Position numbers and translations under genes: made by a program
Shown: piece after piece, positions 1 through 64,000 of the stretch
How the letters are laid out: every line of letters starts with the position of its first letter
Position numbering within the stretch: position 1 is the stretch's first letter
Virus record (IMG/VR): IMGVR_UViG_3300027736_000021
Strand: one strand, 5' to 3'
From: a virus
Length of the DNA stretch: 64,000 nucleotides
Notes under the pieces: generated by a model
The model's input: the letters and a program-made list of their open reading frames with translations, nothing else
Databases searched by the model: none
Told to the model about the DNA's origin: nothing

Positions 1-2
1 CT

Positions 3-854
3 CCGCTGAATGATTATCCAATGACCGATGGTTATGGTCGCCGTGTATTAACAACAACTGCTAATACAACATTGACAGTTAAAGCTACAATGGCAACAAG
101 CAATCCTGATATTGCACCATTTATTGATACTTCACGCATGAGCATGATTGCGGTTGAAAACATCATTAATGATTTGCCATTAAGTAATTCTGGAATTGTA
201 TTGTCAAGTGGTGGTACGGGTTACTCTACTAACGCCAATGCCGTTGTAACAATTACAGGTGGCGGCGGTTCAGGTGCAACTGCAGCTGCCGTAGTTACTA
301 ACAATGTGGTAACATCTGTATATCTAACTGCTGCTGGTTCTGGTTACGAAACATCACCAACAATTACATTGGTTGATGCTAATACAACACCAGGTAGCGG
401 TGTAACAATTACCTATAACGGTGAAGATAAGAAGTCTGGTGGTAACTCCAATGTTCGCTACATTACTCGCAAGGTTAATTTAGCAGATGGCTTTGACTCT
501 GGTGATTTGCGTGTTTATGTAACCGCATATAAACCATCAGGCTCAAATGTTCGTGTTTACTACAAACTATTGTCTATTTCTGACCCTGATGCATTTGAAG
601 ATAAGAACTATCAGTTGATGACACAATTGAATAATACCAACTTTGTGTCAAATAGCTATGATGATTATCGTGAAATATCATATGCTCCAGGTGTGTCAGG
701 CACAGCAAACAATTCTGTAAGTTACACTTCAGGTTCTACTTCATTTAGTAACTTTAGAACATTTGCAATTAAGATTGTATTGACTGGCACATCAACTGTT
801 GATGTTCCTAAGGTGCGTGATTTCCGTGCAATTGCTTTACCTGCAGGTAGTTAA
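3..854 (+). CDS. C-terminal part of a large baseplate/tail structural protein (truncated at window start)
   Basis: Frame open from position 3; T/S/N/G-rich; ends FAIKIVL..VPKVRDFRAIAL, like large T4-like virion proteins. Confidence 0.6.
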   Translation, partial: PLNDYPMTDGYGRRVLTTTANTTLTVKATMATSNPDIAPFIDTSRMSMIAVENIINDLPLSNSGIVLSSGGTGYSTNANAVVTITGGGGSGATAAAVVTNNVVTSVYLTAAGSGYETSPTITLVDANTTPGSGVTITYNGEDKKSGGNSNVRYITRKVNLADGFDSGDLRVYVTAYKPSGSNVRVYYKLLSISDPDAFEDKNYQLMTQLNNTNFVSNSYDDYREISYAPGVSGTANNSVSYTSGSTSFSNFRTFAIKIVLTGTSTVDVPKVRDFRAIALPAGS

Positions 855-856
855 TT

Positions 857-1081
857 ATGTTTGCTAAAGTAAAAGACCACGAAAACTTAGTAAGAGATAT
901 GAACTCCAAAGCGATTCTAAATACAGATAAATTAGCTTTGCAAGAGTATTATCAGAAAAGAGAAATGGCAAAAAAAGAACTATCTGAAAAGGTAGAATCA
1001 AAACAACGCCTAGATAAAATAGAAAACGAAATGTCAGAAATAAAAGACTTGTTGCGTGAACTTATTGGCAGAGGTAAATAA
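857..1081 (+). CDS. small conserved hypothetical protein (coiled-coil C-terminus)
   Basis: KVKDHENLVRD..SKAILNTD motif, coupled to neighbours. Confidence 0.7.
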   Translation: MFAKVKDHENLVRDMNSKAILNTDKLALQEYYQKREMAKKELSEKVESKQRLDKIENEMSEIKDLLRELIGRGK

Positions 1082-1785
1082 TGGCTATTACACAATTATC
1101 AACAGCCAATACATTCCAACAATGGCTGATTGCAACACAAGCATTAATTACCACAGCAAACACATTAACTGATGGTAATGGCGCTTCGTTTATTGCTAAC
1201 ACCAAGTTAGATGTTTCAGGCACAGGTTCACAGTTAAATGTCCGCAATAGTGCTGGTATCAATACACTCTATGCGAACAATGCAATTCTTGGTGGCTTCA
1301 CTAATGTAACCACACTTAATGTATCATCTTCTGGTTATATTGGTGGCGATTTACAAGTTAATGGTAATGTAACTGTTTCTGGTAATATCATATTAGATTC
1401 TATTGGCTTTGATGATATTATTGCCAATGGTTCTATTGAAGTTGGAAACAATTTAACAGTTAGTAAAAATACAACACTTAATAATGTAACTGCGACATAC
1501 AGTAATTTCAGTACCGCCAACGTTACAATTTTAACTGGTTCGGCCAACACAGCAATATATAGCAATATTACAATAAGTCAGGCCTTTGCCACATCGGCTG
1601 GGTTATATGCTAACTCAGCATTTTTACGGGCTAACACACCAAGTTATACTGCCAACTCTGGCTCAGGGTATGCAAATAGTGCTTTTGTATCGGCAAATAG
1701 TGGTGCCGTGTATGCGAATAGTGCGTTTACGGCTGCAAATAACGCAATTGACACCTCAATAGCTTTGTCGATTGCACTTGGATAA
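1081..1785 (+). CDS. tail fibre-like structural protein
   Basis: TFQQW N-terminus, ANSA repeats, ends IALSIALG. Confidence 0.65.
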   Translation: MAITQLSTANTFQQWLIATQALITTANTLTDGNGASFIANTKLDVSGTGSQLNVRNSAGINTLYANNAILGGFTNVTTLNVSSSGYIGGDLQVNGNVTVSGNIILDSIGFDDIIANGSIEVGNNLTVSKNTTLNNVTATYSNFSTANVTILTGSANTAIYSNITISQAFATSAGLYANSAFLRANTPSYTANSGSGYANSAFVSANSGAVYANSAFTAANNAIDTSIALSIALG

Positions 1786-1820
1786 ATACATAAATAGAGT
1801 ATTAAGGAACATAAAATAAT

Positions 1821-2147
1821 ATGGCAAATACATTCAAATCAACTGCAAATGTAAACATTGAAGTTACTTCAAATACTGTTTACACTTGTCCGTCTGCTAC
1901 TCAAACAACTCTTATTGGAATGACATTATCCAATAAATCAGCTGGTACAATTACCGCAAATGTGTTCTTACGCCGAGCTGGTGTGGATTGTTCATTAATT
2001 TCCAATGCACCAATTCTAACTGGTTCAACATTAGTGCCAATTGGCGGAGACCAAAAAGTTGTTTTACAAGCAGCCGACACACTTAAAGTTACAGTAAGTG
2101 CAAACAATGCTGTTGACACAATTGTTTCACTATTAGAAATCGCCTAA
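1821..2147 (+). CDS. small virion structural protein
   Basis: MANTFK..VYTCP..QKVVLQ..SLLEIA pattern; AAGGA SD and late-promoter-like ATAAATA upstream. Confidence 0.65.
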   Translation: MANTFKSTANVNIEVTSNTVYTCPSATQTTLIGMTLSNKSAGTITANVFLRRAGVDCSLISNAPILTGSTLVPIGGDQKVVLQAADTLKVTVSANNAVDTIVSLLEIA

Positions 2148-2156
2148 GGATAATTC

Positions 2157-4001
2157 ATGGGATATATTGGAGCAGTAGGTCCTGCATACGATCCAACTAG
2201 AGCAACTGTACCTCAGTTTGATGCTGAGCGTTTTAGTGGTAACAATTCTGCCGTTGCATTTACACTTCTAAGACAAGTTGTAAGTCCAACTGATGTGGAT
2301 GTTTTTGTTGAGAATGTTCGACAAGAACCAATTGTTGCTTACAGTATTGTAAACGGTAGCACATTAACCTTTACAGAAGCTCCACAGACCGGTACAAATA
2401 ACATCTATGTTATCTACCGTGGCTCTGGTATGTCAAATTATGCTTTTGTACCGGATGGTTCAATCTCATATGCCAAGTTAGCAAACAATATTCGTCAGTT
2501 CAACGTAGATAATTTTACTGCAAACGGAACTGGTCAAACATTTACACTCTCTGAAACTCCTGCTACTGCAAATACTGTAATAGCAGCAATTGATGGTGTA
2601 GTTCAAACTGCACCAAGTAACTATAATATTTCAGGAAGCACAATCATTTTTACATCGGCACCAGCAGCATCTGCCAATGTTACAGTAAGACATTTAGGTT
2701 TTAGAACAACATCAACAGTTACCGCATTATCAGCAGCTTCTGTAACGGCTACTGAGTTAGCCGATGGTGCTGTTACTAATGCAAAACTTGCTGGTTCTAT
2801 TACATCTGATAAAATTTCATCTGTTAATGGTGCATCACTATTAGCAAATACTATTCCAGTTAATACAGTAAGTGGTAATGTTATTGTTGCAAATACTGTA
2901 AGTAACTCTGCGTTTACTACGGGTTCTATTGAGAATTATCTGCGTAACCAAACATTAGACTTCGGTATGCGGAACAGAATCATCAACGGCGCCATGCGAA
3001 TTGACCAAAGAAATGCTGGTGCAGCTGTTACTCCAGGAAGTGGTTCAACTTATACATTAGATAGATGGGCTAGTAGTCAAAGTGCTTCATCAAAATTTTC
3101 TGTGCAACAAGATTCTTCCGCTAACACGGTTGCAGGTTTTACTAGTTCATTAAAAGTTACTTCTTTGTCTGCGTATTCTCCAACATCGGGTGAAGAATTT
3201 ATTATGTATCAGCCAATAGAAGGCTTAAACATAAGTGATTTGGGTTGGGGAACAGCTTCAGCTAAACCGGTCACATTATCATTTTGGGTTCGTTCTTCAT
3301 TAACTGGTACTTTTGGTGGGTCATTAAGAAATAGTGCAACAAATCGTTCATATCCTTTTTCCTATATCATTTCTGTCGCAAACACATGGGAATACAAAAC
3401 TGTAACCATCGCTGGCGATACATCAGGCACTTGGTTAACTACTAATGGCGTAGGAATCTATGTTAGTTTTGGACTTGGTGCTGGTTCTTCAAGAGTGGGT
3501 ACTGCTGGTGCATGGGCTGGTGCTGATTATGCTTCTGCCACAGGCGCAACATCCGTAGTTGGTACAAATGGTGCTACTTGGTATATTACTGGCGTCCAAT
3601 TGGAAGAAGGCTCTGTTCCAACTTCTTTTGAATATCGCCAACACGGTACTGAATTTGACCTTTGCCGTAGATATTTTGAAAAAATAAACTTTACAAATGT
3701 TGGCGGTGCTAATCAATATGTTGGTGGTGGTGTGGGTATGGCATACGATACAAATGATGCTCGAATACAGCTTCAATATTACCCAAAAAGAGCATCTGCA
3801 ACTGCAACTTTTTCAGGAACTATTAAGTTTGCAAATGCTGGTTCAAATAGTGGAAATTTAACAACTGCATTATTTGACAATGCTGGAACAGATACCACAT
3901 TGCTATATCGCAATGATTTATCTGGGTTAACTCGTGGTCAAGCGTATCAATTATCTGCTCAAGCAACAAATACTTATGTTTCATTTAGTGCGGAGTTATA
4001 A
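2157..4001 (+). CDS. tail fibre/adhesin, MRNRIING..SAEL family, copy 1
   Basis: Two N-terminal F.G.G..FTL..V.GV.Q repeats, RNRIINGAM..DQR module, GVQLE.GS..T.FEYR, ends SAEL. Confidence 0.75.
   Translation: MGYIGAVGPAYDPTRATVPQFDAERFSGNNSAVAFTLLRQVVSPTDVDVFVENVRQEPIVAYSIVNGSTLTFTEAPQTGTNNIYVIYRGSGMSNYAFVPDGSISYAKLANNIRQFNVDNFTANGTGQTFTLSETPATANTVIAAIDGVVQTAPSNYNISGSTIIFTSAPAASANVTVRHLGFRTTSTVTALSAASVTATELADGAVTNAKLAGSITSDKISSVNGASLLANTIPVNTVSGNVIVANTVSNSAFTTGSIENYLRNQTLDFGMRNRIINGAMRIDQRNAGAAVTPGSGSTYTLDRWASSQSASSKFSVQQDSSANTVAGFTSSLKVTSLSAYSPTSGEEFIMYQPIEGLNISDLGWGTASAKPVTLSFWVRSSLTGTFGGSLRNSATNRSYPFSYIISVANTWEYKTVTIAGDTSGTWLTTNGVGIYVSFGLGAGSSRVGTAGAWAGADYASATGATSVVGTNGATWYITGVQLEEGSVPTSFEYRQHGTEFDLCRRYFEKINFTNVGGANQYVGGGVGMAYDTNDARIQLQYYPKRASATATFSGTIKFANAGSNSGNLTTALFDNAGTDTTLLYRNDLSGLTRGQAYQLSAQATNTYVSFSAEL
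3594..3644 (+). repeat. 51-bp exact repeat, second copy at 11127-11177
   Basis: gtccaattggaagaaggctctgttccaacttcttttgaatatcgccaacac in adhesin copies 1 and 3. Confidence 0.9.
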
Positions 4002-4003
4002 AA

Positions 4004-4162
4004 ATGTATAAACAATATATTGGTGCTGATGGCACATTATCCAAAGGAATTATTCGCACAAGTGATAATGCCCATATACCTTGTGACGAAGCCAACACAG
4101 ACTACCAAGCCTACCTAAAATGGGTAGCTGAAGGTAACACTCCAGAACCTGCTGACGAATAA
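4004..4162 (+). CDS. small tail-fibre chaperone-like protein, 52 aa (not in ORF track)
   Basis: Manual translation MYKQYIGADG..IPCDEANTDYQAYLKWVAEGNTPEPADE directly after a SAEL gene. Confidence 0.75.
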   Translation: MYKQYIGADGTLSKGIIRTSDNAHIPCDEANTDYQAYLKWVAEGNTPEPADE

Positions 4163-4196
4163 CAAATAAATAAAGAATTATAAGAGAAAAAAATAG

Positions 4197-4805
4197 ATGC
4201 CTATTCAGAAAATCACCACAGGTGTAATTGATTCAATTGCTAATACGCAAATTAGTGGTAATATTGTATCTTCGCAAATTACCTCTGTTGCTAACACGCA
4301 GATTACTGGTAATATTATAGCTTCTCAGATTGCGGCGGTTAATGCTTCAACAGTAACAACAGGAACATTACCTTCAGCAAGGTTAGGATCGGATGTAATG
4401 GTGTCAGGTAATATGCCAGCGTTTAGTGCTTACGCAAGCACAGCAACATCAATTTCTGGTGGTGTTTATACAAAAGTTACTCAAAATGTAGAGGAGTTTG
4501 ATACCAACAATAATTTTGCATCTAGTAGATTTACTCCTACTGTTGCTGGTTACTACCAAGTTAATGCTGGCTCTAATACTCCAGCCTCAAACTACGCAAA
4601 TTCTGCTATTTTTAAAAATGGTAGCGTCTACAAAAGTGGAACAAATGGTAGCGGTGCAGTAAACTCATCATGTGTATCTACGCTCGTATATTTAAATGGG
4701 TCTACTGATTATGTTGAATTTTATTTTATAAATGGTTCTAGCGTAACACTAGGTACCGGAGCGGAAAATTGTTATTTCAATGGTTGTTTGGTAAGGAGTG
4801 CGTAA
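4197..4805 (+). CDS. fibre protein with C1q/TNF-like C-terminal domain, copy 1
   Basis: PAFSAY..FDTNNNF..RFTPTVAGYYQV..YLNGSTDYVE motif. Confidence 0.7.
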   Translation: MPIQKITTGVIDSIANTQISGNIVSSQITSVANTQITGNIIASQIAAVNASTVTTGTLPSARLGSDVMVSGNMPAFSAYASTATSISGGVYTKVTQNVEEFDTNNNFASSRFTPTVAGYYQVNAGSNTPASNYANSAIFKNGSVYKSGTNGSGAVNSSCVSTLVYLNGSTDYVEFYFINGSSVTLGTGAENCYFNGCLVRSA

Positions 4806-4978
4806 TGACATTAACTGAAAAAATTATGGATTTATATCCAGAATTAAAAATAGAAGATTTTTTATTTGGAACAATCACACTACAAAACGATTCAGATGGC
4901 AACGGAGCTTACATTGCTAAATGGGAACATCCAACGCTTACTAGACCAACACAAGAACAGCTTGATGCTGTATCATAA
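4805..4978 (+). CDS. XkdW-like small chaperone, copy 1
   Basis: LYPEL..LQNDSDG.G.YIAKWEHPTLTRPT; TAATG coupling. Confidence 0.65.
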   Translation: MTLTEKIMDLYPELKIEDFLFGTITLQNDSDGNGAYIAKWEHPTLTRPTQEQLDAVS

Positions 4979-4991
4979 TAAATAGACCATT

Positions 4992-6257
4992 ATGCCATTA
5001 ACAAAAGTATCGTTTTCCGTAATTCAAGTTGCTAACAATGTAACTTCTACGACTGTTGGTAACACAACATCTATTCCGTCATTTACTTTTGACCAGAATG
5101 GCGTAATTACATCAGCATCAAATACAGCAATCTCTGGTGCTGGTATCACAGCAAACACGATTGCTAACTCAGCATTCCAGACAGGTTCTATTGAGAATTA
5201 TAGTAGAGCTACTGGATTGCTTTCTGGTATGCGGAATAGAATAATCAATGGTGCGATGGTGATTGACCAGCGTAATGCTGGAGCTGCTGTTACATCAAAT
5301 GGTGCTTTTCCTGTTGATAGATTTACTGTAAGCAACGGAACTGACGGAGCGTTTTCTGCTCAACAAGATTCCTCTGTACCAGCGGGTTTTACTAAATCAA
5401 CAAAAATAACCATAACTACCGCAGATACAAGTCTTGCCGCAACACAAAATCTTTCATTTCTTCAAAGAATAGAAGGCTACAATATTGCTGATTTGAATTG
5501 GGGTAGTGCAAACGCTAAAACAGTTACGCTATCCTTTTGGGTTCGTTCTAGTCTAACTGGAACTTTTGGCGGTGCATTAAGAAATAACGATACTAATCGG
5601 TCTTATCCATATACATATTCCATTTCAGTTGCTGACACTTGGGAATACAAAACAGTAACTATAACTGGTGATACTAGTGGAACATGGGCTACTGACAATA
5701 ACACTGGAATAAACTTAATTTTTGGTCTTGGTGCTGGTGCTGATAGAAGTGGAACTGCTGGTGCTTGGAATTCAAATACTAATTCTTCTGCTACAGGAGC
5801 AGTTTCAGTTGTCGGTACTTTAAACGCTACATGGTACATCACAGGAGTTCAACTTGAGGTAGGCTCTACAGCTACTAGCTTTGATTACAGACCTTATGGA
5901 ACTGAATTACAGCTTTGCCAACGCTATTATTACAATATTTTTGGAACAGCATCCGATTTTCAAGCATTTGGTTGTGGTGTTTGGCTTTCATCAACAGTTG
6001 GAAAAGTTTTGATAGACCTTCCAGTGCCTTTGAGAGTAGTTCCAACATTAGAAGCTGCAAGTCTTAGACTTTTTGATGCCGCAGCATCAACCACTAGGTC
6101 AGCAACTGGTTTTTCCATAGCTTACACAGTAACAGCAACAAATAAAGCTTTTATTGATGTTAGTGTTGGCAGTAGTTCAGCTTCTGCTGGAGATGCTTGT
6201 TTGGCTGTATTAAATACTTCAACCAGTGCAAGAGTTGGTTTTAGTGCGGAGTTATAA
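4992..6257 (+). CDS. tail fibre/adhesin, MRNRIING..SAEL family, copy 2
   Basis: Paralogous to the C-terminal half of 2157..4001. Confidence 0.75.
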   Translation: MPLTKVSFSVIQVANNVTSTTVGNTTSIPSFTFDQNGVITSASNTAISGAGITANTIANSAFQTGSIENYSRATGLLSGMRNRIINGAMVIDQRNAGAAVTSNGAFPVDRFTVSNGTDGAFSAQQDSSVPAGFTKSTKITITTADTSLAATQNLSFLQRIEGYNIADLNWGSANAKTVTLSFWVRSSLTGTFGGALRNNDTNRSYPYTYSISVADTWEYKTVTITGDTSGTWATDNNTGINLIFGLGAGADRSGTAGAWNSNTNSSATGAVSVVGTLNATWYITGVQLEVGSTATSFDYRPYGTELQLCQRYYYNIFGTASDFQAFGCGVWLSSTVGKVLIDLPVPLRVVPTLEAASLRLFDAAASTTRSATGFSIAYTVTATNKAFIDVSVGSSSASAGDACLAVLNTSTSARVGFSAEL

Positions 6258-6258
6258 A

Positions 6259-6471
6259 ATGTATCAATTACAAAAAAATTTGATGTTAAACAAAGTTTGT
6301 GCCGTTAATAAAACTACGGATAATGGAATGATATCTATTCCCATCTATGTTGGCAACACCGACTACGCTAACTTCAAAAAAGAAGTCTTAGCTGGTGCAG
6401 AACTGCAAGATGCCGATGGGAATGTGATGACCACAGAAGAAGCTAATGCGTTCATTGGAACACTTTCATAA
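6259..6471 (+). CDS. small tail-fibre chaperone-like protein
   Basis: Follows SAEL gene; NTDYANF..GAELQDADGNVMT; C-terminus shared with 11531..11734. Confidence 0.65.
   Translation: MYQLQKNLMLNKVCAVNKTTDNGMISIPIYVGNTDYANFKKEVLAGAELQDADGNVMTTEEANAFIGTLS
6390..6431 (+). repeat. 42-bp exact repeat, second copy at 11653-11694
   Basis: agctggtgcagaactgcaagatgccgatgggaatgtgatgac in two chaperone genes. Confidence 0.9.
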
Positions 6472-6513
6472 TTAGCACATAAATAGAACATAACAGATTA
6501 AAGGTGAACTAAA

Positions 6514-6939
6514 ATCGGATATCTTGGCAACTCTCCGCAAAGCGGCGCAATCAGGTCAGAATTCTTTACTGGCAATAACTCTACGACCACATACAACTTG
6601 GCGTATGAGTATGGCAACGAAGCTTCGGTTCTCGTATTCATTGATGGCGTAAAACAAAAGACCGATTCATATGCAGTTATAAACGGTCAAATTATTTTCA
6701 CAACTGCTCCACCTAATTCTGGTACAAACAACATTGAAGTTGTTTATCTTGGTGGATCAGTTGTTACAACACCATATTTGTCCGCAGATGAATTTGGTAT
6801 CATAAGAATTAATGCTGCTGAGCTAACACAAAATGCAACCATTACCACCGGATATAACGCTAGCTCAGCCGGGCCATTAAAAGTGGCGAATAATATAACC
6901 GTAAGTGTGGCTAATAATTCCACATGGACAATATTTTAA
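6514..6939 (+). CDS. small virion structural protein, probable ATC start
   Basis: (I/M)GYLGNSP..EFFTGNNSTTTYNL resembles the MGYIG N-terminus of 2157; in-frame TGA at 6505; AAGGTG SD before ATC. Confidence 0.65.
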   Translation: MGYLGNSPQSGAIRSEFFTGNNSTTTYNLAYEYGNEASVLVFIDGVKQKTDSYAVINGQIIFTTAPPNSGTNNIEVVYLGGSVVTTPYLSADEFGIIRINAAELTQNATITTGYNASSAGPLKVANNITVSVANNSTWTIF

Positions 6940-6955
6940 CTAAAGAGATAAATTT

Positions 6956-7747
6956 ATGGCCGGACTGATAAAAGCAGACACAATATATGGCGAAAGTTCG
7001 CTACGACTAAACGTTGGTGAAGTAACTCTCATCAATGTAAATGCTACAGCGTTTAATGTCGCACAACCACTCAATGTTCAAACCAATGCAACGATAACAG
7101 GTAACCTAACTGTTCTTACAGATGCTACTTTCTCTGGCAATGTAAGGATTGAAGGTACTCAGTTCATTACCAACACCGAGATTCTTGTTGTTGAAGATAA
7201 GAACATTGAAATTGCCAATGTGGCAAACCCAACTACGACAACTGCAAACGGTGCAGGTATCACAATTCGCACAGGTCTTACAGCTTCAAGTAATAGAGAT
7301 CCAACAATTCAATGGGAACTTCCAAACCAATCATTTCTAATCAATCAAGGTATTGACATTCAGCAAGTAACAGAGCGTGCCAATGTGTCCGCAAATACCT
7401 TAAATGGTGTTTCAAACTTTGATGTGCTAGAAGGTGCTGTTAAGTTCTATACAAACAACCCAACGGGTAACTGGACAATTAATGTCCGTGGTAGTTCTTC
7501 TAATAGTTTTGATAGCATGACCGCAACAGGTGATTCTGTTACCGTGGCTTATATGGCAAACAATGGTGGTACTGCATACTATCAGACAGGATTACAGATT
7601 GACGGATTTACTCGCACAGTAAAATGGCAAGGCGGTTCTGCACCATCTTCAGGTAATGCAAGTAGTATTGATATCTACTCTATTACATTATTGAAAACTG
7701 CTGCCAATACATGGACAGTATTAGCTTCACAAACACAATACGCATAA
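6956..7747 (+). CDS. tail fibre-like protein
   Basis: VEDKNIEI..ANGAGITI module and C-terminal VKWQGGSAPSSGNASSIDIYS module. Confidence 0.65.
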   Translation: MAGLIKADTIYGESSLRLNVGEVTLINVNATAFNVAQPLNVQTNATITGNLTVLTDATFSGNVRIEGTQFITNTEILVVEDKNIEIANVANPTTTTANGAGITIRTGLTASSNRDPTIQWELPNQSFLINQGIDIQQVTERANVSANTLNGVSNFDVLEGAVKFYTNNPTGNWTINVRGSSSNSFDSMTATGDSVTVAYMANNGGTAYYQTGLQIDGFTRTVKWQGGSAPSSGNASSIDIYSITLLKTAANTWTVLASQTQYA

Positions 7748-7763
7748 TTTTAGGAATTAGATA

Positions 7764-9113
7764 ATGCCTTTATTTGGTACTCGTGGTGCAGCATCCGTAA
7801 CAGGCTTTGGCGGACTAGCCAAGCTTGGTTACCTGCTTCGTAATTCTTTAAGGTTTCGTGCTAGTGCCTCTGCTACTTTAAGCAGAACTCCAGCTAGTGC
7901 AACTAATCGTAGAACTTGGACATTTAGTGCTTGGGTAAAAAGAGGAAAATTAACATCAAACAATACAATTCTTAATGCTGGCTATCCAACTGTTTCTTGG
8001 TTTGCTTTTATCTTTGGTAGTGATGATACATTGCAAATTGCTCAAACTGCTGGTTCATCTGCTGGCTGGAAAACTGCGGCTCTTTTTCGTGACCCATCCG
8101 CTTGGTATCATGTAATTTGCGTAGTAGATACAACTTCTTCAACATCAACAATGAATGGAAGTTCTACCGATAGAATGCGTTTGTATGTAAATGGAGTTCA
8201 GTATGTGATGACTAGTGGAACAATTCCATCGCAAAACTCAGATTTACAAGTAAACAATACAATTTCACATACTATTGGTGGATATAGCAGTGAATACTAC
8301 GATGGAGAAATTGCTGAAGTTAATTTTATTGACGGAATAGCTCTTACTCCATCTTCATTTGGTAAAACTGATCCAGTAACAGGCCAATGGATTCCAATTA
8401 AATATACTGGTACTTATGGCACCAATGGATTCTATTTAAACTTTACTGATGCTTCAGCTGCAACAGCGGCTGCAATTGGTAAAGATTCTTCTGGTAACGG
8501 AAATAACTGGACACCAAACAATATTTCTGTAACTGCTGGCACTACTTACGATTCAATGACTGATGTTCCAACGCTGACTAGCGCAACTGCGGCGAACTAC
8601 CCTGTGTTAAGCCCATTGATGGGAAATGGAGCTACATTATCTAATGGAAATTTATCGATTTCTGGAGGTGATGACAATGCTTGCACAATGGCTTGTCCAC
8701 CAAGCGGCAAATGGTATGCGGAATTCTTTTACACCAATGCTTCAAATTCTTGCCATTTTGGAATTTATGACAATTCAAAATCTCCAATATCACTTAATAA
8801 TTCAATTTTGTATGTAAATAATGGTCAAGTTTATATAAATAATTCGCTTCAAACAACATGGGCTTCTTACTCTAGCGGTGATACTGTCGCTATTGCAATA
8901 GACATCACTGGCAACACAATTTATTTTTACAAAAATAATACTTTGCAAGGTTCTTACAACTTTGTTAGTGCTGCAGGTATTTCAACAAGTAATGTTATTT
9001 ACGGAGTTCGCTGTAATTCTGGTGTTACTGCCAGTGTAAACTTTGGCCAAAGACCTTTTGCCTACACTCCACCGTCTGGCTTCAAAGCTCTCAACACTTA
9101 TAACTTACCATAA
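7764..9113 (+). CDS. LamG/ConA-like lectin plus SPRY-like domain virion protein
   Basis: SLRF..TWTFSAWVKR..FRDPSAWYH..YGTNGFYLNF..GKWYAEF..NFGQRPFAYTPPSGFKAL. Confidence 0.7.
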   Translation: MPLFGTRGAASVTGFGGLAKLGYLLRNSLRFRASASATLSRTPASATNRRTWTFSAWVKRGKLTSNNTILNAGYPTVSWFAFIFGSDDTLQIAQTAGSSAGWKTAALFRDPSAWYHVICVVDTTSSTSTMNGSSTDRMRLYVNGVQYVMTSGTIPSQNSDLQVNNTISHTIGGYSSEYYDGEIAEVNFIDGIALTPSSFGKTDPVTGQWIPIKYTGTYGTNGFYLNFTDASAATAAAIGKDSSGNGNNWTPNNISVTAGTTYDSMTDVPTLTSATAANYPVLSPLMGNGATLSNGNLSISGGDDNACTMACPPSGKWYAEFFYTNASNSCHFGIYDNSKSPISLNNSILYVNNGQVYINNSLQTTWASYSSGDTVAIAIDITGNTIYFYKNNTLQGSYNFVSAAGISTSNVIYGVRCNSGVTASVNFGQRPFAYTPPSGFKALNTYNLP

Positions 9114-9115
9114 CT

Positions 9116-10141
9116 ATGCCAGTCATTAATAAACCAAATCAACATTTTGATGTTAACCTATGGACAGGTACAGGTTCTGCTGGTCAAGTGCAAACCAATA
9201 GTGGTTCAATGCAACCTGATTTTGTTTGGATTAAAAATAGAAGTAGTACCGGTGGACATTGGTGGTCAGATTCGGTTCGTGGAGCTGCAAATTATATTTC
9301 TTCTCAAAATACTGATGCAGAAGCTAGCAGTCCAGTAGGTCTTACTTCTTTTAATTCAAATGGTTTTACAGTTGGTTCAGATTCTTGGACTGGAGGCAAC
9401 GGTGCCACTTATGTTGGTTGGCAATGGAAAGCAGGCGGCACAGCAGTAACTAATACTTCAGGTACAATTACATCACAAGTGTCTGCAAATCCAACGGCAG
9501 GATTTAGTATTGTTACTTATACAGGCACAGGTAGTAACGCTACAGTAGGTCATGGTTTAGGTGTTGCACCATCAATGTATATTGTTAAGCGCAGAAGTAA
9601 TACTGGCAATTGGTATGTTTATCACATTTCAATTGGAAATACAAATAGACTAAGGCTTGATGAAACAAGCGCATCAACTGCTGAAAGTGCTGCATGGAAC
9701 AATACATCACCAACATCAACTGTATTTAGTATTGGAACTTCTGTAGATGTTAACGCCAGCACTAATACTTATGTAGCCTACTGCTTTGCACCTGTCGCTG
9801 GATACTCTGCATTTGGCAGCTATACGGGTAACGGCTCGACTGATGGTCCTTTTGTTTATCTAGGATTTAGGCCTAAATGTTTTATTGTAAAACGCACCGA
9901 CACTGCTGGATTACAATGGGAAATATTTGATTCTGCTCGTTTTACAATTAATGGAATGGATAATCCAACTTTGTATCCAAATGCAAATACCGCAGAAGCA
10001 AGTAATGCAGAAAACTATGGCGATTTTTTAAGTAACGGATTTAAACTACGTTATACAAACGGCAACTTTAATGCAAACGGTGGAACATATGTCTATGCCG
10101 CATTTGCTGAGAGCCCCTTCAAATTCGCTAACGCCCGCTGA
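9116..10141 (+). CDS. repeat-domain virion protein (PDFVWIKNR family)
   Basis: Repeated YTG.G..HGLG..P..IVKR..YVAYCFA units. Confidence 0.65.
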   Translation: MPVINKPNQHFDVNLWTGTGSAGQVQTNSGSMQPDFVWIKNRSSTGGHWWSDSVRGAANYISSQNTDAEASSPVGLTSFNSNGFTVGSDSWTGGNGATYVGWQWKAGGTAVTNTSGTITSQVSANPTAGFSIVTYTGTGSNATVGHGLGVAPSMYIVKRRSNTGNWYVYHISIGNTNRLRLDETSASTAESAAWNNTSPTSTVFSIGTSVDVNASTNTYVAYCFAPVAGYSAFGSYTGNGSTDGPFVYLGFRPKCFIVKRTDTAGLQWEIFDSARFTINGMDNPTLYPNANTAEASNAENYGDFLSNGFKLRYTNGNFNANGGTYVYAAFAESPFKFANAR

Positions 10142-10149
10142 TATAAATA
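10142..10149 (+). promoter_or_regulatory. T4-type late promoter TATAAATA
   Basis: Exact gp55 consensus before 10173; also at 21832, 33705, 36162, 38654, with near matches (ATAAATA/CTAAATA) before many structural genes. Confidence 0.75.
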
Positions 10150-10172
10150 AAAGAATAAACTAAGAGAGAATT

Positions 10173-11534
10173 ATGGCTGGAAAAATAATCGTTTCAACAT
10201 TACAATCTGATACCGATAACAGTATTTCGTTTGTCGCAAATACTGGTGCAACCATATTCTCTGCGAATATATCACATGGTATTGCAGGTTCATTTATTGC
10301 CAATGGTTCAATTACTGGTGCTAAGATTGCTTTAGGTACTATTACGGGTGATGATATTGCCACTGGACAAATCACTGGTAATTTACTCACAGCTAATTGT
10401 GTATCAGGAAATAATATTGTAGCTAATACTATATCTAATACTTCAATTCAAACTGGTGCAGTTGAGAATTATATGACAGCTCAAGGTTTAGATTTTGGTA
10501 TGCGGAATAGAATTATTAACGGTACCATGGTGATTGACCAGCGTAATGCTGGCGCAAATACTATTATTTCTTCAAATGCGCCATATACAGTTGACCGTTG
10601 GAGAGCACAAATTTCTCAGCATAACGGAACAATGAATGTTCGCCAAGATTCAACTTCAACCGTTGGATTTACCAAATCATTACGAGCAATTGTAACAACT
10701 GCAAATACATCTTTACCTGCTACTTCAGTAACTAGAGTTTGGACAAATATTGAAGGACTGAATGTTGCTGATTTAGGATTTGGAACAGCTAATGCTAAGC
10801 CAGTTACTCTATCATTTTTTGTTCGGTCAAGTAATACAGGAACATTTAGTGGTGCATTAACAAATTATGACGAAAATCGTTCTTATCCTTTTGAATATAC
10901 TATTAATACAGTTAATACATTTGAGAAGAAAACTATCACAATACCTGGTGACACTTCAGGCAATTGGTCAAGTAACACAGAAGGTTCATTTGCATTAAAC
11001 TTTAGTTTAGGTACAGGAACAACTAATCTTGGTACCGCAAATGCTTGGACAGGTTCTTGGAAAGTTGGCACAACCGGAAGTTTCTCGTTAGCAGGTGTTT
11101 TGAATGCTACTTGGTATTTAACTGGAGTCCAATTGGAAGAAGGCTCTGTTCCAACTTCTTTTGAATATCGCCAACACACTACTGAATTGGCTTTGTGTCA
11201 GAGGTATTACTATAAAATTAAATCTCTTGGAACTGGTTACGACTACGCTCTTGGTTATGCAGTAAGTTCGACTGTTTATAGGGACTTTACTCCATTTCCA
11301 GTAACTATGAGGACTAATCCAACTTCTTTAGAACAAACTGGAACAGCATCAGATTATTCAGTTCGTGCGCCAGCATCAACAGTTACTTGTTCAGCAGTTC
11401 CTTTTTATTATGGTGGTATAACCAACGGTGCAGTAACAGAATATACAGTAGCATCAGGTCTTACTACTGGTCAAGGTTCAAGTTCAAGATTTCCTAATGT
11501 AAACGGCTATGTTGCATGGAGTGCAGAACTATGA
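10173..11534 (+). CDS. tail fibre/adhesin, MRNRIING..SAEL family, copy 3
   Basis: Paralogous module, ends WSAEL. Confidence 0.75.
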   Translation: MAGKIIVSTLQSDTDNSISFVANTGATIFSANISHGIAGSFIANGSITGAKIALGTITGDDIATGQITGNLLTANCVSGNNIVANTISNTSIQTGAVENYMTAQGLDFGMRNRIINGTMVIDQRNAGANTIISSNAPYTVDRWRAQISQHNGTMNVRQDSTSTVGFTKSLRAIVTTANTSLPATSVTRVWTNIEGLNVADLGFGTANAKPVTLSFFVRSSNTGTFSGALTNYDENRSYPFEYTINTVNTFEKKTITIPGDTSGNWSSNTEGSFALNFSLGTGTTNLGTANAWTGSWKVGTTGSFSLAGVLNATWYLTGVQLEEGSVPTSFEYRQHTTELALCQRYYYKIKSLGTGYDYALGYAVSSTVYRDFTPFPVTMRTNPTSLEQTGTASDYSVRAPASTVTCSAVPFYYGGITNGAVTEYTVASGLTTGQGSSSRFPNVNGYVAWSAEL

Positions 11535-11734
11535 TTTATAAATTACTCACAATAACCGAAGATGGTTTTAAAATACTTGCTCGAATAGATGACGATGGTT
11601 TATGTCGTTTAACTTGCACAGCACAAAATCCTGAGTTTCAAACACACATCAAAGCTGGTGCAGAACTGCAAGATGCCGATGGGAATGTGATGACACAAGC
11701 TGAAGCTGATGCGTTCATTGGAACACTTCCATAA
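11531..11734 (+). CDS. small tail-fibre chaperone-like protein
   Basis: ATGA overlap with SAEL gene; GAELQDADGNVMT. Confidence 0.65.
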   Translation: MIYKLLTITEDGFKILARIDDDGLCRLTCTAQNPEFQTHIKAGAELQDADGNVMTQAEADAFIGTLP

Positions 11735-11757
11735 TTAACCAGAATAAATAGACCAAT

Positions 11758-12096
11758 ATGCCAATCTCTCGCATCAATAATAATTCTATTGCCAATAATA
11801 CCATTGTTGCATCCGACTTAGCCGCTGGTTCTGTTACTGGTGATAAACTCGGTTTGACCGCAATCAATGCTAATAATGTGGTTGATGCTTCAATTACCGC
11901 TGCTAAATTAGCTGCAGGTGCAGGTGGTCAGTTTCTTGATAATCAAGCTGTTCATGTAGTGTATTTTAATGGCCAAAATCTTACATCAAATATTTCTGTG
12001 TCAGCAAATCAAAATGCGTTTACAGCGGGACCATTTACTATTGATGCTCCATATCAAGTAACATTGAACGCTGGTTCTACTTGGGTAATTCTATAA
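11758..12096 (+). CDS. small virion structural protein
   Basis: NA.TAGP.TI..STWVIL C-terminus paralogous to 6514..6939. Confidence 0.6.
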   Translation: MPISRINNNSIANNTIVASDLAAGSVTGDKLGLTAINANNVVDASITAAKLAAGAGGQFLDNQAVHVVYFNGQNLTSNISVSANQNAFTAGPFTIDAPYQVTLNAGSTWVIL

Positions 12097-12647
12097 TGGC
12101 AAATTTAAAATTAAAAAATCCTGCTGGCGGTTCATTAAACTTTGTAAGTGCTGATGGTGCTTCAGATTTAACAGTTACATTTCCAGCAAGAACTGGTACT
12201 GCAATGGTTAGTGGCAATATGCCAGCGTTTCACGCTTGGAATAACAGCTCTTTTTCTTCGGTTGGAACAACAAATACAAAAATGGTTTTTGATTCTGTCG
12301 ATTCTAGTGGCGGTGGTTTTGATACAAACAATAATTACAGCACGGCAAATTCAAGATTTACACCTACTGTTGCTGGATACTATCAAATAGGTGGTTCGAT
12401 TTGGGTAAATTCTCCGTCTAGTAACACTATTTTAACTCTGTATAAAAATGGTGGTGCGTTTAAAGAATTAAATCGTTTAAATTATTCAACTGGTGCATTG
12501 GGCATGAATGGTTCTGTTTTAGTATATGCAAATGGAACAACTGATTATTTTGAACTTTATTCATATACAACTAATACAACAACAATAGGCGGAACTGGAA
12601 ACAATGCTTATTTGTGGTTTTATGGTTCTATGATTCGGAGTGCATAA
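12096..12647 (+). CDS. fibre protein with C1q/TNF-like domain, copy 2
   Basis: MVSGNMPAF..RFTPTVAGYYQ..NGTTDYFE. Confidence 0.7.
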   Translation: MANLKLKNPAGGSLNFVSADGASDLTVTFPARTGTAMVSGNMPAFHAWNNSSFSSVGTTNTKMVFDSVDSSGGGFDTNNNYSTANSRFTPTVAGYYQIGGSIWVNSPSSNTILTLYKNGGAFKELNRLNYSTGALGMNGSVLVYANGTTDYFELYSYTTNTTTIGGTGNNAYLWFYGSMIRSA

Positions 12648-12829
12648 TGACTTTATATGAAAAAATTATTGCAATTTATCCTGATTTAACTGAATCAGAT
12701 TTTTTGCCGTTTACAGGCACAATCCAATTACAAAACGATTCAGACGGCAAAGGCGATTACATTGCCAAATGGGAACACCCTACTTTAACTAGACCAACAC
12801 AAATCCAACTTGATGGGGTAACAGAATAA
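12647..12829 (+). CDS. XkdW-like small chaperone, copy 2
   Basis: LQNDSDGKGDYIAKWEHPTLTRPT. Confidence 0.65.
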   Translation: MTLYEKIIAIYPDLTESDFLPFTGTIQLQNDSDGKGDYIAKWEHPTLTRPTQIQLDGVTE

Positions 12830-13335
12830 TGCCATTAATTTTAGATGGAAACGGAGATATAACAGGATTAGTTGCGGGTGCATTGCCATCAACTGTGATT
12901 GGTGCTGGAGGTGTGTTGCAAGTGGTTTATGGTTCAACCACAACTCAAGTAGAGGCATCTTATAGCTCAGCAACGGATTTAGGATTATCGGCAAGCATTA
13001 CTCCTACATCTTCTTCTAGCAAAATTCTTGTTTTAGTTTCAGCAAACGGATTAGGGACAAGAAATAATGCAACATATTGGGATGGATATTTGATAAGAGG
13101 CTCTACAAATATTGGTGCTTTTTGTAATTACATGACTTCTTATACAGGCGGTCAAATCACATTTAGTGCTGGCAGTTTATGTGTTTTAGATTCTCCAGCA
13201 ACAACTTCTTCTACAACTTATAAATTGCAAGGAATTAGAAGAACTGGTTCAGATAATTGTATTTTTAATATAACAACTGGAAATGCTGGAACTGGAACTG
13301 TATCAACAATTACTTTGCTGGAGATTGCGGCATGA
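12829..13335 (+). CDS. short fibre/adhesin protein
   Basis: GGVLQVV..LSASITPTSSSSKILV..LDSPATTSSTTYK..ITLLEIAA motif. Confidence 0.65.
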   Translation: MPLILDGNGDITGLVAGALPSTVIGAGGVLQVVYGSTTTQVEASYSSATDLGLSASITPTSSSSKILVLVSANGLGTRNNATYWDGYLIRGSTNIGAFCNYMTSYTGGQITFSAGSLCVLDSPATTSSTTYKLQGIRRTGSDNCIFNITTGNAGTGTVSTITLLEIAA

Positions 13336-13607
13336 TTGATAACAACACAGCTATATTCAAACTATATCCGCAAGTCGATATGATTCGTGGCGATGTTGCT
13401 TACGATGCTAATAACAATGTTGTAGTGTATGATACTGAAGCTGTTCAGGCCTATGTAGATGCTCACGCATATATTGCCAAGCGTCAAGCAGAATACCCAA
13501 ACCTACTGGACTATATTGATGGTGTTGTGAAAGGTGACCAAGCACAAATTGATGCCTATATTGCAGCCTGCCAGGCCGTTAAGACTAAATATCCAAAACC
13601 AGAGTAA
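13332..13607 (+). CDS. tail-fibre chaperone-like protein
   Basis: Y..KRQAEYP..AVKTKYPKP motif. Confidence 0.65.
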   Translation: MIDNNTAIFKLYPQVDMIRGDVAYDANNNVVVYDTEAVQAYVDAHAYIAKRQAEYPNLLDYIDGVVKGDQAQIDAYIAACQAVKTKYPKPE

Positions 13608-13610
13608 ACT

Positions 13611-14129
13611 ATGAGCGTCTTAAAATTAAATCAAATACAAACAGCTAGTGGCGTCATTATGGCTAACCTTAATTCCAGCGGAGCAAATGTTGGAATTCAA
13701 TTAGCATCCAATTTAGCACCAGCGTTTAGTGCTTATCAATCTTCCGCACAAAGCGTTTCTGGTGGCGCTTGGACAAAAATACAATTCCAAACAGAAGATT
13801 TCGATACAGCTAGTTGTTTTGATAGTTCAACTAACTACAGATTTACACCTAATGTTGCTGGTTATTATCAAGTAACTGGGAGAATCAGACCAAATTCAAC
13901 TAACGGAGAAGCGGAGATAGGAATTTATAAAAACGGCTCTGCTTGGTTTCATGGTTCAAATGTTAATGTCAGTTCAGGAAATCAATGGGGTGTTCTTGGT
14001 ACTGGATTGCTTTATATGAACGGATCAACAGATTATGTTGAAATATATCTTTATGTAACCAATTCTTGCACAGTAAGCACCTCACGACAGAACACATATT
14101 TTCAAGCATTCTTAGCAAGGACTGCATAA
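13611..14129 (+). CDS. fibre protein with C1q/TNF-like domain, copy 3
   Basis: PAFSAY..YRFTPNVAGYYQV..MNGSTDYVE. Confidence 0.7.
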   Translation: MSVLKLNQIQTASGVIMANLNSSGANVGIQLASNLAPAFSAYQSSAQSVSGGAWTKIQFQTEDFDTASCFDSSTNYRFTPNVAGYYQVTGRIRPNSTNGEAEIGIYKNGSAWFHGSNVNVSSGNQWGVLGTGLLYMNGSTDYVEIYLYVTNSCTVSTSRQNTYFQAFLARTA

Positions 14130-14305
14130 TGACTTTATACGAAAAGATTATTCAGCTATATCCTGAATTAGCAACATATAATTTTGCTCATGGCGATATC
14201 ACACTACAAAACGATTCAGATGGCAAAGGTGACTATATCAAGTCTTGGAATCACCCAACATTAACACAACCAACTCAGTCGCAGTTGGACGCTATTACAG
14301 AATAA
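14129..14305 (+). CDS. XkdW-like small chaperone, copy 3
   Basis: LYPEL..LQNDSDGKGDYIKSWNHPTL. Confidence 0.65.
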   Translation: MTLYEKIIQLYPELATYNFAHGDITLQNDSDGKGDYIKSWNHPTLTQPTQSQLDAITE

Positions 14306-14324
14306 CTGATACCAGTTTAACAAC

Positions 14325-14352
14325 AAAACCCTCACTTGTTGAGGGTTTTTTT
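14325..14352 (+). terminator. intrinsic terminator ending the adhesin cassette array
   Basis: AAAACCCTCA-cttgt-TGAGGGTTTT hairpin plus T run. Confidence 0.8.
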
Positions 14353-14417
14353 ATTACCGTCAATACCCAATTAGACTAAATAGAGAGTAAATCTAGTCAA
14401 ATTCAAGGAGAACTAAA

Positions 14418-14750
14418 ATCGCTGCTTTCACGGAAATCCTCATCGAGCAGGGTGCAACTTTTTCCACCACAGTTAATGTAGAAGATACAGCTGGAGCTGC
14501 TATCAATCTGTTTGGTTACTCTGCTTCATCTCAAATGCGTAAATCATATTACGCAACATCAAATACAATAATTACTTCAACCATTACTGGTAATGCTAAT
14601 GGTGAAATTACTCTTTCTATGACGGCAGCAAATACTGCCAATTTGACACCTGGTCGATCCGTTTTCGACCTTCTAATCACCTCACCAACTGGAGTAAAAA
14701 CTCGTGTGATTGAAGGAGTTATTGTGATATCGCCAGGAGTTACAAGATAA
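14418..14750 (+). CDS. conserved T4-like virion protein (IEQGATF..QMRKSY family), probable ATC start
   Basis: (I/M)AAFTEILIEQGATFSTTVNV..QMRKSYY..TRVIEG..PGVTR; AAGGAG SD before ATC; in-frame TAG at 14394. Confidence 0.7.
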   Translation: MAAFTEILIEQGATFSTTVNVEDTAGAAINLFGYSASSQMRKSYYATSNTIITSTITGNANGEITLSMTAANTANLTPGRSVFDLLITSPTGVKTRVIEGVIVISPGVTR

Positions 14751-14998
14751 TGGCAGTTAATGCAAGAGTAAACACAACTGGTAACATAGGACAAGTTAAG
14801 TTAACACAACAAACTCGGTCAACGATTGCTGCTCAAAACTTTGCTCCTAAGCCAAATGTAGCATTAACTGAGTTAACAGATATGAATATTGCATCTGTTC
14901 AAGACAAGCAAGTAATTCAATTCAATTCTGCAACAGGTAAATTTGAAGCCAATACTGTTACTGCTACGGTTGTTGCAGTTAATGGTGGCTCGTTTTAA
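14750..14998 (+). CDS. small fibre-associated protein
   Basis: LTELTDMN..IQFNSATGKFEA, ends GGSF. Confidence 0.6.
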   Translation: MAVNARVNTTGNIGQVKLTQQTRSTIAAQNFAPKPNVALTELTDMNIASVQDKQVIQFNSATGKFEANTVTATVVAVNGGSF

Positions 14999-17862
14999 TG
15001 GCAAATACATTAATACAATTAAAGTCATCCACATCTAATGCGGCTCCAACCACATTAAATGTAGCTGAACCTGCGTATTCGTATGTAAGTAATACCCTAT
15101 TCATTGGTACTGCCGGTGGTACTGGCGTATTGCCTATTGGCGGACAGTTCTATGTAGCACAACAACAAACAATTTATAATACTGTAAATGCGGCTTTTGC
15201 AGCTGCTAATACAGGTAGTTCAGCCAACTCTGCAAGTTCTTATGCTAACTCATCATTTGCAGTTGCCAACTCCGCAGCACTATATGCCAACGCAGCTTTC
15301 TTAGCTGCTAACAATGCTTCAGATAGTTGGGTTCGCAACCAAGCAAACGCTGCCTTTATTCAAGCTAATGCGGCCTTTACTGCTGCTAACAATGCTTCAG
15401 ATACTTGGGTAAGAACACAGGCAAACTCTGCGTTCAATCAGGCTAATGCGGCTTTCTTACAAGCCAATACTCCTAGTAATGTTGCTAATTCAGCTGCAAG
15501 TTATGCTAATGCTGCCTTTATTGCAGCTAACACAAAATTAAGTTTATCTGGTGGTACAATTACAGGACCAATTAGTGGATTAGGAAATTCTAAACTAGAT
15601 TTTACTACTTACGGTTCCAACACCGCATATCTAACAACTACTAATGATGATTCTACTGCATTGTTTATCGGTGCGGTTACTGCTGAGTTATACGCTAATA
15701 CAAGTGTTAGTATTAGAGCCAATACTAAAGGAACATCACAGACATGGACATTTGGTGAAGATGGCACATTAACTTTACCAGCAAGCGGAACAATTTCTGG
15801 ATTAAAAGATGTAAACATTACTGGCAACTTGACTGTTGTTGGTACTACAACCTACGCAAATACGCAGACTGTATTAATTGCTGATAACATTCTAACACTC
15901 AATGCAGCTATTAGTCAATCTGGACAACCAGTAGTAAATGCTGGTATTGAAGTTGATAGAGGCGCTCAACCAAATGCACAGTTTATTTGGGTTGAATCTG
16001 CTGGTAAGTGGTCTGCAAACAATGGGAATGGGTCATTCTATATTGCGGCTGATTCGGCAGAAACTTATGCTAATGCAGCTTTCTTAAAAGCCAATACACC
16101 AAACTATGTTGCTAACTCAGCAGCATCATATGCTAACGCAGCCTTTATTCAGGCTAATGCGGCCTTTACTGCTGCTAATAATGCAGGCGGTACAGTATCA
16201 GGTAACACAATAAACCTTGGTTCAAACACAGTTGGTCTTTTAGTAAGTAATGCAGTAACACTTACAACAACAACAAAAGTAACTGATGGTTTGGCATTAA
16301 TTAATAATGTGTTAGGTAAATTAGTTCCACCTGGCCCACCTGCTTTCCCATCTTCTAATACTATTTCTATTGCTTCTGTATCTTCTTACAGAATGACAAA
16401 CTTCAGTCAGACAGATAGAACATCAAGTAGTCGTGGTGTTGCTGCTGGCACAACAGTTACAAATACAAGACGAGCTGCAACATATTCAATTACGCCAACT
16501 ATTCCAGACCAAGGTCCAGGTGATAGTGGTACTTTATCATTATATGTCAATGGTGCAAACACCGTTGCCTACACATTTACATCTTCAAGTGCCAATGGTA
16601 CATACACAAGTGGTGGTCACTCATTAGTTATTTCTGATAGCGTTGATTATGGTTCTAAGATTGTAGGTACTGCACAAGGCTTCTGGAGAAGTTTTGATTG
16701 TAGTGCCAACGGCACCGTATCAAATGGTTGGAACGAATTATACATTACTCATAGTGGCGCTTCTTCTACCAATACTCCATTCTGGTATTATGATGATAGT
16801 GCGCCAGGTACTGTTACTATTAATAACGGAAGTTTGACAGTTAACTCAGCTGCATACTCCAACTCATCTACAATTCCACACTATACAAGTGCCACATTAT
16901 TCAATCTTGGATTTAATATCTCTAAGTTAAGTGGCGATATGTATCCAACTAGTGATACATTTGTTGCCTCTGCAGCTGGTGGTGCATTTGGTGCCAACGC
17001 TGGCGTAACGTATGCACAAGCAGGCATCACAACACCACTTGTAAGAAATCTTTATGTTTCAAGTGGTCAAGCAACAGTCAACTTAACATCAGCAATTGTT
17101 TCAGGTTTTAGTAATAGTGCTACAGGCGTTGTTGTAACTGGTCAAAACAGTTATACCGCAGGCACATTATCAGTAACTCCAGGTGTTACTATTCAATACA
17201 AAACAGGCAATACAAGTTCCAATACTGTAATTGGCGGTGAAGATAATCTATTCTTTGGCTCAACAGTTGGTACCGGATCAACAGCGGCGTTTCGTATCGT
17301 CAATCCTGGTTCAACGGATAATCCTGCATATGCGAATGGTGCATCAGCATTTAACTCGACCTCTGGTACATTGGAAGCATATGATGCCACAGTAGTTGCC
17401 GCTACATTAAAACATGATATAACAAATTACTCCACAGGTTACTTGCCTGTTGGTCCAAATTTAAGTTCAGGCCGCTCAGGTCCACAATATTTTACATTCA
17501 AATTTGTTAGAACATCTTTGTCCAAATTTGATATTCAATTTACAGGTAATACTGCTGGTGTTTGGGTAGCCGCACCAGGAACTGTAATTGATTCCACTTC
17601 TTCGTTGAATGGCTGGTTGTCCATGACTACTGCATATGCAGGCTCTGGAATTCCAGGTGCTAATGCTCCAGGTAATGGTAGCAATGGTTGTGCTTTGGGT
17701 GGAACAATTACTGCAAATACAGCAGTTACAACACACAGAAAGACTTGCACATTCGGTACAGTATCAACATCTAATTCCACAGGTAATGAAGTTTATGTAA
17801 GAATTAAATTGTTGGCTGGTCAGACTATTACTGCACTTTCATTACAAACAGCGAATAATTAA
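14998..17862 (+). CDS. long tail fibre-like protein, 954 aa
   Basis: MANTLIQLKSS N-terminus, ANSA/ANAAF heptads, large beta-rich C-terminal part. Confidence 0.7.
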   Translation: MANTLIQLKSSTSNAAPTTLNVAEPAYSYVSNTLFIGTAGGTGVLPIGGQFYVAQQQTIYNTVNAAFAAANTGSSANSASSYANSSFAVANSAALYANAAFLAANNASDSWVRNQANAAFIQANAAFTAANNASDTWVRTQANSAFNQANAAFLQANTPSNVANSAASYANAAFIAANTKLSLSGGTITGPISGLGNSKLDFTTYGSNTAYLTTTNDDSTALFIGAVTAELYANTSVSIRANTKGTSQTWTFGEDGTLTLPASGTISGLKDVNITGNLTVVGTTTYANTQTVLIADNILTLNAAISQSGQPVVNAGIEVDRGAQPNAQFIWVESAGKWSANNGNGSFYIAADSAETYANAAFLKANTPNYVANSAASYANAAFIQANAAFTAANNAGGTVSGNTINLGSNTVGLLVSNAVTLTTTTKVTDGLALINNVLGKLVPPGPPAFPSSNTISIASVSSYRMTNFSQTDRTSSSRGVAAGTTVTNTRRAATYSITPTIPDQGPGDSGTLSLYVNGANTVAYTFTSSSANGTYTSGGHSLVISDSVDYGSKIVGTAQGFWRSFDCSANGTVSNGWNELYITHSGASSTNTPFWYYDDSAPGTVTINNGSLTVNSAAYSNSSTIPHYTSATLFNLGFNISKLSGDMYPTSDTFVASAAGGAFGANAGVTYAQAGITTPLVRNLYVSSGQATVNLTSAIVSGFSNSATGVVVTGQNSYTAGTLSVTPGVTIQYKTGNTSSNTVIGGEDNLFFGSTVGTGSTAAFRIVNPGSTDNPAYANGASAFNSTSGTLEAYDATVVAATLKHDITNYSTGYLPVGPNLSSGRSGPQYFTFKFVRTSLSKFDIQFTGNTAGVWVAAPGTVIDSTSSLNGWLSMTTAYAGSGIPGANAPGNGSNGCALGGTITANTAVTTHRKTCTFGTVSTSNSTGNEVYVRIKLLAGQTITALSLQTANN

Positions 17863-18423
17863 ATGGCAATTTTAGATTCCGCAAAAGTCGACCTACTATA
17901 CAAAAAGCTCTTTGGTGTTGCTAAGACAGACACACCTGTTAATAAGGGTGCAAGTAATGAATCTATTGCTAGTCCTGCAATTAATCGTGGTGACAAAATT
18001 TGGACACAGGCATCAAGCATACCTGGAACTGCTGCGGCCGTTACTGGTATTGTTGAAGCATACCAAACAACTTCGGCTGTTCAATGTACCGCAGACACAA
18101 CATCAACTGCTATCAGTAGCGTTTTTCCAACTTGGAAAACTAATCTAACCGATTGGATTCCACCAGAGTTTGGTTCAACATACTTTGTGGCAGTCTATGC
18201 TGACACTTCAGGAGCAGCAAATCCTGTATCAACTGGAACACAAATGTTTGATTCTGGTATTGGTGGTGTAGGTGAGTGGTTCTTTGATTATCAATCAGGT
18301 GTATTAAATTTCATTGGTGGCACAATTCCAGCCACACTAACATCCGCTAAAGTTGTCTATGTTACAGGCTACAGATATGTTGGAGAAATAGGAATACAAA
18401 CAATTAAAGGTGGTAGTTTCTAA
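17863..18423 (+). CDS. fibre-associated structural protein
   Basis: KVDLLYKK..WFFDYQSGVLNF..GYRYVG, ends GGSF. Confidence 0.6.
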   Translation: MAILDSAKVDLLYKKLFGVAKTDTPVNKGASNESIASPAINRGDKIWTQASSIPGTAAAVTGIVEAYQTTSAVQCTADTTSTAISSVFPTWKTNLTDWIPPEFGSTYFVAVYADTSGAANPVSTGTQMFDSGIGGVGEWFFDYQSGVLNFIGGTIPATLTSAKVVYVTGYRYVGEIGIQTIKGGSF

Positions 18424-18481
18424 CTACCGCAAAACATAAATAGCGAATAAAGAGCCTTACCCAATAGAGGATAACTAAAAA

Positions 18482-20197
18482 ATGGCAAATACAGTAATTC
18501 AACTAAAATTTTCTGACGTAACGTCAGCACCAGTATCACTTAATGTTGGTGAGGCGGCGTATTCAAATACATCACAAAAATTATTCATTGGTGACACAGC
18601 AAATAATGTCCTCACCATTGGTGGTAAATTTTTCACAGACCAACAAGGTCTAATATTCACAAAAACTAACGTAGCGTTTGATACTGCCAATAGTGCGGCT
18701 TCTTATGCTAATTCGGCTTTTGCATCTTCTAATAATAACGCTGGTGCAGCTACCGCAGGTTCATATGCTAACTCAGCATTTGCTACTGCAAATTCGGCAG
18801 GTGCTTATGCAAACTCTGGCTTTACTGCGGCTAATACGGCAGATGCTAAAGCCGTTTCAGCTGGATCTTATGGTAACTCGGCATTTACAACTGCTAATAC
18901 TGCTGATGCTAAAGCCGTTTCAGCTGGTGTATATGGTAATTCTGCATTTGCAACTGCTAATACTGCTGATGCTAAAGCCGTTTCTGCTGGTTCGTATGCC
19001 AACTCAGCATTTCTAACTGCTAATACTCCAACTCATGTTGCAAATTCAGCTGCTAGTTATGCTAATGCAGCTTTCACATCGGCTAACTCTGCATTTACTC
19101 GTGCTAATAACAGTATCAATGCAAACACAGGCGGTACGATTACCGCTGACTTGGTTATTACTGGTAACTTAACAGTTCAAGGTAATACAACTTATGTTAA
19201 TACACAAACAATCACCACACAAGATTCATTAATTCGTCTTGCTAATAACAATACTGCTGGTGATACAGTTGATATTGGTATTTACGGTGCATATAATCCT
19301 GGTAGTGGTGTAAAGTATACTGGTCTTGTTAGACAAGCTGGTGCAAATTATTTCTTATTTCAAAATTTATCTACTGACCCAACTTCAAACGTATTAGCTC
19401 CAGGATCATTAACTGCTGCTAACACGGGCACATTGACTGCCAATTTAACTTCATATGCAGTTTCAATTAACGGCATTGATGTTGAAACAAATCAAACAAG
19501 AATCTTCACACAAGCAAATTCAGCATTTACAACTGCCAACTCAGCAGGTGTCTATGGTAACTCTGCATTTGCAGCTGCTAATACCGCTAGTTCAACTGGC
19601 ACATCTGCTGGTGTTTATGCCAATTCAGCATTCCTTGCAGCTAACACAGCAGACACTAAGGCCACTTCAGCTGGTGTATACGGCAACTCCGCTTTTGCAG
19701 CTGCCAATACAGCTGACGCTAAAGCAACATCGGCTGGTTCATATGCCAACTCTGCCTTCACATCTGCAAATAGTTCTGGTGTATATGCTAACTCCGCTTT
19801 CTCATCTGCTAATACTGCTGATGTTAAAGCAACATCGGCTGGTGTGTATGCTAACTCAGCATTTGCAGCTGCTAATACCGATTTCACCAACTTAACAATT
19901 ACTGCTGCTCACCACGGTACTGCATCGGCAGTTGCTTCGTTTAAAGTTGAAGCAAATGGTCGTATTAGTTCTGCAAACAATACTGCAATTGCAATTGATA
20001 CCGCTGCGATTACTTCAGGTACACTAGGTGTTGCACGAGGCGGTACTGGTGCTGGTACATTCACAAACAATGGTGTTTTGTTAGGTCAAGGTACTTCTGC
20101 ATTTAGCACGGCATCATCGGCAACAGAAGGCCATGTGTTGACAATTAATGCTTCTGGTGTTCCAACCTTCTCTCATTTACAAGGCGGAACATTCTAA
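18482..20197 (+). CDS. tail fibre-like protein with ANSA repeats
   Basis: MANTVIQLK, ~21-aa tandem repeats, GTLGVARGGTG, ends GGTF. Confidence 0.7.
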   Translation: MANTVIQLKFSDVTSAPVSLNVGEAAYSNTSQKLFIGDTANNVLTIGGKFFTDQQGLIFTKTNVAFDTANSAASYANSAFASSNNNAGAATAGSYANSAFATANSAGAYANSGFTAANTADAKAVSAGSYGNSAFTTANTADAKAVSAGVYGNSAFATANTADAKAVSAGSYANSAFLTANTPTHVANSAASYANAAFTSANSAFTRANNSINANTGGTITADLVITGNLTVQGNTTYVNTQTITTQDSLIRLANNNTAGDTVDIGIYGAYNPGSGVKYTGLVRQAGANYFLFQNLSTDPTSNVLAPGSLTAANTGTLTANLTSYAVSINGIDVETNQTRIFTQANSAFTTANSAGVYGNSAFAAANTASSTGTSAGVYANSAFLAANTADTKATSAGVYGNSAFAAANTADAKATSAGSYANSAFTSANSSGVYANSAFSSANTADVKATSAGVYANSAFAAANTDFTNLTITAAHHGTASAVASFKVEANGRISSANNTAIAIDTAAITSGTLGVARGGTGAGTFTNNGVLLGQGTSAFSTASSATEGHVLTINASGVPTFSHLQGGTF

Positions 20198-20222
20198 ATT
20201 ATTATCGTGAAAAGGAGTTATT

Positions 20223-20750
20223 ATGAATGTGGAGTTTTCAAATGCGTATCAAGAGGTTCTGCTTGAGAATTTAGATGTAATACTTAAGCAGAACTTTATG
20301 ATGCAAGCAAGATTAAAATTGCTTGAAAAAGAAGCAAATGTTCGTGCAGAAATGCAGGCAAAAATTGATGAGCTTACAGTAAAACACCAAGAAGCTTTGG
20401 AAAAAATTGGTCAAACGCAACATTATAAAATCCAAGCGGAAAATAATGATGCGATTGTTCAAGAAAAAACCAGAATTCAATCTGCTTTAAATGATACCAT
20501 GCGAGAACTTGGTACAACAAAAAGTAGTTTAGAAGTAAAAGATAGAGAGCTTGGTGAAATAAAAAACACCTTAGAAGCAAAAGAAAAAGAGATACAAGAA
20601 ATGAAATCTCGTGTTCTTGAATTAGAAAAATTAGTTCCTATTGCCTCTAAAGTTGTTAAAAAACCTACTGTAAAAACTGAAGAAAAGCCTGTTGAAATTT
20701 CTGCTACTGAAACCAATAAAGTAAGGGTTGAGGCTGGCGGTACATTTTAA
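20223..20750 (+). CDS. coiled-coil protein
   Basis: E/K-rich heptads, AAGGAG SD, ends GGTF. Confidence 0.65.
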   Translation: MNVEFSNAYQEVLLENLDVILKQNFMMQARLKLLEKEANVRAEMQAKIDELTVKHQEALEKIGQTQHYKIQAENNDAIVQEKTRIQSALNDTMRELGTTKSSLEVKDRELGEIKNTLEAKEKEIQEMKSRVLELEKLVPIASKVVKKPTVKTEEKPVEISATETNKVRVEAGGTF

Positions 20751-21820
20751 TGGCAAATACAGTAATACAACTTAAACACTCGACATTAACTGGCAATGTT
20801 CCATCATCGCTAGCTAATGGTGAAATTTCCATCAACAGTCGTGATGGAAAGTTTTTCTATTCCACTCCCGCTGGTGTAGTCACCACTCATTATCCTTATT
20901 TGGGACCAGCAGGTCTTAATAAGGAAATTCAATTCAATGATAGTGGCACTCTTGGTGCAAATGCTGGTCTTTCATTTGACAAAACTTCCGGTTCATTAAA
21001 TGTATCTACTACTCTTAATGTTAGTGGTAGAGATTTAGGTGCATATGCTAATGCGGCTTTCTTAGTTGCTAATACTCCAACTCATGTAGCGAATAGTGCC
21101 GCTAGTTATGCCAATTCATCATTTCTTGCAGCTAACACTCCAAGTAATGTGGCTAATAGTGCGGCCTCATATGCTAATGGTGCTTTCACTCGAGCAAATA
21201 ACAGTATTAATGCAAATACTGGTGGAACAATAACAGGCAATTTAACAATTAGTGGCAACCTGACTATGACAGGTGCCGGAAATATATCTGTTGCAAATAT
21301 TTCCATTACAAACAATTTAAGTGCAATTACAGCGGCTCTAACTGTTAACAGTATCACAACTGGTACTGGAACTGGCGGCACAATTGCAGGCGCAAATACA
21401 ATATATGCAAACACCTTTGTAGCTAATACTGGTGGTTTTATTCAGTTTGCAGATGGTTCAAAACAATTTACCGCTAATGCTGGCAGTGCTGGAACAACTG
21501 ATACTTTTGCAAGAGGCCAAGCTAATGCTGCCTTTATTCATGCAAATGCGGCTTTCAATCAAGCAAATACTGGCGGTGGTGGCACGACAGACTTTGGTTT
21601 TGGTATTATATACACCGCAAATAACAATACGTTTGCTAACGCCACAACGGCCAATGCTCAAGTTAATTTTGTGGGTGAAAACGGTACTGTTGTTTATGCA
21701 AACGCTACAACTAAAACAATCACTTTTGCTGGTACTCCAGGCCTTCAAGGATTAACCGTGGATTATGGATTTGTTAATGATCCAACTTACTATTCAATTG
21801 ATTACGGATCTTTAGCTTAA
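20750..21820 (+). CDS. tail fibre-like protein
   Basis: MANTVIQLKHS..PSSLANGEISIN; IQFNDSG; ends with two DYG motifs. Confidence 0.7.
   Translation: MANTVIQLKHSTLTGNVPSSLANGEISINSRDGKFFYSTPAGVVTTHYPYLGPAGLNKEIQFNDSGTLGANAGLSFDKTSGSLNVSTTLNVSGRDLGAYANAAFLVANTPTHVANSAASYANSSFLAANTPSNVANSAASYANGAFTRANNSINANTGGTITGNLTISGNLTMTGAGNISVANISITNNLSAITAALTVNSITTGTGTGGTIAGANTIYANTFVANTGGFIQFADGSKQFTANAGSAGTTDTFARGQANAAFIHANAAFNQANTGGGGTTDFGFGIIYTANNNTFANATTANAQVNFVGENGTVVYANATTKTITFAGTPGLQGLTVDYGFVNDPTYYSIDYGSLA
21042..21117 (+). repeat. 76-bp exact repeat, second copy at 23395-23470
   Basis: catatgctaatgcggc...gttatgccaattc identical in two different fibre genes. Confidence 0.9.
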
Positions 21821-21845
21821 TTTGGAACAACTATAAATAACTATT

Positions 21846-24086
21846 ATGTCAACACAAGTTCAATTTAGACGAGGTAATACAGCACAGACCAGCACATTTA
21901 CAGGTGCTACTGCTGAGATTACCGTAGATACCGATAAGAAAACAATAGTTGTCCATGATGGATCGACTGCTGGTGGCTTTGCTTTAGCTAGAGAAAATTC
22001 AAGTAATACTGCTGGTTCTTATGCCAACTCTGCATATGCCACCGCTAACTCGGCACAGTCATATGCTAACTCTGCTTTTGCAACTGCTAACACTTCTGCA
22101 GCTGCTGGTTCTTATAGTAACTCTGCATTTGGTGTTGCCAATTCAGCAGCCAGTTATGCAAATAGTGGATTTGCCGTTGCTAACTCAGCATCTTTATATG
22201 CCAATTCAGCATTTTTAGCTGCAAACAATTCTGCTGGTGTAAATCTAACTCAAAACACCAACATAACAAATGCTGGTACTTACGCTAACTCCGCTTTCTT
22301 AGTTGCTAATACTCCAAGTCATGTAGCAAATTCAGCTGCATCATACGCTAATGGTGCTTTCACTAGAGCCAATAATAGTATCAATGCAAATACTGGCGGA
22401 ACAATTTCTGGTAATCTTGTAATTGCTGGTGCAAACCTTGTTGTTTCTAATGGTGCAACAGAAGTTTTTAATGTAAGAAGTTCAAGCACTTCAGGTTTAC
22501 CTGCTACATCCAACTCAACTGGTACTGTAACAATTACCGGTGGTGTTGGTGTAAAAGGTAGTATCTACGCTGATGCTGTTTATGATGGTGATATTGAAAT
22601 TATAGCATATGCTAATACTGCTTTCTTAGCTGCCAATACCCCAAGTCATGTTGCCAATTCAGCGGCCAGTTATGCTAATTCTGGTTTTGCCGTATCTAAC
22701 TCGGCTGCATCTTATGCTAACTCTGCATTTGCTGTAGCTAATAACGGTGTGGGTATTGATGCTACACAAAACACTAATATAACAAATGCTGGTACATATG
22801 CCAACTCAGCGTTTACAACTGCCAATACTCCAACTCATGTAGCAAATAGTGCTGCTAGTTACGCTAATTCAGGATTTGCAGTAGCTAATTCTAGCGCAAG
22901 TTACGCTAATAGTGCTTTTATAGCTGCTAACAACAGCCTTGGTATTGATTTAACACAGAATACGAATATTACAAATGCTGGTACATATGCCAATTCTGCT
23001 TACACAAGAGCAAACAATTCATTAAATGCAAATACTGGCGGTTCAATTACTGGTGATATTTCAATAACTGGTAATTTAACTGTAACTGGTAATACAACTT
23101 ACACCAATACAAGAACAGTTTTAATTGCAGATAATATTATTACAGTTAATGCCGCAATCGACCAAGCAGCACAACCAGCAGTTAATGCTGGTATTGAAGT
23201 TGACCGTGGCGCTCAACCAAATTCTTCGTTTTTATGGATTGAAACCTCTGGTAAATGGGCAGCAAATAATGGTAATGGTGCAATATTCATTGCAGCTGAT
23301 TCAGCAGAATCTTATGCTAATGCAGCTTTTGCTTCTGCAAATTTAATTAATGGTGTTGATTTAACACAAAACACCAACATTACAAATGCTGGAACATATG
23401 CTAATGCGGCTTTCTTAGTTGCTAATACTCCAACTCATGTAGCGAATAGTGCCGCTAGTTATGCCAATTCTGCTTTTATAGTTGCTAACAATAGTTTAGG
23501 TATTGATACAACTCAAAATACCAATATTACAAATGCTGGCACTTATGCTAATAGTGCTTTTGCAGCTGCCAATGCAGCTACAGCAACTGATACTACACAA
23601 AATGCTAGCATTACAGCTGCATTTACCGCAGCTAATGCTGCTTTCTTACAAGCAAATACACCAAGTAATGTAGCAAATTCTGCTGCTAGTTACGCTAACT
23701 CAGCATTTGTTTCTGCCAATTCCGCTGGTGTTTATGCAAACTCATCATTTATAACTGCCAATACGCCAAGTAATGTAGCAAACTCAGCCGCTTCTTATGC
23801 TAATTCAGGATTTACAACCGCTAATTCTGCCGCTGCGTATGCTAACTCTGCATTTTCAGCTGCTAATTCAGCTTCAGGTGCTGCAGCTGCCGGTTCTTAT
23901 GCCAATTCAGCATTTGCAACTGCTAATAATTCTGCTGGTGTAAATCTAACACAAAACACTTCTATAACATCTGCATTTGCTGCCGCTAACTCAGCAGGCA
24001 TATATGCTAATAGTGCTTTTGCTCAAGCAAATAGTGGTGGAGTTACAATTGGTGATGTGTTGGCTCTCTCAATCGCACTAGGATAA
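21846..24086 (+). CDS. tail fibre protein with Mtd-like N-terminal domain and ANSA heptad stalk
   Basis: QVQFRRG..FTGA.AEITVDTDK..VVHDGSTAGG; ends LALSIALG. Confidence 0.7.
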   Translation: MSTQVQFRRGNTAQTSTFTGATAEITVDTDKKTIVVHDGSTAGGFALARENSSNTAGSYANSAYATANSAQSYANSAFATANTSAAAGSYSNSAFGVANSAASYANSGFAVANSASLYANSAFLAANNSAGVNLTQNTNITNAGTYANSAFLVANTPSHVANSAASYANGAFTRANNSINANTGGTISGNLVIAGANLVVSNGATEVFNVRSSSTSGLPATSNSTGTVTITGGVGVKGSIYADAVYDGDIEIIAYANTAFLAANTPSHVANSAASYANSGFAVSNSAASYANSAFAVANNGVGIDATQNTNITNAGTYANSAFTTANTPTHVANSAASYANSGFAVANSSASYANSAFIAANNSLGIDLTQNTNITNAGTYANSAYTRANNSLNANTGGSITGDISITGNLTVTGNTTYTNTRTVLIADNIITVNAAIDQAAQPAVNAGIEVDRGAQPNSSFLWIETSGKWAANNGNGAIFIAADSAESYANAAFASANLINGVDLTQNTNITNAGTYANAAFLVANTPTHVANSAASYANSAFIVANNSLGIDTTQNTNITNAGTYANSAFAAANAATATDTTQNASITAAFTAANAAFLQANTPSNVANSAASYANSAFVSANSAGVYANSSFITANTPSNVANSAASYANSGFTTANSAAAYANSAFSAANSASGAAAAGSYANSAFATANNSAGVNLTQNTSITSAFAAANSAGIYANSAFAQANSGGVTIGDVLALSIALG

Positions 24087-24096
24087 ATAAAACACC

Positions 24097-25050
24097 ATGT
24101 CTAAACCATCAACTCGTGCTGAACTAAAAGAATACTGTTTAAGAAAACTTGGTAAACCTGTCATTGAAATTAACGTGGATGATGACCAAGTAGATGACCG
24201 TATTGATGAGGCCTTTAGCTTCTTTGAAGATTATCATTTTGATGGTACTGAAAAAATCTTTATGAAGCACCAACTTACGGCTGAAGATATTAATCGCCGT
24301 TGGATTTATGCACCAGATGCGGTTACATTTGTAACAGGTGTGTTTCCGTTTGATGATTCTAATGCTTCTATTAATATGTTTGATTTGCGTTATCAGTTAC
24401 GCTTAAATGACCTCTATGACTTTACCTCAGTAAGTTATGTGTCTTATGAAATTACAATGCAACACATAAGAACTTTACAACTGCTATTTTCCGGCACACC
24501 ACAATTTAGATTTAATCGCAAACAAAACAAAGTATTCCTTGATATAGATTGGACAAGAGATGTTCAACCTGGCCAATATGTTGTTATTGAATGTTATCGC
24601 ACATTAAACCCACAAACAATTACTTTAACTGGCACTTGTGCAACAACAGCTAATGCAAATACAGTAGTTGGAACAGGTACAATATTTGACCAACAATTGT
24701 TAGAAAATGATTTTGTTACCTTTGGTACAGAAACATTACAGATTGATAAAATTAATTCACCAACATCTATCACAGTTCGTGGCCCATTTACAACAACACA
24801 AGCTGGTGCAACAATGACTGCTGCTGGATATTCAGATGTTTGGAATGATAGATTCTTAAAGAAATATACTACTGCATTGATTAAACTTCAATGGGGTAAT
24901 AATCTTAGTAAATTCGCTGGTATACAAATGCCTGGTGGTGTAACACTTGATGGTGTTCGCATTATGACTGAAGCTCGTGAAGAAATTGAAAAACTTGAAG
25001 AAGAAATGCAAATTATCAATGTATTGCCTGGCGAGATAATGATGGGTTGA
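24097..25050 (+). CDS. gp13: neck protein gp13
   Basis: LKEYCLRKLGKPVIEINVDDDQVDDRID..QWGNNLSKF..PGGVTLDG. Confidence 0.92.
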   Translation: MSKPSTRAELKEYCLRKLGKPVIEINVDDDQVDDRIDEAFSFFEDYHFDGTEKIFMKHQLTAEDINRRWIYAPDAVTFVTGVFPFDDSNASINMFDLRYQLRLNDLYDFTSVSYVSYEITMQHIRTLQLLFSGTPQFRFNRKQNKVFLDIDWTRDVQPGQYVVIECYRTLNPQTITLTGTCATTANANTVVGTGTIFDQQLLENDFVTFGTETLQIDKINSPTSITVRGPFTTTQAGATMTAAGYSDVWNDRFLKKYTTALIKLQWGNNLSKFAGIQMPGGVTLDGVRIMTEAREEIEKLEEEMQIINVLPGEIMMG

Positions 25051-25056
25051 TAATGA

Positions 25057-25950
25057 ATGCCTACCAACTTTTACTTTAATCCATTTCCATTAAATCAAAT
25101 TACCAGCGAGCAATTGCTGGTGGAAGACCTTGTCATTGAGGCCATGCAAATCTATGGCATGGACATTTACTATATGCCAAGAAGTTCTCGTGATTCAGTA
25201 GATTTATTGTATGGTGAAGATACATTAAAAACATATACTTCGGCTTTTGCACTTGAAATGTACCTTGAAGATGTTACTGGTATGGAAGGTGAAGGTGATT
25301 TTATGTCCAAATTTGGGCTTGAAATCCGAGACGATTTAACACTTTTAGTTTCTCGCCGTAGGTTTGCATTTACTGTAAATCAACTTCGACCAAATGAAGG
25401 CGATTTGATTTATATTCCTATGTTACAAAACTTTTTTGAAATTACCTTTGTAGAGCATGAAAATGGTCAGGCCATGTATTACACATTAGGTCGTGGTCGT
25501 GGCGGTAATGTTTATGTGTATGCATTGAAATTAAAACAGTTTGTATTTTCTAATGAAGTTGTTGAAACAGGCAATGCTGAAATTGATGGTCAAATCAGAG
25601 ATGCATACCCACGCACACGCCTCACACTAAACGCTGGTGGTTCAGGTGCATTTGTTAATGATGAGATTGTATTTGTAAGTCCTGATGCCACATATGCTAA
25701 TGCAACAGCACAAGCTATTGTTCACAACTATGTAACTGGTAGTTCCGTTGATGTTTATAGAGTTAGAGGAACATTTACTACTGGCACATTAAGAGGTAAA
25801 ACTAGTAGTGCGGCTTGGGGATTAAATACTGTTTCTGACACCTCAACAATGGATAATGCCTTTGAAGATATTGTAGATAATAATCGCATTGAAACCGAAT
25901 CAGATGCTATTATTGATTTTACAGAACACAATCCATTTGGTGAAGCTTAA
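25057..25950 (+). CDS. gp14: neck protein gp14
   Basis: EQLLVEDLVIEA..SKFGLEIRD..RPNEGDLIY..NPFGE. Confidence 0.92.
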   Translation: MPTNFYFNPFPLNQITSEQLLVEDLVIEAMQIYGMDIYYMPRSSRDSVDLLYGEDTLKTYTSAFALEMYLEDVTGMEGEGDFMSKFGLEIRDDLTLLVSRRRFAFTVNQLRPNEGDLIYIPMLQNFFEITFVEHENGQAMYYTLGRGRGGNVYVYALKLKQFVFSNEVVETGNAEIDGQIRDAYPRTRLTLNAGGSGAFVNDEIVFVSPDATYANATAQAIVHNYVTGSSVDVYRVRGTFTTGTLRGKTSSAAWGLNTVSDTSTMDNAFEDIVDNNRIETESDAIIDFTEHNPFGEA

Positions 25951-26954
25951 TGTTAGGTAATGCACACTTTTATAACCGAACGATTCGCAAAATTGTTGTT
26001 GCGTTTGGTTCTATGTTTAATGATATTCTTTTGACTCGTTATTCAAAAGATGGGTCAACAGCATATGAAATTACTAAAGTACCTTTATCATATGGTGCAA
26101 AAGAAAAATACTTAGTTCGTTTACAGTCTGACCCAAATCTTACAAAGTCTATTGCAACAACTGTACCTCGCATGAGTTTTGATTTGGTTGGAATGACATA
26201 TGACACCACAAGAAAACAACAATCTACACTACAAAACTTTGGGTTTAGTTCTGGTTCTTTTAGAAGCCAGTATGCACCTGTTCCATATAATTTTGATTTT
26301 AACTTATCAATCTATGTTCGTAACACAGAAGATGGTACACAGATACTAGAACAAATACTGCCATTTTTTACACCAGATTTTACAGTAACAATTGATTTCA
26401 TTAGCCAAATGGATCAAAAGTATGATATGCCTGTTATTCTCAATTCAGTAAGCCCTGAAGTTGATTATGAAGGCGACTTTATGAACACTCGTTTAATTAT
26501 TTGGAATCTTACATTTACTGCAAAGGCATATATCTGGCCTCCAGTATCCGCTAATAATTCAAGTAAACTTATTACTAAAGCCAATACAAATATATTTACT
26601 GATTCTACTAATTTAGATGCACAAAAAGTATATGTTAATATGGCAACAGGTTTTGGAGTATATACAACAGGTGAAGATATTATAGTTGAAAAGCGAGGTG
26701 TAACAGGTAAAGTATTATACTTTAGTAATACCGCAGACGGTACATTGGTGTTAACAAACTTGAATAAAAAAGTTCAAGCAAATGATAAAGTAACTGGAGT
26801 TTATTCCAATTCAACTTTTACCATTTCAACTGTATCTCAATCACAAACAAAAGCGGTAGCAATTGTAATAACACCTAATCCAGCAAATGCAAATGGAAAT
26901 GGCGTATATGGATTTGAAGAAACATTTACTGAATGGCCTGATACTTTAATATGA
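25950..26954 (+). CDS. gp15: tail sheath stabiliser gp15
   Basis: HFYNRTIRKIVVAFGSMFN..PRMSF..QILEQILPFFTP. Confidence 0.92.
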   Translation: MLGNAHFYNRTIRKIVVAFGSMFNDILLTRYSKDGSTAYEITKVPLSYGAKEKYLVRLQSDPNLTKSIATTVPRMSFDLVGMTYDTTRKQQSTLQNFGFSSGSFRSQYAPVPYNFDFNLSIYVRNTEDGTQILEQILPFFTPDFTVTIDFISQMDQKYDMPVILNSVSPEVDYEGDFMNTRLIIWNLTFTAKAYIWPPVSANNSSKLITKANTNIFTDSTNLDAQKVYVNMATGFGVYTTGEDIIVEKRGVTGKVLYFSNTADGTLVLTNLNKKVQANDKVTGVYSNSTFTISTVSQSQTKAVAIVITPNPANANGNGVYGFEETFTEWPDTLI

Positions 26955-27358
26955 AAAAATTGAACGACAACTTATCTGAAATCTTTGACATTGAACCAAT
27001 GGAACAACCAGAAGTTTTGCCTGCGGTCAAACCAACCACAGAGGTAATTGCCTCCGATGAAGTGGAAACTGACGCAGCTTTAGCAAGAAAAAACATTAAA
27101 GGTTTACTAGATAAAGGTGGTGCAGCCATAGATAATCTATTGTTAGTTGCACAAGAATCTGAGCACCCACGAGCATATGAAGTTGCCGCTAATTTTATTA
27201 AAACATTAGGTGACTTGAACAAAGACTTGTTAGAGATTCAAAAACAAAAACAAAGCTTACGACCAGTTGAGATAAACAATCAATCTATTAATGTTGAAAA
27301 AGCAGTATTTGTTGGATCTACCGCAGAATTACTTAAACAAATTAGAGAGAATAAATAA
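26951..27358 (+). CDS. gp16: terminase small subunit gp16
   Basis: ESEHPRAYEV..VFVGSTAELLK. Confidence 0.9.
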   Translation: MKKLNDNLSEIFDIEPMEQPEVLPAVKPTTEVIASDEVETDAALARKNIKGLLDKGGAAIDNLLLVAQESEHPRAYEVAANFIKTLGDLNKDLLEIQKQKQSLRPVEINNQSINVEKAVFVGSTAELLKQIRENK

Positions 27359-27362
27359 TACC

Positions 27363-27797
27363 ATGGAACAATTAATTGAACAAATGAAAACAATTTTAGG
27401 TACAACCTTTGGGTTGTATTTTAAGGCACACTCATACCATTGGAACATTGAGGGTCCTGATTTTGCACAATACCATGATTTTTTAGGTAATTTTTACACT
27501 GGCGTTTTTGCCAATGTTGACCCAATCGCAGAACATATTCGTGCCTTAAATTCATATGCACCAGTATCATTAAGTAGAATGTTAGAACTATCTGATATTG
27601 AAGAAACAGATACCGTTCCATCAGCATTAACAATGTTGTCAAATCTAAAAAATGATAACGAAAGATATATGATGCATTTGCGTGCTGGTATTGCCGCAGC
27701 TGAAGGTGCAAATGAGCCAGCCGTTGGTAATTTTCTACAAGACATTTTAGACCAACATCAAAAACAAGGTTGGATGTTAAGAAGTTTTACAAAATAA
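27363..27797 (+). CDS. dps: Dps/ferritin-like protein
   Basis: KAHSYHWNIEGPDFAQYHDF..DPIAEHIRAL..HQKQGWMLRS ferroxidase motifs. Confidence 0.88.
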   Translation: MEQLIEQMKTILGTTFGLYFKAHSYHWNIEGPDFAQYHDFLGNFYTGVFANVDPIAEHIRALNSYAPVSLSRMLELSDIEETDTVPSALTMLSNLKNDNERYMMHLRAGIAAAEGANEPAVGNFLQDILDQHQKQGWMLRSFTK

Positions 27798-27801
27798 TTG
27801 A

Positions 27802-29487
<1,686 letters not shown>

Positions 29488-29540
29488 AAAACTAAATAGT
29501 CTATAAAGAAAAAATTGACCCGTAAACTAAGGAGAAATCC

Positions 29541-31445
29541 ATGGCATTTCAGCTATCACCTGGAATAAATGTATCAGAAATTGACCTGACCACAATTGTT
29601 CCTTCCGTTGCCACCTCAATCGGTGGTATTGCTGGAAATTTTAATTGGGGTCCAGTAAATGAAGTGGTTACCGTGTCTGACGAGGTTACTCTTGTTGACC
29701 GTTTTGGTAAGCCAGACAGCACAAATTATGAATACTGGTTCTCAACTGCAAATTTTCTTGCATATTCAAATAATCTAAAAATTGTTCGTGCCGCTAACAC
29801 GACATCTACTCTTAATGCCACTGCTAACGCATCTGGTATTTTGATTGAAAATGAAAGTGATTATGAAAATAACCACGAAAACGCATCAAACGCAACTTAT
29901 GGACCGTTTGCAGCTCGTTGCGCTGGCGATTTAGGCAATTCGTTGCGTGTTTCTATTTGCCCTTCTTCACAGGCTTTTTCTGCTAACTTATCAGTTACAG
30001 ATTCATTAAGAACTAATGCTGTTACATCTGGTACTACCGTAATTAATGTTCAAGGTAATGCAAATGCAGCTGCAAATATTGCTGCCGGCGATTTAATTTC
30101 TGTTACTGGTGGAACATCATACATTCGTGTTGCTTCTGTTAACACAACCGCAATTATTGTTGCAACAGCAATTACTGCTAACGTAGCCAATTCTACACCA
30201 ATTTTAAAGAAATGGCAATATGCTGACGAATTTGGTGTTGCTCCAAGCACATCATCGTATGTAACAGATAAAGGTGGTAGTGGTGATGAAATGCACATTA
30301 TCATTATTGACGAAGATGGTAAATTTAGTGGTACTGCAAACACAGTATTAGAAAAATATGCTTTTGTTTCTAAAGCATCTGATGCAATTTCTAATGATGG
30401 ATCTTCAAATTTTTATAAAACGGTTTTAAATGAACAATCACAATACGTTTGGTGGATGGCACATCAGCCTGGTTCATCTAATTGGGGAACTGCAGCTTCA
30501 GGAATAACATATACAAACCTAAACAACGCATGGTATTCATCATTGAGTGCTGGTGCAAATGGTACAATTGGTAATTCTGAAATTATTACTGCATACGGAT
30601 TCTTTGCTAATCCAGATGTTGTTGATGTATCGTTACTTATTTCTGGACCAGGAAATGCAACAGTAGCGGCAAGTTTAATATCTACTGTTGAATCTCGTAA
30701 AGATTGTTTAGTATTTTTGTCTCCAACCAGAGCTTCTGTTGTTAACAATGCAGGTTCAGAATCGACAAGTATTCTTTCTTTCCGTGCAGGATTAACAAGT
30801 TCATCCTATGCTGTATTGGATTCTGGTTACAAATATCAATATGACAAATACAATGATGTTTATCGTTATGTGCCATTAAATGGTGACATAGCTGGTGTTT
30901 GTGCTCGCACAGACCTTGAGCGTGACCCATGGTTCTCACCTGGCGGTTTAAATCGTGGTATCATTAAGAATGTTATTAAGTTGGCTTATAATCCAACTAA
31001 AGCTGAGCGTGATAACCTGTATGTTCAAGGTATCAATCCAGTTGTAACATTCCAAGGTGAAGGTACAATTCTGTTTGGCGATAAGACAATGTTAAATCGT
31101 CCTTCCGTATTTGACCGTATTAATGTTCGCCGTCTTTTTGTTGTGCTTGAGAAGTCAATTGCTCGTGCAGCTCGTTCAACCTTATTTGAATTTAACGACC
31201 AATTTACTCGTGCTCAGTTTGTAAACTTAGTAGAACCATACCTGCGTGATGTTCAAGGTCGCCGTGGTATTACTGATTTCCGTGTTGTTTGCGATACTAC
31301 AAACAATACACCAGAAGTCATTGACAGCAATCGTTTTGTAGGCGATATCTACATCAAACCAGCTCGTTCAGTCAACTTCATTCAACTTAACTTTGTGGCT
31401 GTTCGCACAGGTGTTTCGTTTGAAGAAATCGTTGGCCGGTTCTAA
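29541..31445 (+). CDS. gp18: tail sheath protein gp18
   Basis: MAFQLSPGINVSEIDLT..PWFSPGG..FDRINVRRLF. Confidence 0.97.
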   Translation: MAFQLSPGINVSEIDLTTIVPSVATSIGGIAGNFNWGPVNEVVTVSDEVTLVDRFGKPDSTNYEYWFSTANFLAYSNNLKIVRAANTTSTLNATANASGILIENESDYENNHENASNATYGPFAARCAGDLGNSLRVSICPSSQAFSANLSVTDSLRTNAVTSGTTVINVQGNANAAANIAAGDLISVTGGTSYIRVASVNTTAIIVATAITANVANSTPILKKWQYADEFGVAPSTSSYVTDKGGSGDEMHIIIIDEDGKFSGTANTVLEKYAFVSKASDAISNDGSSNFYKTVLNEQSQYVWWMAHQPGSSNWGTAASGITYTNLNNAWYSSLSAGANGTIGNSEIITAYGFFANPDVVDVSLLISGPGNATVAASLISTVESRKDCLVFLSPTRASVVNNAGSESTSILSFRAGLTSSSYAVLDSGYKYQYDKYNDVYRYVPLNGDIAGVCARTDLERDPWFSPGGLNRGIIKNVIKLAYNPTKAERDNLYVQGINPVVTFQGEGTILFGDKTMLNRPSVFDRINVRRLFVVLEKSIARAARSTLFEFNDQFTRAQFVNLVEPYLRDVQGRRGITDFRVVCDTTNNTPEVIDSNRFVGDIYIKPARSVNFIQLNFVAVRTGVSFEEIVGRF

Positions 31446-31471
31446 TAAATAGAAAAACAGGAGATATTTAA

Positions 31472-32017
31472 ATGGCATTTTCAGTAAACGAATTTAGAAG
31501 CCAAATGGTGGGCGATGGTGCTCGTCCAAATTTATTTGAAGTTTCTATGCCGTTTCCTGGTTTTTCTTCACCAGGAAATGCACAAACAAAACTTACTTTT
31601 ATGTGTAAAACAGCACAATTACCAGGATCAACAGTTGGTGTAGTTCCTGTTCAATACTTTGGTCGTGAACTAAAGTTTGCAGGCAATCGCACATTCCAGG
31701 ATTGGGTAATTACGGTCATTAACGATGAAGATTTTGTTGTTCGCAATGCTTTTGAGCGTTGGTTGAATGGCATTAACAGTCATAGTTTGAATGTTCGCAA
31801 CCCTTTAGCACAAACACCTGGTAGTTATACAGTTGATTCTGATGTAACACAGTTTTCTAAAGCTGGTGAACCACTTAAAAAATATAGATTTTTAGGTACA
31901 TTCCCAACAGACCTTTCACCAATTGATGTTGATTGGGGTTCAAACGATACTATTGAAGAATTTACCGTAACTCTGTCCTACCAATGGTGGGAATCAGTAG
32001 AAACCGGTGTCGTGTAA
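31472..32017 (+). CDS. gp19: tail tube protein gp19
   Basis: GARPNLFEV..FAGNRTFQDW..IEEFTVTLSYQWW. Confidence 0.96.
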   Translation: MAFSVNEFRSQMVGDGARPNLFEVSMPFPGFSSPGNAQTKLTFMCKTAQLPGSTVGVVPVQYFGRELKFAGNRTFQDWVITVINDEDFVVRNAFERWLNGINSHSLNVRNPLAQTPGSYTVDSDVTQFSKAGEPLKKYRFLGTFPTDLSPIDVDWGSNDTIEEFTVTLSYQWWESVETGVV

Positions 32018-32018
32018 G

Positions 32019-32048
32019 AAGAAGGACTTCGGTCCTTCTTTACTTTTT
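32019..32048 (+). terminator. intrinsic terminator with C(UUCG)G loop
   Basis: AAGAAGGAC-TTCG-GTCCTTCTT plus T-rich tail. Confidence 0.8.
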
Positions 32049-32061
32049 AGGATGATATAAT

Positions 32062-33720
32062 ATGGCTGTAACTCTTTTTGGCTTTACACTAGGTAAAAAG
32101 GATATTGTTCAGGTTGAGAAACCTGAGCAAGCTTCTTTTTCGCTTCCAACCGAGACCATTGATGATGGTGCGGTTACTATTACTCAAAATGCTCACTATG
32201 GTACATATGTTGACCTAGAGGGTTCTATTCGTAATGAGTTAGAGTTAATTACTCGTTATCGTGAAATGTCTAACCATCCAGAATGTGATATGGCAATTGA
32301 TGAGATTGTCAATGAAGCTATTACACATGATACAGATGGCAAGGTTATGGATATCAATTTAGATAATCTAAAACAACCTGAATCAATTAAGAAAAAGATT
32401 ATTGAAGAATTTAATAACATTCAAAAAATGTTAAACTTCAGTAATCTTGCCGATGACCTGTTCAAACGTTGGTATATTGATGGTCGTATTTACTATCATG
32501 TAATTGTAAATGATACCGCACCAAAAGAAGGTATTCAAGAGCTTCGTTATATTGACCCACGCAAGATTCGTAAGGTGCGTGAGATTCAAAAAGACCGTGA
32601 TTCAAAAACTGGTGCTCAGATTATTAAATCAATTGCTGAGTATTATATTTACAATGACCGTGGTGCGGCAACACAATCATTTACAGCATCTACAAACCAA
32701 GGTCTAAGAATTGCGCCTGAGTCCATTATTAATGTAAACTCTGGTTTGATGGATGCAAAGAATACATTTGTAATTTCATATTTACATAAAGCAATTAAAG
32801 CTCTCAATCAATTACGCATGATTGAAGATGCTGTTGTAATCTATCGTTTGTCACGAGCACCTGAGCGCCGTATATTTTATATTGATGTTGGTAATTTACC
32901 AAAAGGTAAAGCCGAACAATATATGCGTTCTATTATGACACAGTATCGCAACAAGTTAGTATATGATGCTAACACAGGTGAAATTCGTGATGAGCGTAAA
33001 CATTTATCTATGTTAGAAGATTTTTGGTTACCACGCCGTGAAGGCGGTAAAGGTACTGAGATTACTACACTTCCTGCTGGTCAAAACCTTGGCCAAATGG
33101 AAGATGTTCAGTATTTTCAAAAGAAGTTATTGCAATCGTTGAATGTTCCAATTTCTCGCCTTGACCCACAACAAGGTGCAGGCATTATGGGTATTGGTAA
33201 AACAACTGAAGTAACTCGTGATGAAGTTAAATTTAATAAATTTATTAATCGTTTGCGTAATAAATTTTCTCGTATTTTTGATGATGCTTTGCGTGTTCAA
33301 TTAGCACTCAAAGGAATTTGTACCACAGAAGAATGGGACGAATTTAAAGAAGCCATCTATTACGACTATAAGAAAGATAATAACTTTGTTGAAATGCGTG
33401 AAGCAGAATTGATTCGTGAGCGTGTATTAACAGCAACACAGTTAGACCCATTTATTGGTAAGTATTACTCTAGTAAGTGGGTTAAGAAAAATGTGCTTCG
33501 TATGACAGATGAAGATATTGAAGAAATGGAGAAAGAAATTGAAGAAGAAAGCAGCCAACCCGTTCTTGCTGATGGCGAAGAAACCTCAGCCCAAGCAACC
33601 AACGCAGACGCAACAAGTCAAGCCGAGGACAACACTCAGGAAAGCAGCGGCACGGAGTCGTTAACTCCTCAGTTGGATGATGCGGTAAATAAGTATGCTT
33701 TTAATATAAATAGGAAATAA
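32062..33720 (+). CDS. gp20: portal protein gp20
   Basis: RAPERRIFYIDVGNLPKGKAEQY..EDFWLPRREGGKGTEITTL. Confidence 0.98.
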   Translation: MAVTLFGFTLGKKDIVQVEKPEQASFSLPTETIDDGAVTITQNAHYGTYVDLEGSIRNELELITRYREMSNHPECDMAIDEIVNEAITHDTDGKVMDINLDNLKQPESIKKKIIEEFNNIQKMLNFSNLADDLFKRWYIDGRIYYHVIVNDTAPKEGIQELRYIDPRKIRKVREIQKDRDSKTGAQIIKSIAEYYIYNDRGAATQSFTASTNQGLRIAPESIINVNSGLMDAKNTFVISYLHKAIKALNQLRMIEDAVVIYRLSRAPERRIFYIDVGNLPKGKAEQYMRSIMTQYRNKLVYDANTGEIRDERKHLSMLEDFWLPRREGGKGTEITTLPAGQNLGQMEDVQYFQKKLLQSLNVPISRLDPQQGAGIMGIGKTTEVTRDEVKFNKFINRLRNKFSRIFDDALRVQLALKGICTTEEWDEFKEAIYYDYKKDNNFVEMREAELIRERVLTATQLDPFIGKYYSSKWVKKNVLRMTDEDIEEMEKEIEEESSQPVLADGEETSAQATNADATSQAEDNTQESSGTESLTPQLDDAVNKYAFNINRK

Positions 33721-33731
33721 TGGAGAATACT

Positions 33732-33929
33732 ATGACAACAGAAACATTTATTAATCAGTTAGCTTCTGGACAAGCTGCTGATGCAAAAGAAACATTAGCA
33801 GATTTATTGTCTGCTCGTGCCTTTGAAGCATTAGATGCCCGTAAGCAAGAAATCTCAACAGCATTATTTGGTGGTCAACAAGAAGTTGAAGTGCAAGATA
33901 CTGCGGACACACCAATAGAACAAGAATGA
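33732..33929 (+). CDS. prohead core protein, gp67-like
   Basis: Small acidic ORF directly after portal; GGAG SD. Confidence 0.55.
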   Translation: MTTETFINQLASGQAADAKETLADLLSARAFEALDARKQEISTALFGGQQEVEVQDTADTPIEQE

Positions 33930-34717
33930 AATCATTAGAAGATTTTAAAAACATTCTATTAGAAGAAGAAAAATCAGACTATTCAAAGTTTGATATGTTG
34001 GTTCGTGCTGGTCTTGCCAATAAGGCACAGATACAGCGTATTCACAAAATCTTAGATAAGATGGGTGAAGAAAAACCAAACTTTAGTCCTGCTGATAGAA
34101 TGATTGTTCAAAATCTATTCAATAAAATGGTAGATTTGATTAGCAATAATAAACAAATTTTTCAACAAACTCGCCGAGCAGTAAGAGAAGATATTGTTGA
34201 TACTTCTGATTATAAGATTGATAAAACTGGTCGAAAGTATAAAGCTCACCGAATTAAACTTGGTGATACTACACCAGCAGTAGCAGACGGAACAGTTGAA
34301 TTAGCAAAAGAAGAAGTGGTGCAGTTAACAGAAGCACAAGACCCTCCTTTTGTATTGGTATTAAAACGTAAAGCAATTCGTTTATATCCTGATGGTACTA
34401 AAATTGCTTTGTATCATAATGACCGATTGGATAAAGATTTTGCTGTACCTTATTCAACATCTTCTCAACCTGTTATTCAGGCTGAAGCAGCTGATGCAAT
34501 GGGTCAACTACAAAAGATTAAAGATAGTCATAGTCATGGCACAGTAAACCATAAAGATGGTTCTGCCAGTAAGGTTGATGTTCAAACTGCTCATGCCGTA
34601 TTAATGGTACATAAGAGTTTGAATGATGAAAATAAAACCAAGTTTGCTGACATGGTAGCAAGGTCATCACACCATATGCAAAAAGCAGCCAACTTTGCTA
34701 TTAGTAAAATGAAATGA
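33926..34717 (+). CDS. hypothetical head-associated protein
   Basis: In head operon; DPPFVLVLKRKAIRLYPDG motif. Confidence 0.55.
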   Translation: MKSLEDFKNILLEEEKSDYSKFDMLVRAGLANKAQIQRIHKILDKMGEEKPNFSPADRMIVQNLFNKMVDLISNNKQIFQQTRRAVREDIVDTSDYKIDKTGRKYKAHRIKLGDTTPAVADGTVELAKEEVVQLTEAQDPPFVLVLKRKAIRLYPDGTKIALYHNDRLDKDFAVPYSTSSQPVIQAEAADAMGQLQKIKDSHSHGTVNHKDGSASKVDVQTAHAVLMVHKSLNDENKTKFADMVARSSHHMQKAANFAISKMK

Positions 34718-35154
34718 GCTTTGTTGACCTTATTGGAAAAAACAAACTTATTGAGGCCAAAGAATTTTTATTCAATCGCCTTGATGAGATAGCTGCTAAT
34801 TATTTGGCAGAAGAAAGAGAAATTATAGGTAGAAATACTTATGTTGAAGTAGAAGAACAATTAGATGAAGCTTCAACGAATGTAATTAAAATGGGTCGAG
34901 TCAAAAAGATTCGCCGCCGTATTCGTAGAAATGCACAAGGCAGAATTATTGTTCAAAAGAACATAAGAAAATCTGCAATAAAAGGATTTAGAATATCAGG
35001 TAATACAGTTAAAAGAATACCTGCTATTGAAAGAATACAAAAAGCAAGAAAACTAAAAAGGTACTGGAAGACAAAAGGTAAAGCAAAATTGCGTAGAACA
35101 TTACTTAAAAGAAAAATGTCTATCAGACGCCGCACATCCATGGGAATAAAATAA
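34714..35154 (+). CDS. basic prohead core protein, gp68-like
   Basis: Acidic N-terminus, very R/K-rich C-terminus, position before gp21. Confidence 0.6.
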   Translation: MSFVDLIGKNKLIEAKEFLFNRLDEIAANYLAEEREIIGRNTYVEVEEQLDEASTNVIKMGRVKKIRRRIRRNAQGRIIVQKNIRKSAIKGFRISGNTVKRIPAIERIQKARKLKRYWKTKGKAKLRRTLLKRKMSIRRRTSMGIK

Positions 35155-35155
35155 A

Positions 35156-35506
35156 ATGCCAATAGAAATTTCAAATACATTAAGGTCAGATTCGATTGTT
35201 CGTGTTGAGGGCACTGGTACTTACTATGCTAATCTTATTTCTTTAGCAGCTAATAGTAATGAAGTTGTTAGTGCTGCTGACATCAAACGGATTAACTGGT
35301 CAACAAACGGTAACATTACTATTGTTCGCAATGGCAATGTAATTGGTACATTCCACAATGCAGGTGAAATTAGATTTGATGAGTGGGCATATTCAATTGC
35401 CAATAACAACACATCTAACGTAGTCATTACAGTTACAACTGGCGGAACATTATTTTTAGAATTAAATAAAACTGCTGCTTACACAACACCATTAACAGGA
35501 ATGTAA
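35156..35506 (+). CDS. hypothetical virion protein
   Basis: Intact ORF in head operon. Confidence 0.55.
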   Translation: MPIEISNTLRSDSIVRVEGTGTYYANLISLAANSNEVVSAADIKRINWSTNGNITIVRNGNVIGTFHNAGEIRFDEWAYSIANNNTSNVVITVTTGGTLFLELNKTAAYTTPLTGM

Positions 35507-35507
35507 T

Positions 35508-36158
35508 ATGAAGCTTATTACAGAAAGAATAGAACAAGTTCAGTATATTACTGAAGCTAGTGAAAATGGCAAAAAGAATCTGTATATTACCGGTCCTTTT
35601 TTAGTTTACGACAAACCAAATAAAAACAACCGACTTTATACCAAAGATACATTGTCTAAAGAAGTTGGTCGTTACAATGAGGAGTTTGTCAAAACGAATC
35701 GTGCCTTAGGTGAATTAGGTCATCCTGATACCCCATCTATTAACTTAGAGCGTGTATCACATAAGATTGTTTCACTTGAGGACAATGGTGAGGCATTCAT
35801 TGGTAAAGCGATGATTTTAGAAACACCCTACGGTCAGATTGTTAAAAACTTTATTGATTCCGGTGTTAACCTTGGAGTATCTTCTCGTGGCATGGGTTCA
35901 CTCACGCAAACAAAAGAGGGTTACAACTTGGTTCAAGATGATTTCAAATTGGCAACGGCAGCTGATATCGTAGCAGATCCATCTGCTCCAGGTGCATTTG
36001 TTAATGGAATTATGGAAAACAAAGAGTGGTTATTTGTTGATGGTCGTTTCGTAGAGGCCGACATTGATTCAGCAAAAAGACAGATTAGACAAGCATCACG
36101 CAAAGACATAGAACAGGTTGCCTTAACCTTGTTTGAAAACTTTATCCGAAAACTTTAA
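35508..36158 (+). CDS. gp21: prohead protease gp21
   Basis: ALGELGHP..GVSSRGMGS..DIVADPSAPGA. Confidence 0.96.
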   Translation: MKLITERIEQVQYITEASENGKKNLYITGPFLVYDKPNKNNRLYTKDTLSKEVGRYNEEFVKTNRALGELGHPDTPSINLERVSHKIVSLEDNGEAFIGKAMILETPYGQIVKNFIDSGVNLGVSSRGMGSLTQTKEGYNLVQDDFKLATAADIVADPSAPGAFVNGIMENKEWLFVDGRFVEADIDSAKRQIRQASRKDIEQVALTLFENFIRKL

Positions 36159-36191
36159 TTTTATAAATAGAAAATCATAAGGAGATTCCTA

Positions 36192-37223
36192 ATGGCATCA
36201 AACAAATTATTTGAGGCAGCCGCAGAAATTCTTGCACAAAGCAAGGGTGCTGCACCAGCTATGCCTACACAAAAACTAGATGGTGAAACTGTCGATTTAG
36301 GTGGCCCAACACCTCAAGACAGCAAGCCAACTGACGATTCTAATAAAATCGACACAACAAAAAGCGCTAAGTCTGCAACTGCTCCAACAACGAAGCCATC
36401 TGCAGCTTCTGCCAAAATGGAAGAAACAGAGTCCGAAGAAGAAATCATTGCTGAAAAAATGCATGATGACGAAAAGAAAGAAATGATGAAGAAGAAAATG
36501 AAAGAGGACATTGATGCCCTTTTTGCTGACGATTCTACCATTTCTGAAGAATTCAAATCTAAAGTTTCTACAATTTTTGAAGCTCGTGTCCAAGACCGTG
36601 TTGCACAAATTGAAGAAGAAACTGAAGAGCGTTATGCTGGTATGCTTGAAGAGGCAGTTGAATCTATCAAGCAAGATTTGACAGAGAAAGTTGATGACTA
36701 TCTATCTTACATTGTTGAGCAATGGATGGAAGAAAATCAAATCGCTATTGAATCTGGTCTCCGTTCCGAAATGACCGAAGATTTTATTGCCGGTTTACGC
36801 AACCTATTTGCTGAGCACTATATTGATGTGCCTGCAGAAAAAGTCGACCTCGTTGATGAGTTGGCTGGTAAAGTTGAAGAACTTGAAACCAAACTCAATG
36901 AAGAAATCGAGCGTGGAGTTAGCTTTGCTAAAGCATTAGTTGAATCCCGCAAAAAAGAAATTGCTGGTGAAGTATGTGAAGGTCTCATTGCAACTCAAGT
37001 TGAAAAAATTAAATCACTCGCAGAGAGTGTTGAATTCTCCACAGAGGACGAATACAAAGAGAAACTTGAAACCATTCGTGAGAACTATTTTCCATCTGGC
37101 ATTAAAAAAGCTAGTGAATCACAACTTCAAGAAGAAGTAACTGATGGCTCAGAGAAGCAAGTCGTTTCTAACGACCCTTATGTTGCCGCAGTTGCAAACG
37201 CAATTTCTAAAACTAAAATTTAA
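36192..37223 (+). CDS. gp22: prohead scaffold gp22
   Basis: SEEFKSKVSTIFEA..KVDDYLSYIVEQWMEEN. Confidence 0.92.
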   Translation: MASNKLFEAAAEILAQSKGAAPAMPTQKLDGETVDLGGPTPQDSKPTDDSNKIDTTKSAKSATAPTTKPSAASAKMEETESEEEIIAEKMHDDEKKEMMKKKMKEDIDALFADDSTISEEFKSKVSTIFEARVQDRVAQIEEETEERYAGMLEEAVESIKQDLTEKVDDYLSYIVEQWMEENQIAIESGLRSEMTEDFIAGLRNLFAEHYIDVPAEKVDLVDELAGKVEELETKLNEEIERGVSFAKALVESRKKEIAGEVCEGLIATQVEKIKSLAESVEFSTEDEYKEKLETIRENYFPSGIKKASESQLQEEVTDGSEKQVVSNDPYVAAVANAISKTKI

Positions 37224-37245
37224 TTAAACTCTAAGGAGAAACTCA

Positions 37246-38592
37246 ATGTATTTGTCCGAACAATTACAAAAGAAATGGGAAGGCGTTCTGGATCATCCAG
37301 ATATGCCAGCTATTAAAGACCCATATCGTAAAGCAGTAACAGCCGTTGTTCTTGAAAATCAAGTTCAAGAAATGGCTAAATCTGGTAGCATCCTTCAAGA
37401 AGCTGGTCCCCCAACAAACTTTGCTGGTACAGGCGGTTTCGGTGGTAGTGCAGCTGCTGGCGGCCCTGTTGCCGGTTTTGATCCAATCTTAATCAGTTTG
37501 GTTCGCCGTTCGTTGCCTAACCTCATCGCTTATGATATTTGCGGTGTTCAACCAATGACTGGTCCTACTGGCTTAATTTTTGCTATGCGTACCAAGTATT
37601 CATCACAAGGTGGTACAGAGGCATTCTTCAACGAAGCCAACACAGGTTTCGCTGGTGCAAACGGTGGCGGCGCTCAAATCGCTCTTACTGTTCCTACTGA
37701 TACTGCTGCTAACAACACATTTGCTGGTAACGCTGCTGCAATCGCTGCTATGACCACAGGTAGTGCTGAAGCTTTAGGTGATGGCGCATCTGGTAATACA
37801 TTCCAAGAAATGGCATTCTCTATTGAGAAAGTTACTGTAACTGCAAAGACTCGTGCTTTGAAGGCAGAATACTCATTAGAACTTGCTCAAGACTTGAAAG
37901 CAGTTCATGGTTTAGATGCAGAAACAGAATTAGCAAACATTCTCTCAACAGAGATTCTTGCTGAAATTAACCGTGAAGTTATCCGCACAATCTATGGTGT
38001 TGCTAAGTTGGGTGCTCAAGTTGGTACAACAACTGCTGGTACATTTAACCTCGACACAGATTCCAACGGTCGTTGGATGGTTGAGAAGATTAAAGGTTTG
38101 GCATTCCAAATCGAGCGTGAAGCTAATACAATTGCCAAGACAACTCGCCGTGGCAAAGGTAATGTTTTAATCTGCTCTTCTGACGTTGCATCTGCATTTG
38201 CAATGGCAGGTTTGTTAGATTATAACTCTGCTTTACAATCGCAAGTTAACCTCACAGTTGACGATACAGGTAACACATTTGCTGGTACAATGTTTGGTCG
38301 TATCAAGGTTTACATCGACCCATATTTTGCCACAAGTTCTACCAATGAGTTTGCTGTTGTTGGTTACAAAGGTACAAACGCCTATGACGCTGGTATTTTC
38401 TACTGCCCATACGTTCCATTGCAAATGGTTCGTGCAGTTGATACTGGCACCTTCCAGCCAAAGATTGGTTTCAAGACCCGTTACGGTCTCGTTGCCAACC
38501 CATTTGCAGAAGGTACATCACAAGGCCTTGGCGCATTGACTGTTCAATCCAACAACTACTACCGTGGTTTCAGGATTTCCAACTTGATGTAA
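37246..38592 (+). CDS. gp23: major capsid protein gp23
   Basis: GVQPMTGPTGLIFAMR..RALKAEYSLELAQDLKAVHGLDAE..FQPKIGFKTRYG. Confidence 0.99.
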   Translation: MYLSEQLQKKWEGVLDHPDMPAIKDPYRKAVTAVVLENQVQEMAKSGSILQEAGPPTNFAGTGGFGGSAAAGGPVAGFDPILISLVRRSLPNLIAYDICGVQPMTGPTGLIFAMRTKYSSQGGTEAFFNEANTGFAGANGGGAQIALTVPTDTAANNTFAGNAAAIAAMTTGSAEALGDGASGNTFQEMAFSIEKVTVTAKTRALKAEYSLELAQDLKAVHGLDAETELANILSTEILAEINREVIRTIYGVAKLGAQVGTTTAGTFNLDTDSNGRWMVEKIKGLAFQIEREANTIAKTTRRGKGNVLICSSDVASAFAMAGLLDYNSALQSQVNLTVDDTGNTFAGTMFGRIKVYIDPYFATSSTNEFAVVGYKGTNAYDAGIFYCPYVPLQMVRAVDTGTFQPKIGFKTRYGLVANPFAEGTSQGLGALTVQSNNYYRGFRISNLM

Positions 38593-38620
38593 TTAAAAAC
38601 TCCAACAAGAGAGTTCTTAG

Positions 38621-38649
38621 AGAGACCACTTCGGTGGTCTCTTTTTTTT
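38621..38649 (+). terminator. intrinsic terminator after gp23
   Basis: AGAGACCAC-TTCG-GTGGTCTCT plus T run. Confidence 0.88.
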
Positions 38650-38666
38650 GGCGTATAAATAGTAGT

Positions 38667-39218
38667 ATGACAGCAATTACAAGAAACCCAGCCAATCCAA
38701 ATTATCTACACCCTAATAAGTTTCAATTAAACTTTGGTAGGGCATCTAATGTTCAATACTTTTGCCAGTCTGTAAGTGTGCCTGGCATCTCCATGTCTGA
38801 AGTTCTACAAACTACTCCATTTGTTGACTTGTATAGACCTGGTGAAAAAGCCATTTACGATTTATTAAATGTTACCTTTATTGTTGATGAACAATTAAAA
38901 GCATGGTTAGAAATACACGATTGGATCCGTGCTATGACTTTTCCAACCAATTTCAAAGAATACCAAAATTTAGGCCTATTAAGTAAACAAGCTGGTATAA
39001 GGCAAGAATTAGGAATTGGTCCCCAATATTCTGACGCTACATTAACCGTGTTATCAACGGCAAATAATCCAACTCACCGATTTAAATTTTATGAAGTATT
39101 CCCTACAACACTATCCACATTTGTAATGTCGGCATCTGATACACCAGACAGTATCATTACTGCCGATGCCACATTCAGATATTCCTATTATGATGTTGAC
39201 ATAGTATCACAAAACTGA
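38667..39218 (+). CDS. gp3: tail completion/tube terminator gp3-like
   Basis: YFCQSVSVPGIS..FIVDE.LKAWLEIHDW..FPTTLS; late promoter at 38654. Confidence 0.8.
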   Translation: MTAITRNPANPNYLHPNKFQLNFGRASNVQYFCQSVSVPGISMSEVLQTTPFVDLYRPGEKAIYDLLNVTFIVDEQLKAWLEIHDWIRAMTFPTNFKEYQNLGLLSKQAGIRQELGIGPQYSDATLTVLSTANNPTHRFKFYEVFPTTLSTFVMSASDTPDSIITADATFRYSYYDVDIVSQN

Positions 39219-39224
39219 TATACT
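39196..39224 (+). promoter_or_regulatory. sigma70-type promoter for uvsY/uvsW
   Basis: TTGACA-17-TATACT with extended TG. Confidence 0.75.
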
Positions 39225-39243
39225 CCTATAAGGAGGCTTTATT

Positions 39244-39678
39244 ATGAACAAACTTGACGAGGTATTAGAATTGTGGGCAAAAGATTCTGTTATTGATAGA
39301 ACAGAACCAGGCAAAGAACTCACAAACATTCCACAATTACATAGTAAGTATTTGAATATACTTTCACGGCATCGCCTATTGGCAAAAGAAGCCGAGTTTA
39401 AGTATAACAGATTGAAACGAATTAAATGGGAATATTATACAGGTAAACTAGATGATGATACTCTTAGACAATATGGATGGGAGCCATTTCCATTTGTATT
39501 GAAATCTGAAATCAATACCTACTTTGAAAGTGATGATGACTTAAACAAATTAGTGGCATCAAAAATGATACATGATGAGATTGTAGATGCCTGTCAAAGT
39601 ATTCTTAAAGAATTGAATAGTAGAACCTATCAGTTGAGAGATTTTATAGCATGGGAACGGTTCATACAAGGAATTTAA
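39244..39678 (+). CDS. uvsY: recombination mediator UvsY
   Basis: W.KDSVID..IPQLHSKYL..KWEYYTGK. Confidence 0.9.
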   Translation: MNKLDEVLELWAKDSVIDRTEPGKELTNIPQLHSKYLNILSRHRLLAKEAEFKYNRLKRIKWEYYTGKLDDDTLRQYGWEPFPFVLKSEINTYFESDDDLNKLVASKMIHDEIVDACQSILKELNSRTYQLRDFIAWERFIQGI

Positions 39679-41142
39679 TTGGATATTAGACTAGAGAAAG
39701 TCAATGAAGCTTTTATTCGTGTTCACTCAGAAAGAAACATAGCTCAAGAACTTTCAGATTACTTTACTTTTTTTGTACCAGGTTACCAATTTACACCTGC
39801 ATACAAAGCACGATATTGGGATGGAAAGATACGCCTATTGGACTTACGAACAATGGGTTTGTATCATGGCCTTGTTCCTTATATTCAAAAGTTTGCTGAA
39901 GAAAGGCAATATCAAGTAGAGATTGATTCAGAGGTAACTGCTACTGAAAATTTCTCAATCAAAGAAGCCAAAGATTTTATTGAAACACTTAATCTTCCAC
40001 ATGAAGTGCGAGATTACCAATTAAATTCTTTTGTTCATGCAATACGAAACAAACGAATACTTCTATTATCTCCTACGGCATCAGGTAAATCTCTTATTCT
40101 TTATTTGATACTCCGTCAAATACAAGATGCTAACCATAAAAAAGGTCTATTAATTGTTCCAACTACATCATTGGTTGAACAAATGTATAAAGACTTTCAA
40201 GATTATGGATACGATTCAGATAAACATTGTCACCGACAGTATGCAGGTAAAGACAAGGTCACAGATAAGTTTTTAACCATTACTACATGGCAATCTATCT
40301 ACAAAAACCCACCAGAGTATTTTGAACAATATGATTTTGTTCTTGGTGATGAAGCACATCAATTCAAAGCTAAATCACTTACAACAATTATGTCTGGCAC
40401 AATTAATGCCAAGTATCGTATTGGTTGCACAGGTACATTAGATGGTACTCAGACACATCGCCTTGTATTAGAAGGTCTATTTGGTCCTGTTTATAGAGCC
40501 ACTTCTACCGCAGAGTTAATTCAAAATAAACAATTAGCAGATTTCAAAATCAAATGCCTTATATTAAAGTATCCTGATTCTGTTTGTAAAATGGCTCGTG
40601 ATTGGGACTACAATACAGAAGTTGAATATATAGTTATGAGCGCTGCTAGAAATGAATTCATTAAAAATCTAGCACTATCTTTAGAAGGTAATTCTCTTAT
40701 TCTTTTCCAGTTTGTAGAAAAACATGGCAGAGATTTACATTCAATTATCAAAGAACAAGCAAAGAATCGCCAGGTATTCTTTGTTTACGGAGGAACAGAT
40801 GTTGAAGTCCGTGAATCAATTCGTGCTATTACTGAAAAAGAAAAAGACGCTATTATTGTGGCATCTTATGGCACTTTCTCTACTGGTATTAACATTCGCA
40901 ATCTACACAATATCATCTTTGCAAGTCCTTCTAAATCAAGGATTCGTAATTTGCAATCTATCGGTAGAGGTTTACGGATAGGTGATGATAAAACTGAAGC
41001 CACATTATTTGATATCTCTGATGATTTCCGTATAGGCAAATTTACCAATTACACCTTGAAACATTTCGTAGAACGTGTTAAAATATACGATGATGAAAAA
41101 TTCAATTACAAGTTTTATAACATAGACCTAAAAAATGGATAA
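39679..41142 (+). CDS. uvsW: DNA helicase UvsW (TTG start)
   Basis: SPTASGKS, GDEAH, TGT, QSIGRGLR SF2 motifs. Confidence 0.95.
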   Translation: MDIRLEKVNEAFIRVHSERNIAQELSDYFTFFVPGYQFTPAYKARYWDGKIRLLDLRTMGLYHGLVPYIQKFAEERQYQVEIDSEVTATENFSIKEAKDFIETLNLPHEVRDYQLNSFVHAIRNKRILLLSPTASGKSLILYLILRQIQDANHKKGLLIVPTTSLVEQMYKDFQDYGYDSDKHCHRQYAGKDKVTDKFLTITTWQSIYKNPPEYFEQYDFVLGDEAHQFKAKSLTTIMSGTINAKYRIGCTGTLDGTQTHRLVLEGLFGPVYRATSTAELIQNKQLADFKIKCLILKYPDSVCKMARDWDYNTEVEYIVMSAARNEFIKNLALSLEGNSLILFQFVEKHGRDLHSIIKEQAKNRQVFFVYGGTDVEVRESIRAITEKEKDAIIVASYGTFSTGINIRNLHNIIFASPSKSRIRNLQSIGRGLRIGDDKTEATLFDISDDFRIGKFTNYTLKHFVERVKIYDDEKFNYKFYNIDLKNG

Positions 41143-41551
41143 TATAAAAATAGTAAGACTGCAATCAGGTGAAGATGTTATAGCAAATTATACTGATGAT
41201 GAAGAAGGTTCAATTACCTTAACTAACCCAATGTCTTTGATGTTCAAAAGAATGCCAACAGGCAGAGCTGTAATGATGATGAGTCCTTGGTTACCTTTAG
41301 AATTAGTTGAAGATAATGTTGCTTGCATATATGCTCAAGACATTCTTTCCGTATTTCAACCAAAACAATCAATCATTGATTATTATAATACAACGGTAAC
41401 AGAGGTTGAAGAAGATAGGCAGAATGAAGAAATGAATGAACTGCATGACCTTGAAGAAGATGATTTGGAAATGTCAGTAGAGGAAGAACAAGAGGCTATG
41501 GAAGAATTAAACCTGATTCGTCAGGACATTAAGAAGAAGCTTTTACACTAA
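41135..41551 (+). CDS. conserved hypothetical protein (Sm-like pattern)
   Basis: IKIVRLQSGEDVIA..L.NP..PW motif. Confidence 0.6.
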   Translation: MDNIKIVRLQSGEDVIANYTDDEEGSITLTNPMSLMFKRMPTGRAVMMMSPWLPLELVEDNVACIYAQDILSVFQPKQSIIDYYNTTVTEVEEDRQNEEMNELHDLEEDDLEMSVEEEQEAMEELNLIRQDIKKKLLH

Positions 41552-41572
41552 ACTTGCAAACGGAACACCGCT

Positions 41573-41604
41573 ACTATAACATTGTCAAGCGATAAATGAG
41601 GCAA
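41573..41604 (-). promoter_or_regulatory. antisense promoter of the TTGCCWCR-N18 class
   Basis: Minus strand TTGCCTCA-18 nt-TATAGT with TG extension. Confidence 0.5.
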
Positions 41605-41654
41605 ATGTAGCATAAGAATGGTGCTTTTTCTGGAAAGTATGATATAATGATTGT

Positions 41655-42068
41655 ATGTTAGAATATAATGAACAGAACCTACAAACAGTATGTGAGATTA
41701 TCAAACGAAATCTTACACCAGATTTGTTGCCAAAAAAATGGATAATTAAAAACGAAAGTAATCCTGCCTTTGGCCATTGTCATAATGCCTCTGGTTGTTT
41801 GTATAAGATATTTGGTTCTAAACAATTAAGTTTGTACCGAGGCTTTGATGGTGAAATATATCATTGGTGGGTACAAGACAAAGCAGGTAAGATAATTGAT
41901 TTAACCTCAGAACAATACACAAGTATTGGTAAATTGCCACCTTATGATAAAGCTGAGAAATCAGGATTACTTGGTTTTGATTATAAAAAAAGAGTTCTTA
42001 AATTGCATGACAGAGTAGTAAATGAATTGAGCGGTAATAAATTAGGATTATTAAATCATTATGAGTAA
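41655..42068 (+). CDS. hypothetical protein with a possible Cys/His/Asp catalytic motif
   Basis: GHCHNAS..YHWWV..IIDLTSEQY; TGaTATAAT upstream at 41640-41648. Confidence 0.55.
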   Translation: MLEYNEQNLQTVCEIIKRNLTPDLLPKKWIIKNESNPAFGHCHNASGCLYKIFGSKQLSLYRGFDGEIYHWWVQDKAGKIIDLTSEQYTSIGKLPPYDKAEKSGLLGFDYKKRVLKLHDRVVNELSGNKLGLLNHYE

Positions 42069-42615
42069 AAAACACTATGTCAACAATGCTGACTTTCTGG
42101 CATCTCTGATTGACTATAAAGAAAGATGTAGAAAAGCTAAGAAAGACAAAAAGGAAGACCCACCAATTCCAAATTATGTTGGTGAATGTTTTTTAAAGAT
42201 TGCAGAACACCTATCTCGTAAGCCTAATTTTGTATCTTATTCATTTCGTGATGAGATGATTTCAGATGGTATTGAAAATTGTATTCAATATTTTCGTAAT
42301 TTTGATGAAACTAAATCAAAGAATCCATTTGCTTACTTTACACAGATTATTTACTTTGCCTTTTTGCGTAGAATTCAAAAAGAAAAAAAACAACTATATG
42401 TAAAGTATAAAGCAACACAACAATTTGGTATGCTTGACGAAGGCGAAATGTATGAAGATGCTGATGGTCATATGAAGCAGTTTGAACTTTATGATAACAT
42501 TGCAGAGTTCATTGAAACCTTTGAAGATGCCAAAGAAAAGAAAAAGAAAGCAAAGACTAAAGGCCTAGAGAAGTTTCTTGACGCTGACGAATTGGACATT
42601 CCAAAAGAACTATGA
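42061..42615 (+). CDS. gp55: late transcription sigma factor gp55
   Basis: HYVNNADF..YSFRDEMISDGIENC..NPFAYFTQIIYFAFLRRIQKEKKQ. Confidence 0.97.
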   Translation: MSKKHYVNNADFLASLIDYKERCRKAKKDKKEDPPIPNYVGECFLKIAEHLSRKPNFVSYSFRDEMISDGIENCIQYFRNFDETKSKNPFAYFTQIIYFAFLRRIQKEKKQLYVKYKATQQFGMLDEGEMYEDADGHMKQFELYDNIAEFIETFEDAKEKKKKAKTKGLEKFLDADELDIPKEL

Positions 42616-43679
42616 AGATTGCTCTTATAAACGACACTCATGCAGGTGCTCGTGGTGATGACCCACGATTTAATGAATTCTTTTTTAAGTTTTGGGAAGG
42701 CACATTTTTTCCTTATCTAAAAGAAAATAACATTAAACACATCTGCCATCTCGGTGATGTGGTTGACCGCAGAAAGTTTATTTCATTTGTAACACTCAAC
42801 TCGTGGCGTAAACGATTCTTTGATGTATTGCAGACAGAAGGTATTAATATGGATGTAATTGTTGGTAACCATGATGTTACTTACAAAAACACCAATGAAA
42901 TTAATGCTATGCATGAGTTGTTTGACCATTACAATAATATTAATGTGATGATTGAACCAAAAGATATGGAGTATGATGGTCTATCTGTTGCTATGGTACC
43001 ATGGATTAATTCAAGTAATTATGAACAAGCTTTAGAATTTTTAAAGACAACCAAATCACAAGTAGTGTTTGGCCATTTTGAAATTGCTGGGTTTGAAATG
43101 GACAGAGGTAATGTGTGTCATACAGGAATGGACAAATCAACCTTTGATAGGTTTGATATGGTTCTATCTGGCCATTTTCATCACAAATCTACCAATGGTT
43201 CTATTCACTATCTTGGTAATCAATATGAAATAACATGGGCAGATTATAATGACCCTCGTGGTTTCCATGTGTTTGATACTGAAACAAGAGAGTTGACATT
43301 TGTTTCAAACCCTAATAGAATGTTTCATAAAATTAACTATGATGATGCAACAACTGACTTTGCTTATTGGCAAAAATTTGATTATGCAGCCTTGAAAGAT
43401 TGTTATGTAAAGATTGTAGTATTGAATAAACAAAACCCATATCTATTTGATAATGTGTTAGATAATCTATACAAGGCAGGCATTGGTGATATTGCCATTG
43501 TTGAGGACTTTACCGATACGATTATTGAAGATGATAAAGACCTTGTGAATCAGGCAGAAGATACAATGACCATTCTATCCAAGTATATTGATAACTTGAC
43601 ATTGACTGTGGATAATGATAAACTTAAAACTTTAATGAAAGAGCTTTATGTTGAAGCTCTCACTACTGAAACTGAATGA
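42612..43679 (+). CDS. gp47: recombination nuclease gp47 (Mre11/SbcD-like)
   Basis: DTH, GDVVD, GNHD, SGHFH motifs. Confidence 0.95.
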   Translation: MKIALINDTHAGARGDDPRFNEFFFKFWEGTFFPYLKENNIKHICHLGDVVDRRKFISFVTLNSWRKRFFDVLQTEGINMDVIVGNHDVTYKNTNEINAMHELFDHYNNINVMIEPKDMEYDGLSVAMVPWINSSNYEQALEFLKTTKSQVVFGHFEIAGFEMDRGNVCHTGMDKSTFDRFDMVLSGHFHHKSTNGSIHYLGNQYEITWADYNDPRGFHVFDTETRELTFVSNPNRMFHKINYDDATTDFAYWQKFDYAALKDCYVKIVVLNKQNPYLFDNVLDNLYKAGIGDIAIVEDFTDTIIEDDKDLVNQAEDTMTILSKYIDNLTLTVDNDKLKTLMKELYVEALTTETE

Positions 43680-45388
43680 TATTATTTCGTAAAATAAAAT
43701 GGAAAAATCTGTTAAGTACCGGCAACCACTTTACAGAAATACAATTTGATAAATCACCTAGCACATTAATAGTTGGTTCAAACGGAGCAGGTAAATCTAC
43801 AATGCTTGATGCATTGTGTTTTGTTTTGTTTGGCAAACCATTTCGCTCGGTGAATAAACCATTGTTATTAAATTCAATCAATGGTAAAGATTGTCTTGTT
43901 GAAGTTGAATTTAATTCTGGCAACAAGCACTATAAGATTGTTCGTGGCATTAAGCCAAATGTGTTTGAGATTTGGCAAGATGGTGAGATGATTAATCAAG
44001 ATGCTGCTGTAAGAGATTACCAAGAATACTTAGAGAAGTTTATTCTTAAATTAAACTATAAATCATTTACACAGATTGTCATTCTTGGTTCAGCATCGTT
44101 TACACCATTTATGCAACTATCGGCATCTGACCGCAGAGCAATCATTGAAGAACTTTTAGATATTCAGGTGTTTTCTGCCATGAATAATATTTTAAAAGAT
44201 AAGATTACAATGAACAAAGATGCCACAATAACTAAAAAATATGATATTGATTTGGCTGAACAGAAGTATAGTTTACAGAAAAAACATATTGATGAACTAA
44301 AACAAAACAATGAAGATAAGGTAAAAGAATATGAAGGTGAGATTAGTGGTAGTGCGAACACCATATCCACGCTGGCAGAACAGATTGAATTGTTCTCTAA
44401 CGAAGTTCGACAGTTACAAATACTCGTCAATGCGAAGGCTGAAACAGAGGCTAAGGTCAAAAAGATTACAAAACTTGAATCGCAAATTGAAAGCAACTTA
44501 TCCAAATTTCGTAAGGATATCAATTTCTTTCAACACAATGACGATTGTCCAACGTGTAGGCAAGCCATTGCCATGGAATTCAAAGAGAAGGAACTTACCT
44601 TACTTGGCACCAAGGTTACGGAATGTGACCATGGCTTGCAAGAGTTAGAGAAGAAGTTATTAGCAGAACAATCTAAACTGAATTCAATCTCTGAAACACA
44701 AAAGAAAATTCAAGAATTGCAAATTGAAATTGCAACCAAAAATACCACTATTACCGAAACAAACAAATATATTAAACGGTTAGAAAAACAGATTGAAGAT
44801 TTGAAGTTAAACAAATCAAGTACCGACAAAGAAGAACAAGAATTAAGTATCATAAATGAATCATTAAGTCAGTTAAAGCAACATTTAAGAACCCTTATAG
44901 ATGAAAAAACATATTATGAAGTAGCGTCTGGCTTGTTGAAAGATACAGGTATTAAGACCAAGATTATCAAACAGTATTTGCCAATCATTAACAAATTGGT
45001 AAACAAATATCTGGCATCATTTGATTTCTTTGTGAATTTTAACCTTGATGAATCGTTTAAAGAAACAATCAAATCAAGGCACCGTGATGATTTCACCTAT
45101 GATTCTTTTTCAGAGGGTGAAAAACAAAAGATTGATTTGGCATTATTGTTTAGTTGGCGTGCTGTTGCTAAACTAAAAAACTCTGCCAATACTAATCTAT
45201 TAATACTTGATGAAGTGTTTGATTCGAGCCTTGATGCCAATGGCACGGAATATCTAATGACCATATTGCAGATGCTAGAAGGCACAAATGTATTTGTTAT
45301 TTCTCATAAAGGTGATATACTACAAGATAAGTTCCGTAATGTAATTCGTTTTGAGAAGGTTAAAAATTTTAGTAGGATTGTAAAATGA
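43676..45388 (+). CDS. gp46: recombination ATPase gp46 (Rad50/SbcC-like)
   Basis: GSNGAGKS, CPTC zinc hook, FSEGE signature, LDEVFD. Confidence 0.96.
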   Translation: MILFRKIKWKNLLSTGNHFTEIQFDKSPSTLIVGSNGAGKSTMLDALCFVLFGKPFRSVNKPLLLNSINGKDCLVEVEFNSGNKHYKIVRGIKPNVFEIWQDGEMINQDAAVRDYQEYLEKFILKLNYKSFTQIVILGSASFTPFMQLSASDRRAIIEELLDIQVFSAMNNILKDKITMNKDATITKKYDIDLAEQKYSLQKKHIDELKQNNEDKVKEYEGEISGSANTISTLAEQIELFSNEVRQLQILVNAKAETEAKVKKITKLESQIESNLSKFRKDINFFQHNDDCPTCRQAIAMEFKEKELTLLGTKVTECDHGLQELEKKLLAEQSKLNSISETQKKIQELQIEIATKNTTITETNKYIKRLEKQIEDLKLNKSSTDKEEQELSIINESLSQLKQHLRTLIDEKTYYEVASGLLKDTGIKTKIIKQYLPIINKLVNKYLASFDFFVNFNLDESFKETIKSRHRDDFTYDSFSEGEKQKIDLALLFSWRAVAKLKNSANTNLLILDEVFDSSLDANGTEYLMTILQMLEGTNVFVISHKGDILQDKFRNVIRFEKVKNFSRIVK

Positions 45389-46152
45389 ACTTTGAACAAT
45401 ATTTAAGAAACTATAAAGAAGTAATCGACAAAGAAGTAGAAGGTTGGTTTTACCCTAAAGACATTATCATTACATACGGAATTTTAAAAGAATTACAGAA
45501 ACCAAAAGGCGATGTGTGTGAGATTGGTGTTGCATATGGTAAAAGTGCCATTGCTATCTCACAATTTATTGGTAACAATAATTTTTATCTATATGATATT
45601 TTTTCTGAATCTGATAAAGAAAAAGCCACATCTAATATTACAAAGTTTGGTAATCCCAATAATTTGATTTGGAGATTAGAAGATACAACAGAATTAAAGT
45701 TTGATGATATTGTCTTTCAAAATGAATTAAGGTTTCTTCACATTGATGGTTGCCATGAACACTCGGCTGTATTAAGTGATTTGATGTTGTTTAGTAGTAA
45801 GATGAGAGATGATGGTATTATTGCACTTGATGACTTTCAAGACCAAGAATATCCTGGTGTGAATAGTGCAGCCTTTCAATTCTCTTTATCAAATATCAAT
45901 TATAAAAATTGGAGAGTGTTTGCCATTGGCGACAATAAAGCATATATGTGCCAAAAGAAATATGCCGAATTATATCAAAAAGCTTTAATAGATTACATTC
46001 AGAAGGCAAAAGAACAATATAATGTTCCGTTTGCCATGCATTTGGGTTTGCGTGAACTTTTGGATATCAATGTTCTTATGTGTGATTCCAGAACGGCATG
46101 GGATCCACAGGTAATAAAAGAATCTTTGTTTGACAAACCAATAATAGGATGA
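45385..46152 (+). CDS. class I SAM-dependent methyltransferase (Methyltransf_24-like)
   Basis: EIGVAYGKS, LHIDGCH, GIIALDD..YPGV. Confidence 0.8.
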   Translation: MNFEQYLRNYKEVIDKEVEGWFYPKDIIITYGILKELQKPKGDVCEIGVAYGKSAIAISQFIGNNNFYLYDIFSESDKEKATSNITKFGNPNNLIWRLEDTTELKFDDIVFQNELRFLHIDGCHEHSAVLSDLMLFSSKMRDDGIIALDDFQDQEYPGVNSAAFQFSLSNINYKNWRVFAIGDNKAYMCQKKYAELYQKALIDYIQKAKEQYNVPFAMHLGLRELLDINVLMCDSRTAWDPQVIKESLFDKPIIG

Positions 46153-46158
46153 TATAAT
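46130..46158 (+). promoter_or_regulatory. sigma70-type promoter upstream of def and the DUF4338-like gene
   Basis: TTGACA-17-TATAAT with extended TG. Confidence 0.7.
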
Positions 46159-46351
46159 GGATGAATTCAAAAAATTAAGTGAGTATACCGATGGGCATAA
46201 CCGAACTGGCCAAGTATACCTAACAGGTGTAGGCAAATCTAGGTTTATGGCCTTGCTTTATGAAGCAGAAACAGATTATAATGATGCTAAGTATTTTGAC
46301 AGAGAAGAAGATGCCGAAATTTGTGCAGAAGATTGGGTAATGAAAACATGA
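46157..46351 (+). CDS. hypothetical protein
   Basis: Ends AEICAEDWV, a common small phage protein pattern. Confidence 0.55.
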   Translation: MDEFKKLSEYTDGHNRTGQVYLTGVGKSRFMALLYEAETDYNDAKYFDREEDAEICAEDWVMKT

Positions 46352-46932
46352 GTGATATTTTTACAATTGATACCGAAGAAGGTATTGTTAAAGATAAAGA
46401 AGAAGTAATTAATCCGCTATCGTTGTTTAACGAAGATTATCCAATGCTTCTTCAAAAGATACCTGAATATGATGTTAGTAGATTGCCAAATCCAGTTCTT
46501 GGTAAATTAATCAAGCGATTGAAAATGACCATGAAATTGCATGGTGGTATTGGACTATCTGCTAATCAATGTGGAGTATTTGAAAGAGTTTTTGTAATTG
46601 GTGCCAATGATGCAGTTTGGGCTTGTATCAATCCAAAAATTCTTAATGCTTCGCCTGACTTGATACGAGATAAAGAAGGATGTTTATCTTTTCCTGGCTT
46701 AGCACTTAATGTAGAAAGACATTCTTGGGTAGAAGCAGAGTTTATTAACGAAGAATGTAAAGTTGTGCAAATGCGTTTTGAAGGTTTAACAGCAAGATGT
46801 TATCAACATGAACTTGACCATATGAATGGTATTAGGTTTACCAACCATGTTAAACCACTCGCACTAGAAATGGCAAAGAAACAACAAAAGAAGTTAATTA
46901 AAAAAATTATGAGATTGCATAAAAAAATATGA
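46348..46932 (+). CDS. def: peptide deformylase
   Basis: GIGLSANQCG, EGCLS, QHELDH motifs. Confidence 0.95.
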   Translation: MSDIFTIDTEEGIVKDKEEVINPLSLFNEDYPMLLQKIPEYDVSRLPNPVLGKLIKRLKMTMKLHGGIGLSANQCGVFERVFVIGANDAVWACINPKILNASPDLIRDKEGCLSFPGLALNVERHSWVEAEFINEECKVVQMRFEGLTARCYQHELDHMNGIRFTNHVKPLALEMAKKQQKKLIKKIMRLHKKI

Positions 46933-48260
46933 TTGATGCTAAAGCTGATGTAGAAGAACAATGGAAACAATGGCAAGATGAGAATCCGCCAAGTTCTTTT
47001 GTTGATATTGATGAGAGTGTTCTCAAAGAGCAAGTTATCAATGATTTAACCTATGTTTCAAAAATGGATGTAAAAGAATACACACTCTATCAAAAGTGGT
47101 GTGAAATCAAAGAGAAATATCCTACTGTTATTAATCAAACTTTATTTGGTGAAGAAGTTCAGCTTGTTGACCCAAATCAACAAAAGGTTGTTGATGAAAT
47201 TAAGGCATCTATTTGGGTGCCACAATCAGCTGAAGATTATCTCAACTTACAACCTGTATTAGAATATACAGATGATTCTGGTAAAGATATGCAGATTGGT
47301 ATTGATGGTAAAGAATTTGAAGTAGAAAAGAAACGAAGTAAAGACTTACCTGAAAGATGGAACACAGTTCGTAATTTCATTTCAACAATGAAGAACAATA
47401 GTAACATTGGTCGCAACCTAAACTTCTTGGTTCGTGACCAGGTGACAGGCAAGTATCTAGGTGTCATCTGTATATCATCTGACTTCTTAGACCTTACTCC
47501 TCGTGATGAGAAGATTGGTTGGGCTCGTGAATTAAAGACACAAGGCAGTATGATTAATCACACGGCAATTGGTTCTACTATCGTTCCATTTCAACCACTT
47601 GGTTACAATTATGTTGGTGGTAAATTATTGGCATTACTCTGCCTATCTGATGAAGTGCAAAGATTATGGAAAAAACAATATGGTGATGTGTTGATTGGTG
47701 TAACAACAACATCATTGTATGGTAGAACAAAGGCTGATGGTCTATCACAATATGATAACCTTGACCACTGGCAGAAGATGGGTTTCACGGCAGGTTCAGT
47801 ATCATTTGAACCAAGTAGAAAAGTCCGTGGCAATATCATTAACTGGTTAAAAAAGAATCATACTCGTAATTACTTTGAATGGTATGTTGCAAAGAAACCA
47901 TCAGGTCAACCACACAAACGTGACCATAAGAATCGTTCACTAGGCTTTACTTATAGTAAACTAGGCATTCCTAAAGAGTTGATTAGAACTGACCATGCTC
48001 GAGGCATTTACTTCTCACCATTGTATGATAACTCTTATGAGTTTCTCCGTGGTGAAATCAAAGAAGAACAGTTGGTAAAATCATTTGATACCAGCTATGA
48101 ATCATTGGTGAATATCTGGAAAACAAAACACGCCATTGGCAGAATTAAACAATTGACCAAAAAGAATAAAGTATCCTATGAAACATTGTTTTATGATGAT
48201 TTGATTTACCTTTCATGGGAAGAAACAAAGGCAAAATATCTAGGTCAAGTAGGCAGATAA
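46929..48260 (+). CDS. DUF4338/DruA-like protein (possible GNAT/Mom-like transferase)
   Basis: GRNLNFLVRD..GKYLGVI.ISSD..L.PRD..IGW; IVP.QPLGYNYVGGKLLAL; TTTSLYG..SQY motifs. Confidence 0.7.
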   Translation: MIDAKADVEEQWKQWQDENPPSSFVDIDESVLKEQVINDLTYVSKMDVKEYTLYQKWCEIKEKYPTVINQTLFGEEVQLVDPNQQKVVDEIKASIWVPQSAEDYLNLQPVLEYTDDSGKDMQIGIDGKEFEVEKKRSKDLPERWNTVRNFISTMKNNSNIGRNLNFLVRDQVTGKYLGVICISSDFLDLTPRDEKIGWARELKTQGSMINHTAIGSTIVPFQPLGYNYVGGKLLALLCLSDEVQRLWKKQYGDVLIGVTTTSLYGRTKADGLSQYDNLDHWQKMGFTAGSVSFEPSRKVRGNIINWLKKNHTRNYFEWYVAKKPSGQPHKRDHKNRSLGFTYSKLGIPKELIRTDHARGIYFSPLYDNSYEFLRGEIKEEQLVKSFDTSYESLVNIWKTKHAIGRIKQLTKKNKVSYETLFYDDLIYLSWEETKAKYLGQVGR

Positions 48261-48281
48261 AAACTTTTGCCGTTAAAACGC

Positions 48282-48310
48282 TTGACAAGTTACATATATA
48301 ATGTTATAGT
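48282..48310 (+). promoter_or_regulatory. sigma70-type promoter for the tRNA-like gene
   Basis: TTGACA-17-TATAGT with extended TG; predicted start about 3 nt before the tRNA 5' end. Confidence 0.8.
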
Positions 48311-48319
48311 ATTGAATAT

Positions 48320-48388
48320 GCGGTGGGTTGTAGAACAAGTTGGACTTCCCGTTTAATTAACCTTGTGCAACTCAAGGCCACCGCTCCA
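48320..48388 (+). tRNA. non-canonical tRNA-Gly(UCC), 69 nt
   Basis: 7-bp acceptor GCGGTGG/CCACCGC + T + CCA; T-arm CCTTG-TGCAACT-CAAGG; anticodon arm TTGGA-CTTCCCG-TTTAA; vestigial D-arm TTGT-AGA-ACAA. Confidence 0.82.
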
Positions 48389-48400
48389 CTATAAAAGACT

Positions 48401-48571
48401 ATGTTTACATTTCTAGGCATCGTAGGTTTTCTAATCACATTACTTGTTGCCATACCAGCAACATTAATCGCTTTCGCCTCTCTCATTGAACACCCAATAA
48501 AAACAATCATCAAATTGTGGGCAGATGTGGTTGAAACTTATCGCACTCTTTGGGAAAACATTTCAAAATAA
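48401..48571 (+). CDS. small membrane protein, 56 aa (not in ORF track)
   Basis: MFTFLGIVGFLITLLVAIPATLIAFASLIEHP..; hydrophobic N-terminal helix. Confidence 0.55.
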   Translation: MFTFLGIVGFLITLLVAIPATLIAFASLIEHPIKTIIKLWADVVETYRTLWENISK

Positions 48572-48603
48572 TTGCCTCAATTTTAATCTAGGTGTGTTAT
48601 CAT
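48572..48603 (+). promoter_or_regulatory. TTGCCWCR-N18 class promoter
   Basis: TTGCCTCA-18-TATCAT with TG; the ATG at 48610 would be leaderless. Confidence 0.5.
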
Positions 48604-48609
48604 AGCCTC

Positions 48610-48786
48610 ATGATTGAAGATTACTCTCACACACTATTAGAACAGGAAGAAATGCATTTCTATTCCTGTGTTGCCGATGTCATTCGTGCCTTTCAATGCC
48701 ACGGTGTCAGTCATATCCTACATGAGGTTGCAAAAAATCCTCAATTAAAACAAGAGCTTAGCCTGTTGCTTTCATGCAACAAGTAA
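48610..48786 (+). CDS. hypothetical protein
   Basis: MIEDYSHTLLEQEEMHFYSCV.. Confidence 0.5.
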   Translation: MIEDYSHTLLEQEEMHFYSCVADVIRAFQCHGVSHILHEVAKNPQLKQELSLLLSCNK

Positions 48787-48828
48787 GCTTGACTTTCCTC
48801 TTGACTTTCCTCGTGGTTCGTGTATAAT
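48764..48828 (+). promoter_or_regulatory. palindrome plus sigma70-type promoter with duplicated -35
   Basis: TGTTG-N8-CAACA, CTTGACTTTCCT x2, TTGACT-16-TATAAT. Confidence 0.65.
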
Positions 48829-48854
48829 GGTTGCATATTAATTAGAAAGTTCAT

Positions 48855-51209
48855 ATGGCATTTACAGTAGAATCTAAATCACAATTGGCAAAGTTACTTG
48901 CCACAGAAAATCTTACTATCGAGCATCAAAAGATTCGCACAGCAATGTTCGACCCTAAAAATCGTGTTCTCTATTGTCCTATCTGGAAAGATATGACTGG
49001 TGCTACATACGACCATATGTTAGGTCATGAAGTTGGTCATGCTCTCTATACACCTGCCGAAGGTTGGCATGAAGCGGCTTCTTCTCTTGGTGCCAAATAT
49101 AAAGGCTTCTTGAATGTAGTTGAAGATGCTCGTATTGAGAAAAAAGTAAAACGAAAATATCCTGGTATTCGTTCCTCATTCGTTAAAAGTTATCAAGCAC
49201 TTTTTGATAAAGACTTTTTCGGTATTAAAGGTCGTGATTTGAATAGTTTATCATTTATTGACCGCCTTAATCTTCATACAAAATCTTCTGGCACAACCAA
49301 AGTAGAATTTACCAATGAAGAAATGAAATTGGTAAAACAAGTTGAAGCTTGTGAAACATGGGAAGATGTCATTCGTGTTACAAAAGCCGTATTCAATTAT
49401 TCTAAAGATGAACAATTTGAAATGTTACAGCAATTGTTGGCAAGTATGGATTACCAACAAGATGGCGAAGAATCGGAATCTAACGATGATGGTTATGAAT
49501 ATTCAGAATATGATGAAGAAGGTGAAGAAGAAAAAGACGGCTCTCAAAGCGGTGATATGAAAGGCGAAAGTGGTTCAGAAAAACAAGAAGCCAAAAAATC
49601 TAATTCTGAAAATGATAATGGTGAAGAAAATGATAGTGATGAAAATGGCAATTCAATCAATCACGATAAAGAATCTAAGCCTACTGATATTGACCAGTTT
49701 GAACCTTCTTGTGAAACCGATGAAAACTTCCGTAAGAATGAAGATAGTTTAGTTTCTCAAGAATGTAAACCATACATTTATGGTAAAATTCCTAAAGCAA
49801 ACCTTGATAACATTGTTACTTCTGCCAAGCGTGTGCATGAGTTATTAGAAAAATATTATTTCAACCATAATGGTTCTCTTGAGCGTAATGCTCGTTTTGA
49901 ATCATATGCTTCATCTAAAGTGAAGGAATTCAAATCAAAGAATGAGCGCTATGTTAGTTTATTGGCCAAAGAATTTGAAATGAAGAAAGCCGCTCGTGCT
50001 TATGCAAAGGCTAAAGTGTCTAATACAGGTGACATTGATATCAGTAAACTATACAAGTATCAAGTGGAAGATAATATCTTCCGTAAGATGATGAGAGTAC
50101 CAAAAGGTAAATCTCACGGCTTAGTATTGTTGCTTGACCGCTCTGGTTCCATGTCCCGTAATATGGCAGGTTCAATTGAACAGATTTTGGTTCTTGCCAT
50201 GTTCTGCCGTAAAGTGAATATTCCATTTGTTCTGTATGGTTTTGGTGATGTAACAGAAAGCCGTTACTTTGATTACCCTAACCGAGATTACAAAAAAGAA
50301 AAATGCTTTGAACAAAATGTAAATGAATTTTGTTTTGATACGGTATATTTGCGTGAGTATATCAATTCAAAAATGAGCAATTCAGAATTTAATCGTTGTA
50401 TTCGTAATTTGGTTTTGCTAAAAGAATCTTATACAAGCAATTATCATTCTCTTGGTCGACCAAATAGTGAGCATCTTGGTAATACTCCTTTATTGCAAGC
50501 GATGATTGCATTAGAACCAATTACAAAACAATTCCGTAAAGTGAATAATTTAGATTTGGTTAACCTTGTGATTATCCATGATGGTGATGCTGATAATACA
50601 AATAGAATATGTCAAGAAAGAGATCCTTATGAATGGGAAAAACAAGGTGAAAAAGTAGTGAAACCTACAGGTTTCAATAGCTCTCGGGAAAATGTATTCA
50701 TTAAAGATTATGAATCCAAATTACAAATTAAACTTGAATCGTCCGTTCTTAATGGGTATTATGATGAATCATTTCGCATCGGTATATTTAATTGGTTCCG
50801 TGCCAAGACTGATGCAAAGATTTTTGGTTTCTTTATTGCAGGCCAAGGTCGTGAATTGAGGCAGGCTATTGCACACAGATATACTAATAAAGATGGTAAA
50901 TCTATTAATGAGATGATTAAAGAAAAATATAGTGCTACTCATATGATGATTTCGCCAGATAAAAGTGATATTGTTAAAGACATTGCTGCTAAAATGAAAA
51001 GTGAAAAGTTTATTCAATCTTACAATAAAGGCTACGAATCATTCTTTATTATGCCTGGTGGTTCTGATTTACAGATTGAAGATGAGGAGTTGGTTGTAAC
51101 TGGTACGGTAACCGCTAATAAATTAAAAACGGCATTTATGAAAATGAATAAAAAGAAAGCGGTTAACCGTGTGATGGTGTCAAGGTTCATTGATGGCATT
51201 GCTGCCTAA
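48855..51209 (+). CDS. CobT-like protein: HExxH domain, acidic linker, vWA domain
   Basis: HEVGHALYT..NVVEDARIE; D/E-rich linker; LLDRSGSM MIDAS, GNTPL, IHDGD. Confidence 0.8.
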   Translation: MAFTVESKSQLAKLLATENLTIEHQKIRTAMFDPKNRVLYCPIWKDMTGATYDHMLGHEVGHALYTPAEGWHEAASSLGAKYKGFLNVVEDARIEKKVKRKYPGIRSSFVKSYQALFDKDFFGIKGRDLNSLSFIDRLNLHTKSSGTTKVEFTNEEMKLVKQVEACETWEDVIRVTKAVFNYSKDEQFEMLQQLLASMDYQQDGEESESNDDGYEYSEYDEEGEEEKDGSQSGDMKGESGSEKQEAKKSNSENDNGEENDSDENGNSINHDKESKPTDIDQFEPSCETDENFRKNEDSLVSQECKPYIYGKIPKANLDNIVTSAKRVHELLEKYYFNHNGSLERNARFESYASSKVKEFKSKNERYVSLLAKEFEMKKAARAYAKAKVSNTGDIDISKLYKYQVEDNIFRKMMRVPKGKSHGLVLLLDRSGSMSRNMAGSIEQILVLAMFCRKVNIPFVLYGFGDVTESRYFDYPNRDYKKEKCFEQNVNEFCFDTVYLREYINSKMSNSEFNRCIRNLVLLKESYTSNYHSLGRPNSEHLGNTPLLQAMIALEPITKQFRKVNNLDLVNLVIIHDGDADNTNRICQERDPYEWEKQGEKVVKPTGFNSSRENVFIKDYESKLQIKLESSVLNGYYDESFRIGIFNWFRAKTDAKIFGFFIAGQGRELRQAIAHRYTNKDGKSINEMIKEKYSATHMMISPDKSDIVKDIAAKMKSEKFIQSYNKGYESFFIMPGGSDLQIEDEELVVTGTVTANKLKTAFMKMNKKKAVNRVMVSRFIDGIAA

Positions 51210-51211
51210 GG

Positions 51212-51264
51212 TGTTGTTTTTAAGCAACATCGTGCTTGACTTTGATTGTGGTTTATGATACAAT
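51212..51264 (+). promoter_or_regulatory. palindrome plus sigma70-type promoter
   Basis: TGTTG-N8-CAACA then TTGACT-17-TACAAT with TG. Confidence 0.7.
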
Positions 51265-51297
51265 GGTAGGATCTAGTGAAAAATGGAAGGTTATATT

Positions 51298-52497
51298 ATG
51301 AGTAGCAAAATTGAAATTCGTGAAAAGTTTAAAACATTATTAATTGCCACTGGCAAAAGCACCGTAACAAAATCTGAGATTAAAGATATTTGTTCAAAAT
51401 TGAACATATCTGGTGCTCAATGGTTTACTAAAGATATTGGTAACCGAGTTGGTCGTGGCTTGTATAAAGTACCAAATAGTTCCTCGGCACCTGTTGCTGA
51501 AATGATTGATTATAATGCACAGGTTATTCCAATGCCAAAACAAAATGAAGTGAAATCTGGTAATCGTATTTCAAATGTGGTCACCGACCTTGAAACCGAA
51601 AATTTAGTTCCTGCTGTATATAAAAATTATGTGCCGTTTGGTAACTTTGATGATTTACTTTCAATCATTGGTTCTAAAAAGTTTTACCCAATTTTTATTA
51701 CTGGTCATTCTGGTAATGGTAAAACAATGTCTGCTGAACAGGCATCTGCCAAACTAAAGCGTAAATTCGTTTGCGTATCAATGACACCTGAAACCGATGA
51801 ATCAGATTTACTTGGTAACTTTGTGTTGATTAATGGTCAGATGGAATGGCGAGATGGCCCGGTTACCGTAGCTGCTCGTCAAGGTGCCGTATTGTGTATT
51901 GATGAGATTGATTACGGTGCTCAGAATCTTTCCTGTTTACAGCGTGTGCTTGAAGGCAAACCATTCTTGTTGAAAAAGAAGAATGAGTTAGTTGTGCCTG
52001 CTGAAGGTTTCACAATCATTGCTACTGCCAATACTAAAGGTAAAGGTTCAGATGATGGTCGTTATATGTTCACCAATGTATTGAATGAGGCTTTCTTAGA
52101 AAGATTCCTTAATACCTATGAACAAGATTGGCCTCCTGTTAAGGTTGAACAGAAGATTATCAAAAAAGAATTAGAAGCAAACGGTAAAGCAGATGATGAG
52201 TTTGCTGAGAAATTGGTAACTTGGGCTGATGTGATTCGTAAAACCTTTGTAGAAGGCGGAGTTGACGAAGTGATTTCCACTCGCCGTTTGGTACATATCA
52301 GTAAGACCTATGGTGTGTTTGGTAATCGTATGAAGGCCATTGAGTTATGTTTGAATCGTTTTGATGATGACACCAAGATGTCTTTCCTTGACTTGTATTC
52401 TAAAGTGGATGCTGGTGCCAATACCGAAACATTGATGGCACAAACAGTTGATATTACATTACCTGAACAGCAACCATCAGGCGATATTCAAATCTAA
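51298..52497 (+). CDS. cobS: CobS/MoxR-like AAA+ ATPase
   Basis: GHSGNGKT, LCIDEID, TANTKGKGSDDGRY..LNEAFLERF, ISTRRL. Confidence 0.88.
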   Translation: MSSKIEIREKFKTLLIATGKSTVTKSEIKDICSKLNISGAQWFTKDIGNRVGRGLYKVPNSSSAPVAEMIDYNAQVIPMPKQNEVKSGNRISNVVTDLETENLVPAVYKNYVPFGNFDDLLSIIGSKKFYPIFITGHSGNGKTMSAEQASAKLKRKFVCVSMTPETDESDLLGNFVLINGQMEWRDGPVTVAARQGAVLCIDEIDYGAQNLSCLQRVLEGKPFLLKKKNELVVPAEGFTIIATANTKGKGSDDGRYMFTNVLNEAFLERFLNTYEQDWPPVKVEQKIIKKELEANGKADDEFAEKLVTWADVIRKTFVEGGVDEVISTRRLVHISKTYGVFGNRMKAIELCLNRFDDDTKMSFLDLYSKVDAGANTETLMAQTVDITLPEQQPSGDIQI

Positions 52498-52511
52498 TTA
52501 GAGGCAATAGT

Positions 52512-52562
52512 GAGTAAGTCTGCCGTAAAAAGCTTGACTTACTCTTTTTTGTATGTTAGTAT
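52512..52562 (+). terminator. terminator hairpin overlapping a sigma70-type promoter
   Basis: GAGTAAGTC/GACTTACTC stem plus T6; TTGACT(52534)-17-TAGTAT with TG. Confidence 0.65.
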
Positions 52563-52569
52563 TAACATA

Positions 52570-52615
52570 TCTTGAGAGTTGAACCACCTCTCGGATGTCC
52601 TGAAATCGTGGTTCA
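52570..52615 (+). ncRNA. H-type pseudoknot in 5' UTR (cis-regulatory candidate)
   Basis: S1 GAGAG/CTCTC (extendable by G-U), loop TGAACCAC pairs with GTGGTTCA at 52608-52615. Confidence 0.6.
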
Positions 52616-52639
52616 TTTTTTTAATTATGGAGTTTTACA

Positions 52640-52912
52640 ATGTCTGCAAAAGCAAAAGTATTGGCATATTTGTCAAAAGAAGGTTCTTATAACACGTTGA
52701 CCGCACAGAAAATGCAATCTGTATTTGGTGTAGCAAATCCTTCCGCTACTATCAATGAATTGCGTAACGAAGGTCATACAATCTATTTGAACAGCCGTAT
52801 CAATAGCAATGGCGATAAAGTATCTTTCTATCGCTTAGGTTCACCAACCAAGCGTATCGTTGCTGCTGGTATCGCTGCTCTCCGTTCACAAGGTGAACGT
52901 GCATTTGCCTAA
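52640..52912 (+). CDS. winged helix-turn-helix protein
   Basis: KVLAYL..LTAQ..FGVANPSATINELRNEGHTIY..YRLG. Confidence 0.7.
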   Translation: MSAKAKVLAYLSKEGSYNTLTAQKMQSVFGVANPSATINELRNEGHTIYLNSRINSNGDKVSFYRLGSPTKRIVAAGIAALRSQGERAFA

Positions 52913-52933
52913 TTTAAGTTAGGTTCACTAGTT

Positions 52934-52969
52934 GAGGAGAGATATATAATAGTATCTCTCCTCTTTTTT
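52934..52969 (+). terminator. intrinsic terminator
   Basis: GAGGAGAGATA/TATCTCTCCTC stem plus T run. Confidence 0.8.
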
Positions 52970-52985
52970 ATTTTATGGATACATT

Positions 52986-53801
52986 ATGGAAATTCAAGTT
53001 AACATTGAAGAATTAAAAAAACATAAACTGTTTATTGCTACTCCAATGTATGGCGGCATGGCTCACGGTTTATACATCAAGTCTTGCCTAGATTTACAAA
53101 CTACATTTAACCAATACGGAATTGAAACTAAGTTTTCTTTCCTGTTTAATGAATCACTTATCACAAGAGCTCGTAACTACCTAGTTGATGAGTTTCTGCG
53201 TTCAGATTACACACACATGATGTTCATTGATTCGGACATCCACTTCTCACCAAAAGATGTTATCGCCTTACTAGCATTAGATAAAGATGTTATTGGTGGT
53301 CCCTATCCTAAGAAATCTATTAATTGGGGTAATGTTGCTCATGCAGCTAGAAACCATCCAGATTTAGAACCTCGTGAACTTGAAAACTTAGTTGGCGAAT
53401 ATGTATTCAATGTTGTAAAAGGTACATCATCATTTCAAGTATCAGAACCATTAAATGTTTTAGAAATCGGTACTGGTCATATGATGATTAAGCGTCATGT
53501 ATTTGATAAGATGAAAGATGCTTATCCGATGATTCACTACAAACCAGACCATGTTGGTCAAGCTAACTTTGATGGCACTCGTTACATTCATGCCTTCTTT
53601 GATACAGTTATTGATACCAAAGATTCAATTACTGGTGGTGGTTCTGACCGCTATCTAAGTGAAGATTATATGTTCTGTCAAATGTGGCGTAAGCTTGGTG
53701 GTGAAATTTATTTGTGTCCTTGGATGAGAACACAACATATTGGTACATATGCGTTTACTGGTAATATGCCAGCTGTTGCACAATATACTGGTAAGCTATG
53801 A
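52986..53801 (+). CDS. GT-A fold glycosyltransferase-like protein
   Basis: IATPMYGG, ESLITRARN, FIDSDI (DxD), GTGHMMIKR, LSEDYMFC. Confidence 0.75.
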   Translation: MEIQVNIEELKKHKLFIATPMYGGMAHGLYIKSCLDLQTTFNQYGIETKFSFLFNESLITRARNYLVDEFLRSDYTHMMFIDSDIHFSPKDVIALLALDKDVIGGPYPKKSINWGNVAHAARNHPDLEPRELENLVGEYVFNVVKGTSSFQVSEPLNVLEIGTGHMMIKRHVFDKMKDAYPMIHYKPDHVGQANFDGTRYIHAFFDTVIDTKDSITGGGSDRYLSEDYMFCQMWRKLGGEIYLCPWMRTQHIGTYAFTGNMPAVAQYTGKL

Positions 53802-54130
53802 CAAGTAAAGCAGTAAAAGAATCACAAACAGCCACAACAGGTGGTCGCAAGTTTGATGGTGGTAAACTACAATATGGTTTACTACCACCACTTGCACTAA
53901 AAGCCACAGTTGAAATTCTTACATTTGGTGCTGAGAAATATGAACCTGATAATTGGAAATATGTGCCAGATTCCAAACGCAGGTACTTTGATGCCATGCA
54001 AAGACATATGTGGGCATGGAAAGAAGGCGAAGCAAATGATCCTGAATCTGGTAAGCATCACTTAGCTCATGCGATGTGTTGCCTTATGTTTCTTTATGAA
54101 CACGATGTTGAATATTCGCCTGACAAATAA
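53798..54130 (+). CDS. DUF5664-like dATP/dGTP diphosphohydrolase domain protein
   Basis: GRKFDGGK..FGAEKYEPDNW..DAMQRH..DPESGKHHLAHAMCCLMFL. Confidence 0.8.
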   Translation: MTSKAVKESQTATTGGRKFDGGKLQYGLLPPLALKATVEILTFGAEKYEPDNWKYVPDSKRRYFDAMQRHMWAWKEGEANDPESGKHHLAHAMCCLMFLYEHDVEYSPDK

Positions 54131-54148
54131 TTTTAGATGTAGTATAAT
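54120..54148 (+). promoter_or_regulatory. sigma70-type promoter for gp45
   Basis: CTGACA-17-TATAAT. Confidence 0.6.
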
Positions 54149-54177
54149 GAAGTTTCAATTACAATATGGAGTATGTT

Positions 54178-54861
54178 ATGCAATTATCAAATGATACAAT
54201 CAATGTATTGAAGAACTTTGGTGCAATCAACCAAGGTATTCTTTTCAAAAAAGGCAAGGTGTTAAAGACCATGTCCTCTGGCAAGAACATTCTTGCTGAA
54301 GTAACAATCAAAGAAGATATTCCAACTGAGTTTGGTATCTATGACTTGAACAAGTTTCTATCGGTAGTTTCGTTACACAAAGACAACCCAACATTTGAAT
54401 TCGGTGATAAAGAAGTGAAGATTGTTGGTAACAAAGGTCGCAGTAAAATGAAGTATCGCTTTTGTGAGCCAACAATGATTGTTACTCCACCTGAGAAACA
54501 ATTGGCGATGCCTAATCCTGAAGTGTCGTTTTCTTTATCTGCTGAAGATTTTGATTGGATAATGAAAGCTGCTGGTGTTCTTGGTTCACCACAAATTGCA
54601 GTTGAATCGGATGGTTCTAAAGTTACAGTTACAGCATTTGATTCTTCTGATAGTTCGGCTCATACCGATGCACTTGAAGTTTCTGCTGGTAATGGTGACA
54701 AGTTCCGTTTCATCTTTAAAACAGAGCATCTCACTAAGTTATTTGGTGGTGCCTATGATGTGCAAATCTCATCAAAGGGTATCTCTAACTTCAAACATAA
54801 AACAGTAGAGTTGCAATACTGGATTTCTACTGAAACAGGTTCAACCTTTACGAAGGGTTAA
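54178..54861 (+). CDS. gp45: sliding clamp gp45
   Basis: LSNDTINVLKNFGAINQ..FGIYDLNKFL..YWISTE. Confidence 0.94.
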   Translation: MQLSNDTINVLKNFGAINQGILFKKGKVLKTMSSGKNILAEVTIKEDIPTEFGIYDLNKFLSVVSLHKDNPTFEFGDKEVKIVGNKGRSKMKYRFCEPTMIVTPPEKQLAMPNPEVSFSLSAEDFDWIMKAAGVLGSPQIAVESDGSKVTVTAFDSSDSSAHTDALEVSAGNGDKFRFIFKTEHLTKLFGGAYDVQISSKGISNFKHKTVELQYWISTETGSTFTKG

Positions 54862-55007
54862 TGTGAAGGCAAAAGTGATTGTGTATGCTGGTTTTGAATA
54901 AAAACCAGCATATATAATAGTAGAGATAAAAGTTTTATCTCATTTTAAAACCACACAGTTTAGGTATGGGATTTCCATCCACCTGTGTTTAATTAAGGAA
55001 ATTTAAT

Positions 55008-56024
55008 ATGTCAAGCCCAAAACTCGACCCGTCAGCGGTCACATTCGGTAAACTCAGTTCTATTGGAACAAAGTTCATCAACCGACAAATCATCAGTTTC
55101 GATGATATCTATATCCCACCTATGAAAGGTGATAAGACTAATTCTGCTAGACGAAAGGGAAAAAGTCCATTTCACATCCAAAACTTAGCAAGTTCTTTAA
55201 AACAAGGTATTGATTATTCAAAAATGCCACCTGTTGTTCAGAGGTCAGCAAAACAAGTTAATGGTAAAATCTATCAATGGGAGTTAGTAACAGGAAATCA
55301 TCGTCTTGAAGCTTTACGATTCAACGATTGTAAAGAATGGATTTTTGATGTTTACGATTTCTCCAGTTCCGATATGTTCTCAACTAAAGATGCTATTTCA
55401 ACCTTTCAATTGCGTGAGAATAACTTTGCACCAGAATTGCCATCAACTGGAGATGATGTTATTAATGTCATCAGAAATTTGATTCAAGAAGGTTCATTAA
55501 TGATTAGTCCTGATGAAGAAAGTATTAAGGACTATGTTGATAATGTTTGCACGAATATGCACGGTAATACAAGAAACAAAGTTGTAGCACAAGTGATTCG
55601 TGTATTGAAGAACTCAGGTCAAAAAGTGCATCAAGAATTTGTTACCTACACCGCACAAGATGTTACAGACTTTATTAAAGGTGAAAAACTAGACATCGTA
55701 GTTGGTGGTAACTTTGACCACAAGCGTAAAGAATTTGGTTGGTCTGTATTAGAAGGATATCCACATGAGTTCGTTTTAAATGCAGCTAAGAAATTTGTTG
55801 AAACTGGTAACAAATCTTACTTCACTTTTCACACATATCGTCCTTTAGATAATCAAACGGTAAAAGATAAGCGTGATAAGATGTTATCACATTTGAGTTC
55901 TGTTGAAGAAAGTTTGGTGAAAGCTGTTGAATATTACCAAAAGAATGGTGTTTTTCCTTGGCGAGTTAATGGTTATTTACCACAAGATGTTTCTAATGGT
56001 GAGAAGTCTTACATTAATACCTAA
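55008..56024 (+). CDS. ParB/Srx-like N-terminal domain protein
   Basis: LASSLKQG..PPVV..WELVTGNHRLEAL..EN motif. Confidence 0.6.
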   Translation: MSSPKLDPSAVTFGKLSSIGTKFINRQIISFDDIYIPPMKGDKTNSARRKGKSPFHIQNLASSLKQGIDYSKMPPVVQRSAKQVNGKIYQWELVTGNHRLEALRFNDCKEWIFDVYDFSSSDMFSTKDAISTFQLRENNFAPELPSTGDDVINVIRNLIQEGSLMISPDEESIKDYVDNVCTNMHGNTRNKVVAQVIRVLKNSGQKVHQEFVTYTAQDVTDFIKGEKLDIVVGGNFDHKRKEFGWSVLEGYPHEFVLNAAKKFVETGNKSYFTFHTYRPLDNQTVKDKRDKMLSHLSSVEESLVKAVEYYQKNGVFPWRVNGYLPQDVSNGEKSYINT

Positions 56025-56035
56025 GTTGTTGTGAT

Positions 56036-56069
56036 TAACATAACCTGCTTTTCGGAGTGGGTTATGTTA
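56036..56069 (+). terminator. hairpin after the ParB-like gene
   Basis: TAACATAACC..TTCG..GGTTATGTTA stem; no strong U tail. Confidence 0.5.
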
Positions 56070-56099
56070 TAATGAATTATTATATTATGAGGTGTGTGA

Positions 56100-57035
56100 A
56101 TGGAACATTTATTATGGACAGAAAAGTATCGTCCTAAAAAGATTGATGATTGTATTCTTCCTGAGCGGTTAAAGAAGCCGTTTCAGGAATATGTTAATCA
56201 AAGTAATATACCCAATCTTCTTTTATCTGGTGGTGCAGGCGTAGGTAAAACTACTGTTGCAAAAGCCATGTGTGAAGAAATTGGTTGTGATGTGATGGTC
56301 ATCAATGGTTCAGATGAAGGTCGTTTGATTGATACCTTTAGAACCAAAATCAAAAACTTTGCTTCGTCTATGTCGCTTGCAGGCGGCAGAAAAGTTGTTA
56401 TCATTGATGAAGCAGATTACTGTAATGCCGAATCAGTTCAACCTGCCCTAAGAAACTTCATTGAAGAATTTGCAGGCAACTGTTCGTTTATCTTTACTTG
56501 TAATTACAAAAACAAACTGATTGATCCTCTCCATAGTCGGTGTGCAGTTATTGACTTTGCACTAAAGAATGGTGAGAAGGCACAGATGGCCTCTGCGTTT
56601 ATGAAGCGAGTTCAGTCGGTTTTGCAAAGTGAAAATGTTGAGTATGATGACAAGGTAGTTGCAGAATTAATCAAGAAACACTTTCCAGATTTTCGCCGTG
56701 TGATAAATGAGTTGCAACGCTATTCGCAACTTGGTAAGATTGACATTGGCATCCTATCTCAAATCTCCGATGTAACGATTAATGATATCATTAAATATAT
56801 CAAAGAGAAAGACTTTGGTGCAATTCGTAAATGGGTTGCAAGTAATGATATAGATGCTACAGCATTCTATCGTAAACTATATGATAATCTGTATGAGGTT
56901 CTAAAGCCTCAATCTATTCCTCAGGCTGTTTTAATTCTCGCTGACTATCAATACAAAGGTGCGTTTGTTGCTGACCAAGAAATCAACACAGTTGCTTGCT
57001 TGACAGAGTTGATGGTTGGGTGTGAATTCAAATGA
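56100..57035 (+). CDS. gp44: clamp loader large subunit gp44
   Basis: LWTEKYRP, GGAGVGKT, IIDEAD, SRC motif. Confidence 0.96.
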   Translation: MEHLLWTEKYRPKKIDDCILPERLKKPFQEYVNQSNIPNLLLSGGAGVGKTTVAKAMCEEIGCDVMVINGSDEGRLIDTFRTKIKNFASSMSLAGGRKVVIIDEADYCNAESVQPALRNFIEEFAGNCSFIFTCNYKNKLIDPLHSRCAVIDFALKNGEKAQMASAFMKRVQSVLQSENVEYDDKVVAELIKKHFPDFRRVINELQRYSQLGKIDIGILSQISDVTINDIIKYIKEKDFGAIRKWVASNDIDATAFYRKLYDNLYEVLKPQSIPQAVLILADYQYKGAFVADQEINTVACLTELMVGCEFK

Positions 57036-57319
57036 ATGATTTAGTTTATAACATTTTTAAATGGATACATGATGATTGGAAATCCCACCCTTTACGCTTT
57101 ATCGTTGAACTCTTGGCATGGGCAATTTCTATTGGTTGCTCTATCACAATGGCTCTCACCGTACCTCACCCACCGCTACTTCTTTTATATCCAATTTGGA
57201 TTCTCGGTTGTAGTTTGTATTTGTGGGCTGCTTTTACTCGCAAATCTTTTGGGATGGTCGCTAATTACCTTCTACTTACTGCTATTGATACAGTCGGCTT
57301 AGTGAGAATGTTAACATGA
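57032..57319 (+). CDS. small multi-pass membrane protein
   Basis: About three hydrophobic segments; ATGA overlaps at both ends. Confidence 0.65.
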   Translation: MNDLVYNIFKWIHDDWKSHPLRFIVELLAWAISIGCSITMALTVPHPPLLLLYPIWILGCSLYLWAAFTRKSFGMVANYLLLTAIDTVGLVRMLT

Positions 57320-57693
57320 GTAACCCATTTGATTATGTAAATGCCATTCTTCAAAACAAGAAACAATTAATCGTTGATGATATTACAGAGAAAGGTTATA
57401 TACCATTTATGGTCAACCGTTCTTTGTCGTATCATAAAGACTGTATAATCTATGCGAATGAGATGAATCAAAGGCACCACCTTGGAAAGAGGCTTCAGAA
57501 TGACTTCCTTATAAATACTGTGAGGTCTCAAAAAAGACCATTCGCCAAGTGGGTTAAGTCTGAGAAAAGTGAAGATATAGAATGTGTGAAGTTAGTCTAT
57601 GGACTATCAGATTCCAAAGCTCGTGAAGCTCTACGCCTACTTAGTGATGAACAAATCCAACAATTAAAAGAAAAAACCGATACGGGTGGATAA
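57316..57693 (+). CDS. gp62: clamp loader small subunit gp62
   Basis: PFDYVNAI..YIPFMVNRSLS..ANEMN..RPFAKWVK. Confidence 0.92.
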   Translation: MSNPFDYVNAILQNKKQLIVDDITEKGYIPFMVNRSLSYHKDCIIYANEMNQRHHLGKRLQNDFLINTVRSQKRPFAKWVKSEKSEDIECVKLVYGLSDSKAREALRLLSDEQIQQLKEKTDTGG

Positions 57694-57698
57694 ACATC

Positions 57699-58106
57699 AT
57701 GGTAGATTTAAGTAAGTTCGTTGAAGTAACTCTCAACGAGCAGGATGATTTTTTGAAAGTTCGTGAAACGCTAACACGAATTGGTGTGTCATCTAGGAAA
57801 GAAAGAATTCTGTATCAGTCTTGCCATATTTTACATAAGCAAGGCCAGTATTATATCGTGCATTTCAAAGAGTTGTTTGCTCTTGACGGCAAACCATCTA
57901 ACATTTCTGAAAATGATATTCAAAGACGAAACGCAATTGCAAAGTTGTTAGAAGAATGGGGTCTAGTTACAATTCTTAATCCACAAATTATGATTGACAA
58001 CATTGCACCACTTCACCAAATTAAAATCATTTCATTCAAAGAGAAACACGAATGGGAATTGGTAACAAAATACAATATTGGTAAAAAGCCAGACCAGAAT
58101 TATTAA
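57699..58106 (+). CDS. regA: translational repressor RegA
   Basis: DDFLKVRETLTRIGV..LYQSCHILHKQGQYYIVHFKELFALDGK. Confidence 0.97.
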   Translation: MVDLSKFVEVTLNEQDDFLKVRETLTRIGVSSRKERILYQSCHILHKQGQYYIVHFKELFALDGKPSNISENDIQRRNAIAKLLEEWGLVTILNPQIMIDNIAPLHQIKIISFKEKHEWELVTKYNIGKKPDQNY

Positions 58107-58190
58107 GCTTCACCTTAGGACCGACTTATGGTACGAAGCGTTTTAAAGCGGACTTGACGATACGAAATCGCTGGATCCCGTAACCAGCAA
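58107..58190 (+). ncRNA. candidate structured RNA after regA
   Basis: GC-rich island with four adjacent stem-loops. Confidence 0.45.
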
Positions 58191-58211
58191 AGCAAGGCAA
58201 GTATGGCATTA

Positions 58212-58243
58212 TTGCCACATTTGTCCTCTCCTCATGTTATAAT
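58212..58243 (+). promoter_or_regulatory. TTGCCWCR-N18 class promoter
   Basis: TTGCCACA-18-TATAAT with TG. Confidence 0.55.
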
Positions 58244-58252
58244 GGTAGTATT

Positions 58253-59212
58253 ATGAAAATAGCTGTATGTTCCGACCTTCACCTTGAATTCAAAACAATC
58301 ACACTCACTAATGATGAGGGTGCTGATGTATTGATTCTTTCAGGTGACATTTGTGTTGCAAAAGATTTATTAGATGTGGATAGTGCTGACTTGAAATATG
58401 GTCATGCTGGTAAAGGCTCTGAAAGAAGCCGCCGTATCCATGATTTCTTTTATAATTGTTGCGATAACTTTCCTCATGTGGTTTATGTTGTGGGTAACCA
58501 CGAACACTATCATGGTGATTTCAAAGATACAATTCCACATTTGAAGAAGATGTTAAAGTATTTGCCAAACTTGCAAATTTTGGACAAAGAAGTTTGGACA
58601 TTACATGATGAAGTTACATTCATTGGTGGTACTTTGTGGACTGATATGAACAAGGAAGACCCTTTGACATTATTCCACATTCAACAACGAATGAATGACT
58701 TCCGTTGTGTTGACAATTCTAATCGTATGGTATCTCGTAAAGTTCCAATCTACGAAGAAAATCCTTTATATACAGAAGATGGTAAAAATGGTGGTAAGTA
58801 TATTCAGGATGAAAAAGGTAATTTGATTCCTAATGGATTTAAACACAAAGAAAGTCCTTCTCGTTTTTGTCCTGAAGATGCTGTGAAAGACCATCGTAAA
58901 ATGCTAGGTTACATCAAAGCTGTAACAGAGGGTATTCACGATAAGAAGTTTGTTGTGGTTGGTCATCATACACCAAGTCCTTTTAGTATTCATCCAAAGT
59001 ATGCACACGATAAGTTGATGAACGGTGGTTATCATTCTGATTTGATTGACTTCATCTTAGAACGACCACAGATTAAACTGTGGACACATGGACATACACA
59101 TGAAGAATTTGATTATATGATTGGTAGCACAAGAGTGGTTTGTAATCCTCGTGGGTATGCTGACTACGAAGAAATTGCAGACAATTTTAAACTGAAGTAT
59201 TGGGAGATATAA
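58253..59212 (+). CDS. calcineurin-like metallophosphoesterase
   Basis: SDLHLE, LSGDI, GNHEHY, HHTP, HGHTH. Confidence 0.88.
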   Translation: MKIAVCSDLHLEFKTITLTNDEGADVLILSGDICVAKDLLDVDSADLKYGHAGKGSERSRRIHDFFYNCCDNFPHVVYVVGNHEHYHGDFKDTIPHLKKMLKYLPNLQILDKEVWTLHDEVTFIGGTLWTDMNKEDPLTLFHIQQRMNDFRCVDNSNRMVSRKVPIYEENPLYTEDGKNGGKYIQDEKGNLIPNGFKHKESPSRFCPEDAVKDHRKMLGYIKAVTEGIHDKKFVVVGHHTPSPFSIHPKYAHDKLMNGGYHSDLIDFILERPQIKLWTHGHTHEEFDYMIGSTRVVCNPRGYADYEEIADNFKLKYWEI

Positions 59213-59388
59213 TGGTAAAAACTAACGGAGCATTTAAGTTAAGCAAAGAAACAAAACGCATTTTGGCCTCCATGCCACAAGATAGGGCAGGAGATTATAA
59301 ACGAATGATGATTGATGCTGAAGTTTCTGAAGCAAAAGCAAAGTTAGCAAAGATTAAAACTGGTAAGAATGAAGCGAAAGTGGATTGA
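59212..59388 (+). CDS. hypothetical protein
   Basis: GGAG SD; FKLSKETKRILA motif. Confidence 0.55.
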   Translation: MVKTNGAFKLSKETKRILASMPQDRAGDYKRMMIDAEVSEAKAKLAKIKTGKNEAKVD

Positions 59389-59797
59389 TGCCTTTATGGA
59401 TACAGCTGAGAGATTTGCTCAGTTGTCATCTGCAAAGAGATTGAAAGTTGGTGCAGTTGTTGTTAAAGACAATCGTATCATTTCAATTGGGTATAATGGT
59501 ATGCCATCTGGTTGGACAAATGATTGTGAGGATGTAATCCAACATTCGGATGACACTACCAGTTTAACTACAAAAGATGAAGTGATACACGCTGAGTCCA
59601 ATGCTATCGTTAAACTGGCTCGTGATGGAGAGTCTGGAATTAATTCTACCATGTTCTGCACTCATGCACCATGTATTCATTGTGCTAAATTAATTTATGG
59701 TGCAGGTATCAATAGAGTTTATTACCGTGATACTTACCGTGATACTAATGGCATTGATTTTTTAAACAAATGTAATATAGAAGTGGAACAAATATGA
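59369..59797 (+). CDS. cd: dCMP deaminase
   Basis: VGAVVV..GYNG..HAESNA..PCIHC zinc motifs. Confidence 0.9.
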   Translation: MKRKWIDAFMDTAERFAQLSSAKRLKVGAVVVKDNRIISIGYNGMPSGWTNDCEDVIQHSDDTTSLTTKDEVIHAESNAIVKLARDGESGINSTMFCTHAPCIHCAKLIYGAGINRVYYRDTYRDTNGIDFLNKCNIEVEQI

Positions 59798-59967
59798 AAT
59801 CATACACCAGTAAGGTATTAGAAATTTGTGATAATGGTGATGCTATCGTTGAATTGCCTGATAAACTTATGGAAGAATTGGGTTGGAAAGTAGGCGATAA
59901 TTTAAAATATGAAGAAAAAGATGGAAAAATCTTTATTAAGAACATAAGTATAAATGATACAGATTGA
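59794..59967 (+). CDS. AbrB/MazE-like small protein, 57 aa (not in ORF track)
   Basis: GDAIVELPDKLMEELGWKVGDNLKYEEKDGKIFI swapped-hairpin pattern. Confidence 0.6.
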   Translation: MKSYTSKVLEICDNGDAIVELPDKLMEELGWKVGDNLKYEEKDGKIFIKNISINDTD

Positions 59968-60088
59968 TATGGATAACCGGGAATTAATCCGGTTCTTAAA
60001 TCATGTTAAGTGTTGGTTGCCAAATTCTCATACTCAATTGAGAGCTGAGATTGAAGCATTAATTTTAAGATTGAAACAAGGACTATGA
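59954..60088 (+). CDS. small hypothetical protein, 44 aa
   Basis: Fills the gap between neighbours; MIQIDMDNRELIRFLNHVKCWLP.. Confidence 0.4.
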   Translation: MIQIDMDNRELIRFLNHVKCWLPNSHTQLRAEIEALILRLKQGL

Positions 60089-60089
60089 T

Positions 60090-60551
60090 ATGTTAGTATT
60101 GCCTGATGAAATGGTTGGTAGACCAGTAGCTTTTACCTGTTCAACATTTGATTTGTTACACGCAGGCCACATTCTAATGTTGGCTGAATGTAAACAGATT
60201 TGTGATTATCTAATTGTTGGTTTGCAAACAGACCCAACAATTGACCGACCTGATGTAAAAAATAAACCAGTTCAGTCTATTGTAGAAAGATATGTTCAAC
60301 TATCAGCTGTGAAGTTCGTAGATGAAATTATTGTTTATGATACTGAAAAAGACCTTGAAGATATGTTAATGTTCTTACCTATCACCATGCGTATTTGTGG
60401 TGAAGAATATAAAGAAAAACATTTGACAGGTCGTGATATCTGTGATAATCGTGGTATTAAAACATACTACAATTCTCGCACCCATCGGTTTAGTTCTTCC
60501 GAGTTAAGACAAAGAACTTATCAATCTGAATTAAATAAGGTAACAAAATGA
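60090..60551 (+). CDS. cytidylyltransferase (TagD-like)
   Basis: STFDLLHAGH HIGH motif, LIVGLQ.DP, R..RFSSS. Confidence 0.85.
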   Translation: MLVLPDEMVGRPVAFTCSTFDLLHAGHILMLAECKQICDYLIVGLQTDPTIDRPDVKNKPVQSIVERYVQLSAVKFVDEIIVYDTEKDLEDMLMFLPITMRICGEEYKEKHLTGRDICDNRGIKTYYNSRTHRFSSSELRQRTYQSELNKVTK

Positions 60552-60772
60552 ACATCCGTGAAATAGCAAAGAAATTGGCAATTGATAATAAGTTGCCACG
60601 TGCCGACAAGTATGACTTGTTTCTCCGTGAGTTTGACAATATGGTTGAACTTGTTGGTCTTGTTCAAGACCCAACCGCTGATATGAATGACTATCGTGGC
60701 CGTGAAATGTTATTTCCTAAACGATGGGTTACACTAGCAGTATTTCCTGCTTCGGAGCCAGTAAATGTATAA
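60548..60772 (+). CDS. hypothetical protein
   Basis: Intact coupled ORF. Confidence 0.55.
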   Translation: MNIREIAKKLAIDNKLPRADKYDLFLREFDNMVELVGLVQDPTADMNDYRGREMLFPKRWVTLAVFPASEPVNV

Positions 60773-60929
60773 AGTGTATTACTACAATTCTAATCAGTTT
60801 GTGGTGAATAAAGTTTTTAATACACTTACAGAGGCTACAGACTTTGCACTTAAACAATCAAAAGAAACCGTTGATTCAATTTTAGAGATTAAACATTATG
60901 ACGATAAAACTCCTTACACTCAAGACTAA
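60765..60929 (+). CDS. small hypothetical protein, 54 aa
   Basis: GGAG SD; MYKVYYY..FNTLTEATDFA. Confidence 0.5.
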   Translation: MYKVYYYNSNQFVVNKVFNTLTEATDFALKQSKETVDSILEIKHYDDKTPYTQD

Positions 60930-61209
60930 TCATACCCTTATGGGTAAAGTAACAGAGGACTTAATGGGTGCGGTTATTACCATTAAAGAACCCGTTCAAG
61001 TTGTCCAAGTTCCACCTCGAGCTCAGAATGATCCTGGCAGTATTGCATTTGCACCATTCTTAGAATATGCAACAGAGTTCAAAGAGGGTTTCAAAATTAA
61101 AAAAGATGATATTCTGGTCACATCTACACCAGTTGTTGAATTAGAAAATCAATATAACCAAATCTTTGGTAGTGGCATCACAATTGCCTCGTCAATCCCA
61201 AAAGTATGA
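60898..61209 (+). CDS. conserved hypothetical protein (Sm-like pattern)
   Basis: IKLLTLKT..IKEP..IAFAPF..YNQIFGSGI. Confidence 0.65.
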   Translation: MTIKLLTLKTNHTLMGKVTEDLMGAVITIKEPVQVVQVPPRAQNDPGSIAFAPFLEYATEFKEGFKIKKDDILVTSTPVVELENQYNQIFGSGITIASSIPKV

Positions 61210-61215
61210 TAGAAT
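61184..61215 (+). promoter_or_regulatory. TTGCCWCR-N18 class promoter before gp43
   Basis: TTGCCTCG-18-TAGAAT with TG. Confidence 0.55.
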
Positions 61216-61221
61216 GTATGA

Positions 61222-63759
61222 ATGACTAGTTATTATACAAATGTTGCAAGTGTAGGCAACAACATTCTCTATCGTGGCATTAAAGATGGCAGGCGAGTAA
61301 AAGGTAAGATACCATACTCGCCTACTTTGTTTTTGCCAAGTAAGAAACCTACCAAGTTCAAAACTCTCACAGGTGAACATCTTGAGCCAATGAAGTTTGA
61401 TTCTATTCGTGAGGCTCGTGATTTCGTAAAGCGTTACGATGAAGTTTCTAATTTCAAAATCTATGGTCAAACAAGGTATGAATATGCCTTTATTGCTGAC
61501 AACCATCAAGGCATGGTTGATTGGAACATAGAAGATATATCTATTGCTATCATTGATATTGAGGTTGGTTCAGAGAATGGATTTCCTGACCCATATCAAG
61601 CAAACGAACAGATTACTGCCGTGTGTATCAAATATCTTGGTGGTGATACTGTTGTCTTTGGTTGTGGTGAATATGAAACCAAAGGTGAAGAAAAATACAT
61701 TCGTTGCCAGGATGAGACCGATTTATGTAAAAAGTTTCTAGCCTACTGGCAAGAAAACACACCAGATGTTCTTTCTGGTTGGAACATTAAGTTCTTTGAT
61801 ATACCTTATCTTGTAAATCGTTTCAATAAGATTCTTGGTGAAGATGACACAAAGAAGTTATCACCATGGAATATGTTGAGTGAACGCAAGACAGTAATCA
61901 ATGGTCGTGAATTGATTGCATATGAATTTGTTGGTGTATCATTTCTTGATTACATTGAACTATACAGATGGTATGCTCCTGCAGGTAAATCACAAGATTC
62001 ATATAAACTAGACAACATCGCCAATGTAGAACTTGGCGACAGCAAACTATCGTTTGATGAGTATGATAATCTCCATGCTTTATATCGTTTAAACTATCAA
62101 AAGTTTATTGAGTATAATATCAAAGACGTTGAACTCATTGTGCGTATGGAAGAAAAGTTAAAGCTGATTGAACTTGGTATGACTTTGGCTTATGATACGA
62201 AAACAAACTACGAAGATATCTTTGCACAAACTCGTATGTGGGATTCAATGACATATGCGTATCTACTGGAGAAAGGCATTGTTGTTCCGCCAAAAGTTGT
62301 GCAAAGTAAAACATCGGCATTTGAAGGTGCTTATGTCAAAGACCCACAAGTTGGTATGCATAAGTGGGTGGCATCATTTGATTTGAACTCTTTGTATCCA
62401 CATTTAATGATGCAGTATTGTATTTCACCAGAGAATCTGATTGAAGTGGCTGATTATACTCCAGAGATGCGTGATATCATTTCTCGTGGTGTATCAGTTG
62501 AGAAGTTACTGAATAAAGAAATTGACCTATCAAAACTGAAAGGTGTTACTATCACACCAAATGGTCAATTTTTCCGAACAGATAAAAAAGGCTTTCTGCC
62601 TCAGATGTTGGAAGATATGTATGAAGATAGAAAGAAGTTTAAGAAATTGATGTTGAAGGCAAAACAAGAATATGAAAATGAACCTGACCTGAAGAAGAAG
62701 TATGAGATTGAAAAGAACATAGCAAAGTTTAATAATCTACAACTTGCTAAAAAGGTTTCGCTAAACTCCGCTTACGGTGCATTGGGTTCACAATACTTCC
62801 GTTTTTATGATTTGCGTATGGCTCTTGCAGTTACTTTGGCTGGTCAACTATCAATTCGTTGGATAGAAAACAAGATTAACGCCTACATGAACAAATTATT
62901 GGGAACAGAAAATGAGGACTATGTTATTGCGAGCGATACTGACTCCATCTATCTCCGTCTTGGAGAACTTGTGGAGAAGATTGTTGCAGGTAAGAATAAA
63001 TCAACTGAAGAAATCATCACCATCATGGATAAGGTCTGTGAAGATAAAATACAGCCGTATATTGATGAATCATACAATCAACTTGCAAATTACGTTAATG
63101 CGTATGCTCAAAAGATGCAAATGAAACGAGAATCGTTGGCAGATAAAGGTATCTGGACTGCCAAGAAGCGGTACATTCTCAATGTATATAACAACGAAGG
63201 TATTCAGTATAATGAACCACAGATGAAGGTCATGGGTCTTGAAATGATTAAGTCATCTACACCATCTTCTATCCGTGAAATGATGAAAGAATCTATTAAG
63301 ATTATGATGACCGGTACTGAAGATGATGTGCATAAATTTATTGAGGACTTTAGAATAAGGTTTAAGACTTTACCACCAGAAGAAATATCTTTTCCTCGTG
63401 GTCTGAATGGCTTAAAAGAATATTCTGATAGAGTTACCATGTATAAGAAAGGCACACCAATTCATGTGAAAGGTGCCATTATATACAATCACTATCTAAA
63501 AGAATTGGGTCTGACAAAACAATACCCATTGATTCAAGATGGTGAGAAGTTGAAGTTTACTTATCTAAAACAACCAAACCCATTCAAAGATATGGTCATT
63601 TCTTATCCTGTTCGTCTACCAAAAGAATTTGGCATACAAGAATATATTGACTATGATACTCAATTTGAAAAGGCATTTCTTGAACCAATCAAAGTGATTT
63701 TAGATTGTATGAATTGGACAACCGAAAAGAGTAGTTCATTGGAGGACTTCTTTGGATAA
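61222..63759 (+). CDS. gp43: family B DNA polymerase gp43
   Basis: DIEV exo I, SFDLNSLYP, KVSLNSAYG, SDTDS, KKRY; no intein or intron. Confidence 0.98.
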   Translation: MTSYYTNVASVGNNILYRGIKDGRRVKGKIPYSPTLFLPSKKPTKFKTLTGEHLEPMKFDSIREARDFVKRYDEVSNFKIYGQTRYEYAFIADNHQGMVDWNIEDISIAIIDIEVGSENGFPDPYQANEQITAVCIKYLGGDTVVFGCGEYETKGEEKYIRCQDETDLCKKFLAYWQENTPDVLSGWNIKFFDIPYLVNRFNKILGEDDTKKLSPWNMLSERKTVINGRELIAYEFVGVSFLDYIELYRWYAPAGKSQDSYKLDNIANVELGDSKLSFDEYDNLHALYRLNYQKFIEYNIKDVELIVRMEEKLKLIELGMTLAYDTKTNYEDIFAQTRMWDSMTYAYLLEKGIVVPPKVVQSKTSAFEGAYVKDPQVGMHKWVASFDLNSLYPHLMMQYCISPENLIEVADYTPEMRDIISRGVSVEKLLNKEIDLSKLKGVTITPNGQFFRTDKKGFLPQMLEDMYEDRKKFKKLMLKAKQEYENEPDLKKKYEIEKNIAKFNNLQLAKKVSLNSAYGALGSQYFRFYDLRMALAVTLAGQLSIRWIENKINAYMNKLLGTENEDYVIASDTDSIYLRLGELVEKIVAGKNKSTEEIITIMDKVCEDKIQPYIDESYNQLANYVNAYAQKMQMKRESLADKGIWTAKKRYILNVYNNEGIQYNEPQMKVMGLEMIKSSTPSSIREMMKESIKIMMTGTEDDVHKFIEDFRIRFKTLPPEEISFPRGLNGLKEYSDRVTMYKKGTPIHVKGAIIYNHYLKELGLTKQYPLIQDGEKLKFTYLKQPNPFKDMVISYPVRLPKEFGIQEYIDYDTQFEKAFLEPIKVILDCMNWTTEKSSSLEDFFG

Positions 63760-64000
63760 TATTCGTGTCATCAAAACAGGCATCAATGTTTCAAAGATAC
63801 TGAATCAATTGAAACAATATCCTGAAGATTGGGAACATCAAAAAGGATTAGATGGTGTTCAATCATTGGTTGACCGTGGCTTCGCTGACTTACCTGCTGG
63901 TGTATTACAGTTGGTGATTGGTGGTGTAACAGATGTAAAAGACTTTGTTGGTGATAGTGAGATTTGTATTCCAACTCCTGCGTTTCATCGACACACAGAG
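63752..64000 (+). CDS. N-terminus of an ORF truncated by the window end (TTG start); possibly a 2OG-Fe(II) hydroxylase-like protein
   Basis: GGAGGA SD; MDNIRVIKTGINVSKIL.QLKQYPEDW..LQLVIGGV, open to the window end; catalytic motifs not visible. Confidence 0.5.
   Translation, partial: MDNIRVIKTGINVSKILNQLKQYPEDWEHQKGLDGVQSLVDRGFADLPAGVLQLVIGGVTDVKDFVGDSEICIPTPAFHRHTE

Follow-up and report, generated by a model that had tools for sequence, protein, structure and literature searches.

The locus at positions 48320 to 48388 of a 64,000-nt segment of viral DNA (this whole segment is called the window below) raises the question of whether a tRNA-Gly gene that lacks many of the features used in translation is a gene in decay or an RNA that is maintained for some other purpose. 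The initial annotation had proposed that this RNA keeps its synthetase identity, has lost its translation features, and is under selection. We examined its fold, its relatives in other phages, and the genes that surround it.

The RNA gene and its surroundings

The window is a segment of a T4-like phage genome that encodes a Rad50/gp46-like ATPase, a methyltransferase, a peptide deformylase, a large peptidase, and a CbbQ/CobS-like AAA protein, and the same gene order is present in the Pelagibacter phages HTVC008M and Mosig (Kyanoviridae). The features of the locus are as follows:

46929-48260, plus strand: gene of the DUF4338/DruA family, 443 aa, ending 59 nt 5' of the RNA gene (Pfam PF14236, E 5e-22)
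48282-48310, plus strand: sigma-70-type promoter, TTGACA (48282-48287), 17 nt, TG-extended TATAGT (48305-48310), 11/12 match
48320-48388, plus strand: miniaturised tRNA-Gly-like RNA gene, 69 nt, CCA encoded (covariance model R1, 77.3 bits)
48320-48326, plus strand: acceptor 5' strand GCGGUGG, whose partner is 48378-48384 (perfect 7-bp pairing)
48327-48336, plus strand: reduced D arm, 3-bp stem and GUAG loop (from the sequence and the family alignment)
48338-48358, plus strand: anticodon-like arm, 8-bp stem, loop UUCCC (48346-48350), closing pair C26-G32 (family register)
48361-48377, plus strand: T arm, 5-bp stem, 7-nt loop UGCAACU, U51-A63 pair (from the sequence)
48378-48388, plus strand: acceptor 3' strand CCACCGC, discriminator U73 (48385), and CCA (48386-48388) (from the sequence)
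48401-48571, plus strand: open reading frame for a hydrophobic protein of 56 aa, starting 12 nt past the CCA

The RNA gene is the sole match to covariance model R1 in the window, and its minimum-free-energy fold is a reduced cloverleaf with a 7-bp acceptor, a 5-bp T stem with a 7-nt loop, and a 3' CCA. The acceptor includes G1-C72, C2-G71, and G3-C70, and its perfect 7-bp pairing, U73, and the encoded CCA are all as first annotated. The D stem consists of pairs 8-17, 9-16, and 10-15 and abuts the acceptor directly, with no 8/9 linker nucleotides and with G rather than U at position 8. The reduction of the D arm and its lack of GG, both claimed initially, are borne out, but the 3-nt D loop that had been proposed is replaced in the family register by the 4-nt loop GUAG on a 3-bp stem. 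Similarly, the two G-U pairs reported for the anticodon stem are present, but the length of the stem is corrected: it has 8 bp and is closed by C26-G32, which is the equivalent of tRNA pair 32-38, leaving a loop of 5 nt. When this loop is read as 7 nt (C32 U33 U34 C35 C36 C37 G38), it gives the UCC anticodon and the C at position 37 that were originally noted. In the T loop, UGC replaces UUC, with G at the position of pseudouridine 55; this change, the G at position 8, and the U-A pair at 51-63 had all been read correctly. The last G of the D loop (48333) pairs with the T-loop C (48368) at the elbow.

A strong promoter had also been claimed, and the sigma-70-type sequence, with its 11/12 match, ends its -10 box 9 nt before G1. 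The 56-aa open reading frame that follows the RNA has no Pfam or PHROG family; it also lies 3' of the element in two other contigs (L162 and L077) and is probably cotranscribed with the RNA gene while being separate from the RNA itself. A second strong sigma-70-like promoter is present at 48801-48828 (TTGACT, 16 nt, TATAAT, 11/12), just before the gene for the 784-aa peptidase (48855-51209).

Standard searches pass over this gene. ARAGORN reports no tRNA gene in the 64-kb window, in agreement with the initial expectation of a low score or a miss by tRNA finders, and Rfam gives no match at the gathering score and none at an E value of ≤10 within 48200-48500. The folding z-score of the single window sequence is a weak -2.05, and CCGCTCCA occurs once in the window versus 0.36 expected, which is also weak. 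A modest z-score and a failure of tRNA finders are what might be seen if this were a decaying pseudogene or a chance cloverleaf. The case that the RNA is more than chance therefore comes from conservation and covariation among relatives and not from the window-only statistics.

Conservation and covariation in related phages

Relatives of the window were fetched with the DUF4338 protein, which yielded 80 viral contigs with 67 to 100% identity. In 61 of the 75 loci that have enough downstream sequence to be evaluated, a GCGG...CCGC-U-CCA element of 62 to 69 nt lies directly 3' of the DUF4338 gene, and among these elements there are 34 unique sequences, which differ greatly in their interiors. 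A search independent of DUF4338 was made by pattern scan, followed by covariance model R1 and ARAGORN. With default filters, R1 misses most of a short class with CCCA loops, and loci scored as having no element by R1 only were rechecked by pattern search. Altogether, more than 60 distinct sequences were collected, which constitute a large family of mini tRNA-Gly genes in uncultured T4-like phages. We found no publication describing such a phage RNA family.

The stems of the family covary extensively. In an unbiased MAFFT alignment of 24 main-class sequences, 93.9% of the cells are paired and 16 of the 23 pairs show double changes, including 3/3 D-stem pairs, 8/8 anticodon-like pairs, and 4/5 T-stem pairs; the covariation score is 0.56, compared with 0.20 for shuffled alignments and 0.06 to 0.14 for slid controls. 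Very similar values are obtained when 63 distinct sequences are aligned by fitting to a model (94.2% of cells paired, double changes in 18/23 pairs, covariation of 0.57 versus 0.18 when shuffled). In the 24-sequence alignment, the loop-closing pair is UA in 9 sequences, AU in 7, GC in 6, and CG in 2 and is never unpaired. The tertiary pair between the D loop and the T loop that resembles tRNA pair 19-56 also covaries (GC in 20 sequences and UA in 3 of the same alignment), and among the 50 unique members that were parsed it takes a Watson-Crick form in 45 (GC 35, AU 8, UA 2), compared with 2 to 14 of 50 for control position pairs.

In contrast to this turnover in the stems, the acceptor end is frozen. 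Acceptor pairs 1 to 4 (G1-C72, C2-G71, G3-C70, and G4-C69) are identical in 63/63 distinct sequences, and CCGC-U-CCA is unchanged in all family members, as are two cytidines in the anticodon-like loop. Position 55 is G in 45/50 unique members. The loops found in the family are UACCC, UUCCC, CACCC, UCCCC, and GUCCA, with 4-nt CCCA or CCCC in the short class, and the nucleotide at anticodon position 34 is frequently A. The finding that three structural classes have a common acceptor and a common genomic slot argues that they have one function, for which the anticodon is not needed.

Based on the covarying stems and the elbow pair, we conclude that the RNA folds into an L like that of tRNA and that the gene is not a pseudogene in decay. 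The initial suggestion that selection rather than decay explains this locus is upheld by the compensatory changes in 16/23 and 18/23 pairs of the two alignments, and it is almost certain that the mini tRNA-Gly is a selected, structured, tRNA-shaped RNA. Decay or a chance fold is scarcely tenable, since compensatory changes pervade the more than 60 distinct homologues, whose identity positions do not vary and whose promoters and terminators are conserved. A promoter matching at ≥9/12 positions precedes 32 of the 48 unique members for which flanking sequence is available, and in 19 of these the distance from the end of the -10 box to G1 is exactly 9 nt; approximately 20 of the 48 have their own terminator within 110 nt.

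In other contigs a tRNA cluster begins with the element, which is located 3 to 7 nt 5' of a canonical tRNA-Gly(UCC). These neighboring tRNAs are 74 nt long and are detected by ARAGORN, with a GG in the D loop, the T loop UUCGAUU, and the anticodon loop UUUCCAA. They score 35 to 40 bits with R1, and they share the acceptor end GCGG...CCGC-U-CCA with the mini RNA, while the size, the full D, T, and anticodon loops, and the visibility to ARAGORN set them apart. Judging from the sequences, a canonical phage tRNA-Gly(UCC) is the likely ancestor of the mini RNA, by duplication.

Two further arrangements were observed. Tandem pairs of mini tRNA-Gly genes, 3 to 7 nt apart, are present in five contigs (L151 4120-4259, minus strand; L159 4377-4516, plus strand; L145 1955-2094, minus strand; L115 287-430, minus strand; L191 12153-12292, plus strand). 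The two copies always differ in loop class, with a C-ended loop (UCCCC or UUCCC) followed by GUCCA or UUCCA (UUCCA only in L115), which suggests that the loop classes in tandem pairs are not redundant. Separately, ARAGORN reports 76-nt genes labeled tRNA-??? with a two-base anticodon (tc) and the acceptor GCGGTG...CACCGCTCCA at L097 6087-6162, L116 7035-7110, and L122 3696-3771. The contigs that carry them are viral, unrelated, and richer in GC, and these genes may represent another aberrant type of tRNA-Gly.

Glycine identity and decoding

The determinants of glycine identity in bacteria are U73, G1-C72, C2-G71, C35, and C36 (PMC9976931). The acceptor part of the set recognized by glycyl-tRNA synthetase (GlyRS), namely U73, G1-C72, and C2-G71, together with G3-C70, is present in the window and in 63/63 homologues. 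The invariant CC lies in a loop of 4 to 5 nt; we infer that it is equivalent to C35 and C36, and that GlyRS can read these two cytidines within so small a loop is an assumption. Because the invariant positions include the GlyRS elements, the most likely reading is that the host enzyme charges this RNA with glycine, and we consider glycylation of the mini tRNA-Gly probable.

The features required for decoding are those that have been lost. There is no canonical 7-nt anticodon loop with unpaired positions 32 and 38 and a purine at 37; instead, position 37 is C, a Watson-Crick pair joins positions 32 and 38, and relatives have loops of 4 nt. The canonical elbow of G18G19 and T54-psi55-C56 is also absent, and just the 19-56-like pair is kept. 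With the loop closed to 5 nt, C at 37, no G18G19/T-psi-C elbow, and a minimal D arm, ribosomal decoding is not expected, and the mini tRNA-Gly very probably does not decode. The opposite reading, that this is an unusual but working decoder of GGA and GGG that supplements the host pool, draws on a way of writing the loop that gives it U33 and the anticodon UCC and on the location of the element within tRNA clusters in relatives. This reading is very improbable, however, because it does not account for C37, the covarying Watson-Crick pair at 32-38, the 4-nt loops in some members, the missing G18G19/psi55 elbow, or the frequent A at position 34, and because a canonical tRNA-Gly(UCC) is often found alongside in the same phages. 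As far as sequence comparison goes, the earlier reading that glycine identity is kept and decoding features are lost is supported.

The closest analogue of the phage RNA is the nonproteogenic tRNA-Gly of staphylococci, a parallel that had been drawn at the outset and that agrees with the sequence, since the UGC T loop is common to both (PMC7826273). The staphylococcal tRNA-Gly(UCC) species NP1 to NP3 are the glycine donors for FmhB, FemA, and FemB; they retain charging by GlyRS, have UGC or UGU where the T loop would otherwise read UUC, are poor ligands for EF-Tu and the ribosome, and serve transferases of the GNAT type (Fem) (PMC7826273). The phage RNA resembles them in its UGC T loop, its retained glycine identity elements, and an adjacent gene for a GNAT-fold protein, which is described below. 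The staphylococcal tRNAs, in contrast, are cellular, full-size molecules with a normal cloverleaf that are used for cell-wall synthesis, whereas the phage RNA has only 62 to 69 nt, its D stem is down to 3 bp, the 8/9 linker is missing, and its loop is closed and has 4 to 5 nt, and its presumptive partner is not a Fem protein.

Conservation of the identity positions bears on two other explanations. The first is that the mini RNA is a processing or stability module, in which a tRNA shape at the 5' end of a transcript recruits RNase P or RNase Z, or protects the end, and glycine identity is a relic. The L shape and the elbow pair are conserved, as this would predict, and in most loci the element comes first after the promoter, followed by an open reading frame after 12 nt (in the window) or by tRNAs after 3 to 7 nt. 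We nevertheless regard such a module as quite improbable, since RNase P and RNase Z need none of G1-C72, C2-G71, G3-C70, U73, and the loop CC, all of which are frozen amid stem turnover, and since many members stand alone with their own terminator and have no downstream cargo.

The second is that the RNA is a decoy or sponge, a mimic of tRNA-Gly that soaks up a host factor and thereby shields the translating pool. The factor could be a GNAT toxin like TacT or AtaT, by which Gly-tRNA-Gly is acetylated; it could also be a nuclease directed against tRNA-Gly, or a sensor. TacT recognizes U73 and G71 (PMC9976931), both of which are invariant in the family; a nondecoding body would suit a harmless mimic, the element often adjoins the phage's own canonical tRNA-Gly(UCC), and an early-type promoter would suit the timing of counterdefense. 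On the other hand, bait for an anticodon nuclease should retain a canonical loop, and the loop here is closed or has 4 nt. No cognate toxin is known for these uncultured hosts, and the recurrent site 3' of the DUF4338 gene is left unexplained. For these reasons, we consider a decoy distinctly unlikely.

The DUF4338 neighbor and a candidate role as a glycine carrier

The recurrent position of the element directs attention to the protein encoded 59 nt upstream. The AF2 model of this DUF4338 protein has a pLDDT of 93.5. When it was compared with the PDB by Foldseek, the matches were all to GNAT acyltransferases but were weak (E values of 0.01 to 0.2). In an exhaustive VIA structure search, the top match was phage Mu Mom (8bv8_B; Z of 9.6 over 169 residues, rmsd of 3.9), with other GNAT proteins at a Z of ≤8.8 and FemA at 8.0; the lead of Mom is less than 1 Z unit and should be read as a tie. 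Based on the predicted structure, the DUF4338 neighbor is a GNAT-fold protein, and DUF4338 has independently been termed a GNAT domain (PMC10853773).

A PDB sequence profile search for a link to Mom gave nothing relevant. PF14236 is the only Pfam match, and there is no match to PF25680, the Mom family; alignment with Mu Mom by hhalign has a probability of 1%. PF25680 also had no match in 5 related contigs, although the control genomes gave none either. We therefore rejected the assignment of this protein to the Mom family on the basis of the missing PF25680 match and the hhalign result. A Druantia type I operon, in which DruA is accompanied by DruB to DruE, was likewise rejected, since the neighbors are T4-like phage genes in pelagiphage-type synteny. 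The neighbors in the ESM Atlas are viral DruA clusters, and one of these clusters is fused to ParB_N, which hints that a DruA-type protein acts on DNA.

A second, shorter DUF4338 paralogue of ~370 aa is present in related contigs (34 to 39% identity) and in many Synechococcus phages. Examples are at G002 31067-31492, G003 21715-22233, G005 39002-39463, and L215 3704-4825 (PQ898602.1). In L306 to L313, the next gene directly 3' of the shorter paralogue is a coding gene. In phage S-SCSM2R, the depositors labeled this paralogue "methylcarbamoylase mom."

Mu Mom is of interest as a comparison because it moves glycine from Gly-tRNA-Gly onto N6 of adenine in double-stranded DNA (PMC13219725; PDB 8BV8). 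Like the DUF4338 neighbor, it is a phage GNAT-fold enzyme, and it is the top structural match of that protein; in addition, some mom genes travel with a gene for tRNA-Gly or a tRNA-Gly-like RNA. It differs in that the DUF4338 neighbor is outside the Mom family and in that Mu has no tRNA of its own. Among 80 Mu-like loci, a tRNA-Gly(UCC) lies 130 to 200 nt upstream of mom in 3, and one other tRNA was found across all 80. The canonical tRNA-Gly(UCC) genes upstream of true mom genes are at L274 2300-2373, L277 2306-2379, and L278 2224-2297, and a 69-nt GCGG...CCGC-U-CCA element with the loop UUCCAA is located just downstream of mom at L301 3268-3336. A tRNA-Gly-like locus has also been described inside the start of mom homologues in islands of Dehalococcoides (PMC3146451). 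This "pseudo-tRNA" of the ssrA islands resembles the present case in that a mobile element carries a conserved tRNA-Gly-like locus physically joined to a Mom-type gene, and it differs in having 76 bp, a complete tRNA-like fold, a bacterial island as its location, and a true Mom homologue as its partner; it was never given a functional interpretation (PMC3146451). The mom cases indicate that enzymes that use Gly-tRNA travel with tRNA-Gly genes and are thus a precedent for a link between the mini RNA and the DUF4338 protein.

All of the observed adjacency comes from one phage clade. It holds over 63 to 100% DUF4338 identity with differing downstream genes, and DUF4338 orthologues are also present in 5/5 long contigs that have the element within a tRNA cluster. 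It may nonetheless be inherited synteny. At 9 loci with more distant DUF4338 homologues (27 to 48% identity), which came from viral scans, the exact-protein look-ups having given mostly short contigs, there is no tRNA-Gly-like neighbor, and in L306 to L313 a coding gene comes directly after the homologue, so the adjacency is not replicated outside the clade of the window. A DUF4338-bearing contig that is 75% complete has only canonical tRNA-Gly(GCC) and tRNA-Gly(UCC) by R1 and pattern search, and in the pelagiphages HTVC008M and Mosig the DUF4338 gene has no adjacent element.

The only R1 match in Mosig is a 74-nt atypical tRNA-Gly(ACC) elsewhere in the genome. Genes of this kind, unannotated and a few kb from the DUF4338 gene, are present in both pelagiphages (KC465899.1 91140-91213, plus strand; MT647606.1 7779-7852, minus strand). 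They have no GG in the D loop and have the noncanonical T loops AGCGUUA and GGCAGUA, and by sequence they look like less reduced relatives of the mini family. ARAGORN detects the HTVC008M copy and misses the Mosig copy, which lies beneath a 31-aa hypothetical open reading frame, Mosig_000011. As a practical matter, standard tRNA finders overlook such genes, and, as in pelagiphage Mosig, open reading frame callers may annotate over them. In addition, a conserved, hairpin-like intergenic motif, GCTGTGCGA..TGACGCA.., precedes the peptidase gene of both pelagiphages (L089 3311-3335 and L088 3839-3863) and occupies roughly the slot that the mini tRNA has in the clade of the window.

Taking the RNA and its neighbor together, we tentatively favor, at a level somewhat short of probable, the reading that the mini tRNA-Gly is a chargeable, nondecoding carrier of glycine that functions outside translation, with the DUF4338 GNAT protein as its most plausible user. 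This proposal is made by analogy with phage Mu Mom and the staphylococcal Fem transferases, and we place it ahead of a decoy and of a processing module because neither of these accounts equally well for both the genomic position and the frozen identity positions. Transcription of the RNA would begin 1 to 3 nt 5' of the mature end, at a sigma-70 promoter of early type that belongs to this gene, and the RNA would fold into an L with a 12-bp acceptor/T limb, a limb formed by the D and anticodon-like arms, and a single retained elbow pair. Host GlyRS would read G1-C72, C2-G71, G3-C70, U73, the CCA, and the two loop cytidines and charge the RNA with glycine, and the charged RNA, kept away from translation, would be an insulated glycine carrier. 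The glycyl-RNA would then be used by the GNAT-fold DUF4338 protein, whose gene ends 59 nt upstream, with DNA as the leading guess for the target of this protein. We know of no DNA modification in these aquatic phages. The particular step in which the charged mini RNA is the donor for the DUF4338 enzyme is possible but doubtful.

In its most extended form, the carrier reading would join the mini tRNA-Gly and DUF4338 into a hypermodification system of aquatic T4-like phages that depends on tRNA and is self-contained. A carrier charged by host GlyRS and invisible to EF-Tu and the ribosome would supply an acyltransferase that is Mom-like but unrelated to Mom and that glycylates phage DNA or another macromolecule, and the tandem loop classes would serve distinct enzymes or paralogues. 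As a whole this is rather unlikely.

Staphylococci are so far the only organisms in which dedicated tRNAs that do not take part in translation have been documented (PMC7826273), and tRNA-dependent modification of DNA has been established only recently, for Mu Mom (PMC13219725). If the carrier reading is correct, a widespread viral family of mini tRNA-Gly genes that retains just the synthetase identity set and the L shape would be new on several counts. It would mean that phages build orthogonal carriers of amino acids, it would define a natural minimal substrate of GlyRS, and it would provide a handle on the unexplained chemistry of DUF4338/DruA proteins, including the DruA of Druantia type I defense.
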